Part shown: positions 1 to 64,000 of the stretch, piece by piece | Layout: each line of letters starts with the position of its first letter | Position numbering within the stretch: the stretch's first letter is position 1 | Assembly (NCBI RefSeq): GCF_963506605.1 | Contig: NC_083292.1 | Location: 15,004,001 to 15,068,000 of the forward strand | Length of the DNA: 64,000 nucleotides | DNA from: Zootoca vivipara | Taxonomy: Eukaryota | Reading direction: 5' to 3' | Position numbers and translations under genes: made by a program | The notes under the pieces: model-generated | Databases searched by the model: none | What the model saw: only the letters and a program-made list of their open reading frames with translations | Told to the model about the DNA's origin: nothing

Positions 1-247
1 GTGCCATGTGCACATGCGGGCGCTGGAGTGGTTTGCCGGCAGCAAGCCGCTCCAGCGCCATGCGGGGATGGTGCCGAAGTCCTGAGGGTCCCGGGGCCAT
101 CCCCGCGTGGCACAGGAGTGGTTTGCTGGTGGCGCCACTGTGCAGCGCCCATGTGTTTAGCGTGCATGTGTGCGTGGTGACGTCACACATGCGCGCTGCG
201 TGCCGACGCCCCGCCCCGGATGCCGCAGCGGCTTCCTCCGCCCCTGG

Positions 248-590
248 CTGTGGTGTAAACCACTGAGGCTTGGGCTTGCCAATCAGGTCGGCATTTGAAT
301 CCCCATGACGAAGTGAGCTCCCGTTGCTCTGCCCCAGCTCCTGCCAACCTAGCAGTCCAAAAGCACGCCAGTGCAAGTAGATAAATAGGTACCGTAGCAA
401 GATTCTGCAGCGGGAAGGTAATCAGCGTTTCTGTGCACTCTGGTTTCCGTCATGGTGTTCCATTGCACCAGAAGCAGTTTAGTCCTGCTGGCCACATGAC
501 CCGGAAAGCTGTCTGTGGACAAACGCCGGCTCCCTTGGGCTGAAAGCGGTGATGAGCGATGCTCCCCATAGTCGCCTTTGACTGGACGTA
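248..590 (+). mobile_element. Sauria SINE (degraded)
   Basis: Matches the other copies (aaaccactgag...agctcctgccaacctagcag...gtagataaatagg...ctggccacatgacc). Confidence 0.75.
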
Positions 591-976
591 CCTTTTTTTT
601 TTTTTACTGGGGCGTGTCCAACCAGGCCCAGATCCATATGCAGGCATGGGAGCTCCCACTGGGCCAAATCCTGCCAACTCAGCACTTGCTGTTGAGAGGT
701 TGGGGTGAGGCATGTCTAGGCATCTGGTCAGGTCTCTGCCAATCCTGACATCTGTGGGTGCTGGGTGGGTGGTGTGGAGGCGGTTGGTGGCACCCAGCCC
801 ACACTGGCCTCTGGCAAAGCAGCCAGCCACCCACCCACCCTCAGAGGGCCTAGTCGGGGTGGGTGAGGTTGCAGGACATCTCAGTTGGTAGAGCATGAGG
901 CTCTTAATCACAGGGTCTTGGGTTAGAGCCCCACGTTGAGGGAAAGATTCATGCACTGCAAAAGGTTGGACTAGAC

Positions 977-1112
977 CAGGCATCCCCAAACTTTAGCCCT
1001 CCAGATGTTTTGGACTACAATTCCCATCTCCCCCGACCACTGGTCCTGTTAGCTAGGGATCATGGGAGTTGTAGGCCAAAACATCTGGAGGGCCGCAGTT
1101 TGGGGATGCCTG
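977..1112. mobile_element. 136-bp hAT MITE (family also at 13464-13599, 31839-31975, 34038-34174, 35282-35417, 35645-35780, 39847-39982)
   Basis: CAG...CTG termini, near-palindromic body, 8-bp TSDs (GACTAGAC, ATCTAAGG, CCATAGRG, TCCTACGA, GGTTAAGG, CTGTTGTG, GTTTAGRG). Confidence 0.9.
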
Positions 1113-1227
1113 GACTAGACTAGTTCTATGATTCTTTTTCTCCCCACGTAACATCCGAAGCAGACCAGCTGCAAAGAATTGGGCCCGCTGCACGCTTTTT
1201 AAAAAAGCTTTTCTCTGCCTTTCCCAG

Positions 1228-1885
1228 CTGGAGCCACCATTGCCGTGATGGTCGAGATCTTCAACCAGACCTTCCGCCCGTCGGCCTTTGTGATCGTGGG
1301 GTTCATCAACTGGATGGGTCTCTTCCTGCTTGGGATGATCTTTCCGTTCATTGTGGTGAGGCAGCCCACAGGCCACAGGCTGAGTGTCCCACACAATCAA
1401 CTCTGCGACGGGACATTAGGCACTTAAGGCCATGATGAGGACATGGGTGATTTTGCACACAGCTGTTTGAAAGTGAAAAATGGGGTGTTCACTTCCCTAA
1501 AAAATTGTGGGTGTCCTGTATGGGCTGGAGGGCCTGCTTGGTGAACGAGATCTTGCTCTGTATGAATCTGTGGACTGGCCAAGTGTTTGCAAGGAGGGTT
1601 TTGAGAATGCAACGCAAGCTTCCTTTGTAGTCGCTGTTTTGAAAAGTTCTAACCTTTTCCCTTCCCTTCTCTTTCCAGGAATATCTCGGCCCCTTCTGCT
1701 TCCTGATCTTCATGGGCATCCTTGCAGCCTCCGGCGTTTTCATCTTCTTGTTCCTCCCGGAAACAAAAGGGAAATCTATCATGGAAATTACAGCAGAGTT
1801 TAATAAGCTGAATTATGCAAAGAAACAAGTTTTCCCTGCTGAAAATAATGTTCCTCGGGAAACCATATTCTGCACCAGGCTTTAA
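1228..1885 (+). CDS. SLC2A11: Class II facilitative hexose transporter (GLUT11-like), last two coding exons: 1228-1355 and 1679-1885
   Basis: AG/GT-bounded exons translate to ...VMVEIFNQTFRPSAFVIVGFINWMGLFLLGMIFPFIV / EYLGPFCFLIFMGILAASGVFIFLFLPETKGKSIMEITAEFNKLN...IFCTRL*, with the GLUT motifs EIF-x-Q-x-x-RP and PETKG. The position next to MIF matches known SLC2A11-MIF synteny. The exact paralogue (SLC2A11 or an SLC2A11-like copy) is uncertain. Confidence 0.8.
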
Positions 1886-3576
1886 CACCCCATTTGCAGA
1901 ACCTCCAGCTCTGGGGGAGGGGAGAGAGGAGGGGAAAGAGTCACCAGCTCTGCCCCGATGCAAAGAAAACAACAGCCTGCCCGTGGCTTTCAGCCAAGAT
2001 GGGACATTTCACCAGTTTACATCCTATTTCCAGTTTACATCCTGTTTCCCACGAGAGACAGGTTATCTATGGTTTGTTTACTCCCAACAAATTGCGATCT
2101 GAAGCCATGGTTTGTTGTTGGCTTATGAACCTTGGTTTGGTATTATGTCTAACGTGCCTTTAACCATGGTTTGCTTGAACCCCCGACAAAAAACAGCAAC
2201 TCACCAAACCAAAAAGGCAAAAGCAACTGAAAAACAAGTCAAATATTGGAGAAGGAGGCCACGGCTTGTTTGATTTTCTGTGGAGTGACTTGTTAACCCA
2301 TGGTTTGTTAAACAAACCATGGTTTAGTGTAGTGGGGAGGAAACTGTAGCCCTCCAGGTGTTGCTGTAATCATTCCTGCTCATTGGACATGCCGGCTGAG
2401 ATCTGGAGTCCAGCCATGGCTGGAGAGCCATAGATTCCTCACTCCTTGCACTCTCTGTGAACCAGGCCTATTTCATCCAGTGTCATCTGGTGCCCCCACA
2501 GTTGTGGCTATATTCGATTCTGAGTTTTGTAATGTTTACTTCTGCTGTATGTTGCTTTGAATGCAGAAGGTGTATAAGAGTGGGGTATAAATGAAATAAA
2601 CAATGATCATTTCTGCAAAGGCTTCTTAGAACTCTGTAACACCAGAGGCTGGGGGCAAAAATAAATAAACGTCATCATGCTATTGCTCACCATACCTTGC
2701 GACGTAGCTGTTAAGTGGTGATGACTCCAAGCTCAGGGGGAACTCCAGAACACGGCCGATCAAAAGCGGGGCCTTCAGTGTGTTGGCACCAAATTTAAGA
2801 GGTGCTGAATGCAAGCCTTGCATGCCCAGGAACAATTGGCAGGGAATTAAGACTCCCAAGTGTCCCTTCACAGTTGTGTCTTTCCTGCCTCCAGCAGGCA
2901 GAGGGCCTTCTTGGTAGTGGCACTCACCCTGTGGAATGCCCTCCCACCAGATGTCAAGGAGGTTTTATAGATATGGAGTAATATACCTTTTTGGAGGCAT
3001 CTGAAGGCAGCCATATATAGGGAAGCTTTTTAAGGTTTAATGTTTTACTACCAGTATGTTTTTATATGTGCTGGAAGCTGCCCAGAGTGGCTGGGGCAAC
3101 CCAGTCAGATGGGCAGGGTACAAATTAATATTAACATTAATATTATTAACATTAATAATTATTATTACTGAGCTCACCTGGTGGGCATGGCTGGGGCAAA
3201 GCAGCCTTATGAAAACCCAGCCAAATGGGTGGGACATAAATATTATGATATTATGATTATTGCTATTATTATTATCCAAATCAGGCATGTGTGGCTCCCT
3301 ATGCCTATCTGACATTCCTGCATAAGAGTGCCTAGTAATACCTGAGATCAGTCAGAAGGACCTTGGCAACAAGCAAAGGTTGTTCCCAGTAAGGAAGCCC
3401 ACAGCCCTAACCATCAGCTGCCCAATGGCCACCCCAGGCACACACTCAGCAATGGATATGCATGGGGGCCGACCCTACCCTGCTTTAACTACAGGTTCAC
3501 CCTCCTTTCCACCCAGACTCCTGTATTTTTAGGGTCTTTATGCAGCCCAGAAACTGATGCCAGGTTTAGACCTTTG

Positions 3577-4059
3577 CAGAGACATCACCTTGCCTACAAA
3601 GGTCCGTATAGTTAAAGCTATGGTTTTCCCAGTAGTGATGTATGGAAGTGAGAGCTGGACCATAAAGAAGGCTGATCGCCGAAGAATTGATGCTTTTGAA
3701 TTATGGTTCTGGAGGAAACTCTAGAGAGTCCCATGGACTGCAAGATCAAACCTATCCATTCTTAAGGAAATCAGCCCTGAGTGCTCCCTGGAAGGACAGA
3801 TCGTGAATCTGAGGCTCCAATACTTTGGCCACCTCATGAGAAGAGAAGACTCCCTGGAAAAGACCCTGATGTTGGGAAAGATGGAGGGCACTAGGAGAAG
3901 GGGACGACAGAGGACGAGATGGTTGGACAGTGTTCTCGAAGCTACAAACATGCGTTTGACCAAACTGCGGGAGGCAGTGGAAGATAGGAGTGCCTGGCGT
4001 GCTCTGGTCCATGGGGTCACGAAGAGTCGGACACGACTAAATGACTAAACAACAACAAA
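3577..4059 (+). mobile_element. Bov-B (RTE) LINE 3' fragment
   Basis: LRLQYFGHLMRREDSLEKTLMLGKMEGTRRRGRQRTRWLD...HGVTKSRTRLND; (CAA)n tail. Confidence 0.92.
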
Positions 4060-4586
4060 GTTGGCAAAGTACCTCCTACGTTTCTTTTTGGATTCCACCC
4101 CCCCCCCATTGGGCCTGCATAGCAACCTGCAATTTGGGTCTCCTTTTGAATCATACCCATTCGATTGCAAGTTACTGCTTTATCTACCGGTATCAGCTGG
4201 TCATATTTCTCATCTGAAGTTGAATTCCATCAGGATGCAACAGAGAGAACAGAGGGTGGGTGTTGGGTGGCAGATTCTTCACCCAGACAACACAATGCCC
4301 GGTGGATTTGGTGCTTGTTGGTTTTGACATCAGACTCTTCTTTGGGTTTTGCTTTCTCGTGCAGAAAATCAGGATTACCCGGTGCCATTATTATTTTTAA
4401 AACAGAATGCAGTGTGTCATCTTCAATCTGTCTCATCCAAAAGCAGAAGCCAGTGAGATACATAAAAATATGCCTGGAATCTCCAAACCTTTGGGGCCTT
4501 CTTCATAAGCGAGAGCAGGAGGAGACCATGTACCAAACAGGATGGGTGCTGCTGCTTCCTTGACTACTGTTTTTGCGGCACAGTCC

Positions 4587-5133
4587 TTGCACTTGGGAAG
4601 ACAGCCGGCGAACTAATATCAGTGTACTGGAAGAAGCAAAGATCACCAGTGTCGAAGCAATGATTCTTCAACATCAACTTCGTTGGACTGGTCATGTTGT
4701 GCAGATGCCTGATGATCGTCTTCCAAAGCAACTACTCTATTCCGAACTTAAAAATGGAAAGCGTAATGCTGGTGGTCAGCAAAAGAGGTTTAAAGACTGT
4801 CTCAAGGCAAATCTAAAAAAATGTAGTATAAACACTGACAACTGGGAAATGCTGGCCTGCGAGTGCTCCAGTTGGAGAACAGCCTTTACCAAAGGTGTCA
4901 TGGGCTTTGAAGACACTCAATCTCAGGATGCAAGGGAGAAATGTGCTAAGAGGAAGGCACGCGGCAAATCCACACCGTGATCAACTACGGCCTGGAAACC
5001 AATGTCCCCACTGTGGAAGGACGTGTGGATCCAGAATTGGCCTCCACAGTCACTTACGGACTCACTGTTAAAACCGTGTTTATGGAAGACAATCTTACTC
5101 GGCTACGAGTGATGATCGCCATAGAAGAAGAAG
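4587..5133 (+). mobile_element. RTE-clade LINE 3' fragment (non-Bov-B)
   Basis: QLRWTGHVVQMPDDRLPKQLLYSEL...KRFKD.LK; C-terminal CPHCGRTCGSRIGLHSHLRTH zinc finger; (GAA)n tail. Confidence 0.85.
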
Positions 5134-5284
5134 GGGTGTGCTGATTTTTAACTATCCTGATGAAGCACCGCATTCCTTCGGGGAATTTTGGCATCTTGTA
5201 TTCCTGTTATTTGCAGTTGGGTGGCTTCACTACCTAAACAGGCTAAATAAATATTGAGAGTGGGGGAAAGAGTATGTACTCCAT

Positions 5285-5428
5285 ACAGCTGGGATAGCTC
5301 AGTCAGGAGAGCATGAGCCTCTTAATATCAGGGCCGTGGGTTTGAGCCCCATTTTGGGCAAAAGATTACAGGTACTACATTGCAAGGGGTTGGACTAGAT
5401 AACCCTTGGGATCCCAACTCTATGACTC
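5285..5428 (+). mobile_element. tRNA-headed SINE with CR1-type tail (related copies ~872-1135 and ~5981-6190)
   Basis: gatagctcagtc.g.agagcatgag.ctcttaat.tcaggg..gtggg.ttgagcccc head; gggttggactagat...caactctatga CR1-like tail. Confidence 0.7.
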
Positions 5429-5863
5429 CATCATACAGCATTTTCATAAGGAGAAAGGAAATATGTTCCTGTACTACAAGCAAGTCTGACAAAGCTGACG
5501 CCAATTTCCAGGTTTCTGTTTAGAATACCGTATGATTTGCCAGTCACAGAGTCATTCTCTTTCATTTTTTTAATCCCTACCTTTCATCCTTTTGGATTCC
5601 AGCGTGGTTTATGATCCCCACCCCCCACTGTGCACCAGAGGGAGAGTAACCAGCAGGCCTAGGGGCACTCCAAGGTTTGCAGAAGTACAGCGCCCACACA
5701 AAACAAACAAACAAAACCCACCCCCCAATAAATGTGGTCTCAGGAGGTTCAGCAGCCCGGAAATGCAGACCTACTGCTGGAAAGGGAAAACAGGGCAGAA
5801 GAGGGACAGACAGAATGAAGTGTTCCAAAACAGGGCAAAGATCAATGTATGGGGCTGATAAGT

Positions 5864-5980
5864 GTGCATGCACACGAAAGCTCATACCAAAATATAAACT
5901 TAGTTGGTCTTTAAGGTGCTACTGAAGGAATTTTTTTTATTTTGCTTCGACTCAGACCAACACGGCTACCTACCTGTAAC
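5864..5980 (+). mobile_element. Penelope pLTR fragment
   Basis: Same pLTR sequence; TGGGGCTGATAAGT duplicated at 5850-5863 and 5981-5994. Confidence 0.8.
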
Positions 5981-6092
5981 TGGGGCTGATAAGTTTGCAG
6001 GTTCGACTCCCGTATGGGACAACTGCATATTCCTGCATTGCAGAGGGTTGTACTAGAATCCACGGGACCCCTTTCAACTCTACTATTCTATG

Positions 6093-6181
6093 CATAGCTG
6101 TCAAGTTTTCCCTTTTCTCGCGAGGAAGCCTATTCAGCATAAGGGAATTTCCCTTAAAAAAGGGAGAACTTGACAGCTATG
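6093..6181. mobile_element. 89-bp hAT-type MITE with CATAGCTGTCAAGT TIRs (relative at 30392-30617)
   Basis: TIRs plus 8-bp TSD ATTCTATG; GACCACAY for the second copy. Confidence 0.82.
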
Positions 6182-6249
6182 ATTCTATGAAAGGATACGG
6201 CTGTGGCAGATCCCACGTGCAGGCAGGCACACTATTGCAAGGGGAGTGC

Positions 6250-7140
6250 CTTCTGACGTCGATTTCATATTGTGCATCATAGGGAAACCCATCGAGGTAA
6301 AGGAGATCAGCATCCATTGCTTCTTTCTGAAAGCAGCGCCAGGCCTCCCTCCGCCTCGTCCAGTCCAGCCCGCCTGGAGGGCACCGAGCACGTGGCTCGC
6401 CCGGGCGGGCATTGGGTACGTGCAGCCTGGCACAGGCGCCCCCACCATCACCGCCCGCCTGCCGCATCCCCGCGCCCTGCGTTTCTGAGCAGCGGCAGCA
6501 GCTCCAGAAACGGAGCCCCAGCCAAGCACGGTCCCGTTAGGCAGCGCCCCCATCCCCCCACCCCGGGGACTCGCTCAGGGCTGCAGCTGCTGCCCCCTCC
6601 GCCTGCTGCAGCTGCGGCCCCTTTAAGAGCGCGGGGGAGGGAGGAGTCCCCGGCGCGCTCTCGGGCGCAGCCCTACAAAGCGGGGAGGCAGCTCCCATTT
6701 TGCACGCAGTTTGCAGCCAGCCAGACACATAGCCAGCCAAGATGCCCATGTTCGTGGTCAACACCAACGTGAGCCGGGACGCCGTGCCCGAGAGCCTCCT
6801 CGGCGAGCTCACCCAGCAGCTAGCCAAGGCGACCGGCAAGCCAGCCCAGGTGAGAGGCGGGGGGGGGGGGGAAGGAGTGACACTCTGCACGCGCTCAGGG
6901 GCTTCTTTCCGCATCTGATCTCTAAACCGGGAGACTCCCGCCTGCTCGCCGGCGCTCCTTTTCAACCAACCAGCTCTCCATCTGCCGGTGGCAGAAACTA
7001 GGCGGCTAGGAAGCCGGGGTTGGGCGCCTGAATCTGGATCAGGGAGAGGGCCACTAACCTTTGCAGAGATTTCCGGGCGGAGGAAGTCCCAGTAGCGGGA
7101 GAAGCGAGTTTGCAGAAAGGGTGGGCGCGCGCAAACACAT
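6250..7140 (+). promoter_or_regulatory. CpG island / MIF promoter and first exon
   Basis: GC- and CpG-rich stretch spanning the MIF ATG; CRE-like TGACGTCG near 6255 and GC boxes. Confidence 0.7.
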
Positions 7141-9106
7141 GTAGACTCATACAATTGTAGATTTGGAAGAGATCCCCCCCCCAAGGCCATCCAGCCCAAC
7201 CCCCTTCGATGCAGGCATCTCAATACCGTAAACTGCTTTAGCTTTCAAACGTGTTAGCAGTTTTATTGCTGCACCGCTAGGTGCCACTTAAAAAAAAACT
7301 TTAAAGATTTGTATAAACAATTCCTGCTCCAGAACCTCAACCGCCAGGCGCAGCCATAAAAGTATTTTGTTTGCTGCCCCCCCCCCCGCAGTACATTGCC
7401 ATCCACATCGTGGCTGACCAGCTGATGTCCTTCGGAGGCTCCTCTGATCCCTGTGCCCTCTGCAGCCTCCACAGCATCGGCAAGATTGGCGGGCAGCAGA
7501 ACAAGGCCTACACGAAGCTGCTGTGTGAGCTGCTGACCAAGCAGCTGCACATACCTGCAGACAGGTGAGCTGCAAGCCAAGAGGCAGTGCTGGCTGGGAA
7601 GGGGAGCATCTTTGTTGAATTGCAGGGTGTTATTTTCTGAAGGCTAAAAAAAAGCCAAGCAGCCCAGGGGCTGCTCACTGCTGAATGCATGTCTGGGAAC
7701 CACATTTCTATTTAAAAAAAAGCACTTGCATCTCATAAAAGAGCAGGAAGGTATAAACAATTGGCATCCATCTGTTTCAAGAGACAATAGATCTAGTTAC
7801 AGGTAGGTAGCCGTGTTGGTCTGAGTCGAAGCAAAATAAAAAAATTCCTTCAGTAGCACCTTAAAGACCAACTAAGTTTTTATTTTGGTATGAGCTTTCG
7901 TGTGCATGCACACTTCGTCAGATACACTGAAACAGAATCAACCAGACCCTTATTTATATTCAGAGGGTGGGGGGTGGGGGTGGGAATGGGTCATGGGCTG
8001 ATAGGAGTGGTGAACCTGTTGATGGCTGTTAACTACTGCTGACTGCAATTGGTCCTGCGGGGGGGGGGGGAAGCAAGGCACAAAAGAAAGCTAGATCATG
8101 CATAATGAGGCACAAACGAAAGCTAGATCATGCACAATGAGATAAGAATCCGATATCTCTATTCATCCCAGGTGGCTCCGTGGTTTTAAGCTTGGTAATA
8201 AGTCCCAATTCAGCAATTTCTCTTTCTTGTCTGTTTCTGAAATTTTTCTGTAATAAAACAGCTGCTTTGAGATCTTGTATAGAATGTCCCAGGACACTTA
8301 GTTGGTCTTTAAGGTGCTACTGAAGGAATTTTTTTTTTTATTTTGTTAAGAGACAATAGAGTGTGCCTCCAAGAGTGAAGTCAAACCACTGTGTCAGCAG
8401 CACTGAAGTGACCTCCCCTGGGAACAAGCCTGGGCAGTGTATATGGAGGTCCTGGGCTGCCCAGACAACAAGACCTTGCTGATGTGGTCCAAAGCAAAGC
8501 AGAGCAATAAGTTTTGCACCAGCTTGTCTCCAGGAGTTTCCAGAAAGAGGTGTACAAGGCACCATCCAACCGTATTAGGTTCTTCACAGCAGTAAAATAC
8601 CACAGGGAGGTGGACTGCAGCTCAGCTGGAGAACATTTGCAAGCAGGAGCATCTCCAAGTTAGGCTGAAAGAGACTCCTTGCTGAAACCCAGGAGAGCCA
8701 TTGCTTGCCCACCAAACTAATAAGCTAGCTGGACCCAACGGTCTAACTCGTTGAGCAGCTTCCTATGTTCATCAAAAGCAGTGCAGAGGTCCCATGATGA
8801 AAGAGAAGCAAGACTGTCGGGAACTAAGAGTCATTTCTCGCAGCGTTAGGATTCTCCTCCAGCAAAGGTGGGGGAACATGTGTCGCTTAACTCCAGCTCC
8901 CATTACTCCTGCTTCGTGACCACACTTGAGTCCTAGCATCTCAAGAGGTACAGGTTCCCCATCCCTGGGCAGGTGTGGGAGCCACATGTAACGCTGGTGC
9001 TCTCTTGGGCTGATTTTTGCTGTTTTGCTTCTTTTGTAGAGTCTACATCAATTACGTTGACATGAACGCCGCTAATGTGGGTTGGAACGGCTCCACCTTT
9101 GCCTAA
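6742..9106 (+). CDS. MIF: Macrophage migration inhibitory factor, 115 aa; exons 6742-6849, 7392-7564, 9040-9106
   Basis: Spliced protein [115 protein letters not shown]. Catalytic Pro1, Lys32 and CALC motif present; exon sizes 108/173/67; canonical splice sites. Confidence 0.98.
7792..8347 (-). mobile_element. Penelope-like element 3' fragment (GIY-YIG end + pLTR + inverted partial pLTR) in MIF intron 2
   Basis: The - strand encodes [52 protein letters not shown]; AAGAGACAATAGA duplication at 7779-7791 / 8348-8360. Confidence 0.85.
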
Positions 9107-9236
9107 TCTGCTCCTTCCTGCACAGCCACCCTGGTGGACCTGCTGCCCCCTTGTGTTTGCCGGCAATCACTACCACCTCTTCCTCTTGATGGTTCTTTTT
9201 AGCAGAGCCTGTTGCATGCATCATTTCTGAAATGCA

Positions 9237-9242
9237 AATAAA
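9237..9242 (+). terminator. MIF polyadenylation signal AATAAA
   Basis: AATAAA ~130 nt after the stop, followed by a GT-rich tract. Confidence 0.75.
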
Positions 9243-10229
9243 AGCTCTGGCGGAAGCTGTACAAGTGCAAAGTGTTTCTGTGATGGGGGGTGGGGATGGC
9301 CCTAACATGCTAGAAGAGGAGTTCTATTTTGCAGGGGCCTTTGAGATGGCAGACTGCTGGGTCTCACTGTTGTGGCTAGTTCAGTAGAGGTACTAACGCT
9401 GTGGGCATATTAGACATTTAAGGCACATGATCTTCCCCCACCTCCCTTCCCCTCCTCTCGAAAAGAATCCCAGGAGGAGTCACACTTTCTTAAGGGCATT
9501 GGGAATTGTAGCTCTGTGAGGGGTAAACTACAGTTCCCAAGATTCTTGGGGGAGTCATGTGCTTTAAATGTATGGGGTGCGCACCACCTAAATTACCACC
9601 AGGGGCAGGAAATGGGCAGATGCTGCCCACTCCAGCCACTCCCATGCTCTGGACTAGGGATCTTGTACTCCAACAACACCTGGAGGACTGTATCTTGCAT
9701 CCCCCCTTTATACCGGCCATCCAGTTTGGGGCCAATAGGAGGATGGAGCTCATTGACCTCCAGAGGGCCATGGGTCCTCCTAGACAGGGCCGTCTTAAGT
9801 GCCCCTGGCGCGCCGGATCCCTCCGGCGCCCCCCCCCCCCGTTTCCCAGCCAGGTGGGCACAGGGCGGCTGTCACAGGTGCTGCTGCGCAGCGGGCGGGC
9901 AGGCACAGCGCGGTTGCCGTGGGCGCGGCGGGCCGGCGCAGTGGTGCCCTGCACCACCCAGCCTGGCCGTAGGGCCAGCCCTGGATGTGTTAGTTGATAG
10001 GTGGTCTTGCGTATACAGAAAAATGGGGTCCAGTTTTTTGCCACCTCTTTGGGAAGGGGGGGGGGGAACGAGCTCCACCTGGTAATCCACAAAAGTCCCA
10101 AGGCCTGCCTCCAAATTGCTCTTTCAGGGATGTGACTTATAAGTGTCAACTCCTGTAACACTTAGCCAACCTGCCAAAGGAAACACAAAAGGTCCTGCAT
10201 TCGTGTTCTCACACTGGCTAAACAGATGC

Positions 10230-10619
10230 TGATGCTGCTTTTTGGCAATCACTCATAGCCGAGTAAGATTGTATTCCATAAACACAGTTTTAACAGTGAG
10301 TCCATAAGTGACTGTGGAGGCCAATTCTGGATCCACATGTCCTTCCAGAGTAGGGACATAGGTTTCCAGGCGGGAGGGTTTGCCAAGCATGCCTTCCTCT
10401 TAGCATGTTTCTCCCTTTCGCCGGAGTTGAGTGTCTTCAAAGCCCATGACACCTTTGGTAAAGGCTGTTCTCCAACTGGAACGTGCAGGCCAGTGTTTCC
10501 CAATTGTCAGTGTTTATACTACATTTTTTAAGGTTTGCCTTGAGAGAGTCTTTGAACCTCTTTTGTTGACCACCAGCTTTACGCTTTCCATTACATCATG
10601 ACCAATCCGACACCGTTAG
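10230..10619 (-). mobile_element. RTE-clade LINE fragment with 21-bp flanking direct repeat
   Basis: Reverse homologue of 4587-5133; TCACACTGGCTAAACAGATGC at 10209-10229 and 10620-10640. Confidence 0.75.
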
Positions 10620-10689
10620 TCACACTGGCTAAACAGATGCAATACCCCCCCCCCCAGGAAGGCTCAAAAGGGCCCCTCCTTTGCCCCCT

Positions 10690-11230
10690 CCCCGAATCCG
10701 CCCAAGTTCCCTTTGGGCTGCCCTTACTCCTGCCGGGAGCGGGTTCCCACACCGGCCTCCCGCGCTGCCAGTTGTGAATGGGGAGAGCGCGGTCGCCCGA
10801 CATTGGCCAGCGCGGGGATTGCGTCACTCGGTAGCGACAGGAACCGAGTTCAGGCCAGCCACGAGGCGGTGCACCTCATCTGCATACCTCGGTCCTGATT
10901 GGCCCACTTCCGTAAGCCGCCGATGTCGTAATCGTTAAGGGACGACGTCGGCGTTCATCGCTAGGCGCCGGCGGAGGGAAAAGAGCAGGCATGGCGCTCT
11001 TCGTCGTTCCCAGGTGAGAAGGGGGCCGGTCATGCGGCCCGCGGCTGCCTGGTTCGGGTCCAGGCGGCGCTGAGGCTTCCGCGAACGAGCCCCGGGTGGG
11101 ACCGCGAGGGAGGAGGCCGAGGGGGGTCTTCGCTGCCTCTTGGGCTGCGGGCAAATGTGGATGTTTGGCTTGAAATTCGAGCCGAGCTGTGAGTGGGAAA
11201 GGGGCTTCGCGGTCAGATGACAGCGGTGGC
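10690..11230 (+). promoter_or_regulatory. CpG island / DDX51 promoter
   Basis: CpG-dense; ATTGG (inverted CCAAT) and CACTTCCG (ETS) upstream of the ATG at 10991. Confidence 0.7.
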
Positions 11231-14200
11231 GGCCAGGATGATTTCCACTGCAGCCCCTCAAAACACTTTTTAAGGACTTGGAGGTGCGGCTGGCATCAGC
11301 AGCATCCTCATTACTATTATTTACCCCCTTCATCCGAAGATCGCAGGGCGGTTCACAATGCAATCATACAAAAAAGGGAACACAAATGCATAATCAAAGA
11401 ACCAACCAATAGCCCCACCCCAAATACATTTAAAAGGCCATAAACTTACTTAATCAGCCAAAGTCCTCGTTATGGAGGAGCGCTTTTGCCTGGCGCCTAA
11501 AGATATGTAATGAAGGCGTCAGGTGAGCCTCCCAGGGGAGAGCATTCCACACGTGGGGAGCCACCCCAGAAAAGGCCCGTTTTTGTGTTGCCACCCTCCA
11601 GACTTCTCGAGGGAGCACATGAAGACGGGCCTCAGAGGATGATTGCAGGATCCAGGTCAGTTCATATGGGGTTCATATGGATTTATTATTATTTTTATTG
11701 AATTTATATACTGCCCTATACCCACAGGTCTCAGGGCAGTTCACAGAATAAAATCAGAATATAAAACCACAAATACATGAATCAAAATAAAAACAACAAC
11801 CAATAAAAGAATAACCCCGTCCTTGGTCCTTAAGGTATTGTGGTAAATGGAACAGCAGGACGCTGTTAAGTCGGTGTCAGTAGCAGCACTGGGAGAGAAG
11901 TGATTAACTCATTTCAGGATGTTTTTGTGATCAGAATTACGCACAATAATTCCCACCACCATAAATTATGAAAGCATTTAATCACCTCTTCCTGTTCTTT
12001 GGCTGTAGTCATCTTCACGGCACTCCCCCAATTGTGTTTCTTTTTTTTTAAAAAAAATTTAATAAACTAATATGGCAGGAGACTAATCCCTTGCAGTGTT
12101 GCCCAGTGTTTTTATAGCTAATTTCTCTCAGCATCTCTCCTGCCCCCATGCAGTACTATGATTATAACACCACTGGTCTACTTTGCAGGGCTGTGGTCAG
12201 TCAGAGCTCACCCCACCCTCTGTGTATTATCCATGTTGTGGCAATCTCCCAAAGTGTTCCAGAAACTTCCCCTGGTCCAAACCTCTATTGTGGTTTTCAA
12301 CTGGATAAGAATAGGCAAAAATTAAAATACAGTGGTACCTTGGGTTACAGACGCTTTAGGTTACAGACTCCACTAACCCAGAAATAGTACCTCGGGTTAA
12401 GAACTTTGTTTCAGGATGAGAACAGAAACCACTGTACAGCAAATCTATGTCTTAACCACCCACCTAAAAATGAAAAATGAAGGTGCCCAATTTAACTTTG
12501 GGGGAAGGAGTTCCACTGTTGGGGTGCTACCACCAAAGAAAACCCTTGTTAGTGGAGTACTGAAACCATTGTGAAATCCACAGGTATCTCGGTGACAAAG
12601 ACAATGACCTCGAAGACCACTCGCAAGTGCTCTTGCGACAGCTGCAGGAACGCATAAGAGCTCGACAGCAGCAGAAGCAGCAGCAGCAGCAGGATGATCA
12701 CATGCCTGCAGAAAGTGGACCAGATAATGAAATGCCTGACTTGGACTTAGAGAAAAAAGCAAAGCAGGAGTCCAGAAAGAGGAAGCAGACTGAGGAATCC
12801 CCTTTAATAGGAGGCCATAGAAAGAGAAAGAAGAAATTATGCACTGAAGGGGGTGAAGGTATGGAAGAGAAAGACGGTGATCCTAGTCTAAGAAGAAGTA
12901 AAACAAGTGGAGAGGAATCCAAAACACCACAAGGAAGGACTGATGGAGGGGAAGGTAAAATAAATTGCGGGTGGAAACTGGGAGCTACATTCAGTCTCTG
13001 TCATTTCTGGGCAGCGCTCAGTCAACAAAATGATAGTATCTGCTCAGGCGCACCCCCGAAAAATCAGGCCAGTGATGCTCATCTTTTTAGAGATAGGAAG
13101 GCACAGTCTAAGAATAAATGTGTACCATAAAGATTGGCTCTGACTTCTGGAATGAAGCGAAGGGCTGTAGAGCACCTGCTTTGCATGCAGAAGGTTCCAG
13201 GTTCAGTCTGGGATATCCTGGCAGGGTTGGGGGTGTCCTCTGTCTGGAGAGCCTCTGCCAGTCAGTGTAAACTAGGAGTGGGGAACTCCTGACCTTCCAG
13301 ATGTTGCCAGACTACAATCTCCCAGCAGCCCTATGTAGCATGGTCAATGGCCAGGGATGATGGGAGTTGTAGTTCAGCAACATCTCGAGGACCAAAGGTT
13401 CCTCACACTCATTGTAGACAAAACTGAGCTAGATAGACCCTAGTGGTCTGACTCAATCTAAGGCAGTGTTTCCCAACCTTGTGCCTCCAGCTGTTTTGGG
13501 ACTACAACTCCCATCATCCCTAGCTAGCAAGGCCAGTGGTCAGGAATGATGGGAATTGTAGTCCGAAAACAGCTGGAGACACAAGGTTGGGAAACACTGA
13601 TCTAAGGCATCTTCCTAATGAGAATCATAATTCAGGAAGAGTTTATTTATTGAAATTGTTTTTGGCCTACTCTTCATCTGAGAAGGACTCCCTGAGTGGC
13701 TTACCGTATTCAATAATAACACCATATCTGTCCAGGAGAAGCCACCAATAGAGATTTCTGCTTCCCCAGTGTGGTGTGTTCAGCAAAACTCCTGTTGTGA
13801 TCTCATGAGTCACTTTCACCCACCTTCTCTTGCCTCTTGTGTGAGCAGTGGCTGGTGTGGATTAGCCCTCACTTCTCCCCTTGAGACTCCCACTTGCTAT
13901 AAAGTGAGCAGCTGCCTGCTTCTTTGGCTCTGTTGATTGGCACGAGGAAGGGTGGGGTGAGCGGGGGGGGGGGGAGGAACGGGACAAACTCCTTTCTGTG
14001 CATTTTTGGGGCCCTTTCCCACCTTGGGCCCAACCATCCCCCCCACCCCCAGCTCACCTTTCCCTCTCTCTTTTTGAAAATGCCACAAGCACGCCTTCTT
14101 CTTAAACTCAGGCCGCTTGTCTTGTTCATGTTGCTTTTACCAGGAAGTGAAATTAAGTTAGATAGCCATCTAGAAAATGACAGCTCAGCTGGAGAGAGGA

Positions 14201-17200
14201 AGGATGGCTTGGAATCCAGAGCAAACGAGAGCCACGGTGAAGAGGAGGAGACGCTGAAGTCGCCAGAGGATCCAAAGGAAACCCCCCCACCTCCCAACAC
14301 AATTGTTATTGGCGACTGGGGTCTGAAGGCAGCGCAGAAGAAGAAGAAGGTAGCTCACTTAAGGCTTGAGCTGATAGTCTGTTCTCAACATGCTTTGTCA
14401 AAGGCTCAGCCACACTGCTCTGCTGTGAGGTCAGTGATGCTTCTTTACTGAAGCAACCCTTGGAGGGTCAAGGTGACAGCTGGGTTTGGCTATCTGTTCA
14501 TTGCAGGGATTGGAAACCTGTGGTGCTCCCTAGATGATGCTGAACTACAATTCCCATCATCCCTGAACATTGGTCATAGCGGCTGTGACTGATGGGGGCT
14601 GGAATCCAATAGCTGGAGGGCTGCAGATATCCCCCTCCCCACCGCTAATGTTCATATTAATAATAAGCACATGTATAGCTTGGGACCCAGGTGGCGCTGT
14701 GGTTAAACCACTGAGCCTAGGGCTTGCTGATCAGAAGGTTGGCGGTTCGAATCCCTGTGACGGGGTGAGCTCCCGTTGCTTGGTCCCAGCTCCTGCCAAC
14801 CTAGCAGTTCGAAAGCACATCAAAATGCAAGTAGATAAATAGGAACCGCTACAGCGGGAAGGTAAACGGCGTTTCCATGTGCTGCTCTGGTTTGCCAGAA
14901 GCGGCTTTGTCATGCTGGCCACATGACCTGGAAGCTGTACGCCGGCTCCATCGGCCAATAATGCGAGATGAGCGTGCAACCCCAGAGTCGGTCACGACTG
15001 GACCTAATGGTCATGGGTCCCTTTACCTTTACCTTATAGCTTGCTTCATATCACAGAGCCATCAAAGCCTTGGTTTGGTGCCTGAGCATAGCACCCTTTT
15101 AATTCCTTTACCCCATTAGTTTCCTCTCTTTTTCGACAACCGGGACCAAACCTTGTTGAAGCTCAATAGAGGGAGATTCCATGGAAGCAAAACCTTTCAG
15201 CTGGGACATTGGGCCTGGATTTGCCCTCAGGGTGGAGTTGCAATGTTCCTTGTGGCATCTTGTGTGGGGGCAGAGGTGTGTGCGCGCCTGCAGTTCTCTT
15301 GAGTCCACAGTTCCAGCATCACATGTGTGTCTGTCATTTCCAGGTGGAGCCTCTTCTGCCACGCTGGCTGGCTGAACCTAAGTTGGTCCAGAGGCGGATC
15401 AAAGAGAATGTTGTCCCACTCCAAGATGTTCCAGTAATCCATCCAAAATTGAGGAAGAAACTGCAAGCAAATGGAATAGAGTCTTTGTTTCCAGGTATCA
15501 TCATAGTGGGATTTCCCCCCCCCCCTCTTCTATGCTTTTAAACCCGTATTTAGAAGATGGCCAGAGTTTGGGAGATGGATGGATACCAATGGTTTATGCC
15601 TAGCAGACAGGGACCTCTGCTCTTTAAATGAACGTTGATGGGAGTCGCTCCCATTGGTGCTTCAGTTGTAACCTCTCTGCAGTGTTTGATGTGGTGTCAA
15701 ACTGAGGAAGCACAGTTTTATCCACAGCAAATTATTTAGCTGGGCTAGAATGTCAATGAAATACCTGGATGTAAACGTGGACCTGCACCTCTCATCCCAC
15801 AGCAAGTTCCACCTCAAGTGTGTGGATCCATTCGAATGTGATGAGAGAGAAGCAACCCCACCTTTCTCAGAACTCTGGTTGCAAAGGAGCCAGAGGGCTG
15901 TAGGTATCCTTCACGACACCATTTAATAAATTCTGCCCAGAAATAATGAGCCAGCTGCTGGCCCTGGCCCTGGACCTTTGTTCTGGGTGCTCCAGGAATC
16001 TCTCTATAAAGAGATCAAGGGTGATTCCCCAAGACACCTAAGTGCCCAGAAATACTTTCCATAGGGCCACCCCCCTCCACTTCTCATGGCAATTCCAAGC
16101 TCTCTCTCTCTTGTATGGTGAGGCTAGGCTGGAGTTGACATGTCTGGAGAGAAGACTTAAAAGTGGATTTATTGATGGAATGTGAAGCATATAAACGTAA
16201 TAATAATAATAATAATAATTGTCACAGTGGCCGGAGTGGACTACTTCAGAGTAACGACGCTACGCAGCTCTGCATTTTATTCTTTTATTGGTGCTGCGTA
16301 TTTACAGTGCTCAAGTCATTGCTATTTACACGGAGCGATGTTGTCAGTCTGTTTCAGAACCTCCTAATGGCTTTTGGCGCGTCTTTCTCCAACACAAAAG
16401 CTTTGGCAGACCCATCCTCTTGCCCCTCCTCTTCCTGCGTAATTCTGGAGTTGGAGGGATGGGTCTTCCCCCCTTGCTTGCCCCTTCCTGTCCCACCTGG
16501 GACCCTGGCTCCTCTACCTTGCCTGAGCCTCGGACACGACTTCCTGCTTCCCCACTGGAATCGGAACTCTCCCTGCTTTCCCCTTTGCTCGGGGACGGGC
16601 TTGAACTCAGGAGGGGAGGGACTTCGCGATATCCCCTGTCCCTCACATCCACCCCCCTCCCAAGCTCTCCTTCACCCCTCCCCAGGCCCCCCCCATGTGT
16701 CGGTGACGACTGGAAGCCTAAGAACTCAGTGCTCTCCGAGCCCGTTGGTGTGAATACCTCCCCCCAGTCCTGCGAGCCCCCCCCTTCCGCCTGGGCGGAC
16801 GGGAATCCCAAAAAGTCCGTGGCGTCAGAGCTGGTGGGGGTAAAAACGTTCTGCCAATCTGCTCCTTCCTCTGACTGGGTGGATCTCGGTGACACCCATA
16901 CCTCATCCTCTGGTTCCTCAAACTCCGCTTCCCAGCGCCATGGTGAGCTGCTCTCCCGTGCCTCCTCCTCCTCCCCCTCCCTTTCCATGTGCCAGGGCTT
17001 GGGTCTGTGGGGAAAGAGGGCGTGAAATTCTTCCACCAAGAATTCCTCCTGTATCTGAGTGGCTGGGACCCATTCATTCTGGGACGGTGGAGCATCCTCC
17101 CATGCCATGAGGTACTCCAGTCCCCCCACCCCCCACCTTGAATCCAGGATGGCCGTGGCCTCATTGAGTTGCTCCCTGCCTTCCCTCTCCCCCCCTCCCT

Positions 17201-20200
17201 CGGGGGTTTGTTCGCTGTCTCGGAGCCTGCTGCTTTCCCTGTACGGCGACAGCAGCGATCTATGAAACACTGGATGCACCCTCATGTCCTCTGGCAGTGC
17301 CAGCCTGTATGCCACCGGGTTTACCTGTTGCGTGACCGTGAAGGGGCCCAGCCTTTTGGGTGCCAGCTTTTTGCACCTCCCTCTGGTGGGAAGGCCCTCC
17401 GAGGACAACCACACCTTGTCCCCCACCCTGATGACCTCCCCTTGTCGCCTGTGGCGATCTGCCCCCTTTTTGTACGCTTCCTTGGCCCTCTCCAAGTGTT
17501 CTCTGAGCTGCTGGTGCACCGTCTCCAGTTCCTCTGCCCAATCCTCAGCCTGTGGGCCCTCCTCCTCCTCCTCCTCCCTCTCCCTCTCTGGGAAAGATCT
17601 GAGGTCGCGCCCGTAATTGGCCTTAAAGGGCGACACCCCTGTGGAGACGTGCACTGCATTGTTGTAGGCAAATTCTGCTAGTGGCAAGCGATCCACCCAG
17701 TCCGTTTGCCGCTGGCTGACGTAGCATCTCAGGTACTGCTGCAGAATGGCGTTGACCCTCTCCGCTTGTCCGTTGGTCTGCGGGTGTCTAGCCGTCGACA
17801 AGCTGACCTCCACCTGCAGGAGGTTCATGAGCCGCCGCCAGAACCTGGAAACAAATTGGCGGCCACGATCCGAAATAACCCTTAAAGGTAATCCATGCAG
17901 TCTGAAAATGTGATCAACAAACAGTTTGGCTGTCTCTTCTGCCGAGACTGCCCTGGCACACGGTATAAAGTGACACATTTTGGACATAAGGTCCACCACC
18001 ACCAACACTGCAGTCTTACCCCTGGACGAAGGCAGATCTGTGATGAAGTCCATGGACACCACTTCCCACGGCCTGTGTGGTGTGGCTAAGGGCTCCAGCA
18101 ACCCTGGTGGCGCTGCTCTGACCACCTTCGCCCGCTGGCAGGTGGTACAGCCCCTTACATAGTCTCGAACATCTTCCCGCACCCCTGGCCACCAGAAGTG
18201 TCTCATGACTAGGTGAGCGGTTTTGTCCCTTCCAAAATGCCCCGCTGTAGGGTTGTCGTGCATCTGCTTGAGGACCGTACGTCGAAGCTGGGTGGTGGGT
18301 AGGTACAGCGCACCCTTGTAGAAAAGCAGCCCTCTGCGTTCTGCAAAGTCTTTTGCCTGCTCCCTCCCCCCTCTCAGTTCTCTGAAGATGCGGTTGGCAA
18401 ATTCATCCGCTGCCGTCAGTGCTGTGAGTTCTGCCTCGCTCACCACAGCTGCTCCGCAGGACCATGCCGACGGGGGGAAAATGTGCCTTGGGGCTGGTGG
18501 CGCCTCCTCCTCCATGTACTCTGGCTTGCGGGAGAGGGCATCCGCCCTGACATTCTGCTCCCCCGGGATGTAGTGTATGGAGAAGTTGAAGTTCGAGAAG
18601 AACTCTGCCCACCGTATCTGCCGCTGGTTGAGCACCCTGGCAGTTCTCCAGAACTCCAGGTTCTTGTGGTCTGTGCACACCTGGATGGGGTGCTTCGCGC
18701 CCACCAGGAAGTGTCGCCAGTGCTGGAACGCAGCGTAGATCGCAAGAAGTTCCCTATCAAACACTGTGTAGTTGCGTTCAGGCTGTGTCAGCTTCCTGGA
18801 GAAGAAGGCACAGGGTCTCCACTCCCTGTTGGCGTCCAGTTGCAACAAAATTGCGCCCACAGCTTTTTCAGAAGCATCAGTCTCAATGCGTAGGGGCGCG
18901 TCCTGCACCACATGGAACAGGTTTTGGTCTGAGGCGAACACTCTCTTGAGGCTTTCGAACGCTGCTTGCGCCTCTGGTGTCCACTTGAACTTCTGCTTGC
19001 CTCTCAGGCAGTCCGTGATGGGAGCCGTAACGCGAGAGAAGTTCTTGATGAACTTCCTGTAGAAGTTAGCGAAGCCTAGTAGGCGTTGGGCATCTTTGCG
19101 CGTCCTGGGGCTGTGCCAGTCCAGGATGGCCTGCACCTTGTCCTTGTCCATCGCCAGCCCCTTGTCTGACAGCTTGTAGCCCAGGAAGTCCACCTCTTTG
19201 GTGTGAAACTTGCACTTCTCCAGCTTCACATACAGGTGGTTCTCCTTCAGGCGTTGCAACACCTCTCTGACATCTTTCACATGCTGCACTGGGTCATTCG
19301 AGTAGATAAGGATGTCATCTAGGAAGACCAAGCATTTCCTGAAGAGGAGGGACCCCAGGACGTGGTGCATGAAGGCCTGGAAGCATGCTGAGCCCCCTTG
19401 CAAACCGAAGGGCATCACCAGATATTCAAAAGAGCCCAGAGGCGTGAACATCGTGGTTTTCCATTCATCTCCTTCCCGGATCCTGATCAAGTTGTACGCC
19501 CCCCTTAGGTCCAGCTTGGTGAAAATCTTGCCCCTGCGTGCCGCTGTCAGGAGATCATCCACTCTGGGCATGGGGAAAGCCACGGGCTCTGTCACCGAAT
19601 TCAGCCGTCTAAAGTCCACCACAAGACGGCGCTGTTGCGTGTCTTTCTTGTCCACCCAGAAGACCGGGCTGCCCCCTGCTGCCTTGCTTTCCCTTATGAA
19701 CCCCCGCTTGAGGTTCTTGTCGATGAAAGCGCGCAGATCCTCCAGCTCCTGGTCAGACATGGCGTACAGCTTGGCTGGGGGTATCGTCGCCCCTGGCACC
19801 AGGTTGATCTGGCAGTCAAAAGGCCTGTGCGGGGGTAGGTGGTCGGACTCCGCTTCGCTGAAGACCTCCTGCAGGTCCCAGTACTGCTTGGGTATTGCCT
19901 CACCCCCTTTGATATGCATGGTGGCCACCGTGGCTATCGGAGGCCCCTCCCCTGGTTGGTGCTGCATGCAATGTTCCAGACAAAAGTCTGACCCAAACGT
20001 GATGCACCTCTGGTGCCAACTGATGGAGGGGTCGTGGCGCGCCAGCCAGCTCATGCCCAAGACGATGGGGGGGTCTGAGATGGTGGTGACGTTGAACGCC
20101 AGTGTCTCTGAGTGCCTTCCCACCGTCATTCTCATGGGGGGGGTTTGATGTGTGATGGCCCCGCCCAGCAGCTCCCTGCCGTCAATGGTTGCTACGTGCA

Positions 20201-22031
20201 GAGGAAAATCCAACTGCAAAAGCTGGATTTGGTGCTCTTCTGCAAAGCTTCTCGAGAAGAAGTTGGCGGACGCCCCACTGTCAATTAAGGCGAGGACCGT
20301 CAGGGGATAGCCATTTGGGAGCGTTAGCGTCACTTCTAGAACCACTCCTGCTCTGGGAGGGGTGGGCTGGCTCTGCACCTCTCTGTGCGGGTGGGCGGGC
20401 TGGGGCTGTTGTCTGCTGACTGTGCCTGGCTGCTGCCCCTTGTCTCCTGCAGCCAGGCTTTCCCGTTTCCCTGCTGTGGTGCTGCGTCAGTGGGGGAGGG
20501 CACCACCGTTCCCGCCTTTCCTTGCCACTCCCTGCGATGTGGGCAGTCTCTGACGAGATGCTGGGGTGAGTTGCAGAGAAAGCAATTCCCGCCCCTTCCC
20601 TCCTTGCGCCTTGGCGCCGCTGGGGTTTGAAAAGCCCGCGCGCGCGCGCTATCAATCTGCATGGGCTCCTGGTCCTGGCTGGCTCCAGGCGTGGCCTGAA
20701 AGGGTTGTTGAGGGAGTGGCTTCTCCTGCGACCGTGGGAACCAAGCCCGCTTTGCGCGCGTCGCTTGCTTGTCGTTCCACCGGGATTCCTGCCTCACCCC
20801 CACCGCCAGAGCTGCTTTGCTCAGCTGATCCATAGTACTGGGCTTTGGACCTCTCGAGAGTTCATCCTTCACCTCCTCGCTCAAACCCAAGTAAAACGCA
20901 GCTTGCATGGGAGGCGAATCCAAAACCCACCCCAGTCTGTGCACCAGCATGGTGAATTTCGCCCAATATGCGCGAACTGTCATATTTCCTTGGCGTAAAT
21001 TATGCAGTTCCTCCTTAGTCTGGTCCAAATGACTATCGGACGAATACATCGTCCTCAAACCTTCTAGAAATTGTTGGACATTTTTCATGCAAGGATTCTT
21101 GGTTGCGATTAATGGTCTTAGCCACTCCCTGGCTGCTCCGGTGAGATGTTCCACAATAAACGCTACTCTGTGCTCATCATCGGGGAACTCATTCTGGTGC
21201 AGCTCAAGAGCATACACGATCTCAGTCTCAAAGCCCTGAAACTCCTTCGGGTCTCCATTGAACTTGCTTACAAGGGTCCCTGCTCTCCTTCCTGGCAGCA
21301 CTTGGACTTGGGGAGCCCCTCCCGCCTTGTTTTTCTCTGCATCCAGCTTGTTTTGGAGGTCTACCGCCACCGCCCTTAAATGCTGCTCTTTTTCCTGGAG
21401 CTCTCTCACCTGTTCCGCAAGTTGTAGCCGGTCGTCCTGGACCTTCTTAGTCTCCTCTTTAGCTGCCTTCAATTCTCCCTGCGCCTGCAGCGACAGCTGT
21501 TGCAGTTCTAGCTGGGCTTGCTCAGCGATCTGCCGCCACTTCTCCGCCTCGGACACGCTCATCCCGGCAACTCCGAAGTAGCCCAAAAATGATTAGGAGG
21601 TTGCTGTCACAGTGGCCGGAGTGGACTACTTCAGAGTAACGACGCTACGCAGCTCTGCATTTTATTCTTTTATTGGTGCTGCGTATTTACAGTGCTCAAG
21701 TCATTGCTATTTACACGGAGCGATGTTGTCAGTCTGTTTCAGAACCTCCTAATGGCTTTTGGCGCGTCTTTCTCCAACACAAAAGCTTTGGCAGACCCAT
21801 CCTCTTGCCCCTCCTCTTCCTGCGTAATTCTGGAGTTGGAGGGATGGGTCTTCCCCCCTTGCTTGCCCCTTCCTGTCCCACCTGGGACCCTGGCTCCTCT
21901 ACCTTGCCTGAGCCTCGGACACGACTTCCTGCTTCCCCACTGGAATCGGAACTCTCCCTGCTTTCCCCTTTGCTCGGGGACGGGCTTGAACTCAGGAGGG
22001 GAGGGACTTCGCGATATCCCCTGTCCCTCAC

Positions 22032-22064
<33 letters not shown>

Positions 22065-25000
22065 TTTATTTATACCCCGCCCATCTGGCCGGGTTCCCCC
22101 AGCCACTCTGGGCGGCTTCCAACAAAACATTAAAATACAGAAATCAAACATTAAAAGCTTCCCTAAACAGAGCTGCCTTGAGATGCCTTCTAAAGGTCTG
22201 GTAATTGTTGTTCTCTTGGACCTCTGGTGGGAGGGCATTCCACAGGGTGGGTGCCACTACCGAGAAGGCCCTCTGCCTGGTTCCCTGTAACTTGGCTTCT
22301 CGTAGCGAGGGAACCGCCAGAAGACCCTCAGCACTGGACCTCAGTGTCCGGGCAGAACGATGGGGGTGAAGACGCTCCTTCAGGTATACTGGACCGAGGC
22401 CGTTTAGGGCAGGGGTCAGCAAACTTTTTCAGCAGGGGGCCGGTCCACTGTCCCTCAGACATGTGGGGGACCGGACTATATTTTGAAAAATAATATGAAG
22501 AAATTCCTATGCCCCACAAATAACCCAGAGATGCATTTTAAATAAAAGGACACATTCTACTCCTGTAAAAACATGCTGATTCCCAGACTGTCCGTGGGCC
22601 GGATTTAGAAGGCGATTGGGCCGCATCCAGCCCCCGGGCCTTAGTTTGGGGACCCCTGGTTTAGGGTTTTAAAGGTCAGCACCAACACTTTGAATTGTGC
22701 TCGGAAACGTACTGGGAGCCAATGTAGATCTTTCAAGACCGGTGTTATGTGGTCTCGGCGGCCACTCCCAGTCACCAGTCTAGCTGCCGCATTTTGGATT
22801 AATTGCAGTTTCCGGGTCACCTTCAAAGGTAGCCCCACGTAGAGTGCATTGCAGTAGTCCAAGCTAGAGATAACTAGAGCATGCACCACTCAAACATTTG
22901 GAAGGTGAAAAAGTGTAAGCAAAAGAGAAAAATGGCTTGGTTTTCTTGCTGGTGGCCACCAAGTCCTTGGCAGGAGAGAAAGTAGTATACAAATTCCAAA
23001 GCCGCCTTTAAACCTTTCCCACTCCTCTTGCCCTCTTCCTTACCCTTTAAGTGGTGGGGGGAATGTTATTGGGGTGTGTGCTGATCCTGCCTGCTCTTTT
23101 TCTTCAGTTCAGGCCGAGGTGATTCCAGCCATCTTGGAAAGCGGGTTTTTGGCCGGGAGAGGTGGCTACCAGCCCAGTGATATCTGCGTCTCAGCCCCCA
23201 CCGGCAGTGGCAAGACCCTGGCTTTTGTCATTCCGGTGGTGCAGGTGAGTTTTGGGTGAATTAAGAGAGCTGCTGGCTGGTGTGTGTTCTGTGCCAAAGT
23301 AGCCTCCAGCTGTGAAACCCAGTGTGTGCAATTACAAGGGGTAGTACCAGGCTGGTGAATTTGGAAAGTGCTGTCTCAAAGGACCCCCCAGCACTTGGGG
23401 CGCATGGAGATGTGACTTAATGGGACTGTGTGTCCATTTAGCTCTCTTGGTTGCTTTTCCCACACCCCATTTGTGTAGACTGAGGAGCAGGAGACACCCA
23501 TCTCTTCCTGATCGCTGGCCTTTGTATTTTCAGGCTCTGTTAGACCGAGTCGTCTGCCGTGTGCGAGCTCTGGCCGTCCTGCCCACCAAGGAACTGGCCC
23601 AGCAGGTGCGTTACAGAGGAGAGATTTGGTGGTGGTGGTGGTGGTGGTGGGTGTTCTGCCTAGGGCAGTGTTCTTTCTGGATCTGGAGCCAATAAGCATC
23701 CCGGTGGGTGAAGGAAAACCAATGCTTTATTTGTGTAAGGTCAAAGAAATAACAGCAGGCATACATAATGCAAATAACGGCTTACCAGACAGGAGTTACA
23801 CACAATCTCCCCTTCAGCTGTCCGGAGCCCCAGGTAGAGCAGTGAGAGAGACCCCGGCCGACAACATCGCGTACCTCAATCTGTGAAGAAGCTCACTGAG
23901 CCTCTTCAGCCTACAGCTTTTATAGCCCACTTTGATGTAATTGAGTGCACCTGGTTAGTAGGCATCACTCATGGTCAGCCCAGGATACTGGGTACGACTA
24001 ATGAGGAGCAGCTGAGAGTCTCCCACTCACGGCAACTGGGTATCCTCCCCACTAGCCAATCAGCACTTGGAACACAGGAGACCCAGGAAACTCCTGACAC
24101 ATTTATTATTATTATTATTACTTATTATTTATACCCCGCCCATCTGGCTGGGTTTCCCCTGCCACCCTGGGCGGCTTCCAACAAATACCAAAATACATTA
24201 AAATATCACAGATTAAAAACTTCCCTAAACAGGGCTGCCTTTAGGTGTTTTCTAAATGTCAAGTAGTTGTTTATCTCCTTGACCTCCAATGGGAGGGCGT
24301 TCCAAAGGGCGGGCGCCACTACCGAGAAGGCCCTCTGCCTGGTTCCCTGTAGCTTTGCTTCTCGCAGTGAGGGAACCGCCAGAAGGCCCTCAGCGCTGGA
24401 TCTCAGTGCCCGGGCTGAACGATGGGGGTGGAGACGCTCCTTCAGGTTTATAGGACCGAGGCCGTTTAAGGCTTTAAAGGTCAGCACCAACGCTTTGAAT
24501 TGTGCTCGGAAACGTACTGGGAGCCAATGTTGGTCTTTTAGGACCGGTGTTATGTGGTCTTGGCGGCCGCTCCCAGTCACCAGTCTAGCTACCGCATTCT
24601 GGATTAATTGCAGTTTCCGGGTCACTTTCAAAGGTAGCCCCACGTAGAGCGCATTGCAGTAGTCCGAGTGGGAGATAACTAGAGCATGCACCACTCTGGT
24701 GAGACAGTCTGCGGGCAGGTAGGGTCTCAACCTGCGTACCAGATGGAGCTGGTAGACAGCCGCCCTGGACACAGAATTAACCTGTGTCTCCATGGACAGC
24801 TGTGAGTCCAAAATGACTCCCAGGCTGTGGCACCTGGTCCTTCAGGGCACAGTTATCCCATTCAGGACCAGGGAGTCCTCCACACACAGGTGTGTGAAAA
24901 GCAAATTATACTATCATAAATCAGCAAACCTTCAACCGGGGGTCATGTAAAAGAGAAAAGACATGTCACCTAACCAATTACAATGGTCTTCCGCGTTTCC

Positions 25001-28000
25001 TCTACAGGTGGCTTTTGACTCCAGCTGTGAGTTTATCCCAATTGGATTTTTCGATGTGTAGGATGTGTGGTCAGCATCAGGAATGCGTTATCTAGTTCAT
25101 AAGTGATTAGACTGGCTTAACAGTGCTGCACAATCTTGTTCTTCAGATTTTATACCGCCACCCCTCTTACAAATACTCACTGCATAAGTTTCGCCTTTGT
25201 ACTCTTCTCTCCTTCCCTCATAATGCTAGAAATCAAGATCCCCCCCGTTTAAGGGATCGGCGGTAAATTCAAGACAGGCAAATACAGATAGGTATACTTT
25301 TTTAACTCTCACAATGCACAGTACTGCCCCCAGAAGCTATTACCCTCACCAGTCACTGGCTCAGATGAGAGGGAATTCACAGAGCAGCCAAGACCTGTCT
25401 CCAGGTACGAGGCAGGATGGCTAAATAGAACCTCTGGGTTCAGAAGCAGTCTACCTCAGAATACCAGTCAGGGAAGGCCCGTTACCTTCCTGCTTTGTGG
25501 AGGGGGGATCTGTTGCAGAAGCATCTGTTAGGCTCTGTAAGTAGAAGCAACAACACAAGAGAAGGGCCCTGCTGAACCCGTTGCCATGTGTCAGAAGTGC
25601 AAAGGACCATTTAAATAAACATTCACAATTTTATGGACAGGGAACAAATATTGTAACAAAGTGAAAATATGATGTATTGTAAAAAAAAACAGCAGAATAT
25701 AATAATGGGGATAGTAAATCAGAAATGGAAGTTGAGGGAAGTCCAAAGGGAGGGAAGGGGAGATGTTATGCAAATTGTCTATTATGGATATAAGTATATT
25801 TGTGATGAGAGAAAAGAAAAGAAAAGAAAATTAAAAAGTGCAAAGGACCAGGCATTTTGGGAACTGTCAAGAGCCGGATTTTTGCCTTTGCTCTTCTTGC
25901 CTCCGTTTGGCCCTGAAGGTGTGTTTTGTGCCTTGCTGCTCCTGAGAGGCAGCCATGTTCCCTCTAGGCCTCTGATTCTCTCCTCTCCACAGGTGAATAA
26001 AGTATTCAACATTTACACTGACGGGACAGGGCTGAAAGTGGTCCAGCTCACCGGGCAGAAATCGTTTGCAAAGGAGCAGGAGTCGCTCGCCGAGGAGACG
26101 TAAGTTCACCTTCTCTTGGTTTGGCTTTGCACGCCAACCTCCTCCTTGCATCTTGGCCCAGGAAGCTGAGCCCACAGCAGCAGCAGAGAGAGGCCTCCAT
26201 CTTCTTCCTTAGCAATGGGCGCAAGTGGGAGGCTGTCTGGTGCTGCTGCTGCTCTGTAAATCACACTCCTCTTCACTGCCTCTGGTGCTTTTTTTTCCAG
26301 GCTTACGGGATTTCGTAGCCTGGCAGACATTGTCGTGGCCACTCCTGGGCGCCTCGTGGATCATCTTCAGCAGAGCCCCCAGTTCAGCCTGAAAGAACTT
26401 CGCTTCCTGGTGAGAGGAATCCCTCTTCCCCCCCCCCTCATGTTTGGGGATCGCATAACATGCAATGTTGTGGCTGGAAAGGCCCTTAAAGTAGGCATTA
26501 CTACCCCCTGGGGGCAGGGGTAAGTTACTTTGAAAATGCTGACATCGGTGGGTCAGGTTCATCAGTTTTGTTGACTCACTTAAACTGGTAAATAGTTTTA
26601 ACTGGATTTTGAATAAATGTGCAATTAAATGTTGCCGTTTTGAATTTTATTGTGCTGTTACCTTCCGTAGAGGGTCATGCAAACTGCTACAGTGGTACCT
26701 CGGTTCTCGAACGTAATCCATTCCGGAAGACTGTTCGACTTCCGAAACGTTCGAAAACCGAGGTGTAAAAGGCTGGCTGCAAATGCAATTGAGAAAATGG
26801 AAAAGCATGCAGCGGAAGCCATTCAACTTCCGAGGCATGTTCGAAAATGGAAGCATTTATTTCTGGGTTTTTGGCATTCGGCTTCCGAAATGTTCGACAA
26901 CGGAGACATTTGAGAACCGAGGTACCCCTGTATTCTGAATGCTTTTTATAGGGTAGGGGGACACAGGAGATGAGTTTATGGAACCAAGGAGGCGGTGGGT
27001 GGGAAAAGTTAGGGAACCACTGATATAAGGGGTTAGGGTGGTAGACTGTGACACGGTGTCCCTGTTACATAAAATGTGACTTATAATAGCCTCATAACTT
27101 GCATTGCTTCCTTCTCCCACAAATGTCCATTCTTTAATGCACGGTTCAGACAGCTGCTTCCTGGATGAAAGCGCCTCTCTCGCTGGCCCTGCTTTGAGGC
27201 TCTCCTCCCTACAGGCTGGGCTCCCAGTCACACGCAGCTCCACCACGAGTGTAAAGGCAACGGGACTCCTCAGGCCAAAGGGAACCCCCCCTTCCTTTCC
27301 CCCTCCCAGCAGACCTTGGCAAGGCAATGACAGCTACGGCTGCAAAGCTCTCTGCAGTGCCAGAGGTCGCGAGCCTCCCCTGACTGCCTCTCTTTTGCCC
27401 ATGAGCACAGATAATTGACGAAGCCGATCGCATGATTGACAACATGCACCAGGACTGGCTACGGCAGGTGGTGGCGGCAGCTCACTCGGCGGTGGAAGAG
27501 GGCTTTGGCACCCCGCAGCTGTTCAGGAGAGCCGAGCAGGGGCCCCTCACGGCAGCCAGGTACGTCGGCTGCGTCGGAGAGGGGAAGGAGAAGGCAACTT
27601 GCAGGGCAGGGAGTGGTGAGAAGGATTGGCAGAGGGTCCCTTCTAACTCCTGGAAGCACAGCCAGCTCCTCCTAGGAGTCAGGCCTTGAGCAGAAACAGT
27701 CCACTGTGTTGTGGAGGGTCCCTTTGCTCGGAATGTGACCCCAAAGGCCACCTTGTGGATGCCAAACCCCTGAATATCATGGAGCTGGCCTGAGAAGGGT
27801 GTGTGGAGCAGAGGGGCACTGGAAAAGCCCCTCATTTGCTTGTGTTTGGGTCCAGAGGTCTGTCCCACCCAGTGCCTTTTGCTTTCCAGAGCTGGCTGCC
27901 CCCACGTCCCCCTGCAGAAACTCCTCTTCTCAGCCACCCTGACAAGGAACCCCGAAAAGCTGCAGCCGCTGGGCCTGTACCGGCCTCGCCTCTTCACACC

Positions 28001-28870
28001 CATCTCCTTGGAGGAGAAGGCGACGGAGACCACGAAGAAGTACGCCCTCCCAGAGGGGCTCTCGGTAAGAGGCGGGGCTTGCAGGCAGCCCACCCACCTA
28101 CCGCTCTGGTTCTGGCAGAGCCGGGAAGGCATGTTTGGCCAGGGGGTGGGGACGTGAATGGTGAGAAGGTGCCCTTTTGGGACAGCACCAGCCCTTCCCT
28201 CCAGACTGGAGGGCAAATTGGGTTGAGGGAGGCAGAAGGCCCCATTCCTTGGCAACGGCAGCAGGTGCCTCAAGACCCAGGCAGCTCTATGTAGGGCTTG
28301 GGGGCTCAGAAGTTGTATCCCTGGGAGGGCAGGAATGCACAAAAAGGTTTGCGTTTCTTCTTCAGCTGCATCATTTCTTTCTTGCATCTTCAACCAAAGC
28401 TTATGTTCTCAGGCAGCTAACAAAGTAGTAAGAGAGAATAAAGAGAATAACATAGGAAATAATAATAGAAGACTTAGAAAGAAGGCAGCAAGCTGGCTGG
28501 TCACTGGTTTAGGGACTCAGCCCTGGTGGTTTGTCGGGGAGGGGGTGATTTTGTGGCTTGAATATCAGAGAGGCAAATGCAGAAGAGTCGCTGCTTCTAA
28601 ATTGGGGTGTCCATAATGGATTCCCCCCCCCACTTTTGGGGGGAGGGGTGTTACTGGGTTGTTTCTATTTTGATTATATATAATGTGGTTTTAAGGTTGA
28701 TCTATACCTGACATCTCCTGGTATAGGGCGGTATGTAAATAACAACAACAACAGGTAATGATGATAAAAAATAAAAAATAAATGGCTTAATGTATGAAAA
28801 CTGCTGGTCTAGAAACATAGTGGATGTTGTCAATTCTGAAATGAAAAGGATGTTTTGCGAGAAACACACC

Positions 28871-28907
<37 letters not shown>

Positions 28908-31241
28908 TATTATTTATACCCCACCCATCCGGCTGGGTTTCCCCAGCCACTCTGGGCGGCTTCCAACAAAGATTAAAATACATTAAAATGTCACACATTA
29001 AAAACTTCCCTAAACACTGACCTAGTCTTGAATTGTTCACTGGAGACACTGTCTCTTATCATCTGAGAGTCAGGAGTGTCAGCCCGTGAGCCTGTCCTGT
29101 TCCTTGGCCCAAAGTGACCCTCCTCGTCTTCTCAAAGGAACTGGGCAAAAAGCACAAACGGCTCTTCTTTCCTCTTCCCGCCATAGCAATACTACGTGCC
29201 CTGCAGCCTACGCTGGAAGCCCCTCTTCCTCTTGCATTTCCTGCTGCGGCTGAAGTTCTCCCGCGTCCTCTGCTTCACCAACAGCAGGGACACGTCACAC
29301 AGGTGAGGCCGTGCAGAGGGAGCAGTGGGCTGGACTGCCTCCCATCTTTGCGGGCTAGGCTTGAACTTCCATAGGAAGCCGACAGAGCACTGGTCCCATC
29401 TGCTGAGACTGAGGATCCTTTGGAGTCTCAGCAGCCCTCCTGGGAGGGGCTGGCCCTTGATCCTGGGATCCCCTTCCTCTGCCTGCAGAGCAGGGGCTCT
29501 GCCGCTGGTCTGTGCCCCCCCCCACCTTTTGTTCTCTCTCTCCACCACCCCAGGCTCTTTCTACTGCTTCGAGCCTTTGGTGGCGTGAACGTGGCCGAGT
29601 TCTCTTCCAGGCTGAATCCAAGGCAAAGGAAGCTGACACTGAAGGAATTTGAACAAGGGAAGATCCAGCTGTGAGTATCTCCAGGGCAAGGGGGGCGCTG
29701 GCCACATCCTTATGTCTCAGTTGCACATCACACACTGGCTGCCCCTTGATCTCCAGATGTGCAGTGGTGGTAAGTTTCTGGCACAGTTGGGAGCCGAGTT
29801 GAGCCAGAAGAGGACGCACCTTTCGTGGGATGTCTCTCTTCTTCACAACACCAGAAGAAACTGTGCGAGCTGGGCCTCTTTACAGCAGCGGCCTGCTTCT
29901 GTCTACATGACAGGAGGTTGATTTCCCCAACCCACTGTCACGATTTCCTTCACGGCGCTTTAGCAGAAATGCTCAGAGTTACAGGTTCTTCAGTGCAGTA
30001 TATTTATTGTGAGCTATATACAAATATCTACAGGTTATGATACACGAGCAGTTCATACAAATAAGCAGGATACCTGGCTGCACGTTAAGGCATGTAGGAA
30101 AACTTCTCTCTCTAAACCAGGGGTAGGCAACCTCAGGCCCGTGGCTGGATGCGGCCCAATCGCCTTCTCAATCCAGCCCGCGGACGGTCTGGGAATCAGT
30201 ATGTTTTTACATGAGTAGAATGTGTGCTTTTATTTAAAATGCATCTCTGGGTTTTTTGTGAGGCATAGGAATTTGTTCATTTTTTTCTTCTAAATATAGT
30301 CCGGCCCACCACATGGTCTGAGGGACGGTGGACTAGCCCACGGCTGCAAAAGGGTTGCTTACCCCTGCTCTAAACCTCTCACTGACCACACCATAGTCGT
30401 CAACTCCCGGATTGAAAAATAAGGGATCAGCAGTGGCGCGGCACCGGAAGTCACTTCTACACATGTCCAGACATGCGCAGAAGGAGCCTCCCTGGCCGGT
30501 AGGAGCTGCTTTCTAAATCCGGGGGATTTACGGGATTTTTTTCAATTCGGGATAACGGTGGGAAATGGGTTTAAATACGGGGGTTTCCCGCGAAAAACGG
30601 GAGACTTGACAGCTATGGACCACATCCTTCTACACCACACTCACTGCTGGAAAGGTTTCCCTTTTAAACCAATGACAGCCAATCAACTGACAGCACATTA
30701 CTGCTGAGTCATTCTGACCCAGCACTCCTATAGAGAGCATTGCAGCAGCCAGTTGCAGCAGCTAGTTTCACTTTACAGTACTAGTACACTCAGACCTGCA
30801 GACTTACTATCTTACACAGCAATCTGTGGATCCCAACACCCACCACACCACAAGCCCCCAGTTCTTTCTTTGCAGACCAAGCATCTCTTTAGTGGCTGCG
30901 CTCAAATCTGCTGGGGTGACAGCGATTTCTCTCCTCAACACTCAGGTTAATCAGCACAGACGCCACAGCCCGAGGAATCGACATTGGTGGAGTGAAATGC
31001 GTCATCAGCTACGATGCTCCTCAGTTCATCAGGACCTACATTCACCGGTAATTCCTTCAGAGGGAGGCTTTCAAATAATGTGAACGAGTTTCCTTTTTCC
31101 ACAGGCAGCTTGGGGGTGGGGGTCCAGAAGTGGCAGCTCCTGGAAAAGGCCAACCTTCCTCTCTCTGTTTTCAGAGTGGGCAGAACAGCTCGTGCAGGGA
31201 AAGCGGGACTGGCCTTCACCATGGTGCTGAAACAGCAGGTA

Positions 31242-31295
<54 letters not shown>

Positions 31296-32744
31296 TATAT
31301 GCCGCCCATCATACTGGGTCTCCCCAGCCACTCTGGGCAGCTTCTGACCAATTATAAAAGGTAAAGGACCCTTGATAGTAAAGTCCAGTCACGAACTACT
31401 CTGGGGTTGCGGCTCTCATCTTGCTTTACTGGCCGAGGGAGCTGGCGTTTGTCTGCAGACAGTTTTTCCGGGTCATGTGACCAGCATGACTAAGCCGCTT
31501 CTGGCGAAACCAGAGCAGCGCATGGAAACACCATTTACCTTCCCGCCAGAGTGGTACCTATTTATCTACTTTCACTTTGACGTGCTTTCGAACTGCTAGG
31601 TTGGCAGGAGCTGGGACAAAGCAATGGGAGCTCACCCCGTCGCGGGGATTCAAACCGCCGACCTTTCGATCGGCAAGCCCAAGCCTTAGTGGTTTACACC
31701 ACAGCGCCACCCACATCCCCTGACAAATTATAAAACCACAGTAAAACCTCATACAATTAAAATCTACGTTCAGGTGCCTTCGGAAAGTCAGATAGATGTT
31801 TATTTCCTTGACATCTGAATGGAGGGTGTTCCATAGGGCAGGCTTCCTCAATCTCGGCCCTCCAGATGTTTTTGAGACTACAATTCCCATCGTCCCTGAC
31901 CACTGGTCCTGCTAGCTAGGGATCATGGGAGTTGTAGGCCAAAAACATCTGGAGGGCTGAGGTTGAGGAAGCCTGCCATAGAGTACCAAGAGAGTTCTCT
32001 GTCTGGTTCCCTGTAATCTCACTCCTTGTAATGAGGGAACCACCAGAAGGACCTCAGTGGTCTATTGTGTGGGGCAGGGAGGCTGAGAGGCTGCCACATG
32101 TTCCCATCCCTCTCCGAAGTAACCCAGATGCTACATTCCGGGTGCCTTTGCACAGATGGAAGTCCTCGTAGTGAGGTCTCCTGTGGCTCAGACAGGCTCT
32201 GCTTCAAGGACTTCTGTGGCAACAACTGGGGTAGAAAATAGCCCACAGAACAGCAGGGTGGCAGGGAGTGGGCTTCATGGACACTGGATTGCTGGATGCC
32301 CAGCTCAGCTGCCCGTCAGTCCACACCCAGGGCCTCTTCCACTGAATTTAGGTGATTGGTCAGTAGGACCCTTTCACAGCTTTCTGTAGTGTGGGTTTTG
32401 GAATGCAGCACGGTGTCCACATCCTCCTTTGCTTTCCAGGAGAGGAAGTTTCTGAAGATGCTGAGGGAAGCCGGTCTTCCTGAGTTGGAGCAGCAGCTGG
32501 TGAAGAACACGTCCCTCCAGCCACTCCTCCCACAGTATGAGGAAGCCTTGGCAGACCTCCAGAAGATAATGAAGGTATCCATAGCTCCACGCAGGAATTT
32601 GCGCTGATAAGCCAAGGCTGTTGAGCATGCATTTGTGCTTCTTTAGATTCCAAAATGCTGCTTCTGGTCTCTGGGGTGTCCGAGATGGGCCTAATCACCT
32701 CCTCTTTCCCTCCACAGGAGGAGCGAGCTGAGAAGAGATCTTGA
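10991..32744 (+). CDS. DDX51: DEAD-box helicase DDX51 (Dbp6 orthologue), 686 aa, 16 exons: 10991-11013, 12584-12954, 14144-14349, 15344-15494, 23108-23244, 23534-23605, 25993-26099, 26301-26409, 27411-27559, 27890-28064, 29187-29302, 29554-29670, 30946-31047, 31175-31238, 32440-32574, 32718-32744
   Basis: Phases join into a 2061-nt ORF starting [11 protein letters not shown]. Motifs: Q (LFPVQ), [24 protein letters not shown] (IIDEADRM), SAT, ARGID, HRVGRTAR. All introns are GT-AG. Confidence 0.96.
14682..15034 (+). mobile_element. Sauria SINE, full length
   Basis: tRNA-like head with GGTTCGAATCC B-box, (ACCTTT)n tail, TATAGCTT flanking duplication. Confidence 0.88.
16220..16647 (-). repeat. 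3' LTR (428 bp) with tandem AATAAA signals at 16284-16289 and 16276-16281
   Basis: Identical by eye to the 5' LTR; preceded on the - strand by the PPT. Confidence 0.96.
16344..20471 (-). CDS. pol: Pol (protease, RT, RNase H, integrase, chromodomain, long C-terminal tail), expressed by -1 frameshift
   Basis: LIDSGA protease; KLDLRGAY / VMPFGL / FLDD RT; ETDAS / DRELLA / TDHKNL / ADALSR RNase H; HHCC plus D,D35E integrase; GPF motif; ILDSRW...YLMAW...NEW chromodomain. The frame is open without stops from the slippery site to TGA at 16344-16346. Confidence 0.95.
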   Translation of the reverse strand, partial: GKRESLAAGDKGQQPGTVSRQQPQPAHPHREVQSQPTPPRAGVVLEVTLTLPNGYPLTVLALIDSGASANFFSRSFAEEHQIQLLQLDFPLHVATIDGRELLGGAITHQTPPMRMTVGRHSETLAFNVTTISDPPIVLGMSWLARHDPSISWHQRCITFGSDFCLEHCMQHQPGEGPPIATVATMHIKGGEAIPKQYWDLQEVFSEAESDHLPPHRPFDCQINLVPGATIPPAKLYAMSDQELEDLRAFIDKNLKRGFIRESKAAGGSPVFWVDKKDTQQRRLVVDFRRLNSVTEPVAFPMPRVDDLLTAARRGKIFTKLDLRGAYNLIRIREGDEWKTTMFTPLGSFEYLVMPFGLQGGSACFQAFMHHVLGSLLFRKCLVFLDDILIYSNDPVQHVKDVREVLQRLKENHLYVKLEKCKFHTKEVDFLGYKLSDKGLAMDKDKVQAILDWHSPRTRKDAQRLLGFANFYRKFIKNFSRVTAPITDCLRGKQKFKWTPEAQAAFESLKRVFASDQNLFHVVQDAPLRIETDASEKAVGAILLQLDANREWRPCAFFSRKLTQPERNYTVFDRELLAIYAAFQHWRHFLVGAKHPIQVCTDHKNLEFWRTARVLNQRQIRWAEFFSNFNFSIHYIPGEQNVRADALSRKPEYMEEEAPPAPRHIFPPSAWSCGAAVVSEAELTALTAADEFANRIFRELRGGREQAKDFAERRGLLFYKGALYLPTTQLRRTVLKQMHDNPTAGHFGRDKTAHLVMRHFWWPGVREDVRDYVRGCTTCQRAKVVRAAPPGLLEPLATPHRPWEVVSMDFITDLPSSRGKTAVLVVVDLMSKMCHFIPCARAVSAEETAKLFVDHIFRLHGLPLRVISDRGRQFVSRFWRRLMNLLQVEVSLSTARHPQTNGQAERVNAILQQYLRCYVSQRQTDWVDRLPLAEFAYNNAVHVSTGVSPFKANYGRDLRSFPEREREEEEEEGPQAEDWAEELETVHQQLREHLERAKEAYKKGADRHRRQGEVIRVGDKVWLSSEGLPTRGRCKKLAPKRLGPFTVTQQVNPVAYRLALPEDMRVHPVFHRSLLSPYRESSRLRDSEQTPEGGGEREGREQLNEATAILDSRWGVGGLEYLMAWEDAPPSQNEWVPATQIQEEFLVEEFHALFPHRPKPWHMEREGEEEEARESSSPWRWEAEFEEPEDEVWVSPRSTQSEEGADWQNVFTPTSSDATDFLGFPSAQAEGGGSQDWGEVFTPTGSESTEFLGFQSSPTHGGGLGRGEGELGRGVDVRDRGYREVPPLLSSSPSPSKGESRESSDSSGEAGSRVRGSGKVEEPGSQVGQEGASKGGRPIPPTPELRRKRRGKRMGLPKLLCWRKTRQKPLGGSETD
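16648..16661 (-). promoter_or_regulatory. Polypurine tract GGGAGGGGGGTGGA
   Basis: Purine run directly abutting the 3' LTR. Confidence 0.85.
20336..21562 (-). CDS. gag: Gag (408 aa from ATG): coiled coil, PEG10/RTL-like capsid, CCHC zinc knuckle
   Basis: [11 protein letters not shown]...; KFNGDPKEF...[17 protein letters not shown] capsid motif; EPMQID; [14 protein letters not shown] (Cx2Cx4Hx4C). Confidence 0.93.
   Translation of the reverse strand: MSVSEAEKWRQIAEQAQLELQQLSLQAQGELKAAKEETKKVQDDRLQLAEQVRELQEKEQHLRAVAVDLQNKLDAEKNKAGGAPQVQVLPGRRAGTLVSKFNGDPKEFQGFETEIVYALELHQNEFPDDEHRVAFIVEHLTGAAREWLRPLIATKNPCMKNVQQFLEGLRTMYSSDSHLDQTKEELHNLRQGNMTVRAYWAKFTMLVHRLGWVLDSPPMQAAFYLGLSEEVKDELSRGPKPSTMDQLSKAALAVGVRQESRWNDKQATRAKRAWFPRSQEKPLPQQPFQATPGASQDQEPMQIDSARARAFQTPAAPRRKEGRGGNCFLCNSPQHLVRDCPHRREWQGKAGTVVPSPTDAAPQQGNGKAWLQETRGSSQAQSADNSPSPPTRTERCRASPPLPEQEWF
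20402..20471 (-). promoter_or_regulatory. -1 ribosomal frameshift signal: G GGA AAC + 6-nt spacer + 10-bp stem / putative pseudoknot
   Basis: Heptamer at 20471-20465 in the gag frame; stem GCCTGGCTGC/GCAGCCAGGC (20458-20449 / 20433-20424); pol is in the -1 frame. Confidence 0.88.
21592..21602 (-). promoter_or_regulatory. Self-priming primer binding site (AACCTCCTAAT)
   Basis: No TGG tRNA-type PBS. An 11-nt perfect complement lies inside the LTR (21743-21753). Confidence 0.85.
21605..22032 (-). repeat. 5' LTR (428 bp)
   Basis: Direct repeat of 16220-16647; on the - strand it starts TGTGAGG and ends TGTGACA. Confidence 0.96.
22033..22890 (-). mobile_element. L2 LINE 3' fragment; its (TAA)n tail is split by the gypsy element and its body is interrupted by a hAT MITE
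   Basis: [20 protein letters not shown]...[11 protein letters not shown]...[17 protein letters not shown]; the remainder of the tail is at 16198-16219. Confidence 0.9.
22410..22658. mobile_element. ~250-bp hAT (Charlie-like) MITE
   Basis: CAGGGGTC...GACCCCTG termini; TSD GTTTAGGG. Confidence 0.88.
24101..24885 (-). mobile_element. L2 LINE 3' fragment
   Basis: 201-aa ORF 24206-24811 with L2 RT C-terminal motifs; (TTA)n tail. Confidence 0.9.
30118..30367. mobile_element. ~250-bp hAT MITE (same family as 22410, opposite orientation)
   Basis: CAGGGGTA...TACCCCTG; TSD CTCTAAAC. Confidence 0.88.
31356..31720 (-). mobile_element. Sauria SINE
   Basis: Reverse complement of the 14682 copy, inserted in an L2 fragment. 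Confidence 0.85.
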
Positions 32745-33160
32745 GCAAGTCCAGGCAAGCCAGAGACGTCCTGCTGAGAATAATCAGGGGGCTGGAACTC
32801 TTAACTTTGTGGTTTGGATTCCAATGTCTTGAGTACACAATGGCATTCAGAAGCAAACACTAAGTCTTAAGAGCTCCTGGAAGTATCAAGATACGGAAGG
32901 GAGAGCCAACTGCCAGCCTACTATCGTCAAGGCCACCTCTTGCTCCCTCAAAGACCAGCGGAACATGCCTTAGCTTGTAAATAAGGGCTCTTTCTACCTG
33001 CGAGCCAAAGAACTGCCAGCCTTTCCCTGTGAGGGGCACTAATTCTCACTAAGCCTTGCCTATCCAAGTGCTACTCCCTCATGGCCAAAAGAGGGGATCA
33101 AAGGTTGCTGAGCCCAACTGGGCTTTAAGAGCGAGGGCTCCATCTCAGGGAGAAGTTTTA

Positions 33161-33166
33161 AATAAA
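33161..33166 (+). terminator. DDX51 polyadenylation signal
   Basis: AATAAA ~420 nt after the stop, followed by a (GT/T)-rich downstream element. Confidence 0.65.
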
Positions 33167-33480
33167 GAAATAATCCTGTGCCTTCTGGAGCAGGCAAGAT
33201 GTCTCCCTCTTTGTGTGTTTGTTTGTGTGTGTTTGCTTTGCTGTTTTTAAAAGAAAAGTGCCCTTCCTCCAGAGCTGTTGAACTACAGCTCCCATCATCC
33301 CTTGCTGGCCATGCTGGTGAAGTCCCAGGACTCTCTGTGTGTGCTAAGACTGGACTTCAGGAAGTTGCCCTCACCTTTTCCCTGCTGCAGGAGATCTCCT
33401 TTTGGAAAGCAAGAAAGCTAAAACCAGCCCCCCTGCAGTTCCACTGTTGTAAAGGTTACCTTGTGGAGACAGGCAGCAGA

Positions 33481-33826
33481 TAAAGGTAAAGGGACCCCTG
33501 ACCATTAGGTCCAGTCGTGACCGACTCGGGTTGCACGCTCATCTCGCATTATTGGCCAAGGGAGCCGGCGTATAGCTTCCAGGTCATGTGGCCAGCATGA
33601 CAAAGCCGCTTCTGGCAAACCAGAGCAGCACATGGAAACGCCGTTTACCTTCCTGCTGTAGTGTTTCCTATTCATCTACTTGCATTTTGACGTGCTTTCG
33701 AACTGCTAGGTGGGCAGGAGCTGGGACCAAGCAACGGGAGCTCACCCCATCAAAGGGATTCGAACCGCCAACCTTCTGATCAGCAAGCCCTAGGCTCAGT
33801 GGTTTAACCACAGCACCACCTGGGTC
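33481..33826 (-). mobile_element. Sauria SINE
   Basis: taaaggtaaagggacccc tail through to the ...cacctgggtc head. Confidence 0.87.
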
Positions 33827-34569
33827 AAGTCTCTGGATTTTAAGGCTCCTGAGCAGAGCAGTTTCAGGATCAAGTCCTTTGCAGGGGCAACGGAACCTCA
33901 TTTCAGTGGCAGAAAAAGTCGAGGCTTCTGGGTGGAGGCTCAGGCCCAAAGAAGGTTGGGCTCTTGCGTGGAGGTGGGTTGTAGGACAGGGCCCAAGAGG
34001 CTGTAATCCTGCCCTGGGGTAGGGGCAGCTCCTACGACAGGCATCCCCAAACTCGGCCCTCCATATGTTTTGGGGACTACAATTCCCATCGTCCCTGACC
34101 ACTGGTCCTGTTAGCTAGGGATGATGGGAGTTGTAGTGCCACAACATCTGGAGGGCTGAGTTTGGGGGTGCCAGTCCTACGAGGTGGTGTTTCTTCACTT
34201 GAGCCTAGGTGCCTTGAAGGTGGCACTTTTTTCATCTCTCAAACCTTGTTTGACTGCTATCCAGTCCCCTCTGGGTCCCTCCTGTGAACCTCTCCCCTCT
34301 TTCTTCTCTGGCAAAACAGGCTTGACATAGTCCTTGGCAATCCTCACTGCTTGGGGCGTGGATGGGTGGGAAGGAAGTAGGCCAAGGATCAAGGCCTCTT
34401 CCAATTGGCTCAGAGGAACAGCAGCTGCTGACGAGTTGGTCTGGCCAAGGTACAAGAGGCCCAGCAGCCGAGCCCAGATCTCCCAGGAGCGGGAAAGCAC
34501 TGTTTGCTCTCTCCTCCTCTTGCCAGCCGATTCCCTGCTCTGGTTGTTGTCGCTGCTGCTACTGCTAGG

Positions 34570-37118
34570 ATGGTGGTGGAGCTTTACCTCGACCTCGTCT
34601 CCCAACCCTGCCGGTCTGTCTTTATCTTTGCTAAGAAAAACAACATCCCCTTTGAGTTCAAGCATGTGGCTCTCATCCAAGGTGAGACTGGTGGGTGGGG
34701 CAGAGGGAGTTAGTCACAAGATCCAGGGTGCAGAGTCTTGAGTTGCAGGGGCTGGGTGGGGTGGGGGCTTATTTGATGGGTGGGGGGCTGGCTTGAGCAC
34801 CCTGTTTGACTCAGACAAGGATGGATTGAAAGAGGGGTCACTCTCAAATGGCAAACCAAGTTGGACTATGCAGAGATAGCAAAGCCGACTGGAAAACTCA
34901 GAAACCAAGAGGACAAAAACTTTTATAATAGCATGGGGGGAAATGATAAGTTATCTAGGAGACCACTGTAAGCAGATGGAAACAAGCTCTTGTCGTGTAA
35001 AAAACATGGATAATATGGTTCAATATAAAAACGAGTACAGACTAATATGCAGTTGTAGATGCTTAAAATAAAGACTCCATGGATGGGATGGGGGAAGTCA
35101 TAAGATTCAGAGAATCTCCACATATAGCATGACTTTATTGATGTGTGTTTATTTGTATTTTTTGTTTGTAAAATTAATAAAATTTAGGTGGGGGGAGAAA
35201 GAGGGTCACTCTCAAGTTGCCTGTTGACTCTCCTTGACTCAGGCCGTCTGAATGGCTTTGCAGACCTTGGAAGGGTTAAGGCAGGCATAGGCAACCTTGG
35301 CCCTCCAGATGTTTTGGGACTACAACTCCCATGATCCCTAGCTAACAGGACCAGTGATCAGGGATGATGGGAATTGTAGTCCGAAAACATCTGGAGGGCC
35401 ATGGTTGCCTATGCCCGGGTTAAGGGATCTCATTTGGAGCTTTGGGTTCCCTCGCAACTTGAGGATACCGCCGAAGAGGTCTTATTTCCTAACATTTAAA
35501 ATAGGCTTTCGCTCTTTCTAATAGTTTTGCTTTCAGGTCGTTGGGGCCTCTTGGTAAAGGGCGGGTAAGAATCGATTGTTTCCTAATAAAAGCAGCCGCG
35601 AATTTCATATTCGTGGCAACCAGGAAAGAACGGTGACTGTTGTGCAGGCATCCCCAAACTCGGCCCTCCAGATGTTTTGGGACTACAATTCCAATCATCC
35701 CTGACCACTGGTCCTGTTAGCTAGGGATGATGGGAATTGTAGTCCCAAAACATCTGGAGGGCTGAGTTTGGGGGTGCCTGCTGTTGTGGAATGATTAACT
35801 GGATCGCGAGGAGGCGGGGCGAGCTTTGCAAAAAGACCCCTGGCTTGTGCCAGTGTCTGCCAGGGCACGGCTCATTTCTCCCTAGCTTTTGACCAATCAG
35901 TGCAAAGCCGGAGCTGGCCAGACGCAGAAGAATTCACTCTTTGCTGACCTTTGGTATTGATGCAAGGCGGGCTTGTGTATCAGTGCCTGCCCACCCACCC
36001 CCCACCCCCAGGCATGCTTGGGGCAAATGCCCACCTGCTTCCATCCACTCCCGAGCAATTGGCTTGTTCTCTGCAGTGTTCCGATTCTACATCTTTTGTG
36101 AAAAAGATTTATTACCTACTACTTGGGAGAATGGCTGACAAGCACACAGCCCTTGCCCAGCTGCCCCCCCCCCCACCTCCCAACCAAAGCAATCCGGTAA
36201 AGAGGTAAGAGGGAGCATGAGTGGGGGGAGGGGTCAGGTGGGGGTGACCAGCACCCCCCACCTAGGGTGGGTCAAGTCCGGGTCCTGCGTCATGGTTCTC
36301 ATGAGTGAATAGCTGCCTCTTGATTCCTTTTGTCCATCTCTCCAGGGCAAAACAGGACGGAGGAGTTTGGCAAGGTGAATCTGCTGGGGAAAGTGCCTGC
36401 CTTGAAGGATGGCGACTTCACCTTGGCAGAGAGGTAAGTATCCACAGCACCGTTGCTTGGTGTGTCTGTGTTTGTGTTGGGGAGTCACCACACAGGCCCC
36501 CTGCAACTTCACTGTGTACCAGAGCCGGTTGGAAACCCATAAATCTCTGCTTTCCTCCCTTTGGGGTTTTGTGTTTTCATTTTCAAGGCCTTAACTAAGT
36601 TTATGTTGCAACCTTTCCTCACAGGGAATTCACTCCACCCCCTTGATAATTTTGGTTGCCTTTTTTCCTGGACTTTTTGTAATTCAACAGAACCCTTTTT
36701 GAACCAGAATTATCCACAATATTCCAGAAGTGGTCGCACCACAGATTTGTATAACAGCGTTATAATACCAGCAGGTTTATTCTCAATTCCTTTCCTAATG
36801 ATCGCTAATGTGGAATTTCCTTTTCTGACAGCTGCTGCACACTGGGACAGTGTCTAATTTTTTTTAAAAAAAAAATTATTGGATTTTACATAAAGAAAAA
36901 AGAAAGAAAAAAAACAAAAAAGAAAAGACAAAAGCTTTAGGGGGAAAAAATACAAAAGTATAAGCAATATCATCACATCTCATTTCTTCAATGTTCTTCA
37001 CTTATCCTTCTTACCATTCTTTTATAATTAACTCATAACATTTCCCAAATCTTAACTAAGCATCATAAAAATACATCCTAGCAATCTTAGCTATAAAAAA
37101 CCAGTAAAAAAAGATAAG

Positions 37119-37157
<39 letters not shown>

Positions 37158-38739
37158 TAAAAAAGGCATAGTCATATTTTTTCAATTCCAAATCTAAAAA
37201 ATTTCGGACTTCCTCATTCCCCCTTCTTGAGTTCTTTGTAATTCACTAATTATTGCAGTTTCCAACTCTAAAATTACATTCTTTTTTTCCAAATTTTAAC
37301 TTCTTTTAAACCATTGACCCTTCATACTATTCTTTACCTTTATTACCCAATATTCTCTACCCTTTTTACCCAAAAATATTCTAACTTAATTCTCAAATTC
37401 TTTTACCCCCTTTTTATTCCTACCCACAAACCTAAATCTGCCACCTTTCCTTGGAATCAGTGTCTCCAGAGATTTCAGCCAGCTCCTTAATACTTTCCGA
37501 GTTCAAACCAAATTTTATCAACCAATAAATTTTTTCACAATTCCCTCTCACCCCACTCCTGCTCTGTCCCAATCTAAATTTTGCTGAACCCTTCCCCCCC
37601 CTGATGTATTCCCAACACTTTATTTCCAATCTCATTCTCCTTCTGCCCCCCTCGTACTTTCTTCCCCCCCTCTCTCACTGGGGTGGCAACCTTTTTATTT
37701 TCCCCCTTTTTAAAGGGCTTTTGGATCACAACTCTTCCCTGTTTCACCCCTCCCACTGGTGAAACAGTGGTTTCTTCTTCATCTCTTCCCTGTTCCACCT
37801 CTCGGGACAGTGTCTAAATTTATTATTATTATTATTATTATTATTACTACTACTACTACTACTTATATGCTGCCCATCTGACTGGGTTGCCCCAGGTCCC
37901 AACAAAATATTAAAACACGATAAACCATTACGATCGTACCTCGGCCCCCAAACGCCTTGGGAGACAAACGTTCCGGCTCCCGGACGATTGAAAACCGAAA
38001 GTAAGTGTTCTGGTTTTCGAACTTTTTTTGGAAGCTGAATGTCCAGCATGGCTTCCGCTATTGTTTCCAGCACACCTGCGCAATTGGAAACCAATAGGAA
38101 GCCGCGCCTTGGTTTCCAAATGTTTCAGAAGTCAAACAGACTTGCGGAATGGATTCTTTTCGACTTCCTAGATATGATTGTACAATAAAAAAACTTCCCT
38201 GAAGGGCTGCCTTCAGATGTCTTCTAAGACTAAGTCAAATAGTTGTTTATCTGTTTGACATCTCACAGGAGGGTGTTCCACAGGGCAGGCGCTACTACGA
38301 AGCACGTCTTCATCAAGCTCTTCCCTATGACCACAAGGCCTTGTTCCTGGTCAGTCACTGCCAGTCCTATAAGCATCTATGTGTAATTAGAAGAAGAAGA
38401 AGAAAAACGCCCCAACTTGTTTGCATCCGGCTGCATCCGTTGTTATTCACCATTGTTGCCTGCTGCTCTGAGGGCCTTCTGGCGGTTCCCTCGTTGCGAG
38501 AAGCCAAGTTGCAGGGAACTAGGCAGAGGGCCTTCTCGGTGGTGGCGCCCGCCCTGTGGAACGCCCTCCCAACAGATGTCAAAGAGGAAAACAACTACCA
38601 GACTTTTAGAAGACATCTGAAGGCAGCCCTGTTCAGAGAGGCTTTTAATGTTTAATAGATTACTGTGTTTTATTTTTCTGTTGGAAGCCGCCCAGAATGG
38701 CTGGGGAAACCCAGCCAGATGGGTGGGGTATAAATAATA

Positions 38740-38793
<54 letters not shown>

Positions 38794-41700
38794 CTCTCTC
38801 CTTTTTTTTACCCAAATAGCATTGCCATCCTCTTGTACCTAGCAAGGAAATTCAAGACCCCTGACCACTGGTACCCCTCGGACCTGCAGAAGCGAGCCCG
38901 CGTGGACGAATATCTGTCTTGGCAACACACGACCACGCGAATGTATGGCACCAAAGTGTACCTGGCAAAGGTAAGGGCCGGAGCTGCCTCTTGGCCCAGC
39001 TGACAGTTTACAGAGGAGAAGTCTCTGCTGCAACAAGGGGTCAGGGGCTGGGCTTAGTTTTGTGGCCTGTGAATGTATATCTGTTAGGGAGACCCTGCCC
39101 GCCCACGAGAGATGAAATGCTGGCAGCTGCCATCATTTTTCCTTCCTTCCTCTCACACGGCGATAAGAGGTGAAGAGCCATAATACCTAGAACGTCTCGG
39201 GTGTCAATTCCCCCTTGCCCCCTTCTCTGCATAGGCTTTGCTGCCTCTCTTCCTGGGACATCCTGCCCCTTCCGAAAAGCTTGAAGAAGCCCTCGAGAGT
39301 CTGAAAGAGACCCTGAAGCTGTTTGAGGAGAAGTTCCTCCAGGACAAGCCCTTCATTGCTGGCACAGAAATCTCCTTGGCAGACTTGGTGGCCATTGTAG
39401 AAATCATGCAGGTGAGTGATGGGAGATGATGAGGTCCAGGGGCCTCTGGGAGGAAATGGCCTTTGGCTCCTGGCGAGGCTGAGGCACCTCGTCACTTCCT
39501 GCTACTAGCCAGAGCCAGGTGGGATCACCACATCTCAAAAAGGAGAGGTCAGAGCTGCAAAGTGGCAGCCCAGGCGACCAGGTGGCTGAAGCATCTTTCT
39601 CCTTCCCTCTTTCTTTCTCNNNNNNNNNNNNNNNNNNNNNNNNNNNNNNNNNNNNNNNNNNNNNNNNNNNNNNNNNNNNNNNNNNNNNNNNNNNNNNNNN
39701 NNNNNNNNNNNNNNNNNNNNNNNNNNNNNNNNNNNNNNNNNNNNNNNNNNNNNNNNNACAATGCCAGTCACGACAGAGGTGTACAAAATTAGGTCTGTTG
39801 ACACAGCCTTGCTGTGAATATTTTGCTTTGTGGCAGGTGTTTAGGGCAGGCACCCCCAAACTGCGGCCCTCCAGATGTTTTGGCCTACAACTCCCATGAT
39901 CCTTAGTTAACAGGACCAGTGGTCGGGGAAGATGGGAACTGTAGTCCAAAACATCTGGAGGGCCGAAGTTTGGGGATGCCTGGTTTAGAGCCTCAAAATA
40001 TAAACTGCAAGAGAGACAGATGGGGATTTAACATTTATTCTGGAGAGAATGAACAACCAACATCTTGGTGAATGCAGTTCATGGACTGTTTCGCTCAGAA
40101 ACCTTGAAATAACAGGTCTCTTGTTTCCTAACCTCAGAGACCCCAACTGAGACTCTGCCTGGGTGGCCCCTAGACCCACCTATTTCTTCCCCAGCATCCC
40201 AGTAGACCCTCCCCTCCCTCTCACTCCCACATTCCCTCCTCTACTCAATCCCACCACCAATCCAGTCACACTCCAGAACAGGAAGTGTGGGAAGAGAGAA
40301 GCGGAAGATTTTCTCTCTTTTGGAACACTAGAACTGGGGTCCTCTGGAGGTGAGGAGAGCCTGGCTGTTGGGTCATGCCAAAGGCTAGTCTAATTAAGGT
40401 TTTCCCACAGTGGCTGGCCAGAAGCAGGGGCTGGGTGCCACAGAGGTGCTACCCCACTCATGATGTATATCCTTCAGCATCTCGCTGATCAAAACTGAGA
40501 CGCTCATTTTTTTGGTGCTGAGCTCTCGCTGGAACCAGCTGACTCATGCAAGAGTTTTGTCTGGTGCTCTTAACATTAGGAAGAACTTCCTGACAGTAAG
40601 AGCTGTTCGACAGTGGAATTTGCTGCTAAGAAGTGTGGTGGCGTCTCCTTCTTTGGAGGTCTTTAAGCAGAGGTTTGACAGACATATGTCAAGAATGCTT
40701 TGATGGTGTTTCCTGCTTGGCAGGGGGTTGGACTGGATGGCCCTTGTGGTCTCTTCCAACTCTATGATTCTATGATTCTTGCACGGGCCAAATGACTAGC
40801 ATGAGAGCAAAAAGCCATCGTATTTTCATCAAGCGCTCTGGCATGAGCCAGCTGATTTGTGCCACAGCACAAGACGAAAAAGGGACATTCCAAGATCTCT
40901 AATCAGAAGCCGGGATGTCCCACTCAAATTGGGACGGTTAATGGGTATGGTGATGATAACTGTGGGGCAGATTTCCCTGTGCATTTGGCAAAGATGTTGT
41001 TGTTGTTTAGTCGTTTAGTCGTGTCCGACTCTTCGTGACCCCATAGACCATAGCACGCCAGGCGCTCCTGTCTTGCACTGCCTCCTGCAGTTTGGTCAAA
41101 CTCATGTTGGTAGCTTCGAGAACACTGTCCAACCATCTCGTCCTCTGCCGTCCCCTTCTCCTAGTGCCCTCCATCTTTCCCAACATCAGGGTCTTTTCCA
41201 GGGAGTCTTCTCTTCTCAGGAGGTGGCCAAAGTATTGGAGCCTCAGCTTCAGGATCTGTCCTTCCAGTGAGCACTCAGGGTTGATTTCCTTCAGAATGGA
41301 TAGGTTTGATCTTCTTGCAGTCCGTGGGACTCTCAAGAGTCTCCTCCAGCACCATAATTCAAAAGCATCAATTCTTCGGCGATCGGCCTTCTTTATGGTC
41401 CAGCTCTCACTTCCATACATCACTACTGGGAAAACCATAGCTTTAACTATACGGACCTTTGTCGGCAAGGTGATGTGTCTGCTTTTTAAGATGCTGTCTA
41501 GGGTTGTCATTGCTTTTCTTCCAAGAAGCAGTTTTGTGACTCCTGTCACCATCTGCAGTGATCATGGAACCGAAGAAAGTAAAATCTCTCACTGCCTCCA
41601 TTTCCTCCCCTTCTATTCGCCAGGAGGTGATGGGACCAGTGGCCATGATCTTAGGGTTTTTTTTTTTTTTTTTGGCCAAGATAGCTTTTCTCAAAATGCA

Positions 41701-43093
41701 TGCAGAATAAGCTCAGACACCTGATTCCCTCCCACCTACCCCCGACAGAAAAACAATGCAGGCATATGGTGTCTCTTCTTGCCAAACAAATGAAAGCTTG
41801 GGAACATTTCTCCTGGCCTTGCTTAAAAAGAAACAGCGTAGCACGTTTGCAAGTTCGTTCTTCTCCCAGATTCTTTCTTTCCAGCTAAGCAACTCAGGGC
41901 TCCCAGGAGTTATTTTCAGCCTCTTAATCCTGAATCCCAAGTCTTTTTTTATTTTTTATTTTTAAAGTGTCAACATCACACTTTACTTCAAAGGCATATA
42001 GCAGGAAGTAGAAATCAATTAGCAATCCAGTTGTTAGTAATGCTAGCCAGGCAGGCTTTCCAAAATAACTATTGTTTGTTTGTATAACACATACTCATTA
42101 TCTTTTCTAAGTGGTGTTTGTAAAAATGGACCATACAGATAATTGCATTTTCCACTGATGGTTCCTCTAAGCATTCTGCTCTAAGGATAAAAATCTGGGG
42201 AGCCGGGCTCCTCACAGACTGTGAAGACTTCGGTCATGATTTTTACCTTATCTGTTTCTGCATGGGCGGAATTATTATTATTATTTATTGAATTTATATA
42301 CCGCCCTATGCCCGGGGGTCTCAGGGCAGTTCACCGAATACAGTCAAGATATAAAACCACAAAATACATAATAAAAATAAAAACAACAACCCAATAGTCC
42401 CAACACACACACACAAAAAAAACATTTGAAAAGGGCATAGGATGTCAATCAGGTCAAGCGAAGGCCTGGTTAAAAAGGAACATTTTTGCCTGGCGCCTAA
42501 AGGTATATAATGAAGTGTTCTCCCTGGGGAGAGCATTCCACAGACAGGGAGCCACTGCAGAGAAGCCCGTTCTCATGTTGCCACCCTCCGGACCTCTCAA
42601 GGAGGCGGCACACAAAGGAGGGCCTCAGAAGATGATCTCAGGGTCCAGGTAGGGTCATATGGAAAAGAGGCGGTCCTTGAGGAATCCAGAGCATTGATTG
42701 GCTGACGAGACTGACGGCATTTTATTTCCACGCGTACAAGCAAATCCTTGATCATTCTTCCCCTTGATAATTCTCTCTGCCCCTTTATCGCTCTTTAGAC
42801 TCCCGGCATTGAATGGTGGCAGCCCTCTTGGGCAGGTGATGGGGCTGCATCCGCGCCAAATCAGCACCCGCTCACTCTCCTTCTCTTTGCAGCCTGTAAG
42901 CGCCGGCTATGATGTCTTTGAAGGTAGACCCAAGCTGGCCTCCTGGCGCTCCAGAGTGGAAGAAGCCGTGGGGAAGGATCTCTTTGCCGAGGCCCACGAG
43001 GATATTCGCAAAGCCAAGGATGTGACGGAGGATCAACTCCCTCCTGAAATGAGGGAACAAATCAAGCAGCACTTGCTGAAGTATCTGAAGTGA
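34570..43093 (+). CDS. Glutathione S-transferase theta paralogue A, 242 aa; exons 34570-34681, 36346-36433, 38820-38970, 39235-39411, 42893-43093
   Basis: [29 protein letters not shown]...KVPALKDGDFTLAESIAILLYL...[15 protein letters not shown]...; theta exon sizes 112/88/151/177; AATAAA at 43121-43126. Intron 4 spans an N gap. Confidence 0.94.
38465..38793 (+). mobile_element. L2 LINE 3' end with (TTA)n tail next to the GSTT-A exon 3 acceptor
   Basis: [32 protein letters not shown]...FREAFNV; same 3' UTR as the other copies. Further L2 ends lie at ~2895-3140, 11340-11810, 28871-29017, 31241-32060, 37821-38300, 42271-42682, 46651-46845, 47135-47452 and 58893-59095. Confidence 0.88.
39620..39757. 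other. Assembly gap (138 N)
   Basis: Run of n inside GSTT-A intron 4. Confidence 1.
40570..40780 (+). mobile_element. CR1 LINE 3' fragment
   Basis: LNIRKNFLTVRAVRQWN...PSLEVFKQR; (ATTCTATG)n tail. Confidence 0.88.
40995..41650 (-). mobile_element. Bov-B (RTE) LINE 3' fragment
   Basis: KIMATGPITSW...LLGRKAMT.LDSILKSR.ITLPTKVRIVKAMVFPVVMYG.ESWTIKKA; (CAA)n tail. Confidence 0.92.
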
Positions 43094-43326
43094 ACCCAAT
43101 TGGGGGGCAGAGTCCCTCTCAATAAAGCGCCAGAACCAACCAAAACGTTTTGGTCTCTTCAAATATAATTGGAGCAGCAACACTCCCACCCTCCACCCCC
43201 CGTGCCACTTCTCCTTATTGTCATCTCTGGGGCTCAGGGCTGGTCACCAGGAGAAGAATTCAGGCCGTAAAGCAGAGGGTGTAGACAATGTAAACGAAGT
43301 ATCAAAGTGGTGATAATACAGTAATA

Positions 43327-43622
43327 CAGTGGTGCCTCGACTTACGAACTTAATCCGTTCCGAAGGCACCTTCGTAGGTCGAAAAATTCGTGAGTCCAAA
43401 AGCGCCATTGGAAACGCGATTTCCCATAGGAATGCATGGGAAACGGAAAAATTCGTAAGTCGAAGCAACCCCATCTAAAAATCCGCAAGTCGAAAAAACA
43501 CTCTCTAAAACCGCCGCGGTTTCCGTTCGGATGTCGAAAAAATCATAAGCGTGCAGCCATTTGCCCCATTCGTAAGTTGAAAAATTCGGTTGTCGAGTCG
43601 TTTGTAAGTCGAGGTACCACTG
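43327..43622. mobile_element. Tc1/mariner (Tigger-like) MITE; relatives ~12330-12440, 26689-26930, 37930-38180, 55822-56327, 62043-62268
   Basis: TA-CAGTGGT(G/A)CCTCGACTTAC...GTAAGTCGAGGTACCACTG-TA; TA target duplication. Confidence 0.85.
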
Positions 43623-43629
43623 TAAAGCA

Positions 43630-44377
43630 ATAAACCAAAACGAACCACCACAAACTGGCTAATAAATATAAAAGGGAATTTAATGGGATAATAACTGGAC
43701 TAAAGATAGACTAATGACCATTCAAACAAACAAAAACATGTTACAATGCAGTGGCACCCGTTTCGGGGGGGTGGCGCGCCTCCTGGAGGGGCGCACATTC
43801 TGGGGGCGGAGCATGCATTTTGGGGGCGGGGCGGGCCCTTGGAGCCCGCCACTCGGGGCGGCCCGCCCCGCCCGCCCCTATCTTCCTACGCCCCTGTTAC
43901 AATGCCATGTGCAGATCAATATTAGTTCTGCCAAAAACATGGAATGGATTATATGCTCAGTGAACGTTTTAACATTTTAAAATCTGAATAAATGAACAAG
44001 GGTCAACAAGTGGGTAAGGTCCATGCCTTGAACAGCAACCGGGTGCCAATAGATAGGTGTTCAAGATAGTTTGTAAAAACTGGATTGGATAGAAAATTCT
44101 TAAGTTGGCCACCACCCTGGTGAAGTTAACTTTCTGTTGGCATCAGGTTGCTGTTCAATGCGCGGACCTTACCCACTTGTTGAATGGTACATTTATTCAG
44201 ACTGAGCATATAATTCATTCCATGTTTTTGGCAGAACTGGTATTGACCTTCACATGGCATTGTAACATGTTTTTGTTTGTTTGAATGCTCATTAGTCTAT
44301 CTTTAGTCCAGTTATTATCCCAGTAAATTCCCTTTTATATTTATTTAGCCAGTTTGTGGTGGTTTGCTTTGGTTTAT
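43630..44377. repeat. Long AT-rich inverted repeat (foldback), arms ~250 bp
   Basis: 43630-44050 (minus the hAT insert) is the reverse complement of ~44135-44377. Confidence 0.85.
43749..43896. mobile_element. GC-rich hAT MITE
   Basis: CAGTGGC...GCCCCTG termini; TSD TTACAATG. Confidence 0.8.
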
Positions 44378-44785
44378 CGTAAAGCAGAGGGGCCTGGGGG
44401 GACGGGGGACGGGAACCTTTCGGTCCAATCTCGGAAAGCCTTGTGCCTTGGCTCCTTTTCTGGACAACTTCTGGGCAAAAGGAGCCACCCTTCTAGAAAT
44501 TCTGCCCATTCTCCCATGTCTAGAGCGAGTTGTGGTTCTTCCTGAATCAAAGCACTGCATCCATTCCAAAGTCCTAACTGGGAGGGGCCAGTTGAGGGTT
44601 GGGAGGATCCATCCTGTCCCTCTTTGTGTGTCTTTCCATCTGTGTGAAGAAGACCTTTAGGTCGGTGGACTAGGGAGAAGGTCAAAGAGGACTTCACTTG
44701 CTTTACTCTCATTTCCCCACATTGACTGGGGCAAGGAACCTTAGGACAGAGGAAGTCCTCTGTGTGCTGCTTCACCTTTTGTGTC

Positions 44786-45062
44786 ATAGAATCATAGAGT
44801 TGGAAGAGACCACAAGGGCCATCCAGTCCCACCCCCTGCCAAGCAGGAAACACCATCAAAGCATTCTTGACATATGCCTGTCAAGCCTCTGCTTAAAGAC
44901 CTCCAAAGGAGGAGGCTCCACCACACTCCTTGGCAGCAAATTCCACTGCCGAACAGCTCTTACTGTCAGGAAGTTCTTCCTAATGTTTAGGTGGAATCTT
45001 CTTTCTTGTAGTTTGAATCCATTGCTCCGTGTCCGCTTCTCTGGAGCGGCAGAAAACAACCT
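44786..45062 (-). mobile_element. CR1 LINE 3' fragment
   Basis: RTRSNGFKLQERRFHLNIRKNFLTVRAVRQWN; catagaatcataga tail. Confidence 0.88.
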
Positions 45063-46195
45063 GTCTTTCACCCTTGGATCCTTTTTTGTAGACCTGTCCC
45101 CCCCCCTCCCTGTAACAAGGGGGTGGGACTAGAACTTACCTTGGCCCCCCACCTAAGGAACAGCCTCAACTACCATGTTGTTAAAACTGCTAGCCACTAC
45201 CCAATGATCCTTCTGCAAGGCCCGATCCCAACAGCTATTTGCAGGGGGTTGGGGTAGAGCAAAGAGGGGCAGGATCCTGGTGCTGCTCATCCATCTCCTT
45301 CAGGGGCCTGATCCAATAAAGAGAGGGGGTTAATTTGGTGCCTCCAGCTGCTCTGGGTGGGCAAGATCATAGTCTTGCCGGGGGGGGGGCTTCTCCATAA
45401 TGTTGAGAAGTATGCAAATACAACCATTACTGGAAGGAAGAGATGGGTCTGTATCAGGAACGGGGCTTTTTAACTTGATCCTAAATGATTGGGAGTTGGG
45501 AGCATGAGCATGCAGTGAGGCAGCCATGCCTGGGAATGACACCATTGATTCAGGGTGGGGGGAAACCCAAGCGAGACAGCAAAGATATCGCAGCAGATTC
45601 ATCCAAGCAGCATCAGTGGGCAGCAAAAACAGCTGATGAGGGTCAACTGAAGTGTCAGCTGATACAAGTTGGGGCAGAAACATCCCCACTTCATTCCTCT
45701 CCACAGTGAAGTCGGCAAGTACCTGGGGAAAGAGGCCTTGGGCTCAGCAAAAATGTTGAGCCAAGGGTGCGGCAGCTCCAGAAAAAAAAGGTGAATTCCA
45801 GACGAGTGATGGAAAACAAAGCTGTCCGTACTGCAATGTCGATTCAGTTCTGTGATGCAACCACATTTGGAATCCTGGGAACAACCCTGGTCTCCCCACT
45901 TCCCAAAGGGTATTGCAGAGTTAGGAAGGGTTGCACAAAAGAACTGCCAAGATGATTCGGCGGGGGGGGGGGGGAGGAAGTCCCCTGTGAGGAAAGATCA
46001 CAACAGTTGGGGCTTCTTTATTTAGAAGAAAACATGAGTGGCAGTGAATGGGAAATGTGATGGAGGCTTAGGAAATTGTACACGAGATGGAGAAAATGTT
46101 GTTCTCTCATCCAGTGAAACCGATTGGCGGTAGTTCCAAGGCAAAGAATGGTCTGGTGTTTTATGGGTTTCATTCCTACACGAGTTGGCCAAGCT

Positions 46196-46365
46196 TAAAG
46201 GTAAAGGGACCCCTGACCATTAGGTCCAGTCATGACCGACTGTGGCGTTGCGGCACTCATCTCGTGTTATTGGCCGAGGGAGCCGGCATACAGCTTCCAG
46301 GTCATGTGGCCAGCATGACAAAGCTGCTTCTGGCGAACCAGAGCAGCACACGGAAACGCCGTTTA
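46196..46365 (-). mobile_element. Sauria SINE, 3' part
   Basis: Same tail and body, truncated. Confidence 0.8.
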
Positions 46366-46648
46366 GCTGTAGACAGCCTTAAAAAGGCAATCAGACAAAT
46401 TAAATAGCCGAGGTGGAGGAGAAGTCGCTGTTATTAATCACGATGGTCAAGTTGAGCTCCCTTGCTTTGGGGGTTTGCCGAAAGCATCTGGTCAACCACG
46501 GTGGGAAGCCAGATCCTGTATCTAATGTTATAATGGGGCACTCCTTGCTCCCCGAAGATCCAAAAGGACCTTCTTTCCTAGACATGTTGCCACCATGTGA
46601 CACTTGTAAGCCCTGGACAGCCCACTTAGAAAAGAGTCAGGCAGTCAT

Positions 46649-46699
<51 letters not shown>

Positions 46700-48006
46700 T
46701 ATTATTTATACCCCGCCCATCTGGCCAGGTTCCCCCAGCCACTCTGGGCGGCTTCCAACAAAACATTAAAATACAGAAATCCATCAAACATTAAAAGCTT
46801 CCCTAAACAGGGCTGCCTTAAGATGCCTTCTAAAGGTCTGGTAATTAAGAGCAGAGAGCATGCACCTGTTGTGAGATCATCCAAGCTCCTTCCCTGGAAC
46901 AGGTATCCCACTCCCAACAAAACTGGACCAAAAAAGAAATAAATGTCCTCATCCTTATGTCAACTCTCAAAGGGATGCTATGTCCCTTGGTGTCGACTCC
47001 TTCAAGGCAAACCTCCCCTTCTGATAAGCCTTTCCCAGAAGTTTCATCTTTGGTGGATGTTGGTACAGTTAGCCCAACTGTGTCCTTGCAGGCTGTGGCT
47101 TGTTTCTTGGGCCAGCAGCAATCGGGGGATGGAATAACAACAATTTATTATTTATATGCCACCCATCTTACTGAGTTGCCCCGTCTGCTCTGGGCAGCTT
47201 CCAAAAAATTATAAAACTGCAGTAGAACATCAAACAGGACTGCCTTCAGGTGTCTTCTAAAAGTCAGGTAGTTCTTTACTTCTTTGACATCTGATGGGAG
47301 GGCGTTCCACAGGGTGGGTACCATAACTGAGAAGGTCCTCTGTCTGGTTCCCTGTAGCCTCACTTCCCACAGTGAGGGAACCACCAGAAGGCCCTCGGAG
47401 CTGGACCTCAGTGTCCGGGCTGAGCAATGGGGATGGAGACGCTCCTTCAGGAGCAACGATGCAACAGGAGTCTCTCTCCACTTGGCCAAACCACCTACCA
47501 CACTTTCTGCCTGCCTGTCAGATACCTGCAAATGGTGGGCATAGAAATTTCCGCAGATCGGAATGTGCACAATATCTTTTGGTGTGCTAGAGATGTACGA
47601 AACACCTGGGAAACCAGCCAGCGTTTCGCTGCCACTTTGCCAAGTTAATATTTCAGGATCAGAAGTGAGCAGGCTCTCGGGTCAAAGAGTCTCTCCTGGG
47701 CTTTTGACTCTCCTGGGTCTGCGCCCTCCTTGTCGACTACCACCGCGGGCTCTGCCAGTCGCACGTGCTTTGCTTCTTGTACTTTTCTGGGAAAAGAAAG
47801 CAAAAGTCCCTTCCTGCTGGAGTCAATACCCCGCCCCTCAGCGAGAACATCTGGCTGGCTGGCAGGCTCCCGCATTCTGCAACTCCCTCGCTCTCTGCCC
47901 TGCTGCAGTTCCTGTTCTTCCTGGGAGGGTGTTCTGCCAAGAGCAGACTACGCGGAGGACAATCTCTGCTCTCCGCTGCTCTGCCTCTCCGTGCCCAGGG
48001 ACCACC

Positions 48007-49576
48007 ATGGTGCTGGAGCTATACCTGGACCTCCTCTCCCAGCCCTGCCGAGCTGTCTACCTCTTTGCCAAGAAGAACAACATCCCCTTTGAATTCAGAG
48101 CTGTGGAGCTGTTCAAAGGTGAGCTAAATGAACCTGTGTTCCGGCGCCTCTGTGCTGGCAGTGAAGGAGGGGTGGGGGCGCTGAGGTCAGGGTGGGTTAA
48201 TTTATCTCCCCAAGAAAAAAAAGTGGAGAGATTTTTGCATGGGGGAGAGGGAAGACCCCTGTCTCTTAATGACTTGGTGAAATCACGATGCTCAAGGTGT
48301 TCCAAAGGTGGGCTGCTTCCTCATTTCGCTGCCTGCTTTCAAAAGACCTGGTTTTAAATGCACCTCTTTTTGCCCCCCTCCCCCATTCTCCCTAGCAGGA
48401 GACATTCACTGAGTTTAAAGCATGGCAAAGAATTCCCTCTTTCTCACCATGCTTTAGACTCAGTGTTTGGAAAGAAGATAAAGTCCCTACCAGAGAAGAA
48501 TGGCAGATTAGGTTTGATGGATTATGCCGAAATGGCAAAAATGACCGGAAGAATCGGAAATCAGGAAGACCAAAATTTTAATAAGGAATGGAGGAAATTT
48601 ATTATTTATCTTAAAAAAAAAACATTGTAAACAGCTAAAATTGTTAGTAGGGTTGGAATCACACTTGTAGTTTAATGCTGAATTCTGGACATAATGGAGA
48701 TGTAAAAGATTTGGATTACTATAAAAGATGTAGGAGGAAATGACTAATAGGACCCACAAAGGGGAGGAGGAAAGCCCAGGAGATTCTTTGGAATCTTGTT
48801 TTTATGTTGTATGTTGCATATGTGATTGTAAAACTTTAATCTAGAAAAATGAATAAATAAATAAATATTTTTTTTAAAGAATTCCCTCTTTCTCCTCCAA
48901 ATGTTCACGTGCCAAGTTCTGACATGTGTTAGTGATCCCGAGATCAGGAGGAAGAAGAGTTGTAACAATCTGGGATTAATTTTCCCAGGAAAAAATAACT
49001 CGGGGGGGGGGGGGACTTGCCTCAACCCTCCTCTGTGCAATGGGCCTGGTTATAGAAGGATCACTTGGTAGGGGTTGGTCCTGCTGGGACAGCCCACTTT
49101 GGTGTAAGGAACTTGGTGGGGGGGGGGCCACCGGCCTTCTCTGGTGGGCTCTGTGGAATCCCGGTCCGTTTCAGCAGCTGCTGTTGTGATCTGGGAGTCG
49201 TCACGGCTAGCTGAATATTGACAGGTGGCTCTCTGCTTTGACATGAGTGAAGAGAAACACTGACAGAACAGCTGCTTGAGCTTGGGGAGGGGGGGGGTCT
49301 TTGACTGGGCAAGAGGGCAGTTCTCCCATCTGAGATGGATGCCTGCCTTGCTTTGTGCTCCCCTCCCTTCGCTGATGCTTTTGCCTCTCTGCTGCCAGAT
49401 TCCATCCTGGGGACGAAAGTGCAGGGCGCAAGCAGCCCAGAGGGAGCCACGCCGTCAGGTAAGAGCTGAAAGGCTGGGTGATGCTTTTGGATAATACAGA
49501 AAAATCAGGGTGGTCCACAGGCCAGCTGCCCAGGTTGGCATGGTTCGGAGGGTTGGAAGGAGCAAGAGCCTGGGAG

Positions 49577-49626
<50 letters not shown>

Positions 49627-52600
49627 TCTGGTTCTGGGGCTCCCCCACTGTTTGCATGGAGATGCCCCCAGCCCCCAGTTCTGTGGGTCCAGTGGTCGGA
49701 AGGCCGGACTTGAACCTGGGCTCAATGCCCCGTTCAGAAGTGGTTTCACTGGGGGCCTTCAAGTTCTTGCAGCCTCTTTCAAAAGATGTTTGTATTTACC
49801 ACCAGCTGACAGATCGGGTGGCCGCCCTAAGTATTCTCACCTCCCCCTTCGCTATTTTCGTTTCTGGAATACGGCGCTTGTTTGTTCCTGCTGCTTGTGA
49901 ATATGTTTGCCTGCTAGGTTCCGGCTCAGGTTGAAACTTCTCCCCGGAACAGGCTTCCAGAGGAGTTCTTGGGCCGTTGATTTGTACAGGTGGTCACACT
50001 GAGAGGATGGCTGCTTTCCAGGGCTTCCCTCAACACCTGATGAGTCAAACCCCAAGCTGCTTTGCTCCAGGAAGCGTTGCGGAGGGAGCTGTTGGTTCTC
50101 TTGCCTGTTCTGCCACCCCTCTGTCTCTCCCACAAAGAGTCCCCCGGGCTCATGGTCTGTCGCAAGTGTGACAAAATAGCACAGTAAGCGTCATCTGGCT
50201 GTTCAGAGCCATCAGGAGATGGGCCAGACCAATGAATGTGTGTCAAGGTGGTTGAAAGGCAGGCTTGGGAGTGTTGTAAATACAGGGCCGATGAACAATG
50301 CTGGCGAGTTTTTCATGAGGACTGCTTGTTATTTTAACCTTAGAAGCAGCGATAAAAGAAATTATTGTCACAGGACAATGACTGCTCTGTGTCGTCAATC
50401 CTGGCCCTGAACCGTTTCGGCCGAACGTGCAAGGACAGATTGACACCACACTTGCAACCCCCATGTTTGGGGGGCAAGAATCTGGCTGCTACCAGCTGAA
50501 GGTGGCATGTGGGTAGATCTTTGGCTGCACCTCACCTGTTGCCTCACCTGAGTGGCACTTTTCCTCACCCAGCAGCTCCTGAGCTGGAACCCCCGCCCTT
50601 CTCAAGAACGTCCGTTTCAAAAGGAGGCTCCAAGCACACTTTTCCTGCTCCAGGGGTCAGTTTGTGCCACCAGCATTCAGCCAGAACTCACGGGGTGCCT
50701 TGTTGCTGAAAGGCAGGACAGAGATGCTAAAAAATATGGTTTAAGGGAAGTCCCCCCAGTTTTAGTAAACGGGACTCCCTTGCTGTTGTAGAGTGAAGTT
50801 CTCTCTGCAATGTAAATATTGTAAAGATTTCGAGGGCAGTTGATGCTGCGGTGTTGCCACTAAGCTCCTGCTGAAATACAGCGACCCTTTCCAAACAAAT
50901 TCATGGAGGTTCGTTCCCTTGGGAAGAGATCTTTGGTGCCAGATCAGGACTGGGTGCCCTCTGCCCTGCCCCCTTCTTCATGCATGGCTAGAGATAAACA
51001 CACCTTGTACTTTGAGCTTGGGGCTCTTTCAAAACTCCACTTCGGAACATAGTTTGAACTTCTCTCATGCAGCTTTGAAAGCCAGGCCAGAGACTGGGGG
51101 TGGGGGGCAAGTATTTCCAGTTTTTTTCAGACAAGGTGTGGTTATTATTGGCGGGCAAGATTAGCCTGGCGTGGAGAGCTTCCTTGGGTCTCTCTGTGGC
51201 TATGAACCAGGACAACCAAATTGAGCAAACATCCCACCTCCTCTTCCTTCTCCCCAGTCTCCAGACGTTGGAGGCTCCCGGCTGCCCGCTCTGAGTAGAA
51301 AAAATAAGGCAATGGACCCACAGCTGACCCCTTATTTCTTGGGATATTCTGCATGGGTCAGAATGTAAATTGGCCACTGATTTGCTCTGCAGAACCCGGA
51401 GTTGTTGTTTATGTTTGGTACACAGACATATGCTCACCAATTCTCCAGCTGTCACTCGGAAAAGATTGTCCAGGAAGGAGGGGATGGCAAGCTCCAATTC
51501 TGGACTCCTGGGGATGTGCTGGGCATCTCCTATCAAACTTCCTGCCAGGTCTAACTGTGTGCTGTTTCGCTTCCCTCCAACCCACCTGGTTTTAGGGCCG
51601 CTGCCCAAGGCGACTGCGGTGAAGAAAGTTCCTATCTTGAGGGATGAGACCTTCGTTTTGTCTGAAGGGTAAGAAGGCAGGCAGGCAGGCAGGCATGGCT
51701 TCCTTCCCTCCCAATTTCTATCTTAAAAATATATATATTTGATTTTATGTATTTGAGTTTAAAATCATACCACAACACATTCAAAGTTACAAGATTCCTA
51801 CAAACCTCTGGAACTTCCCACCATGAGTTCTGTTGTTAAACCTTTTCTGCTGCATCTTTATTTTAATAATCCAAATGTTCATAACTCCATTGTGTCCATA
51901 GTTCTCATTACATTCGAAGTGTTATTGCAATCCTGCTAACGTTTTCAACTGCTTACAGTGGCCTTCAAGGCAAATTATAATTTTTTCCCAATCTTTATTA
52001 AAATTTTGGTCTTCCTGGTTCCTGAGTCTTTCAGTCAGTTTTGCCGTTTCGGCATAGTAGTCCATTGATTTGCCATTCTTCTCTGGTAGGGACTTTATCT
52101 TCTTGCCATCTCTGGGCTAGCAACATCCGTGCAGCTGTTGTCGCATACATAAAGAGTCTTTTCTGCTCCTTTGGAATTTCAGCACCTACAATTCCTAATA
52201 AGAAAGCCTCTGGGGGTTTTTTGGGGGGGGTTGTAAAAGTTATTTTAAGCGTTTCCCCTCAATTCATTATACAGTATATCATTTCCCAGAATGCTTTTAT
52301 TACCTTCCTCCCAAGTTCTATCTCATCTGTTGGATGCTGTTGAGCACAGCTCAGAGGCTCAAAGGAGTCGGGGGTTTGGGGCCAAGAGACAGAAAAACAT
52401 TGGTGTTAGGAAACGCCTTTGAGCTCTGTCTCAATTGACACCAGGTGGAAAGCGATCCAGTCCTGAGCTCGATGTAAATTGTGTGTGTGTGGGGGGGTGT
52501 ATCCATACCTGCCAAGTTGCTGTCAGAGAAATAAGGCATAGCTGCCAAGTCCGGGTCGTAAAGATCCGGGATCGGCAGCGCGCGCATGACCGGAAGTTGC

Positions 52601-55600
52601 GTGACGCAACTTCCGGTGGCGCTTCGCCCTTTTATGGGCATCAGAAAATGGTGGTGCCAGCGCCGGAAGTCGCTTCCGCGCATGACCAGAAACACGTAAA
52701 AGCGACTTCCGGCGTCGCCATTTTCTGATGCCCGTAGAAGGGCGAAGCGCCACCGGAAGTCGCGTCACACAACTTCCGGTCATGCGCGGAAGTGACTTCC
52801 GGCGCTGGCGGCGCCATTTTCTGGTGCCCATAGAAGGGCAAAGCGGCACCAGAAAAATGGCCGCCGGGAAGAAGCGAATTTAAGGGAGAATGCCGGGATT
52901 TATTGCCAAACGGGATACCGCCGGGAAACAGTAAGAAAAAAGGGGTTTTCCCGGCGGATACGGGATACTTGGCAGCTATGAAATAAGGGACCGGGCCGGA
53001 AATAGCAGACCGGAAGTAGCGCTGCCGCCATTTTGGAACTGGGCGGAGCATGCTCAGAAGTCGCTTCTGAGCATGCTCCGCCCAGTTCCAAAATGGCCGC
53101 CACGCCAGAATAAACGGGGGGAAACAAAAAAACCCCATTTTTTCAGCTAGGAACAGCTGGAAAAACGGGGATTTCCCAGGGAAAACGGGAGACTTGGCAG
53201 CTATGGGTGTATCACAGTGGAGGAGCAGCACCCAGGAAGGCCTCTCTCTTTAGCTTCACAGCACGTGAATCAATAAGGTGTTTGGCAAGGGGTTGGGTGC
53301 TGCCATGGGGCAGAGACAGATCCTTGTGTATCTGGGGCTCCGGCTCAGCTTTGGTCTGCCTTCAGCCTGCCAGCCCTGAGACGGGCTTCCCTGCTCTGTT
53401 TGCTTCCACTGTGCCACTGACGCCTGTCACCCTCTCCTCTCTGGGCACAGCACAGCCATCCTCCTGTACCTGAGCCGCAAGTACAACACCCCGGACCACT
53501 GGTACCCGTCAGATGTCCAGAAGCGAGCCAAGGTAGATGAATACCTGTCCTGGCACCAGGCCAATATCCGGGCCAACGCTCCCAAGGCCATGTGGATCAA
53601 GGTGAGGGAACAGAGAGGTGGGTGGGCTTTGGCTAGCCTGTCCAGCTTTTGGGGGTTTCCTGCTTGGCTCAGTGTCACAGGTGAGGTTCTGGAAGGCCTG
53701 TCTCAGAACCTCTGCCCAAATTCCTCTGGCGTAATGCCCTTAACAGTAATAGCCTGCCTGGGGCTGCCTTCTCTTCAGGCAGCGAGGAATGGAAATTGCC
53801 CATTCATGCTACTGCCTCCTGTCCAACTCACAGTATTGCCATACTTTAAAATATCCAATGACTTTCCTTCTTCTCTTTCCATGGTTCATTTTGCGTATCT
53901 TAAAGGTAAAGGGACCCCTGACCATTAGGTCCAGTCATGACCGACTCTGGGGTCGCGATGCTCATCTCGCGTTATTGGCCGAGGGAGCCGGCGTACAGCT
54001 TCCAGGTCATGTGGCCTGCATGACAAAGCTGCTTCTGGTGAACCAGAGCAGCACACGGAAATGCCGTTTACCTTCCCGCTGTAGCGGTATCTATTTTTCT
54101 ACTTGCACTTTGATGTGCTTTCGAACTGCTAGATTGGCAGAAGGTGGGACCGAGCAATGGGAGCTCACCCCATCGTGGGGATTCGAACCGCTGACCTTCT
54201 GATCGGCAAGCCCCAGGCTAATTGGTTTAACCCACAGCGCTACCCGTCCCTGCATATTTTACAATAACTATCCTGATTGGTTTTCCACTATCACATCCAT
54301 CAAAAATGACTTACCTTGAATTTTTCTTAGTGCTGCAAGCGTTTTCAGCTGTACACAGTTATTTTCCATATACTCAATAAACGTTTTCCAATCTTCTCTA
54401 AACCTATGTTCTTCTTGCTCTCTTATTCTATATGTTAAATCTGCAAGTTGTGCATATTCTGTCAACTTAAGTTGTGAATCTTCTTTAGTTGGGACCTCAC
54501 TCACTTTCCATTTTGGGGCTAACAAAACACGGGCTGCAGTTGTTGCATACATAAATAACCTTTTCCGACACCTGGCAATTTCAGTCTGAGTTATCCCCAG
54601 CAGAAAGGACTCTGGGGGTTTTGGGAAAGTATTTTTTTCCAAATAAAAAAATTCCTTCAGTAGCACCTTAAAGACCAACTAAGTTTTTATTTTGGTATGA
54701 GCTTTCGTGTGCATGCACACTTCTTCAGATACCGCTGTATCTGAAGAAGTATGCATGCACACGAAAGCTCATACCAAAATAAAAACTTAGTTGGTCTTTA
54801 AGGTGCTACTAAAGGAATTTTTTTATTTTGCTTCAACTCAGACCAACACGGCTACCTACCTGTAATTTTTTCCAGTTCATTATGAATCATTTCCCAAAGC
54901 TCTTTTACCTTTTTACATGTCCACCACATGTGAAAGAATGTTCCCTCCACCTCTTGACACGTATCTCATTCTGTCTTGTAGATCTTCGCAAGTCTACTCG
55001 GAGTTAAACACCATCTATGAATCATTTTCAGATAGTTCTCTTTCAAAGAATAACATGTTGTAAATTTCAAGTCGCTTTTCCAAAGTTTCTCCCAAAGGTT
55101 GGAATCTATGTTGTGTCCTATATCGATTGCCCAGTGCATCATTGAGTTCAAACCATCCAAGGCCATTGTTGTCCCCCTATGACCAGCCTCCCCTGACTGG
55201 CACTCTAGCCACTCTGAGAAGGATAAACTACAGTTCCCAGGCTTTAATGTGATCTCTCTCTCTTTTTCTCTTTCTCTCTGCAGGTGCTAATCCCACTCTT
55301 CACAGGCCAGCCGCTTCCCCCGGAGAAGCTGCAGGAGGTGATGGAGGGGCTGGGCGCCTGCTTGACTCAACTGGAGGAGCTTTTCCTGCAGGACAAGCCC
55401 TTCCTGGTGGGCAGCGAGGTCTCGCTGGCAGACCTAGTGGCCATTGTGGAGCTCATGCAGGTGAGGATTGAGCCTGGGGATCACGAGGTTCCTTTCTGAA
55501 CCAGTTTGGGGAGAGCAGGGGAGCTGCTTGCCTTCCCTCAAAACCTGACTGAGGGCACATTGTGGGATGAGCAAATGGCCCAAGGGTGATCAGCGGCTGT

Positions 55601-56948
55601 TTTGAGCGGCCTAAGTGGGTGATCCAGCTGCCAAGCCAGACCACAAGGAGCCCCAACAGAGAACAGGGTGCAGGGCAATCTCCCCCGCTGTCAAGGCTTC
55701 AGGGAATCCTGTCCCTCTCACGGTGGGATGCAAAGAAGCAGAAAAAACAAGAAGAGTTCTAACCACGTAGTTTATTCAATATTCACAGAGAGAGGCGAAG
55801 GAATGCTGTCTCTCTTAGATACAGTGGTACCTTGGTTCTCAAACTTAATCCGTTCTGGAAGTCCATTCCAAAACCAAAGCGTTCCAAAACCAAGGCGTGC
55901 TTTCCCATAGAAAGTAATGCAAAGTGGATTGATCCATTCCAGACTTTTAAAAACAACCCCCAAAACAGCAATTTAACGTGAATTTTACTATCTAACGAGA
56001 CCACTGATCCATAAAATGAAAGCAATAAACAATGTACTGCAGTCACACAATCAAATAGTCAGTAGCTAAATTGGGTTCCACACAGTCACAACAACTAAAC
56101 AAAAAGAGCCGCAAAAACGAAAACACAAAATAATTAGCAAAAACAGACCTCAGTGTAACACTCAAAACAGAAGTGTGGTACTCAAAACGGAAGCGTAACA
56201 CTCAAAACAGAACATGTTCAGCTTCTGATTTTTTTTTTTGCGAACCAGAACACTTACTTCCGGGTTTGCAATGTTTGGATTCCAAGTTTTTTGAGTACCA
56301 AGGCGTTTGAGAACCAAGATACTACTGTAATGGCGTTGCTCCAATTCCCACCCCCTCAGTCTCTGTTATTCTGCGTCACCTCTGCACCGGCTGATCTGTG
56401 CTTTCTTCCTCTGAGTTTTCTATTCTATAACTCTCAAGGCATGCCTTGTTCTGGGAGAGGTGGGTGGTCAGGAATGCTTTCAATAGTCACTGAACCTGTC
56501 AACTGTCTCTCCCCTGGTGCTTCTTCTTCCTGCTGCTCTCCCAATATTTCCCAGCTCCTGCCCTCTGCAGCCTTCTGCAAAACTATGACCTTCTGCAAAC
56601 CACTTGTTCTAAATCTATACTGTCTTCCTGCTCTTGGGAAGGTGCAGGAAGAGAGGGGCGGGTGGTTCCCACCATTCCACCTCAATCCAGCCCCTGACAC
56701 CCACAGACCCCAATGACTTACTCCCCACCCCCATCCACTTTCCGCAGCCGGTTGGTGTTGGGTGCAACATATTTGAGGGGAGGCCGAGGCTGGCCAAGTG
56801 GCGCGACCGAGTGGAAGAAGCTGTTGGGAAGGAGCTCTTCTTGCAAGCGCATCAGCTGATCCTGAACATCAAACAGCTGAGCACTATCCAGATCGACCCC
56901 CGGCTGAAGGAGCAGCTGGCCCCGGTGCTGCTGAAGATCCTCAAGTGA
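48007..56948 (+). CDS. GSTT1: Glutathione S-transferase theta paralogue B (chicken GSTT1/CL1-like), 257 aa; exons 48007-48118, 49399-49458, 51596-51668, 53451-53601, 55284-55460, 56748-56948
   Basis: Kozak ACCACCATGG; [20 protein letters not shown]...[68 protein letters not shown]...[27 protein letters not shown]...[10 protein letters not shown]. The symbol follows remembered chicken nomenclature; one-to-one orthology to mammalian GSTT1 is not established. Confidence 0.9.
49579..49624. repeat. (CA)n microsatellite
   Basis: About 23 CA units. Confidence 0.95.
52504..53205. mobile_element. Nested CpG-rich hAT-type MITEs (outer 52504-53205, inner 52537-52980)
   Basis: CATA(G/C)CTGCCAAGT TIRs; TSDs GGTGTATC (outer) and AAATAAGG (inner). 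Confidence 0.88.
53901..54250 (-). mobile_element. Sauria SINE
   Basis: Full-length reverse copy. Confidence 0.87.
54268..55150 (-). mobile_element. L1/Tx1-like LINE ORF2 3' fragment (related fragments ~48465-48870 +, 51720-52310 -, 34860-35180 +, 61330-61850 +)
   Basis: [23 protein letters not shown]; FHMWWTC; PESFLLGI...[15 protein letters not shown]. Confidence 0.75.
54640..54865. mobile_element. Inverted pair of Penelope pLTRs (hairpin)
   Basis: ~90-bp arms separated by CGCT at 54733-54736. Confidence 0.85.
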
Positions 56949-58033
56949 ATAAAGGCCACCCAGCCGGCCGCCGTCTCTGCCTCTCCTTTCTAAGTTGAGG
57001 GACGCTGGCCCAGGGCCCTGGTGTGCCCCAGGGGTAGCAGCTGCCCTCTCTTAAGCATTCACTCTTCAGCCACTCCTGGAGCAAGTCTGCATGACCCATG
57101 GAGCCAATGGGCAGGCCCTGTGCAGACCGTTTGCTTTGCTTGGTGCCCAGCACCCAGCACCCAGCACCGACTGAGCATGAGGCAGCCCAAGGCGAGGCAG
57201 TCAACTGAGCTCTCTGGGGGAGCAATGCCAAGTATTGCCCAGAGCACCAACGTCCTCTGCGCATCGAGGCCTTTTCTCTGACGTTAGAAGACCTCTGGGG
57301 ATGCTGATGCGAGTGGAGTCAGAGCACAGGATCCCCAACCTGTGAAACTGCCTGTGCCAGCCTGGGACTGGGACTGCCTGCTCTGACTGGCAGTGGCCCT
57401 CCAAGGCAGGGTGGGCTCTTCCCCAGTCAGGTGCTTAGCCCCACGGGCCCTCTCCATCACCAATGGCAGCAAAAGGAAATAAATGTGTTTATTCAAAGAC
57501 AGTTTGAAAGGCCATATTGCAGGGTGGGAGGGCCAGGAGGGGCGGCTGGAAACTGGGGCTGAAGAACCTAGTATTAAGACTCTGGGGCCGGATCTGTCAA
57601 CACACACCTCGACAGTCAGGCTCTGCCCCATTCCCCGGGGAATGGGAGGGCTTTGGGGGGTCAGTTTTCTAGCCTGTAGCTGAGCACCCCTCATTCCCTC
57701 CAGGCTCATGGGATATGGGGTAAAGCCACCATGGCAGGGAATGTGTAGCAGGGTCCCTTTTTTTGAAGGGGAGGGGAGCAGACTCAGAGGGTCCTGACTC
57801 TGGAGGCCACAATTCAGGGGGTCTTGTGGACCCGGGCAGTATCCAGGCAGTATCCGGGCAGTATGGTACAAGTGATCTTGCCAGTGCCAGGGCTTTCTTA
57901 CTCTGGTTGGGCATCCAAGGGGGTGGGGGAGGTCACAGAGGAGACGGCTATTGATGGCTACTAGGCCTGATGGCTACGCTTAGCATCCATGCTTGGAGGC
58001 AGCAAGGTTGCAGGTTCTATTCCTCTTCTATGG

Positions 58034-58297
58034 CAGGTACGTCCAACAGGTAGATCGTGATCTATCGGTAGATCATTGGACGTCTCTGAAAGATCACTGG
58101 TAGGTCACTGGCTCCCCCCCCCCCAGCAGCTGAACAACATTGGATTTTTCCCTGCACCCCAAAGAAACAGGGCTTTCCTCCTCCCCCCAAAAAGCTCAAC
58201 AACTTTGACCTGAACCCCCCAAAAGGGGGGGGGTAGATCACTGCCAGTTTTTAACTCTGTGAGTAGATCGCAGTCTCTTGGGAGTTGGCCAACCCTG
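58034..58297. mobile_element. hAT-like MITE with repeated GTAGATC motifs
   Basis: CAGG...CCCTG termini; degenerate TSD TTCTATGG/CTGTATGG. Confidence 0.6.
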
Positions 58298-59858
58298 CTG
58301 TATGGGATCAAATCCTGCTTGGGGGTTTCACATTGAGGCCAGGATTGGCCACTGGCCTGACTCATGGAGGCTCTTCTTTCGCCCCCCCCCCCCCCCGGTT
58401 CGGTCCAGCCACCTATGGCAGTCAAAGCAAATGGGCTCTGGAGACACCAGCCCACCCTGGCTCACTTTGGAGACACAGAAGTCAACAAATCTTCTATGGC
58501 AAGTCTTCCCATGTGAGAGAATCATCGGACATCATGTGAAGGAGCCAATGGGTTCTGTGAGGGAGGTGGTGCTGTGGACGTGACAAAAATGGCCACCGGC
58601 CGCTTTTCTCACCTCAGGGTGTTGGCGGCGGCCACCTTGATACCAGAGAAACAAGGGAAGAGGAATGGGTGAAGGGGTGTCTTTGCAGTCGCATAAGTCT
58701 AAAAGGCCGGAAAGCCAGGGAAAGATGTTACCCGCTCCTCCTGGTAGATTCTGCAAATAAAGCAGGTTTTTTAATCAAGAAGGAATGGAAGGAGCAGACA
58801 AGGAGAAATGGTCCCTGGGAGCTCACAGGCCATGTTTCCGAGGCTATTTCTTATTTTCTGTATGATTCTGATAGAGGAGATTCCTGCTTTTGGAAATAAC
58901 AAACAAACAAACAAACAATAATTTTATTGTTTATATGCCAGTGATCAGGGTTGCCCCAGCGACTCTGGGCAGCTTCCAACAAATTAAACATAGTAAAACA
59001 CCAAACATTAAGGGCTGCCCTTCTAAAATTCAGATAGTTAATTCCTTGACATCTGACAGGAGTGCGTTCCACAGGGCAGGCATGATTACCAAGAAGGAGC
59101 AAGTCACAAAGTCTGGGCACTGCCTGCACCCCACCTCTTGCCTCCCTTTTCCTACCCAGGTGACCTTCACCGAACCTTTTCATACCTGGCCATGGATGTA
59201 GCCAAGGGGGGGCAGGGAGGGGCAGCTGCCCCCCCATCAATAAAAATCAATAAAAATACATAGCAAACTGAGGTTATGCCCCCTCTCACAAAAGACCTGC
59301 CTCTCCCCAACAAAAGGCCTGCCTCCTCCCAACAAAAATCCTGGCTACACCCCTGCCTGGGACTCGCCTTTAACCTAAACATGTGTTTGGGGACTCAATT
59401 CTTTATTTTTTACTGCAACATAAAGGCCATTACTTCACAACTCAAAGGCACCGTGGCATTTCTTCATTTTTCAACACCAGTTTGTGCCGCTGCTGTGACC
59501 CACCTTCCTTTAGGGTCCCAGTCTGCTGGCTGAAGGCCAGTCCTTTAAGGGCAGGACCAGAGTCCTGGCACCTGGCAAGTTTCCTTCACCAGTGCCTACC
59601 CCCACCCCACCCCCCTGGGGCAGAAAAGATGGATCCAGCACCAATAGCAGGCTGGAGCCAGGCCAAAGAGTGGCCCACCTGAGCCCAGGTAGAACACCTG
59701 GGCCTCTCGTGATTGGCTGGCTATACCTTCCCTAGAACAGGTTGTTTACTCTGCAGGCCAATTGGAGGCTTAGGAAGATGTTTCTGTTGGGGGTGGGGCT
59801 TGAGGGTCCCTCAAAGGCAGCTGGAATCTCCCATCAAGTCACCTGACATAACTTCACC

Positions 59859-62800
59859 ATGGTGCTAGAGCTCTACCTAGATATGCTCTCCCAGCCCTGC
59901 CGGGCGGTCTACATCTTCGCCAAGAAAAACAACATCGCTTTCATGATGAAGAACATCGAGATGCTTAAAGGTAACTGGGATTTTGGGGGAGGGGGATTCC
60001 TAGTGTCCCTCCCACTTTTTCCTCCCCCAACCGTGACCCAGTAACACCCTTCACCAATAGTTTTTCTGGAACTTCCTCTTTCCCCTGACCTTTCTAGACC
60101 CACCTTGGAAGCACAGTTTGCAGCTCCGGGGGACCAGAGGGCAGAAAGGATGCAGCAAGAGCGGTAGACTCGTAATCTGGTGAACCGGGTTCGAGTCTCC
60201 GCTCCTCCACATGCAGCTGCTGGGTGACCTTGGGCCAGTCACACTTCTTTGAAGTCTCTCAGCCTCACTCACCTCACAGAGTGTTTGTTGTGGGGGAGGA
60301 AGGCAAAGGAGAATGTTAGCCACTTTGAGACTCCTTCGGGTAGTGATAAAGCGGGATATCAAATCCAAACTCAAAATCACAAGGGACACAATTGGTCTCT
60401 TCTATAGGCTGCCCCTATGGAGGAGGCAAACGCTCATGCTCTGCCAGGAGCCTCCCTGTGCAGAAGAAGTCTACCTTTGAGCCACTGGTTGCTAGGAGAA
60501 AACAGCAGTCGGGGTAGGTGGGCTGTCTTCAAGACCTGCTTATGAGCTTCCCAAAGGGATGGAAAGGGGTGGGGTGGGGTGGGGGTCCCATCCAGCAGGA
60601 CTCCTTTTTTGTTATTTCTTAGATTTCCCCACTTAAGCCTCTTGAGTGCAAAGCCTTGTCAAATTTTGTAAGGGGTTGTGATGGTCTCCGGTTGAGCCCT
60701 CAGCCACGGTGGGTGTCCCCTGGCTTCAGGCACCAAAGTGCTCCTTTTGAACATAACCCATCAGACCAGGCAACAGAGTTAATCTGCCAAAAGATGTAAG
60801 GCTGGAGAGGAGGTGGAGGAGGAAGCAAAATGCAAAATCCTTGGCAAATTGACAGAAGCACTGCTCTTGTAAAGTAGGGGCATCTTTTTTCCAGCAGCTG
60901 CCCGCAAGTCTCCCCCTCTTCCAGGGAAGAACTTGGAACCTGAACTGTGTCACCAACTGCCAGAGGATGTAAGCAAATCCATTCCCCGAGGGAGCTAGCT
61001 GCTCTGTAGCTTAAACACCTCCACGGATCTCTCACTAGATGGTGTATCTGCATGGATTTTAATTGCACACAGCTTTGGAAGCCAACATGCATGGGGGGGG
61101 GGGAGAGGGTGCAGATTTCTGCAGGGCCTCATTCAGTAATGTTTGTGCTTCCGTTTCATCCCTTTCAGGACAACAGTTTAATGAAGATTTTAACAAGGTC
61201 AACATCTTAAGGAAAGTACCAGTTCTGAAAGATGGAGACTTTACTTTAGAAGAGAGGTGAGAGGCGTGTTTGTGTGTGTGTTTCCCCAGACACTCTGGGC
61301 GGCTTACAGCATATATAAAAACACCAAAGCTTTAATCAGATATGTACCCAGGCAGATAATCATGGAAGAATGGAGATATGTACAGGATTATTTGGAGAAA
61401 GAGAACTTAGAATGTAATTTAGTGATGTGCTTAGAATAAATGAACCACAAGAGGAGAATTCAACATAACGCATTTATTAATGTTAAAATCTTTATATAGA
61501 TACAGTAGGAGATACAGCAATGGAAAAATAACATATCTAGGGACGCGTGTTGCAAATAATAGGAAGTAAACTTTATTTTTAGCTGTGCCCTTTTTTGTTT
61601 TATTTGGTTTTTCCCCTCCCCCCCTCTTTTCTTCTTTCTTTTCTCTTTTACCCCCTTTTTGGGGTTTCTAGGTATTTATGCCCCTTTTTTGAGCTTATGT
61701 ATTGAGTTGATATATGATTGAATATGTATTTTTTTGTCTTTTTATGCTTTTTTTCTTTTTGAATTTTTAATGTATTCTTTGTTTTTGTATGCTTGATTTT
61801 GTATTTCTCGAAATTATCTGAATAAAGTTCTATTTTAAAATTTAAAAAACATCAACAACAAAGCATCAAATGTTAAAAAACCCCACAAAATATCCTATAC
61901 AAGCAACAAACCAACCAATAAATCAATAGAAACCAATAATAATAATAACAATAATAATAAACAGTTTAGAGTTATGCCCAAATTAAAATAACCACCAACC
62001 CCAACTAAACATTTAACCAACCTGACAAAAACAAAACAGATACAGTGGTACCTTTGGTAACAAATGGAATCTGTTCCGGAGGTCCGTTCGCAACCAGAAA
62101 CTGCTCGTAATACGAGGCACGCTTTCGCTAATGGTGCCTCCCGCTGTGCGCGCACCTCTGGCGCGCAATTTCCACTTGCATCCTGGGGTAAAGTTCGCAA
62201 CCAGGAGAGGCAATTTCCGGGTTAGCGGAGCTCGTAACCCGGAGCGTGCACAACAAGAGGTACCACTGTATATATTATATATAGAGATAGGAAAATGAAT
62301 AAATAATCTGGACCACCTGCTGCTTCCTCCTCCTCTCTCCCCCCCCCAATCTCTGTGGGGCAATTTACACCTACCTGGCTCAGGTATAATAAGGAAAGGT
62401 GCCCCTGGCAAGGATGCTCCTTCTCCAACTCTTGCCTTATGGCCCCACAGCACCGCAATCCTCCTCTACCTGACCCGGAAGTACAACACACCCAGCCACT
62501 GGTACCCACCAGACATGAAGAAGCGGGGTCGTGTCGATGAGTTCCTGGCCTGGCAGCAAACCACCATCCATGTCAGTTGCTCCAAGATCTTCTGGCTCAA
62601 GGTGAGGTTGTGGCTCGGTCCCTCTGCAGGACTTGGCTGGTCCCATACTCCATGGAGTTTGGCACCCAGTGATTGATTGAATTTATATACTGCCCTATAC
62701 CAGCAGAAATAAAATTCCTTCAGTAGCACCTTAAAGACCAACTAAGTTTTTATTTTGGTATGAGCTTTCGTGTGAATGCACACTTCTTCAGATACACACT

Positions 62801-64000
62801 TTTCTTTTGTCAATGCTTTTTCAAACAGAAAATCAAGAAGGGCAGGTGGGGGACGGGACTGTTTTTTGGTTCCTGGTGCTTGGCTGATACCTGGAAATTT
62901 GCTCAACGGCAGCTAATGTTTCTAGATGACCCCTTTGGGGAAGGAACGGGGATTGGCAGGCCAAGTCCCTGCCCCTCTCAGATTGGCTGGTTGTCCCCAG
63001 AGCCATTTCCCACCCATCTATCTCTGCCTGTGTGAAGCAGCACAAAGAACGAGTGTATCTGAAGAAGTGTGCATGCACACGAAAGCTCATACCAAAATAA
63101 AAACTTAGTTGGTCTTTAAGGTGCTACTGAAGGAATTTTTTTATTTCTGCTTCGACTCAGACCAACACGGCTACCTACCTGTAACGATACCAGCAGCATA
63201 TACTGCCCTATACCAGCAGAATTTATATACTGCCCTATACCAGCAGCTCTCACCAACAAACATCTAAGGGGCAAGACCCAACTGCTCAAACTGTAGGAGA
63301 GCACCTGGTTGGGCTGTGAACGAGTCTCTGACATTTGCCTGACCAAATGAACCCATTTTGGAGAGCAGATATGCCCCCGTGACAATATGCTGTTGGGGCC
63401 TCGTCATGTTATTCTCTTGTGGTTTGTCCCCCGCCTGCACCATGGCTCCATTTCTGGATTTTGACCTTTGGTGCCTTTTCCCTGTGGGGCAGGTAGTGAT
63501 CCCCATGTTCATAAATCAGCAACTGCCTCCCGAGAGGCTCCACGATGTCACAGAGGACATGAACACCAACCTGCAGAAGCTGGAGGAGAAGTTCCTGAGA
63601 GACCAACCCTTCCTCATTGGTGCCGAGATCTCCCTGGCGGACCTGGTGGCCATCGTGGAGCTTATGCAGGTCAGCCCTGGGGAAGTCAATGGAAAAGGAG
63701 TCTTCTCCCTCCTGCTTGAGGGTATCCTTGAAAGGGGACCTGCCTGGAGGTCTTTGGGGTGGAGATCAGGAGGAACAGTGGAGGCCTGGTGACTGCATGT
63801 GCCCCCCCCCTCTCACTCTCCAGTCCGTGGGAGCCGGCTGGGAAACCTTTGAGGGCCGACCCAAGCTTCAGGAGTGGCGCAAAAGGGTTGAGGTGACCCT
63901 GGGCAAGGAGCTCTTTGCAGAAGCGCACGCACGGATCCTGAACAATCAAGAGTTAAGGAACATGACCATTGACCCATCACTGAAAGTCCAACTGAAGCCC
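59859..64000 (+). CDS. Glutathione S-transferase theta paralogue C (3'-truncated by the window); exons 59859-59970, 61169-61256, 62451-62601, 63493-63669, 63824->64000
   Basis: [25 protein letters not shown]...[23 protein letters not shown]...[29 protein letters not shown]; 112/88/151/177 exons with GT-AG. Confidence 0.93.
60150..60372 (+). mobile_element. tRNA-derived CORE-type SINE with L2-like tail (Squam3-like)
   Basis: GGTTCGAGTCTCC B-box; ctgggtgaccttgggccagtcac CORE; gccactttgagactcc...aaagcgggatat tail. Confidence 0.7.
62707..63186 (+). mobile_element. Penelope-derived insertion: inverted pLTRs flanking ~255 bp of other sequence
   Basis: Inverted pLTR 62707-62797, forward pLTR 63053-63186, 28-bp target duplication. 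Confidence 0.8.
63055..63092 (+). ncRNA. Minimal type I hammerhead ribozyme motif (Penelope-type); copies also at 54737-54774 (+), 54695-54732 (-), 62758-62795 (-), 7888-7925 (-)
   Basis: GUAU-CUGAAGA-A-GUGUGCAUGCACAC-GAAA-GCUC/AUAC: core boxes, palindromic stem II, palindromic AGCU in place of stem III, 4-bp stem I. Confidence 0.72.

Follow-up and report, generated by a model that had tools for sequence, protein, structure and literature searches.

HIV nef and MMTV sag have coding sequence that overlaps U3. Both are separate genes, expressed from spliced mRNAs or from mRNAs of their own. An earlier note on the DNA described here took coding U3 to be a retroviral trait that is foreign to Ty3/gypsy elements. 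This is contradicted by the plant chromoviruses of CRM group A: according to two papers, the polyprotein of all of them reaches into the 3' LTR, and a CR motif is encoded there (PMC3059260, PMC3605345). The second system to be considered is the Tf1/sushi group. Its hallmark is a self-primer, namely the RNA 5' end, which is complementary to the PBS (bioRxiv 2022.12.06.519325).

The window, that is the whole stretch of 64,000 nucleotides of Zootoca vivipara DNA analysed here, contains a complete LTR retrotransposon on its minus strand (22032-16220), with LTRs of 428 bp each and zero mismatches between them. Pfam finds protease, RT, RNase H, integrase, a Tf2-like SH3 and a C-terminal chromodomain along pol. 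The element is a Tf1/sushi chromovirus: it has the Ty3/gypsy order PR-RT-RH-IN, followed by the C-terminal chromodomain, and it is placed in the Tf1/sushi group because its PBS matches its own LTR (a self-primer) instead of a tRNA. RNA folding predicts a U5-leader stem with the PBS in its loop (z -0.99), by a method that cannot show the pseudoknot of the three-duplex pretzel. The features are as follows.

21605..22032, minus strand: 5' LTR, 428 bp, TG...CA, identical to the 3' LTR
21743..21753, minus strand: self-primer, 11 nt, 5' LTR copy; complementary to the PBS; inferred transcription start and start of R
21592..21602, minus strand: PBS, starting 2 nt past the LTR end; flanking U5-leader stem predicted
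20336..21562, minus strand: gag, with Ty3 capsid and CCHC knuckle
20465..20471, minus strand: GGGAAAC heptamer where gag and pol overlap; by inference a likely site of -1 frameshifting
16344..20486, minus strand: pol frame, with protease, RT, RNase H, integrase, SH3, chromodomain and a tail of ~220 aa
17010..17168, minus strand: chromodomain (Pfam Chromo, E 3.8e-6); first and last cage aromatics missing (type II-like)
16803..16856, minus strand: TIM-like repeat 1 (WQNVF, acidic linker, FLGF)
16713..16766, minus strand: TIM-like repeat 2 (WGEVF, acidic linker, FLGF)
16648..16661, minus strand: polypurine tract (PPT), translated G-R-G-V-D
16220..16647, minus strand: 3' LTR, without mismatch to the 5' LTR
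16369..16647, minus strand: U3 of the 3' LTR, coding throughout, with a conserved VR.xYRExPP start, a Ser/Gly/Glu linker and a basic end
16371..16439, minus strand: basic cluster and R-x5-L-L-x-W motif (R1357 at 16418, W1366 at 16391)
16358..16368, minus strand: self-primer sequence, 3' copy, translated P-L-G-G-S
16344..16346, minus strand: pol stop TGA, within the inferred R
16276..16289, minus strand: two AATAAA signals (16289-16284 and 16281-16276)
16215..16219, plus strand: target site duplication ATAAT, with its partner at 22033-22037, within an (AAT)n run

The pol frame (20486-16344) runs for 1380 codons without a stop, crosses the PPT and the whole of U3, and terminates 22-24 nt into the inferred R. 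Residues 1281-1380 (100 codons) are encoded inside the 3' LTR, and 54 nt separate the stop from the AATAAA at 16289. The earlier note had read all this correctly from the letters: no stop before the 3' LTR, about 100 codons within it, a stop some 55 nt before the AATAAA, and PLGGS codons overlapping an 11-nt self-primer. Indeed, all 11 nt of the PBS at 21602-21592 are complementary to ATTAGGAGGTT (16368-16358), which lies in the P-L-G-G-S codons. The primer also covaries with the PBS, with four distinct self-primer/PBS pairs among the loci, 11 nt each, each lying 20 nt past the same Trp codon. Taking the self-primer as the start of R, which is unmapped, divides the tail codons into about 93 for U3 and about 7 for R. 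The differences between the primer/PBS pairs are compensatory changes inside coding sequence.

A single open frame is weak evidence. Of 5000 dinucleotide shuffles, 8.7% leave the 100 LTR codons open; 97 codons are open in a second LTR frame as well, and U3 contains about 15% T. The 218-codon stretch beyond the chromodomain is open in 0.5% of 2000 shuffles. It is the comparative data that lift the read-through above chance.

The young family is too uniform for a test of selection: all 30 fetched copies are 99.78-100% identical over 2281 nt, with no gaps. Contig C1 alone carries at least 82 young copies, 54 of them with a pol frame of at least 1376 codons. A very recent burst of the young family in this genome can be noted here, as can one young copy nested in inverse orientation within the LTR of an older relative (L045). 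The 82 copies are evenly distributed along C1 (KS p 0.25), and centromere targeting was rejected for lack of any clustering along this contig. A preference for insertion into (AAT)n was likewise rejected, as most of 30 flanks are not microsatellite. The window itself holds interspersed repeats with (AAT)n heads (22060-22410, 24105-24696, 28890-29016 and 46682-47477), probably squamate SINE or LINE ends, and the element sits in the (AAT)n head of one such repeat.

Older subfamilies were found through the chromodomain (30 loci), and the tail was recovered in 17. The other 13 were left out (nine had no tail match, two were young-family or nested copies, one was a duplicate and one a fragment), which biases the sample toward conserved copies. 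The PPT/LTR junction reads D-V-[RKG] in 17 of 28 loci examined; an 18th match is misplaced. Over the last 27 codons, which hold the motif block, pairwise comparison of the 17 loci with the window gives dN/dS of 0.19 in the pol frame and of 1.34, 1.43 and 1.62 in control frames. Shared variants in the same block have pN/pS of 0.33 (binomial p 2e-6; 17 loci). Among synonymous codons in the motif, four occur for the anchor Arg and five for the first Leu. The stop stands at one fixed codon in 14 of the 17 older copies, as TGA in five, TAA in five and TAG in four.

Solo LTRs were collected with tail queries, each of which returned about 11,000 first-look candidates. In one older subfamily group (28 of 30 LTRs used), the mid-U3 linker, which lay outside the search query, has pN/pS of 0.38 in the pol frame against 0.98 and 0.95 in the others; shared stops number none in the pol frame against one and seven (p 0.0005). 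The other older set (30 copies) gives a weak signal, with codon-position counts of 11/10/13 and pN/pS of 0.45 against 0.71 and 0.58. Preserved frame and codon bias in other copies and solo LTRs, to which the earlier note had pointed as a check, are evident in the 17 loci (frame kept, dN/dS 0.19 against 1.3-1.6) and in the 28 LTRs, and faint in the remaining set.

Indels in U3 give a two-sided answer to whether the frame matters. Differences in length between subfamilies preserve it: from the LTR start to the Trp codon there are 256 nt in the window element and modal lengths of 277 (5/26) and 319 (7/26) in two older sets, all in frame. Indels private to single old LTRs disregard it, as is expected of copies that are dead after insertion, and they lend no support. 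In one old solo-LTR set (L091-L120), nearly all frame variation stems from a poly-C stretch close to where U3 begins. Neither of the findings that would speak against the read-through is made, since subfamily indels respect the frame and clade relatives do not stop right after the chromodomain, and so the frame is real. U3 is a genuine coding sequence under purifying selection at the protein level.

The nearest named proteins are from Podarcis. In three groups of predicted Podarcis muralis proteins, with an RT-IN identity of 62-69%, the PPT is read through in the register seen in the window element, and the tails continue into the LTR. Here the LTR limits come from the junction motif, seen in proteins only and not in DNA: GGMDVRG and GEVDVRE in Podarcis muralis groups, GRGVDVRD in the window element. 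On this basis the LTR-coded tails of the Podarcis muralis families have about 100-205 aa. They end in RKRWSKARILSW, RKRWTSTSLLNW and RRRVSVKELLCW, keeping the basic cluster and R-x5-[LIV]-L-x-W. No aligned tail (17 of 17) departs from the R, L and W of the motif; position +8 is C, S or N, and Podarcis families with ILSW and LLNW retain the Trp. Motif-bearing families form one branch in a quick tree (SH-aLRT 100), in which four of the eight clade rows (P0003, P0034, P0035 and P0036) are predicted proteins ending before the complete motif.

The clade differs in this from other Tf1/sushi relatives. Of 97 relatives outside it with a placed chromodomain, 78 end no more than 40 residues beyond that domain, and none of these other relatives has the tail motif. 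Several of them apparently stop a few codons past the PPT. A search of 1.84 billion proteins with the motif profile gave seven matches, four of them clade tails and three repeat-protein artefacts. Neither there, nor in the PDB, nor in the ESM Atlas was a host protein or solved structure found that matches the profile. PDB sequence and profile searches with the tail gave chance matches only (best E 0.31 and 0.68), the ESM Atlas search gave no usable match, and the tail of a Podarcis family (P0002), used as query, had no match in the genome of the window element. A separate sushi family (P0046 of Podarcis muralis, and P0043), with 52% Pol identity, has tails of 116-129 aa that apparently cross the PPT, as judged from proteins only; this suggests an independent LTR-coded tail. 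P0046 has an intact chromodomain cage and ends in RRSARL, which we take to be the HMGN nucleosome-binding core.

The chromodomain of the clade is degenerate. Its first and last cage aromatics are absent in all five clade members shown and present in outgroups. In P0002 and P0019 the middle Trp is missing too. In its cage loss the domain resembles plant type II chromodomains, as described in the CRM work (PMC3059260). Between the chromodomain and the PPT, a [VW]xxVFxPT-acidic-FxGF repeat is present once or twice in 27 of the 30 chromodomain loci; 13 clade proteins show the FxGF pattern, against 1 of 97 others. The TIMs of MLL1, JPO2 and IWS1, which bind LEDGF/HRP2, consist of a short hydrophobic segment or helix, an acidic Ser/Thr-rich linker of 8-16 aa and FxGF, and are often repeated (PMC9987994). 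The lizard repeats have this published sequence anatomy of TIMs (or IBMs); they differ in belonging to the integrase of a retrotransposon, where they precede the PPT. Judged by this likeness they could bind TFIIS N-terminal domains (TNDs) of the LEDGF/HRP2 type, a suggestion to which we give slightly less than even odds. HIV integrase contacts the same host domain via its folded core, not via a TIM. The TIM-like repeats are possibly more surprising than the LTR read-through.

What could the tail do? Our main reading, with a probability of roughly 0.55, is that the U3-coded, selected tail stays on integrase as a disordered arm that would serve in nuclear import and in tethering to nucleosomes or chromatin, replacing the degenerate chromodomain. 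Genomic RNA would start at R of the 5' LTR, and its first 11 nt would prime reverse transcription. At the other end the RNA would run past the 3' R, leaving a very short 3' UTR; the whole U3 would then be on the message and be translated as the end of Gag-Pol, itself presumably made by a -1 frameshift. The tail would probably not be cleaved from integrase. Along this arm, the acidic part after the chromodomain (net charge -19) and a neutral linker give way to an end with a net charge of +10 and the invariant R, L and W. Nuclear entry of the integration complex and its attachment to nucleosomes would both be the work of this basic end, and the short motifs (basic cluster, Arg anchor, FxGF) may together replace the chromodomain. 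Each round of reverse transcription places the one U3 in both LTRs, so that the promoter and the coding tail share their bases and cannot evolve apart. The earlier note had a single LTR act at once as promoter, primer and coding sequence. A coding U3 under selection stands, and three roles in one copy do not: promoter and primer would come from the 5' LTR, and the copy that is translated would be the 3' LTR. Three raw RNA runs from the same species contain 76, 396 and 760 matching reads, patchy and on both strands, with no start site or full-length transcript among them; in two of the three, most reads match at 95-99% and come loose at the LTR boundary.

Separate parts of this reading deserve separate weights. 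The Arg/Lys cluster, in the conserved basic end of the tail, probably is an NLS. That R1357 might be a generic arginine anchor on the acidic patch of H2A-H2B we consider rather unlikely. R527 of chicken KNL2 (ggKNL2) binds the acidic patch, together with F535/W536 (PMC10015371). The lizard tail shares with CENP-C/KNL2 (M18BP1) the invariant Arg, a Trp nine residues on and a basic context. It differs in that position +8 is not aromatic, in having no profile-level similarity and in its unclustered copies, and for these reasons we do not class the motif as a CENP-C motif. An Arg nine residues before some Trp arises easily by chance in a basic cluster. A bolder version of the story may be doubted more: that the lizard lineage dropped its chromodomain reader and rebuilt targeting from mimicked motifs, with TIMs recruiting LEDGF/HRP2 and a CENP-C-like anchor in the promoter. 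In that case the same bases would be at once a TATA-like box, the self-primer and the anchor on chromatin, and the arrangement would be convergent with that of plant CRM elements.

Three other explanations have to be weighed. The tail may be an NLS only, and L-L-x-W may be kept mainly as DNA, for the sake of a T-rich, TATA-like box near the start site. The L-L-C codons do occupy the position of such a box, about 31 nt upstream of the inferred start, and the T-rich CTTTTGTG / CTCTTATG / CTTTTATG stand at a constant distance from the self-primer in all four primer/PBS pairs. Some motif codons look constrained as DNA, with TTA in 13 of 18 cases at the second Leu and TCT in 18 of 18, and a conserved AT-rich promoter-like stretch is known from Sushi LTRs (PMC3601003). 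However, a DNA element of this kind would not lead one to expect five synonymous codons at the first Leu and the use of both Cys codons, nor a Trp that is invariant even in the Podarcis families with ILSW and LLNW. We consider this explanation improbable.

Alternatively, the tail is translated and selected but released by the protease, or acts apart from integration, as an accessory factor in the manner of nef or sag (anti-silencing or RNA packaging, for example). In favour of this, the last 41 aa have a net charge of +10 that could bind RNA, the linker is long, of low complexity and not constant in length (with some 100-205 aa in the LTR), and the insertions are unclustered (82 copies on C1). 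Yet the tail has no start or ORF of its own, it sits at the integrase C-terminus, the usual site of chromovirus targeting domains, and it co-occurs with cage loss and FxGF repeats, which makes the accessory factor quite improbable. The idea that read-through is a by-product of a T-poor, purine-rich, stop-poor U3 conserved as promoter DNA has in its favour the composition, the second open frame, the 8.7% of shuffles and the seemingly common short read-through of the PPT among relatives, but it is largely refuted by the codon analysis of the 17 loci, where synonymous excess is frame-specific and stop types interchange at a fixed position, as well as by frame-preserving length differences between subfamilies, and it has very little probability left.

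We return to the reading of the tail as a targeting arm on integrase. It supplies two short motifs that bear on how chromoviruses with degenerate chromodomains reach chromatin. Should the FxGF repeats bind LEDGF/HRP2, a retrotransposon would have reached HIV's integration cofactor by mimicking a host motif. With about 11,000 first-look candidates, the LTR family is highly abundant, and its targeting has thus shaped the genome. Whatever the function of the tail, the element is a vertebrate example of an LTR whose promoter DNA shows measurable selection on the protein that it encodes. Our literature searches turned up neither the lizard tail nor TIMs in a retrotransposon; the read-through may be mentioned in Repbase or in Butler et al. 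2001, which deals with vertebrate Tf1/sushi elements.

How does the element compare with the systems named at the outset? It differs from nef and sag in that its tail is the in-frame end of Pol. With Tf1/sushi elements (sushi-ichi, Tf1) it shares the 11-nt self-primer at the start of R, a U5-leader stem (predicted here), the gag/pol -1 overlap and the chromodomain (bioRxiv 2022.12.06.519325). With CRM group A it shares a chromovirus polyprotein that enters the 3' LTR and an LTR-coded integrase end with a short conserved putative targeting motif. CRM group A elements are centromeric, have a tRNA-Met PBS and carry a CR motif instead of a chromodomain, whereas the lizard element is self-priming, keeps a degenerate chromodomain upstream of the PPT, crosses U3 into R and is dispersed. 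The tail and the CR motif are likened here by layout alone. The read-through is real and selected, and an LTR-coded targeting motif is already known from plant centromeric elements. The lizard element is a member of Tf1/sushi with a layout like that of CRM group A, outside CRM, and a convergent variant of it.

What the first reader, a model, noticed from the sequence alone, without database searches (positions are those of the whole stretch)
16713..16859. Retrotransposon integrase tail carries two tandem LEDGF/TND-interacting-motif mimics (WxxVF-linker-[DE]FLGF)
Seen: after the chromodomain, Pol repeats a 19-aa motif with a 30-aa period, [19 protein letters not shown] (16859-16803) and [19 protein letters not shown] (16769-16713). 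The DNA copies differ at many synonymous positions while W, VFTPT and FLGF are kept, which points to protein-level constraint. Established (from memory): cellular partners of the LEDGF/p75 integrase-binding domain and other TFIIS N-terminal domains use this same bipartite architecture, a short helix ending in [IV]F, an acidic Ser/Thr linker tuned by CK2 phosphorylation, then FxGF. Examples are MLL1/KMT2A (FRAVF...EDEQFLGF), JPO2/CDCA7L (two tandem copies), POGZ and IWS1. Lentiviral integrases bind the same LEDGF domain through a different surface. Inference: this gypsy element may have evolved host-motif mimicry to tether its intasome to LEDGF/HDGFL2 or elongation factors on H3K36me-marked gene bodies. 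Its position in an intron of the housekeeping gene DDX51 is compatible, though it is a single site. I know of no description of this in an LTR retrotransposon.
Basis: partly seen in the sequence, partly recalled or inferred. Interest (0 to 1): 0.93.

Follow-up and report, generated by a model that had tools for sequence, protein, structure and literature searches.

The report
LEDGF-binding-motif mimic in lizard retrotransposon integrase
A young, intact gypsy-type retrotransposon in a lizard gene intron carries, at the disordered end of its integrase, two conserved copies of the short peptide signature that cellular proteins use to dock onto the chromatin reader LEDGF/HRP2, which suggests (untested) that it steers its insertions by imitating host proteins.

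Summary
Pol aa 1174-1192 and 1204-1222 (nt 16803-16859 and 16713-16769, minus strand) repeat D-W-x-x-V-F-T-P-T-x6-[DE]-F-L-G-F with a 30-aa period.

- **Selection:** 13 of 19 residues are identical between the copies, yet 11 of those 13 use different codons (pS 0.92, pN 0.20). This points to strong protein-level selection.
- **Host element:** a 5,813-bp chromovirus (16220-22032) with identical 428-bp LTRs. It lies antisense in an intron of a DEAD-box helicase gene.
- **Family conservation:** the four closest relatives or relative groups found (several from Podarcis muralis, 56-62% identical over the matched integrase region) all carry one or two copies of W-x(1-3)-F, an 8-9 residue S/T/D/E linker with no basic residue, and F-x-G-F. 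The flanks around these motifs cannot be aligned. Ten other long chromovirus tails have no such motif.
- **Match to known motifs:** the pattern fits the published LEDGF/HRP2 IBD-binding consensus ([DE]-x-[ES]-x-F-x-G-F) and the bipartite TND-interacting-motif layout of helix, 8-16 aa acidic linker and FxGF.
- **Structure:** AlphaFold2 predicts a disordered tail with helical turns at each W-x-x. The chromodomain keeps one of three aromatic-cage residues.

Binding and insertion preference could not be tested. No prior description was found. My reading is a new variant of integrase tethering by host-motif mimicry, about 55% likely.

The parts
16220..16647 (-). 3' LTR, 428 bp, TG..CA ends. Pol reads about 100 codons into it.
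   Evidence: 100% identical to 21605-22032. The ORF ends at 16344.
21605..22032 (-). 5' LTR, 428 bp
   Evidence: A 5-bp ATAAT lies on both flanks (16215-16219 and 22033-22037), inside a simple AAT repeat, so it is weak evidence for a target-site duplication.
20336..21562 (-). gag (Retrotrans_gag / Ty3 capsid, CCHC knuckle). It overlaps pol by 43 nt and pol is in the -1 frame.
16344..20378 (-). pol ORF, 1344 aa: protease, RT, RNase H, integrase (H2C2, rve, SH3_Tf2-1), chromodomain, acidic tail
17022..17159 (-). Chromodomain (aa 1074-1119). Only one of the three HP1 aromatic-cage positions is aromatic.
   Evidence: Pfam PF00385, E 3.6e-6, 27.2 bits against a cut-off of 25.1. Alignment to HP1 chain 1kna_A shows W kept, with N and A at the other two cage positions. 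AlphaFold2 pLDDT above 90.
16887..16934 (-). Possible decayed first motif slot (aa 1149-1164): W-E-A-E-F, an acidic linker, then WVSP where relatives have FxGF
   Evidence: Inference from sequence pattern and position. In the tail alignment this stretch lies downstream of the relatives' first slot and is not aligned to it.
16803..16859 (-). Motif copy 1 (aa 1174-1192): D-W-Q-N-V-F, 9-aa S/T/D linker, F-L-G-F
   Evidence: Helical turn predicted at aa 1175-1177. In related species the only listed coding change here is V1178I.
16770..16802 (-). 11-aa spacer between the copies ([11 protein letters not shown]), variable
   Evidence: The non-synonymous variants P1193 and A1195S in related species fall here.
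16713..16769 (-). Motif copy 2 (aa 1204-1222): D-W-G-E-V-F, 9-aa S/T/E linker, F-L-G-F
   Evidence: Helical turn at aa 1205-1207. The only listed variant is synonymous (E1215).
16648..16665 (-). Polypurine tract directly upstream of the 3' LTR, also translated as the Gly-rich stretch of Pol
15340..15540 (+). Host helicase exon upstream of the element (..LPRWLAEP..), approximate limits
23120..23245 (+). Host helicase exon downstream of the element (Q-motif region and motif I GSGKT), approximate limits. Later exons carry TPGR (26341), DEAD (27417), SAT (27924) and ARGID (30968).

Best explanation
The disordered C-terminal tail of this chromovirus integrase carries two copies of a bipartite short linear motif. 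It imitates the cellular IBD-binding motif, the FxGF-type TND-interacting motif found in MLL1, JPO2, IWS1, DPF3a and JIL-1. Each copy would bind the integrase-binding (TFIIS-N-terminal-type) domain of the H3K36me3 readers LEDGF/PSIP1 or HRP2/HDGFL2. The W and F of a short helix (positions i and i+4) would fill the first hydrophobic pocket. The acidic, phosphorylatable 9-residue linker would lie on the basic patch. FLGF would fill the second pocket. Two motifs per integrase, on a multimeric intasome, would give avid tethering to transcribed gene bodies. This would replace the methyl-lysine reading that the cage-deficient chromodomain has probably lost. What is shown: motif presence, protein-level constraint, clade-wide conservation, location in a predicted disordered region, match to the published consensus, and one intronic insertion. 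What is inferred: the binding partner, phospho-regulation and the effect on target choice.
For: Motif and period. Constraint between the copies: pS 0.92 against pN 0.20, with 11 of 13 identical residues encoded by different codons. Family conservation: P0001 has one copy. P0022, P0153 and P0154 have two copies each; the first copy of P0153 reads FEEF in place of FxGF. P0002, P0151 and P0152 have one copy each. Over the matched integrase region, P0001, P0002 and P0022 are 56-62% identical to the window element. In 10 of the 12 instances W, F, F, G and F are all kept; the two exceptions are the FEEF copy of P0153 and the P. muralis variant with a shorter W-x-F helix. Linker length is fixed at 8-9 residues, no linker contains a basic residue, and the flanks cannot be aligned. 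Position -2 from FxGF is always E, S or T, and position -4 is D or E in 9 of the 12 instances. This equals the published consensus D/E-x-E-x-F-x-G-F (PMC8022399) and S/E-x-F-x-G-F (PMC7337902). The DPF3a peptide used for HRP2 pull-down has the same layout: LF, a 10-aa S/T/D/E linker, then FHGF. JIL-1 has DFxGFDE (PMC6877644). The TIM definition is a helix, an 8-16 aa acidic linker with CK2 sites and FxGF, with FxGF essential for LEDGF and HRP2 (PMC9987994). MLL1 F129 and F133 (i, i+4) sit in the IBD pocket, paralleling W1175 and F1179. An S/T-x-x-D/E site lies in 7 of the 10 distinct linkers. AlphaFold2 gives tail pLDDT of about 50, with helical turns exactly at W-x-x of both copies. Specificity: among 85 relatives with a recognisable chromodomain end, the median tail is 20 aa. 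Of 18 tails of 60 aa or more, only the 8 members of this clade have FxGF. The chromodomain keeps one of three cage residues. In related species, the listed coding changes inside the motifs are one synonymous change and V to I. All five listed changes in the immediate flanks (one upstream, two in the spacer, two downstream) are non-synonymous. The copy lies in an intron of a helicase gene.
Against: No binding or docking test was possible. Position -2 is T in the window copies, whereas the published consensus has E or S. The window linkers are only mildly acidic (2 of 9 residues), although relatives have 4-6 of 9. The 9-aa linker is near the short end of the 8-16 range. The P. muralis P0002 group has a non-acidic linker and a shorter W-x-F helix. 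W is not reported, to my knowledge, as a helix anchor in known TIMs. Insertion-site evidence is a single locus. phmmer of the peptide against PDB chains found nothing, which is expected for a short motif. FxGF strings are common inside the folded RT of gypsy elements, so the four letters alone mean little.
Confidence: 0.55

Rival explanations
1. The motif is a real, selected short linear motif but its partner is not LEDGF/HRP2. It could bind another TFIIS-N-terminal domain (IWS1, TFIIS, Elongin A, MED26, PPP1R10). It could act as an acidic-aromatic histone-binding anchor of the kind used by histone chaperones. Or it could serve another step such as nuclear import, integrase stability or particle assembly rather than target choice.
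For: Conservation and constraint show function but not the partner. TIM helix-plus-linker modules bind several TNDs. The tail is rich in acidic and aromatic residues overall.
Against: The invariant FxGF with its glycine, the fixed spacing, and E/S/T at -2 are the features that the literature ties specifically to the LEDGF and HRP2 domains. Other TNDs do not need FxGF.
Confidence: 0.3
2. The motif binds LEDGF/HRP2 but serves something other than integration targeting. For example, it might recruit elongation machinery to the element, or compete with host IBM proteins.
For: LEDGF partners act in transcription elongation. The motif is on Pol, which also exists outside the intasome.
Against: The motif is fused to the integrase C-terminus beside the chromodomain. 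That is the position where other LTR elements and retroviruses carry their targeting determinants (reviews listed).
Confidence: 0.1
3. There is no function. The repeat is a tandem duplication in a low-complexity acidic tail that resembles the host motif by chance.
For: The tail is low-complexity. Short motifs arise easily. FxGF occurs often in gypsy RT domains.
Against: Synonymous sites between the copies are saturated while 13 of 19 residues are identical. Anchors are kept in four lineages that are 56-62% identical to the window element over the matched integrase region, with unalignable flanks. The motif is absent from all ten other long chromovirus tails. The shuffle frequency is 8.5e-5.
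Confidence: 0.05

Closest known systems
Cellular IBD-binding motifs / FxGF-type TND-interacting motifs (MLL1/KMT2A, JPO2/CDCA7L, IWS1, POGZ, ASK, MED1, DPF3a; Drosophila JIL-1)
   Same: Both are bipartite: a short helix with hydrophobic anchors, an S/T/D/E linker of 8-16 residues, then [DE]-x-[ES]-x-F-x-G-F in a disordered region. Tandem copies also occur in JPO2 and others.
   Different: Here the motif is carried by a retrotransposon integrase, not a host chromatin protein. W is the first helix anchor and T is at position -2. Binding is untested.
Lentiviral integrase-LEDGF/p75 tethering (HIV-1)
   Same: An integrase would be tethered through the same host domain to H3K36me3-marked transcribed genes.
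   Different: This would therefore be convergent use of one host hub by a different surface.
Integrase tails that imitate host peptides: Ty5 targeting domain-Sir4, MLV integrase tail-BET ET domain, deltaretroviral integrase LxxIxE-PP2A-B56, Ty1 integrase C-terminus-AC40
   Same: A short, disordered C-terminal integrase peptide docks on a host chromatin or transcription factor and sets target choice. In Ty5 this is phospho-regulated (from memory; the Ty1 and HTLV papers are listed).
   Different: The host partner and the motif class differ. None of these is a chromovirus or a vertebrate LTR retrotransposon.
Chromoviruses (Ty3/gypsy with an integrase chromodomain, e.g. MAGGY, Tf1, vertebrate Sushi-like elements)
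   Same: Same element architecture and chromodomain position.
   Different: Typical relatives end about 20 aa after the chromodomain. This clade adds a tail of 90 to more than 200 aa with FxGF motifs and has a cage-deficient chromodomain.

Membership tests
LEDGF/HRP2 IBD-binding motif (FxGF-type TIM) | F-x-G-F core | tested here: met
   FLGF twice in the window. FLGF, FVGF, FRGF, FEGF and FQGF in relatives, with one decayed FEEF.
LEDGF/HRP2 IBD-binding motif (FxGF-type TIM) | Acidic or phospho-acceptor residues at -4 and -2 ([DE]-x-[ES]-x-FxGF) | tested here: met
   The window has D-A-T-D-FLGF and E-S-T-E-FLGF, with T at -2 as a phosphorylatable variant. Relatives have E or S at -2. Position -4 is D or E in 9 of 12 instances. 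Consensus taken.
LEDGF/HRP2 IBD-binding motif (FxGF-type TIM) | Upstream short amphipathic helix with hydrophobic anchors | tested here: inconclusive
   W-x-x-V-F (i, i+4) parallels MLL1 F129/F133. AlphaFold2 places 3-residue helical turns at both W-x-x, but at pLDDT of about 50.
LEDGF/HRP2 IBD-binding motif (FxGF-type TIM) | Flexible acidic/S/T linker of 8-16 residues | tested here: met
   Linkers are 8-9 residues in all 12 instances, contain no basic residue, and S/T plus D/E make up 6-9 of the residues. Range taken.
LEDGF/HRP2 IBD-binding motif (FxGF-type TIM) | Lies in an intrinsically disordered region | tested here: met
   Tail pLDDT is 46-58, against above 90 for the adjacent chromodomain.
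LEDGF/HRP2 IBD-binding motif (FxGF-type TIM) | Direct binding to the IBD/TND, lost on F-to-A mutation | not testable with these tools
   No TND sequence could be obtained.
LEDGF/HRP2 IBD-binding motif (FxGF-type TIM) | Affinity raised by CK2 phosphorylation of the linker | not testable with these tools
   Only consensus sites can be shown: S/T-x-x-D/E in 7 of 10 linkers, including both window copies.
Chromovirus (Ty3/gypsy LTR retrotransposon with integrase chromodomain) | LTRs; gag; pol in the order PR-RT-RNH-IN; chromodomain at the integrase C-terminus | tested here: met
Chromovirus (Ty3/gypsy LTR retrotransposon with integrase chromodomain) | Complete aromatic cage for methyl-lysine (group I chromodomain) | tested here: not met
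   Alignment to HP1 chain 1kna_A: N at the Y24 position, W kept, A at the Y48 position (cage residue numbers from memory).

The most novel reading that the evidence does not exclude
A clade of lizard chromoviruses has replaced chromodomain-based targeting with bivalent, phospho-tunable mimicry of the cellular FxGF IBD-binding motif. Its integrase would dock on LEDGF/HRP2 exactly as MLL1 or JPO2 do. That would make it the first LTR retrotransposon known to use the LEDGF hub, and a case of convergence with lentiviruses through a different surface.
Probability: 0.5. Interest if true: 0.9.

Novelty: new variant of a known kind. Interest (0 to 1): 0.8.

Why it matters
Tethering of integrases to host chromatin factors explains where retroviruses and retrotransposons land. 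LEDGF tethering has so far been a lentiviral speciality. A 2023 study of fly LTR elements noted that no data support a LEDGF-integrase link for LTR transposons (PMC10018349). A vertebrate retrotransposon that copies the host's own LEDGF-docking peptide would show three things: convergent capture of the same hub by a different surface, a route by which chromoviruses can change target preference, and a natural minimal peptide tag that directs an integrase to transcribed gene bodies. The claim is directly testable with a 60-residue peptide and a recombinant domain.

Tried and rejected
- **Word-index protein searches:** searches on the tail returned nothing. The same index found relatives only when queried with P0022, so the blanks reflect the word filter and are not evidence of absence.
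- **Other sequence searches:** phmmer of the motif peptide against PDB chains found no hit, as expected for a short linear motif. The metagenome contig scan found no relative. The ESM Atlas features search on the tail scored at most 0.78, which is uninformative.
- **Tools and papers unavailable:** The DNA of P0001 and P0022 could therefore not be fetched, and no cross-lineage dN/dS was computed. The papers of Tesina 2015, Sharma 2018 and Cermakova 2021 are not held, so the consensus was taken from papers that cite them.
- **Complex prediction:** Complex prediction was not run because no TND/IBD sequence was available from the window or from search results.
- **Earlier scan findings:** look-ups by sequence and by the combined words were blank.
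- **Alternative motif classes considered and rejected:**
  - A retropepsin cleavage site at VF/TP is rejected because TP is not conserved in relatives.
  - A phospho-SIM is rejected because there is no run of three or four aliphatic residues.
  - FG-nucleoporin-like repeats are rejected because the order of residues is wrong.
  - A cis-acting DNA repeat near the PPT is rejected because the two DNA copies differ at nearly every synonymous site.
  - Folding of the tail back onto the element's own chromodomain is not supported, because the monomer model shows no confident contact.

Full report
**Observation**

Translation of the minus strand of window:16344-20378 gives a 1344-aa Pol.
- aa 1174-1192 (nt 16803-16859)
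- aa 1204-1222 (nt 16713-16769)

They are 30 aa apart and downstream of the chromodomain. No other instance occurs in the window.

**The element**

- Direct repeats at 16220-16647 and 21605-22032 are 428 bp long, 100% identical and end in TG..CA. They are flanked by ATAAT on both sides, although this lies inside an AAT simple repeat.
- Between them lie gag (Retrotrans_gag/Ty3 capsid, CCHC) and, in the -1 frame with a 43-nt overlap, pol.
- Pol contains protease, RT, RNase H, integrase H2C2, rve, SH3_Tf2-1 and Chromo domains.
- A purine run abuts the 3' LTR.
- This is an intact, very young chromovirus-type Ty3/gypsy element of 5,813 bp.

**Location in the host gene**

The element lies antisense between two + strand exons of a DEAD-box helicase gene.
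- Upstream exon: about 15340-15540, containing ..LPRWLAEP..
- Downstream exon: about 23120-23245, containing the GSGKT motif.
- Further exons carry TPGR, DEAD, SAT and ARGID motifs.
- From memory these peptides fit DDX51. That name was not tested here.

**Protein-level constraint**

- The two 19-codon copies share 13 residues. Eleven of those 13 are written with different codons. The other two are the single-codon W and one F.
- Nei-Gojobori counting gives 11 synonymous differences on 12 sites (pS 0.92, saturated). It gives 9 non-synonymous differences on 45 sites (pN 0.20).
- The duplication is therefore old relative to this insertion, and the amino-acid pattern has been held by selection.
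- Strong divergence of the DNA copies may also be favoured because reverse transcriptases delete direct repeats. This is inference.
- Composition-preserving shuffles of the tail give one strict motif at 8.5e-5.

**Related species**

Logan contigs of three other species labels, and RNA reads of the source species, lie on the element.
- Among the best-supported variants listed, those inside the two motifs are one synonymous change (E1215) and V1178I.
- The five listed variants in the immediate flanks and spacer are all non-synonymous: G1172, P1193, A1195S, H1228P and G1231.
- The sample is small and only 40 of 445 variants were shown.
- RNA reads are mostly on the LTR, in the orientation expected for sense transcripts in a standard stranded library. 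Most are 90-95% alike, so they come from other copies.

**Family**

An exhaustive phmmer search was run with integrase plus tail.
- The closest representatives are P0001 (59% identical), P0002 (62%) and P0022 (56%).
- Cluster look-up and a further search added P0151 to P0154. Several of these are named as Podarcis muralis proteins.
- All carry the same layout after the chromodomain: W-x(1-3)-F, a linker of 8-9 residues made of S/T/D/E with no K or R, then F-x-G-F.
- There appear to be two slots. One lies directly after the chromodomain and one about 40 aa later.
- The P0022 group fills both slots. P0001 fills only the later slot and the P0002 group only the first.
- The window element has a decayed-looking stretch upstream (W-E-A-E-F, acidic linker, WVSP) and a duplicated later slot.
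- Outside the anchors the tails cannot be aligned.
- Of 85 relatives with a recognisable chromodomain end, the median tail is 20 aa. Of the 18 tails of 60 aa or more, only the eight members of this clade contain FxGF. The other ten are basic or Pro-rich.
- FxGF strings inside the folded RT are common in gypsy elements and are unrelated to this motif.

**Comparison with the known motif**

- A review of TFIIS N-terminal domains defines the TND-interacting motif as an obligate short helix, an acidic 8-16 residue linker rich in G, S and T (phosphorylated by CK2), and an optional FxGF. The FxGF is essential for the LEDGF and HRP2 domains (PMC9987994).
- The IBD-binding consensus is given as D/E-x-E-x-F-x-G-F (PMC8022399) or S/E-x-F-x-G-F (PMC7337902).
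- In every instance of this clade, position -2 is E, S or T. Position -4 is D or E in 9 of 12 instances.
- MLL1 anchors its helix with F129 and F133 (i, i+4) and its second site with F148, L149 and F151. Here W1175/F1179 and F-L-G-F have the same pattern.
- The DPF3a peptide that pulls down the HRP2 IBD has the same layout as the window copies: LF, a 10-residue S/T/D/E linker, then FHGF.
- Fly JIL-1 binds JASPer through DFxGFDE, and the authors consider the mode conserved across animals (PMC6877644).
- AlphaFold2 with a 6-row alignment gives a confident chromodomain (pLDDT above 90) and a disordered tail (about 50). Its only helical turns after the helix that follows the chromodomain (segment residues 70-84) lie exactly at W-x-x of each copy.
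- S/T-x-x-D/E sites are present in 7 of 10 linkers.

**Chromodomain**

HMMER alignment to HP1 (1kna_A) shows only the central W of the three cage positions retained (cage numbering from memory). The P0002 group has lost even that W. A degenerate reader next to a newly acquired docking peptide fits a change of tethering strategy. This is inference.

**Literature**

Full-text searches combining retrotransposon, LEDGF, FxGF, chromovirus, IBD-binding motif, gypsy and H3K36me3 found no description of such a motif in an LTR retrotransposon. One paper states that no data support an interaction of fly LEDGF with LTR-transposon integrases (PMC10018349). The library is incomplete, so absence is not proof.

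**Limits**

- Insertion preference rests on one locus.
- A first-reader note reports a second copy with two motifs elsewhere in the genome. It was not verified.
- align_proteins printed a consensus line automatically.

**Verdict**

The motif is a conserved, selected short linear motif specific to a lizard chromovirus clade. Its best reading is mimicry of the cellular LEDGF/HRP2 docking motif for integrase tethering, at about 55%. A different partner or role is the main rival.

Noticed in passing
window 16344-16647 (minus strand): The Pol ORF continues about 100 codons past the PPT into the U3 part of the 3' LTR. Its end (..LLCW[KR][KR].. followed by a short S/D-rich tip) is shared with P0001 and P0022. 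Part of the LTR therefore seems to be coding, or at least conserved.
   Followed up: partly
window 17022-17159: The chromodomain retains only one of three aromatic-cage residues. The Podarcis P0002 group has R in place of that W.
   Followed up: partly
window 16857-16952: One contig of a related species (run X9) skips 96 nt, an in-frame 32 codons, ending just before W1175 of motif copy 1. This is a tail-length variant that keeps the motif (table 5).
   Followed up: no
window 16271-16272: Thirty RNA-seq molecules begin here inside the LTR, about 50 nt from its outer end (table 6). This is a candidate polyadenylation site marking the R/U5 boundary of the minus-strand transcript.
   Followed up: no
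window 22066-22891 and 24125-24696: Three collinear repeat blocks, 86-93% identical and about 2.06 kb apart, flank the helicase motif-I exon. They are probably two copies of an interspersed repeat.
   Followed up: no
window 21563-21604: Only about 42 nt separate the 5' LTR from the gag ATG, and there is no obvious TGG-type tRNA primer-binding site directly after the LTR.
   Followed up: no
window 12564-13127 (+): A long open frame with a Gln-rich run followed by an acidic and basic K/R-rich stretch (..RYLGD.., poly-Q, KRKK) lies upstream on the helicase strand. It is likely the first coding exon of the host gene.
   Followed up: no
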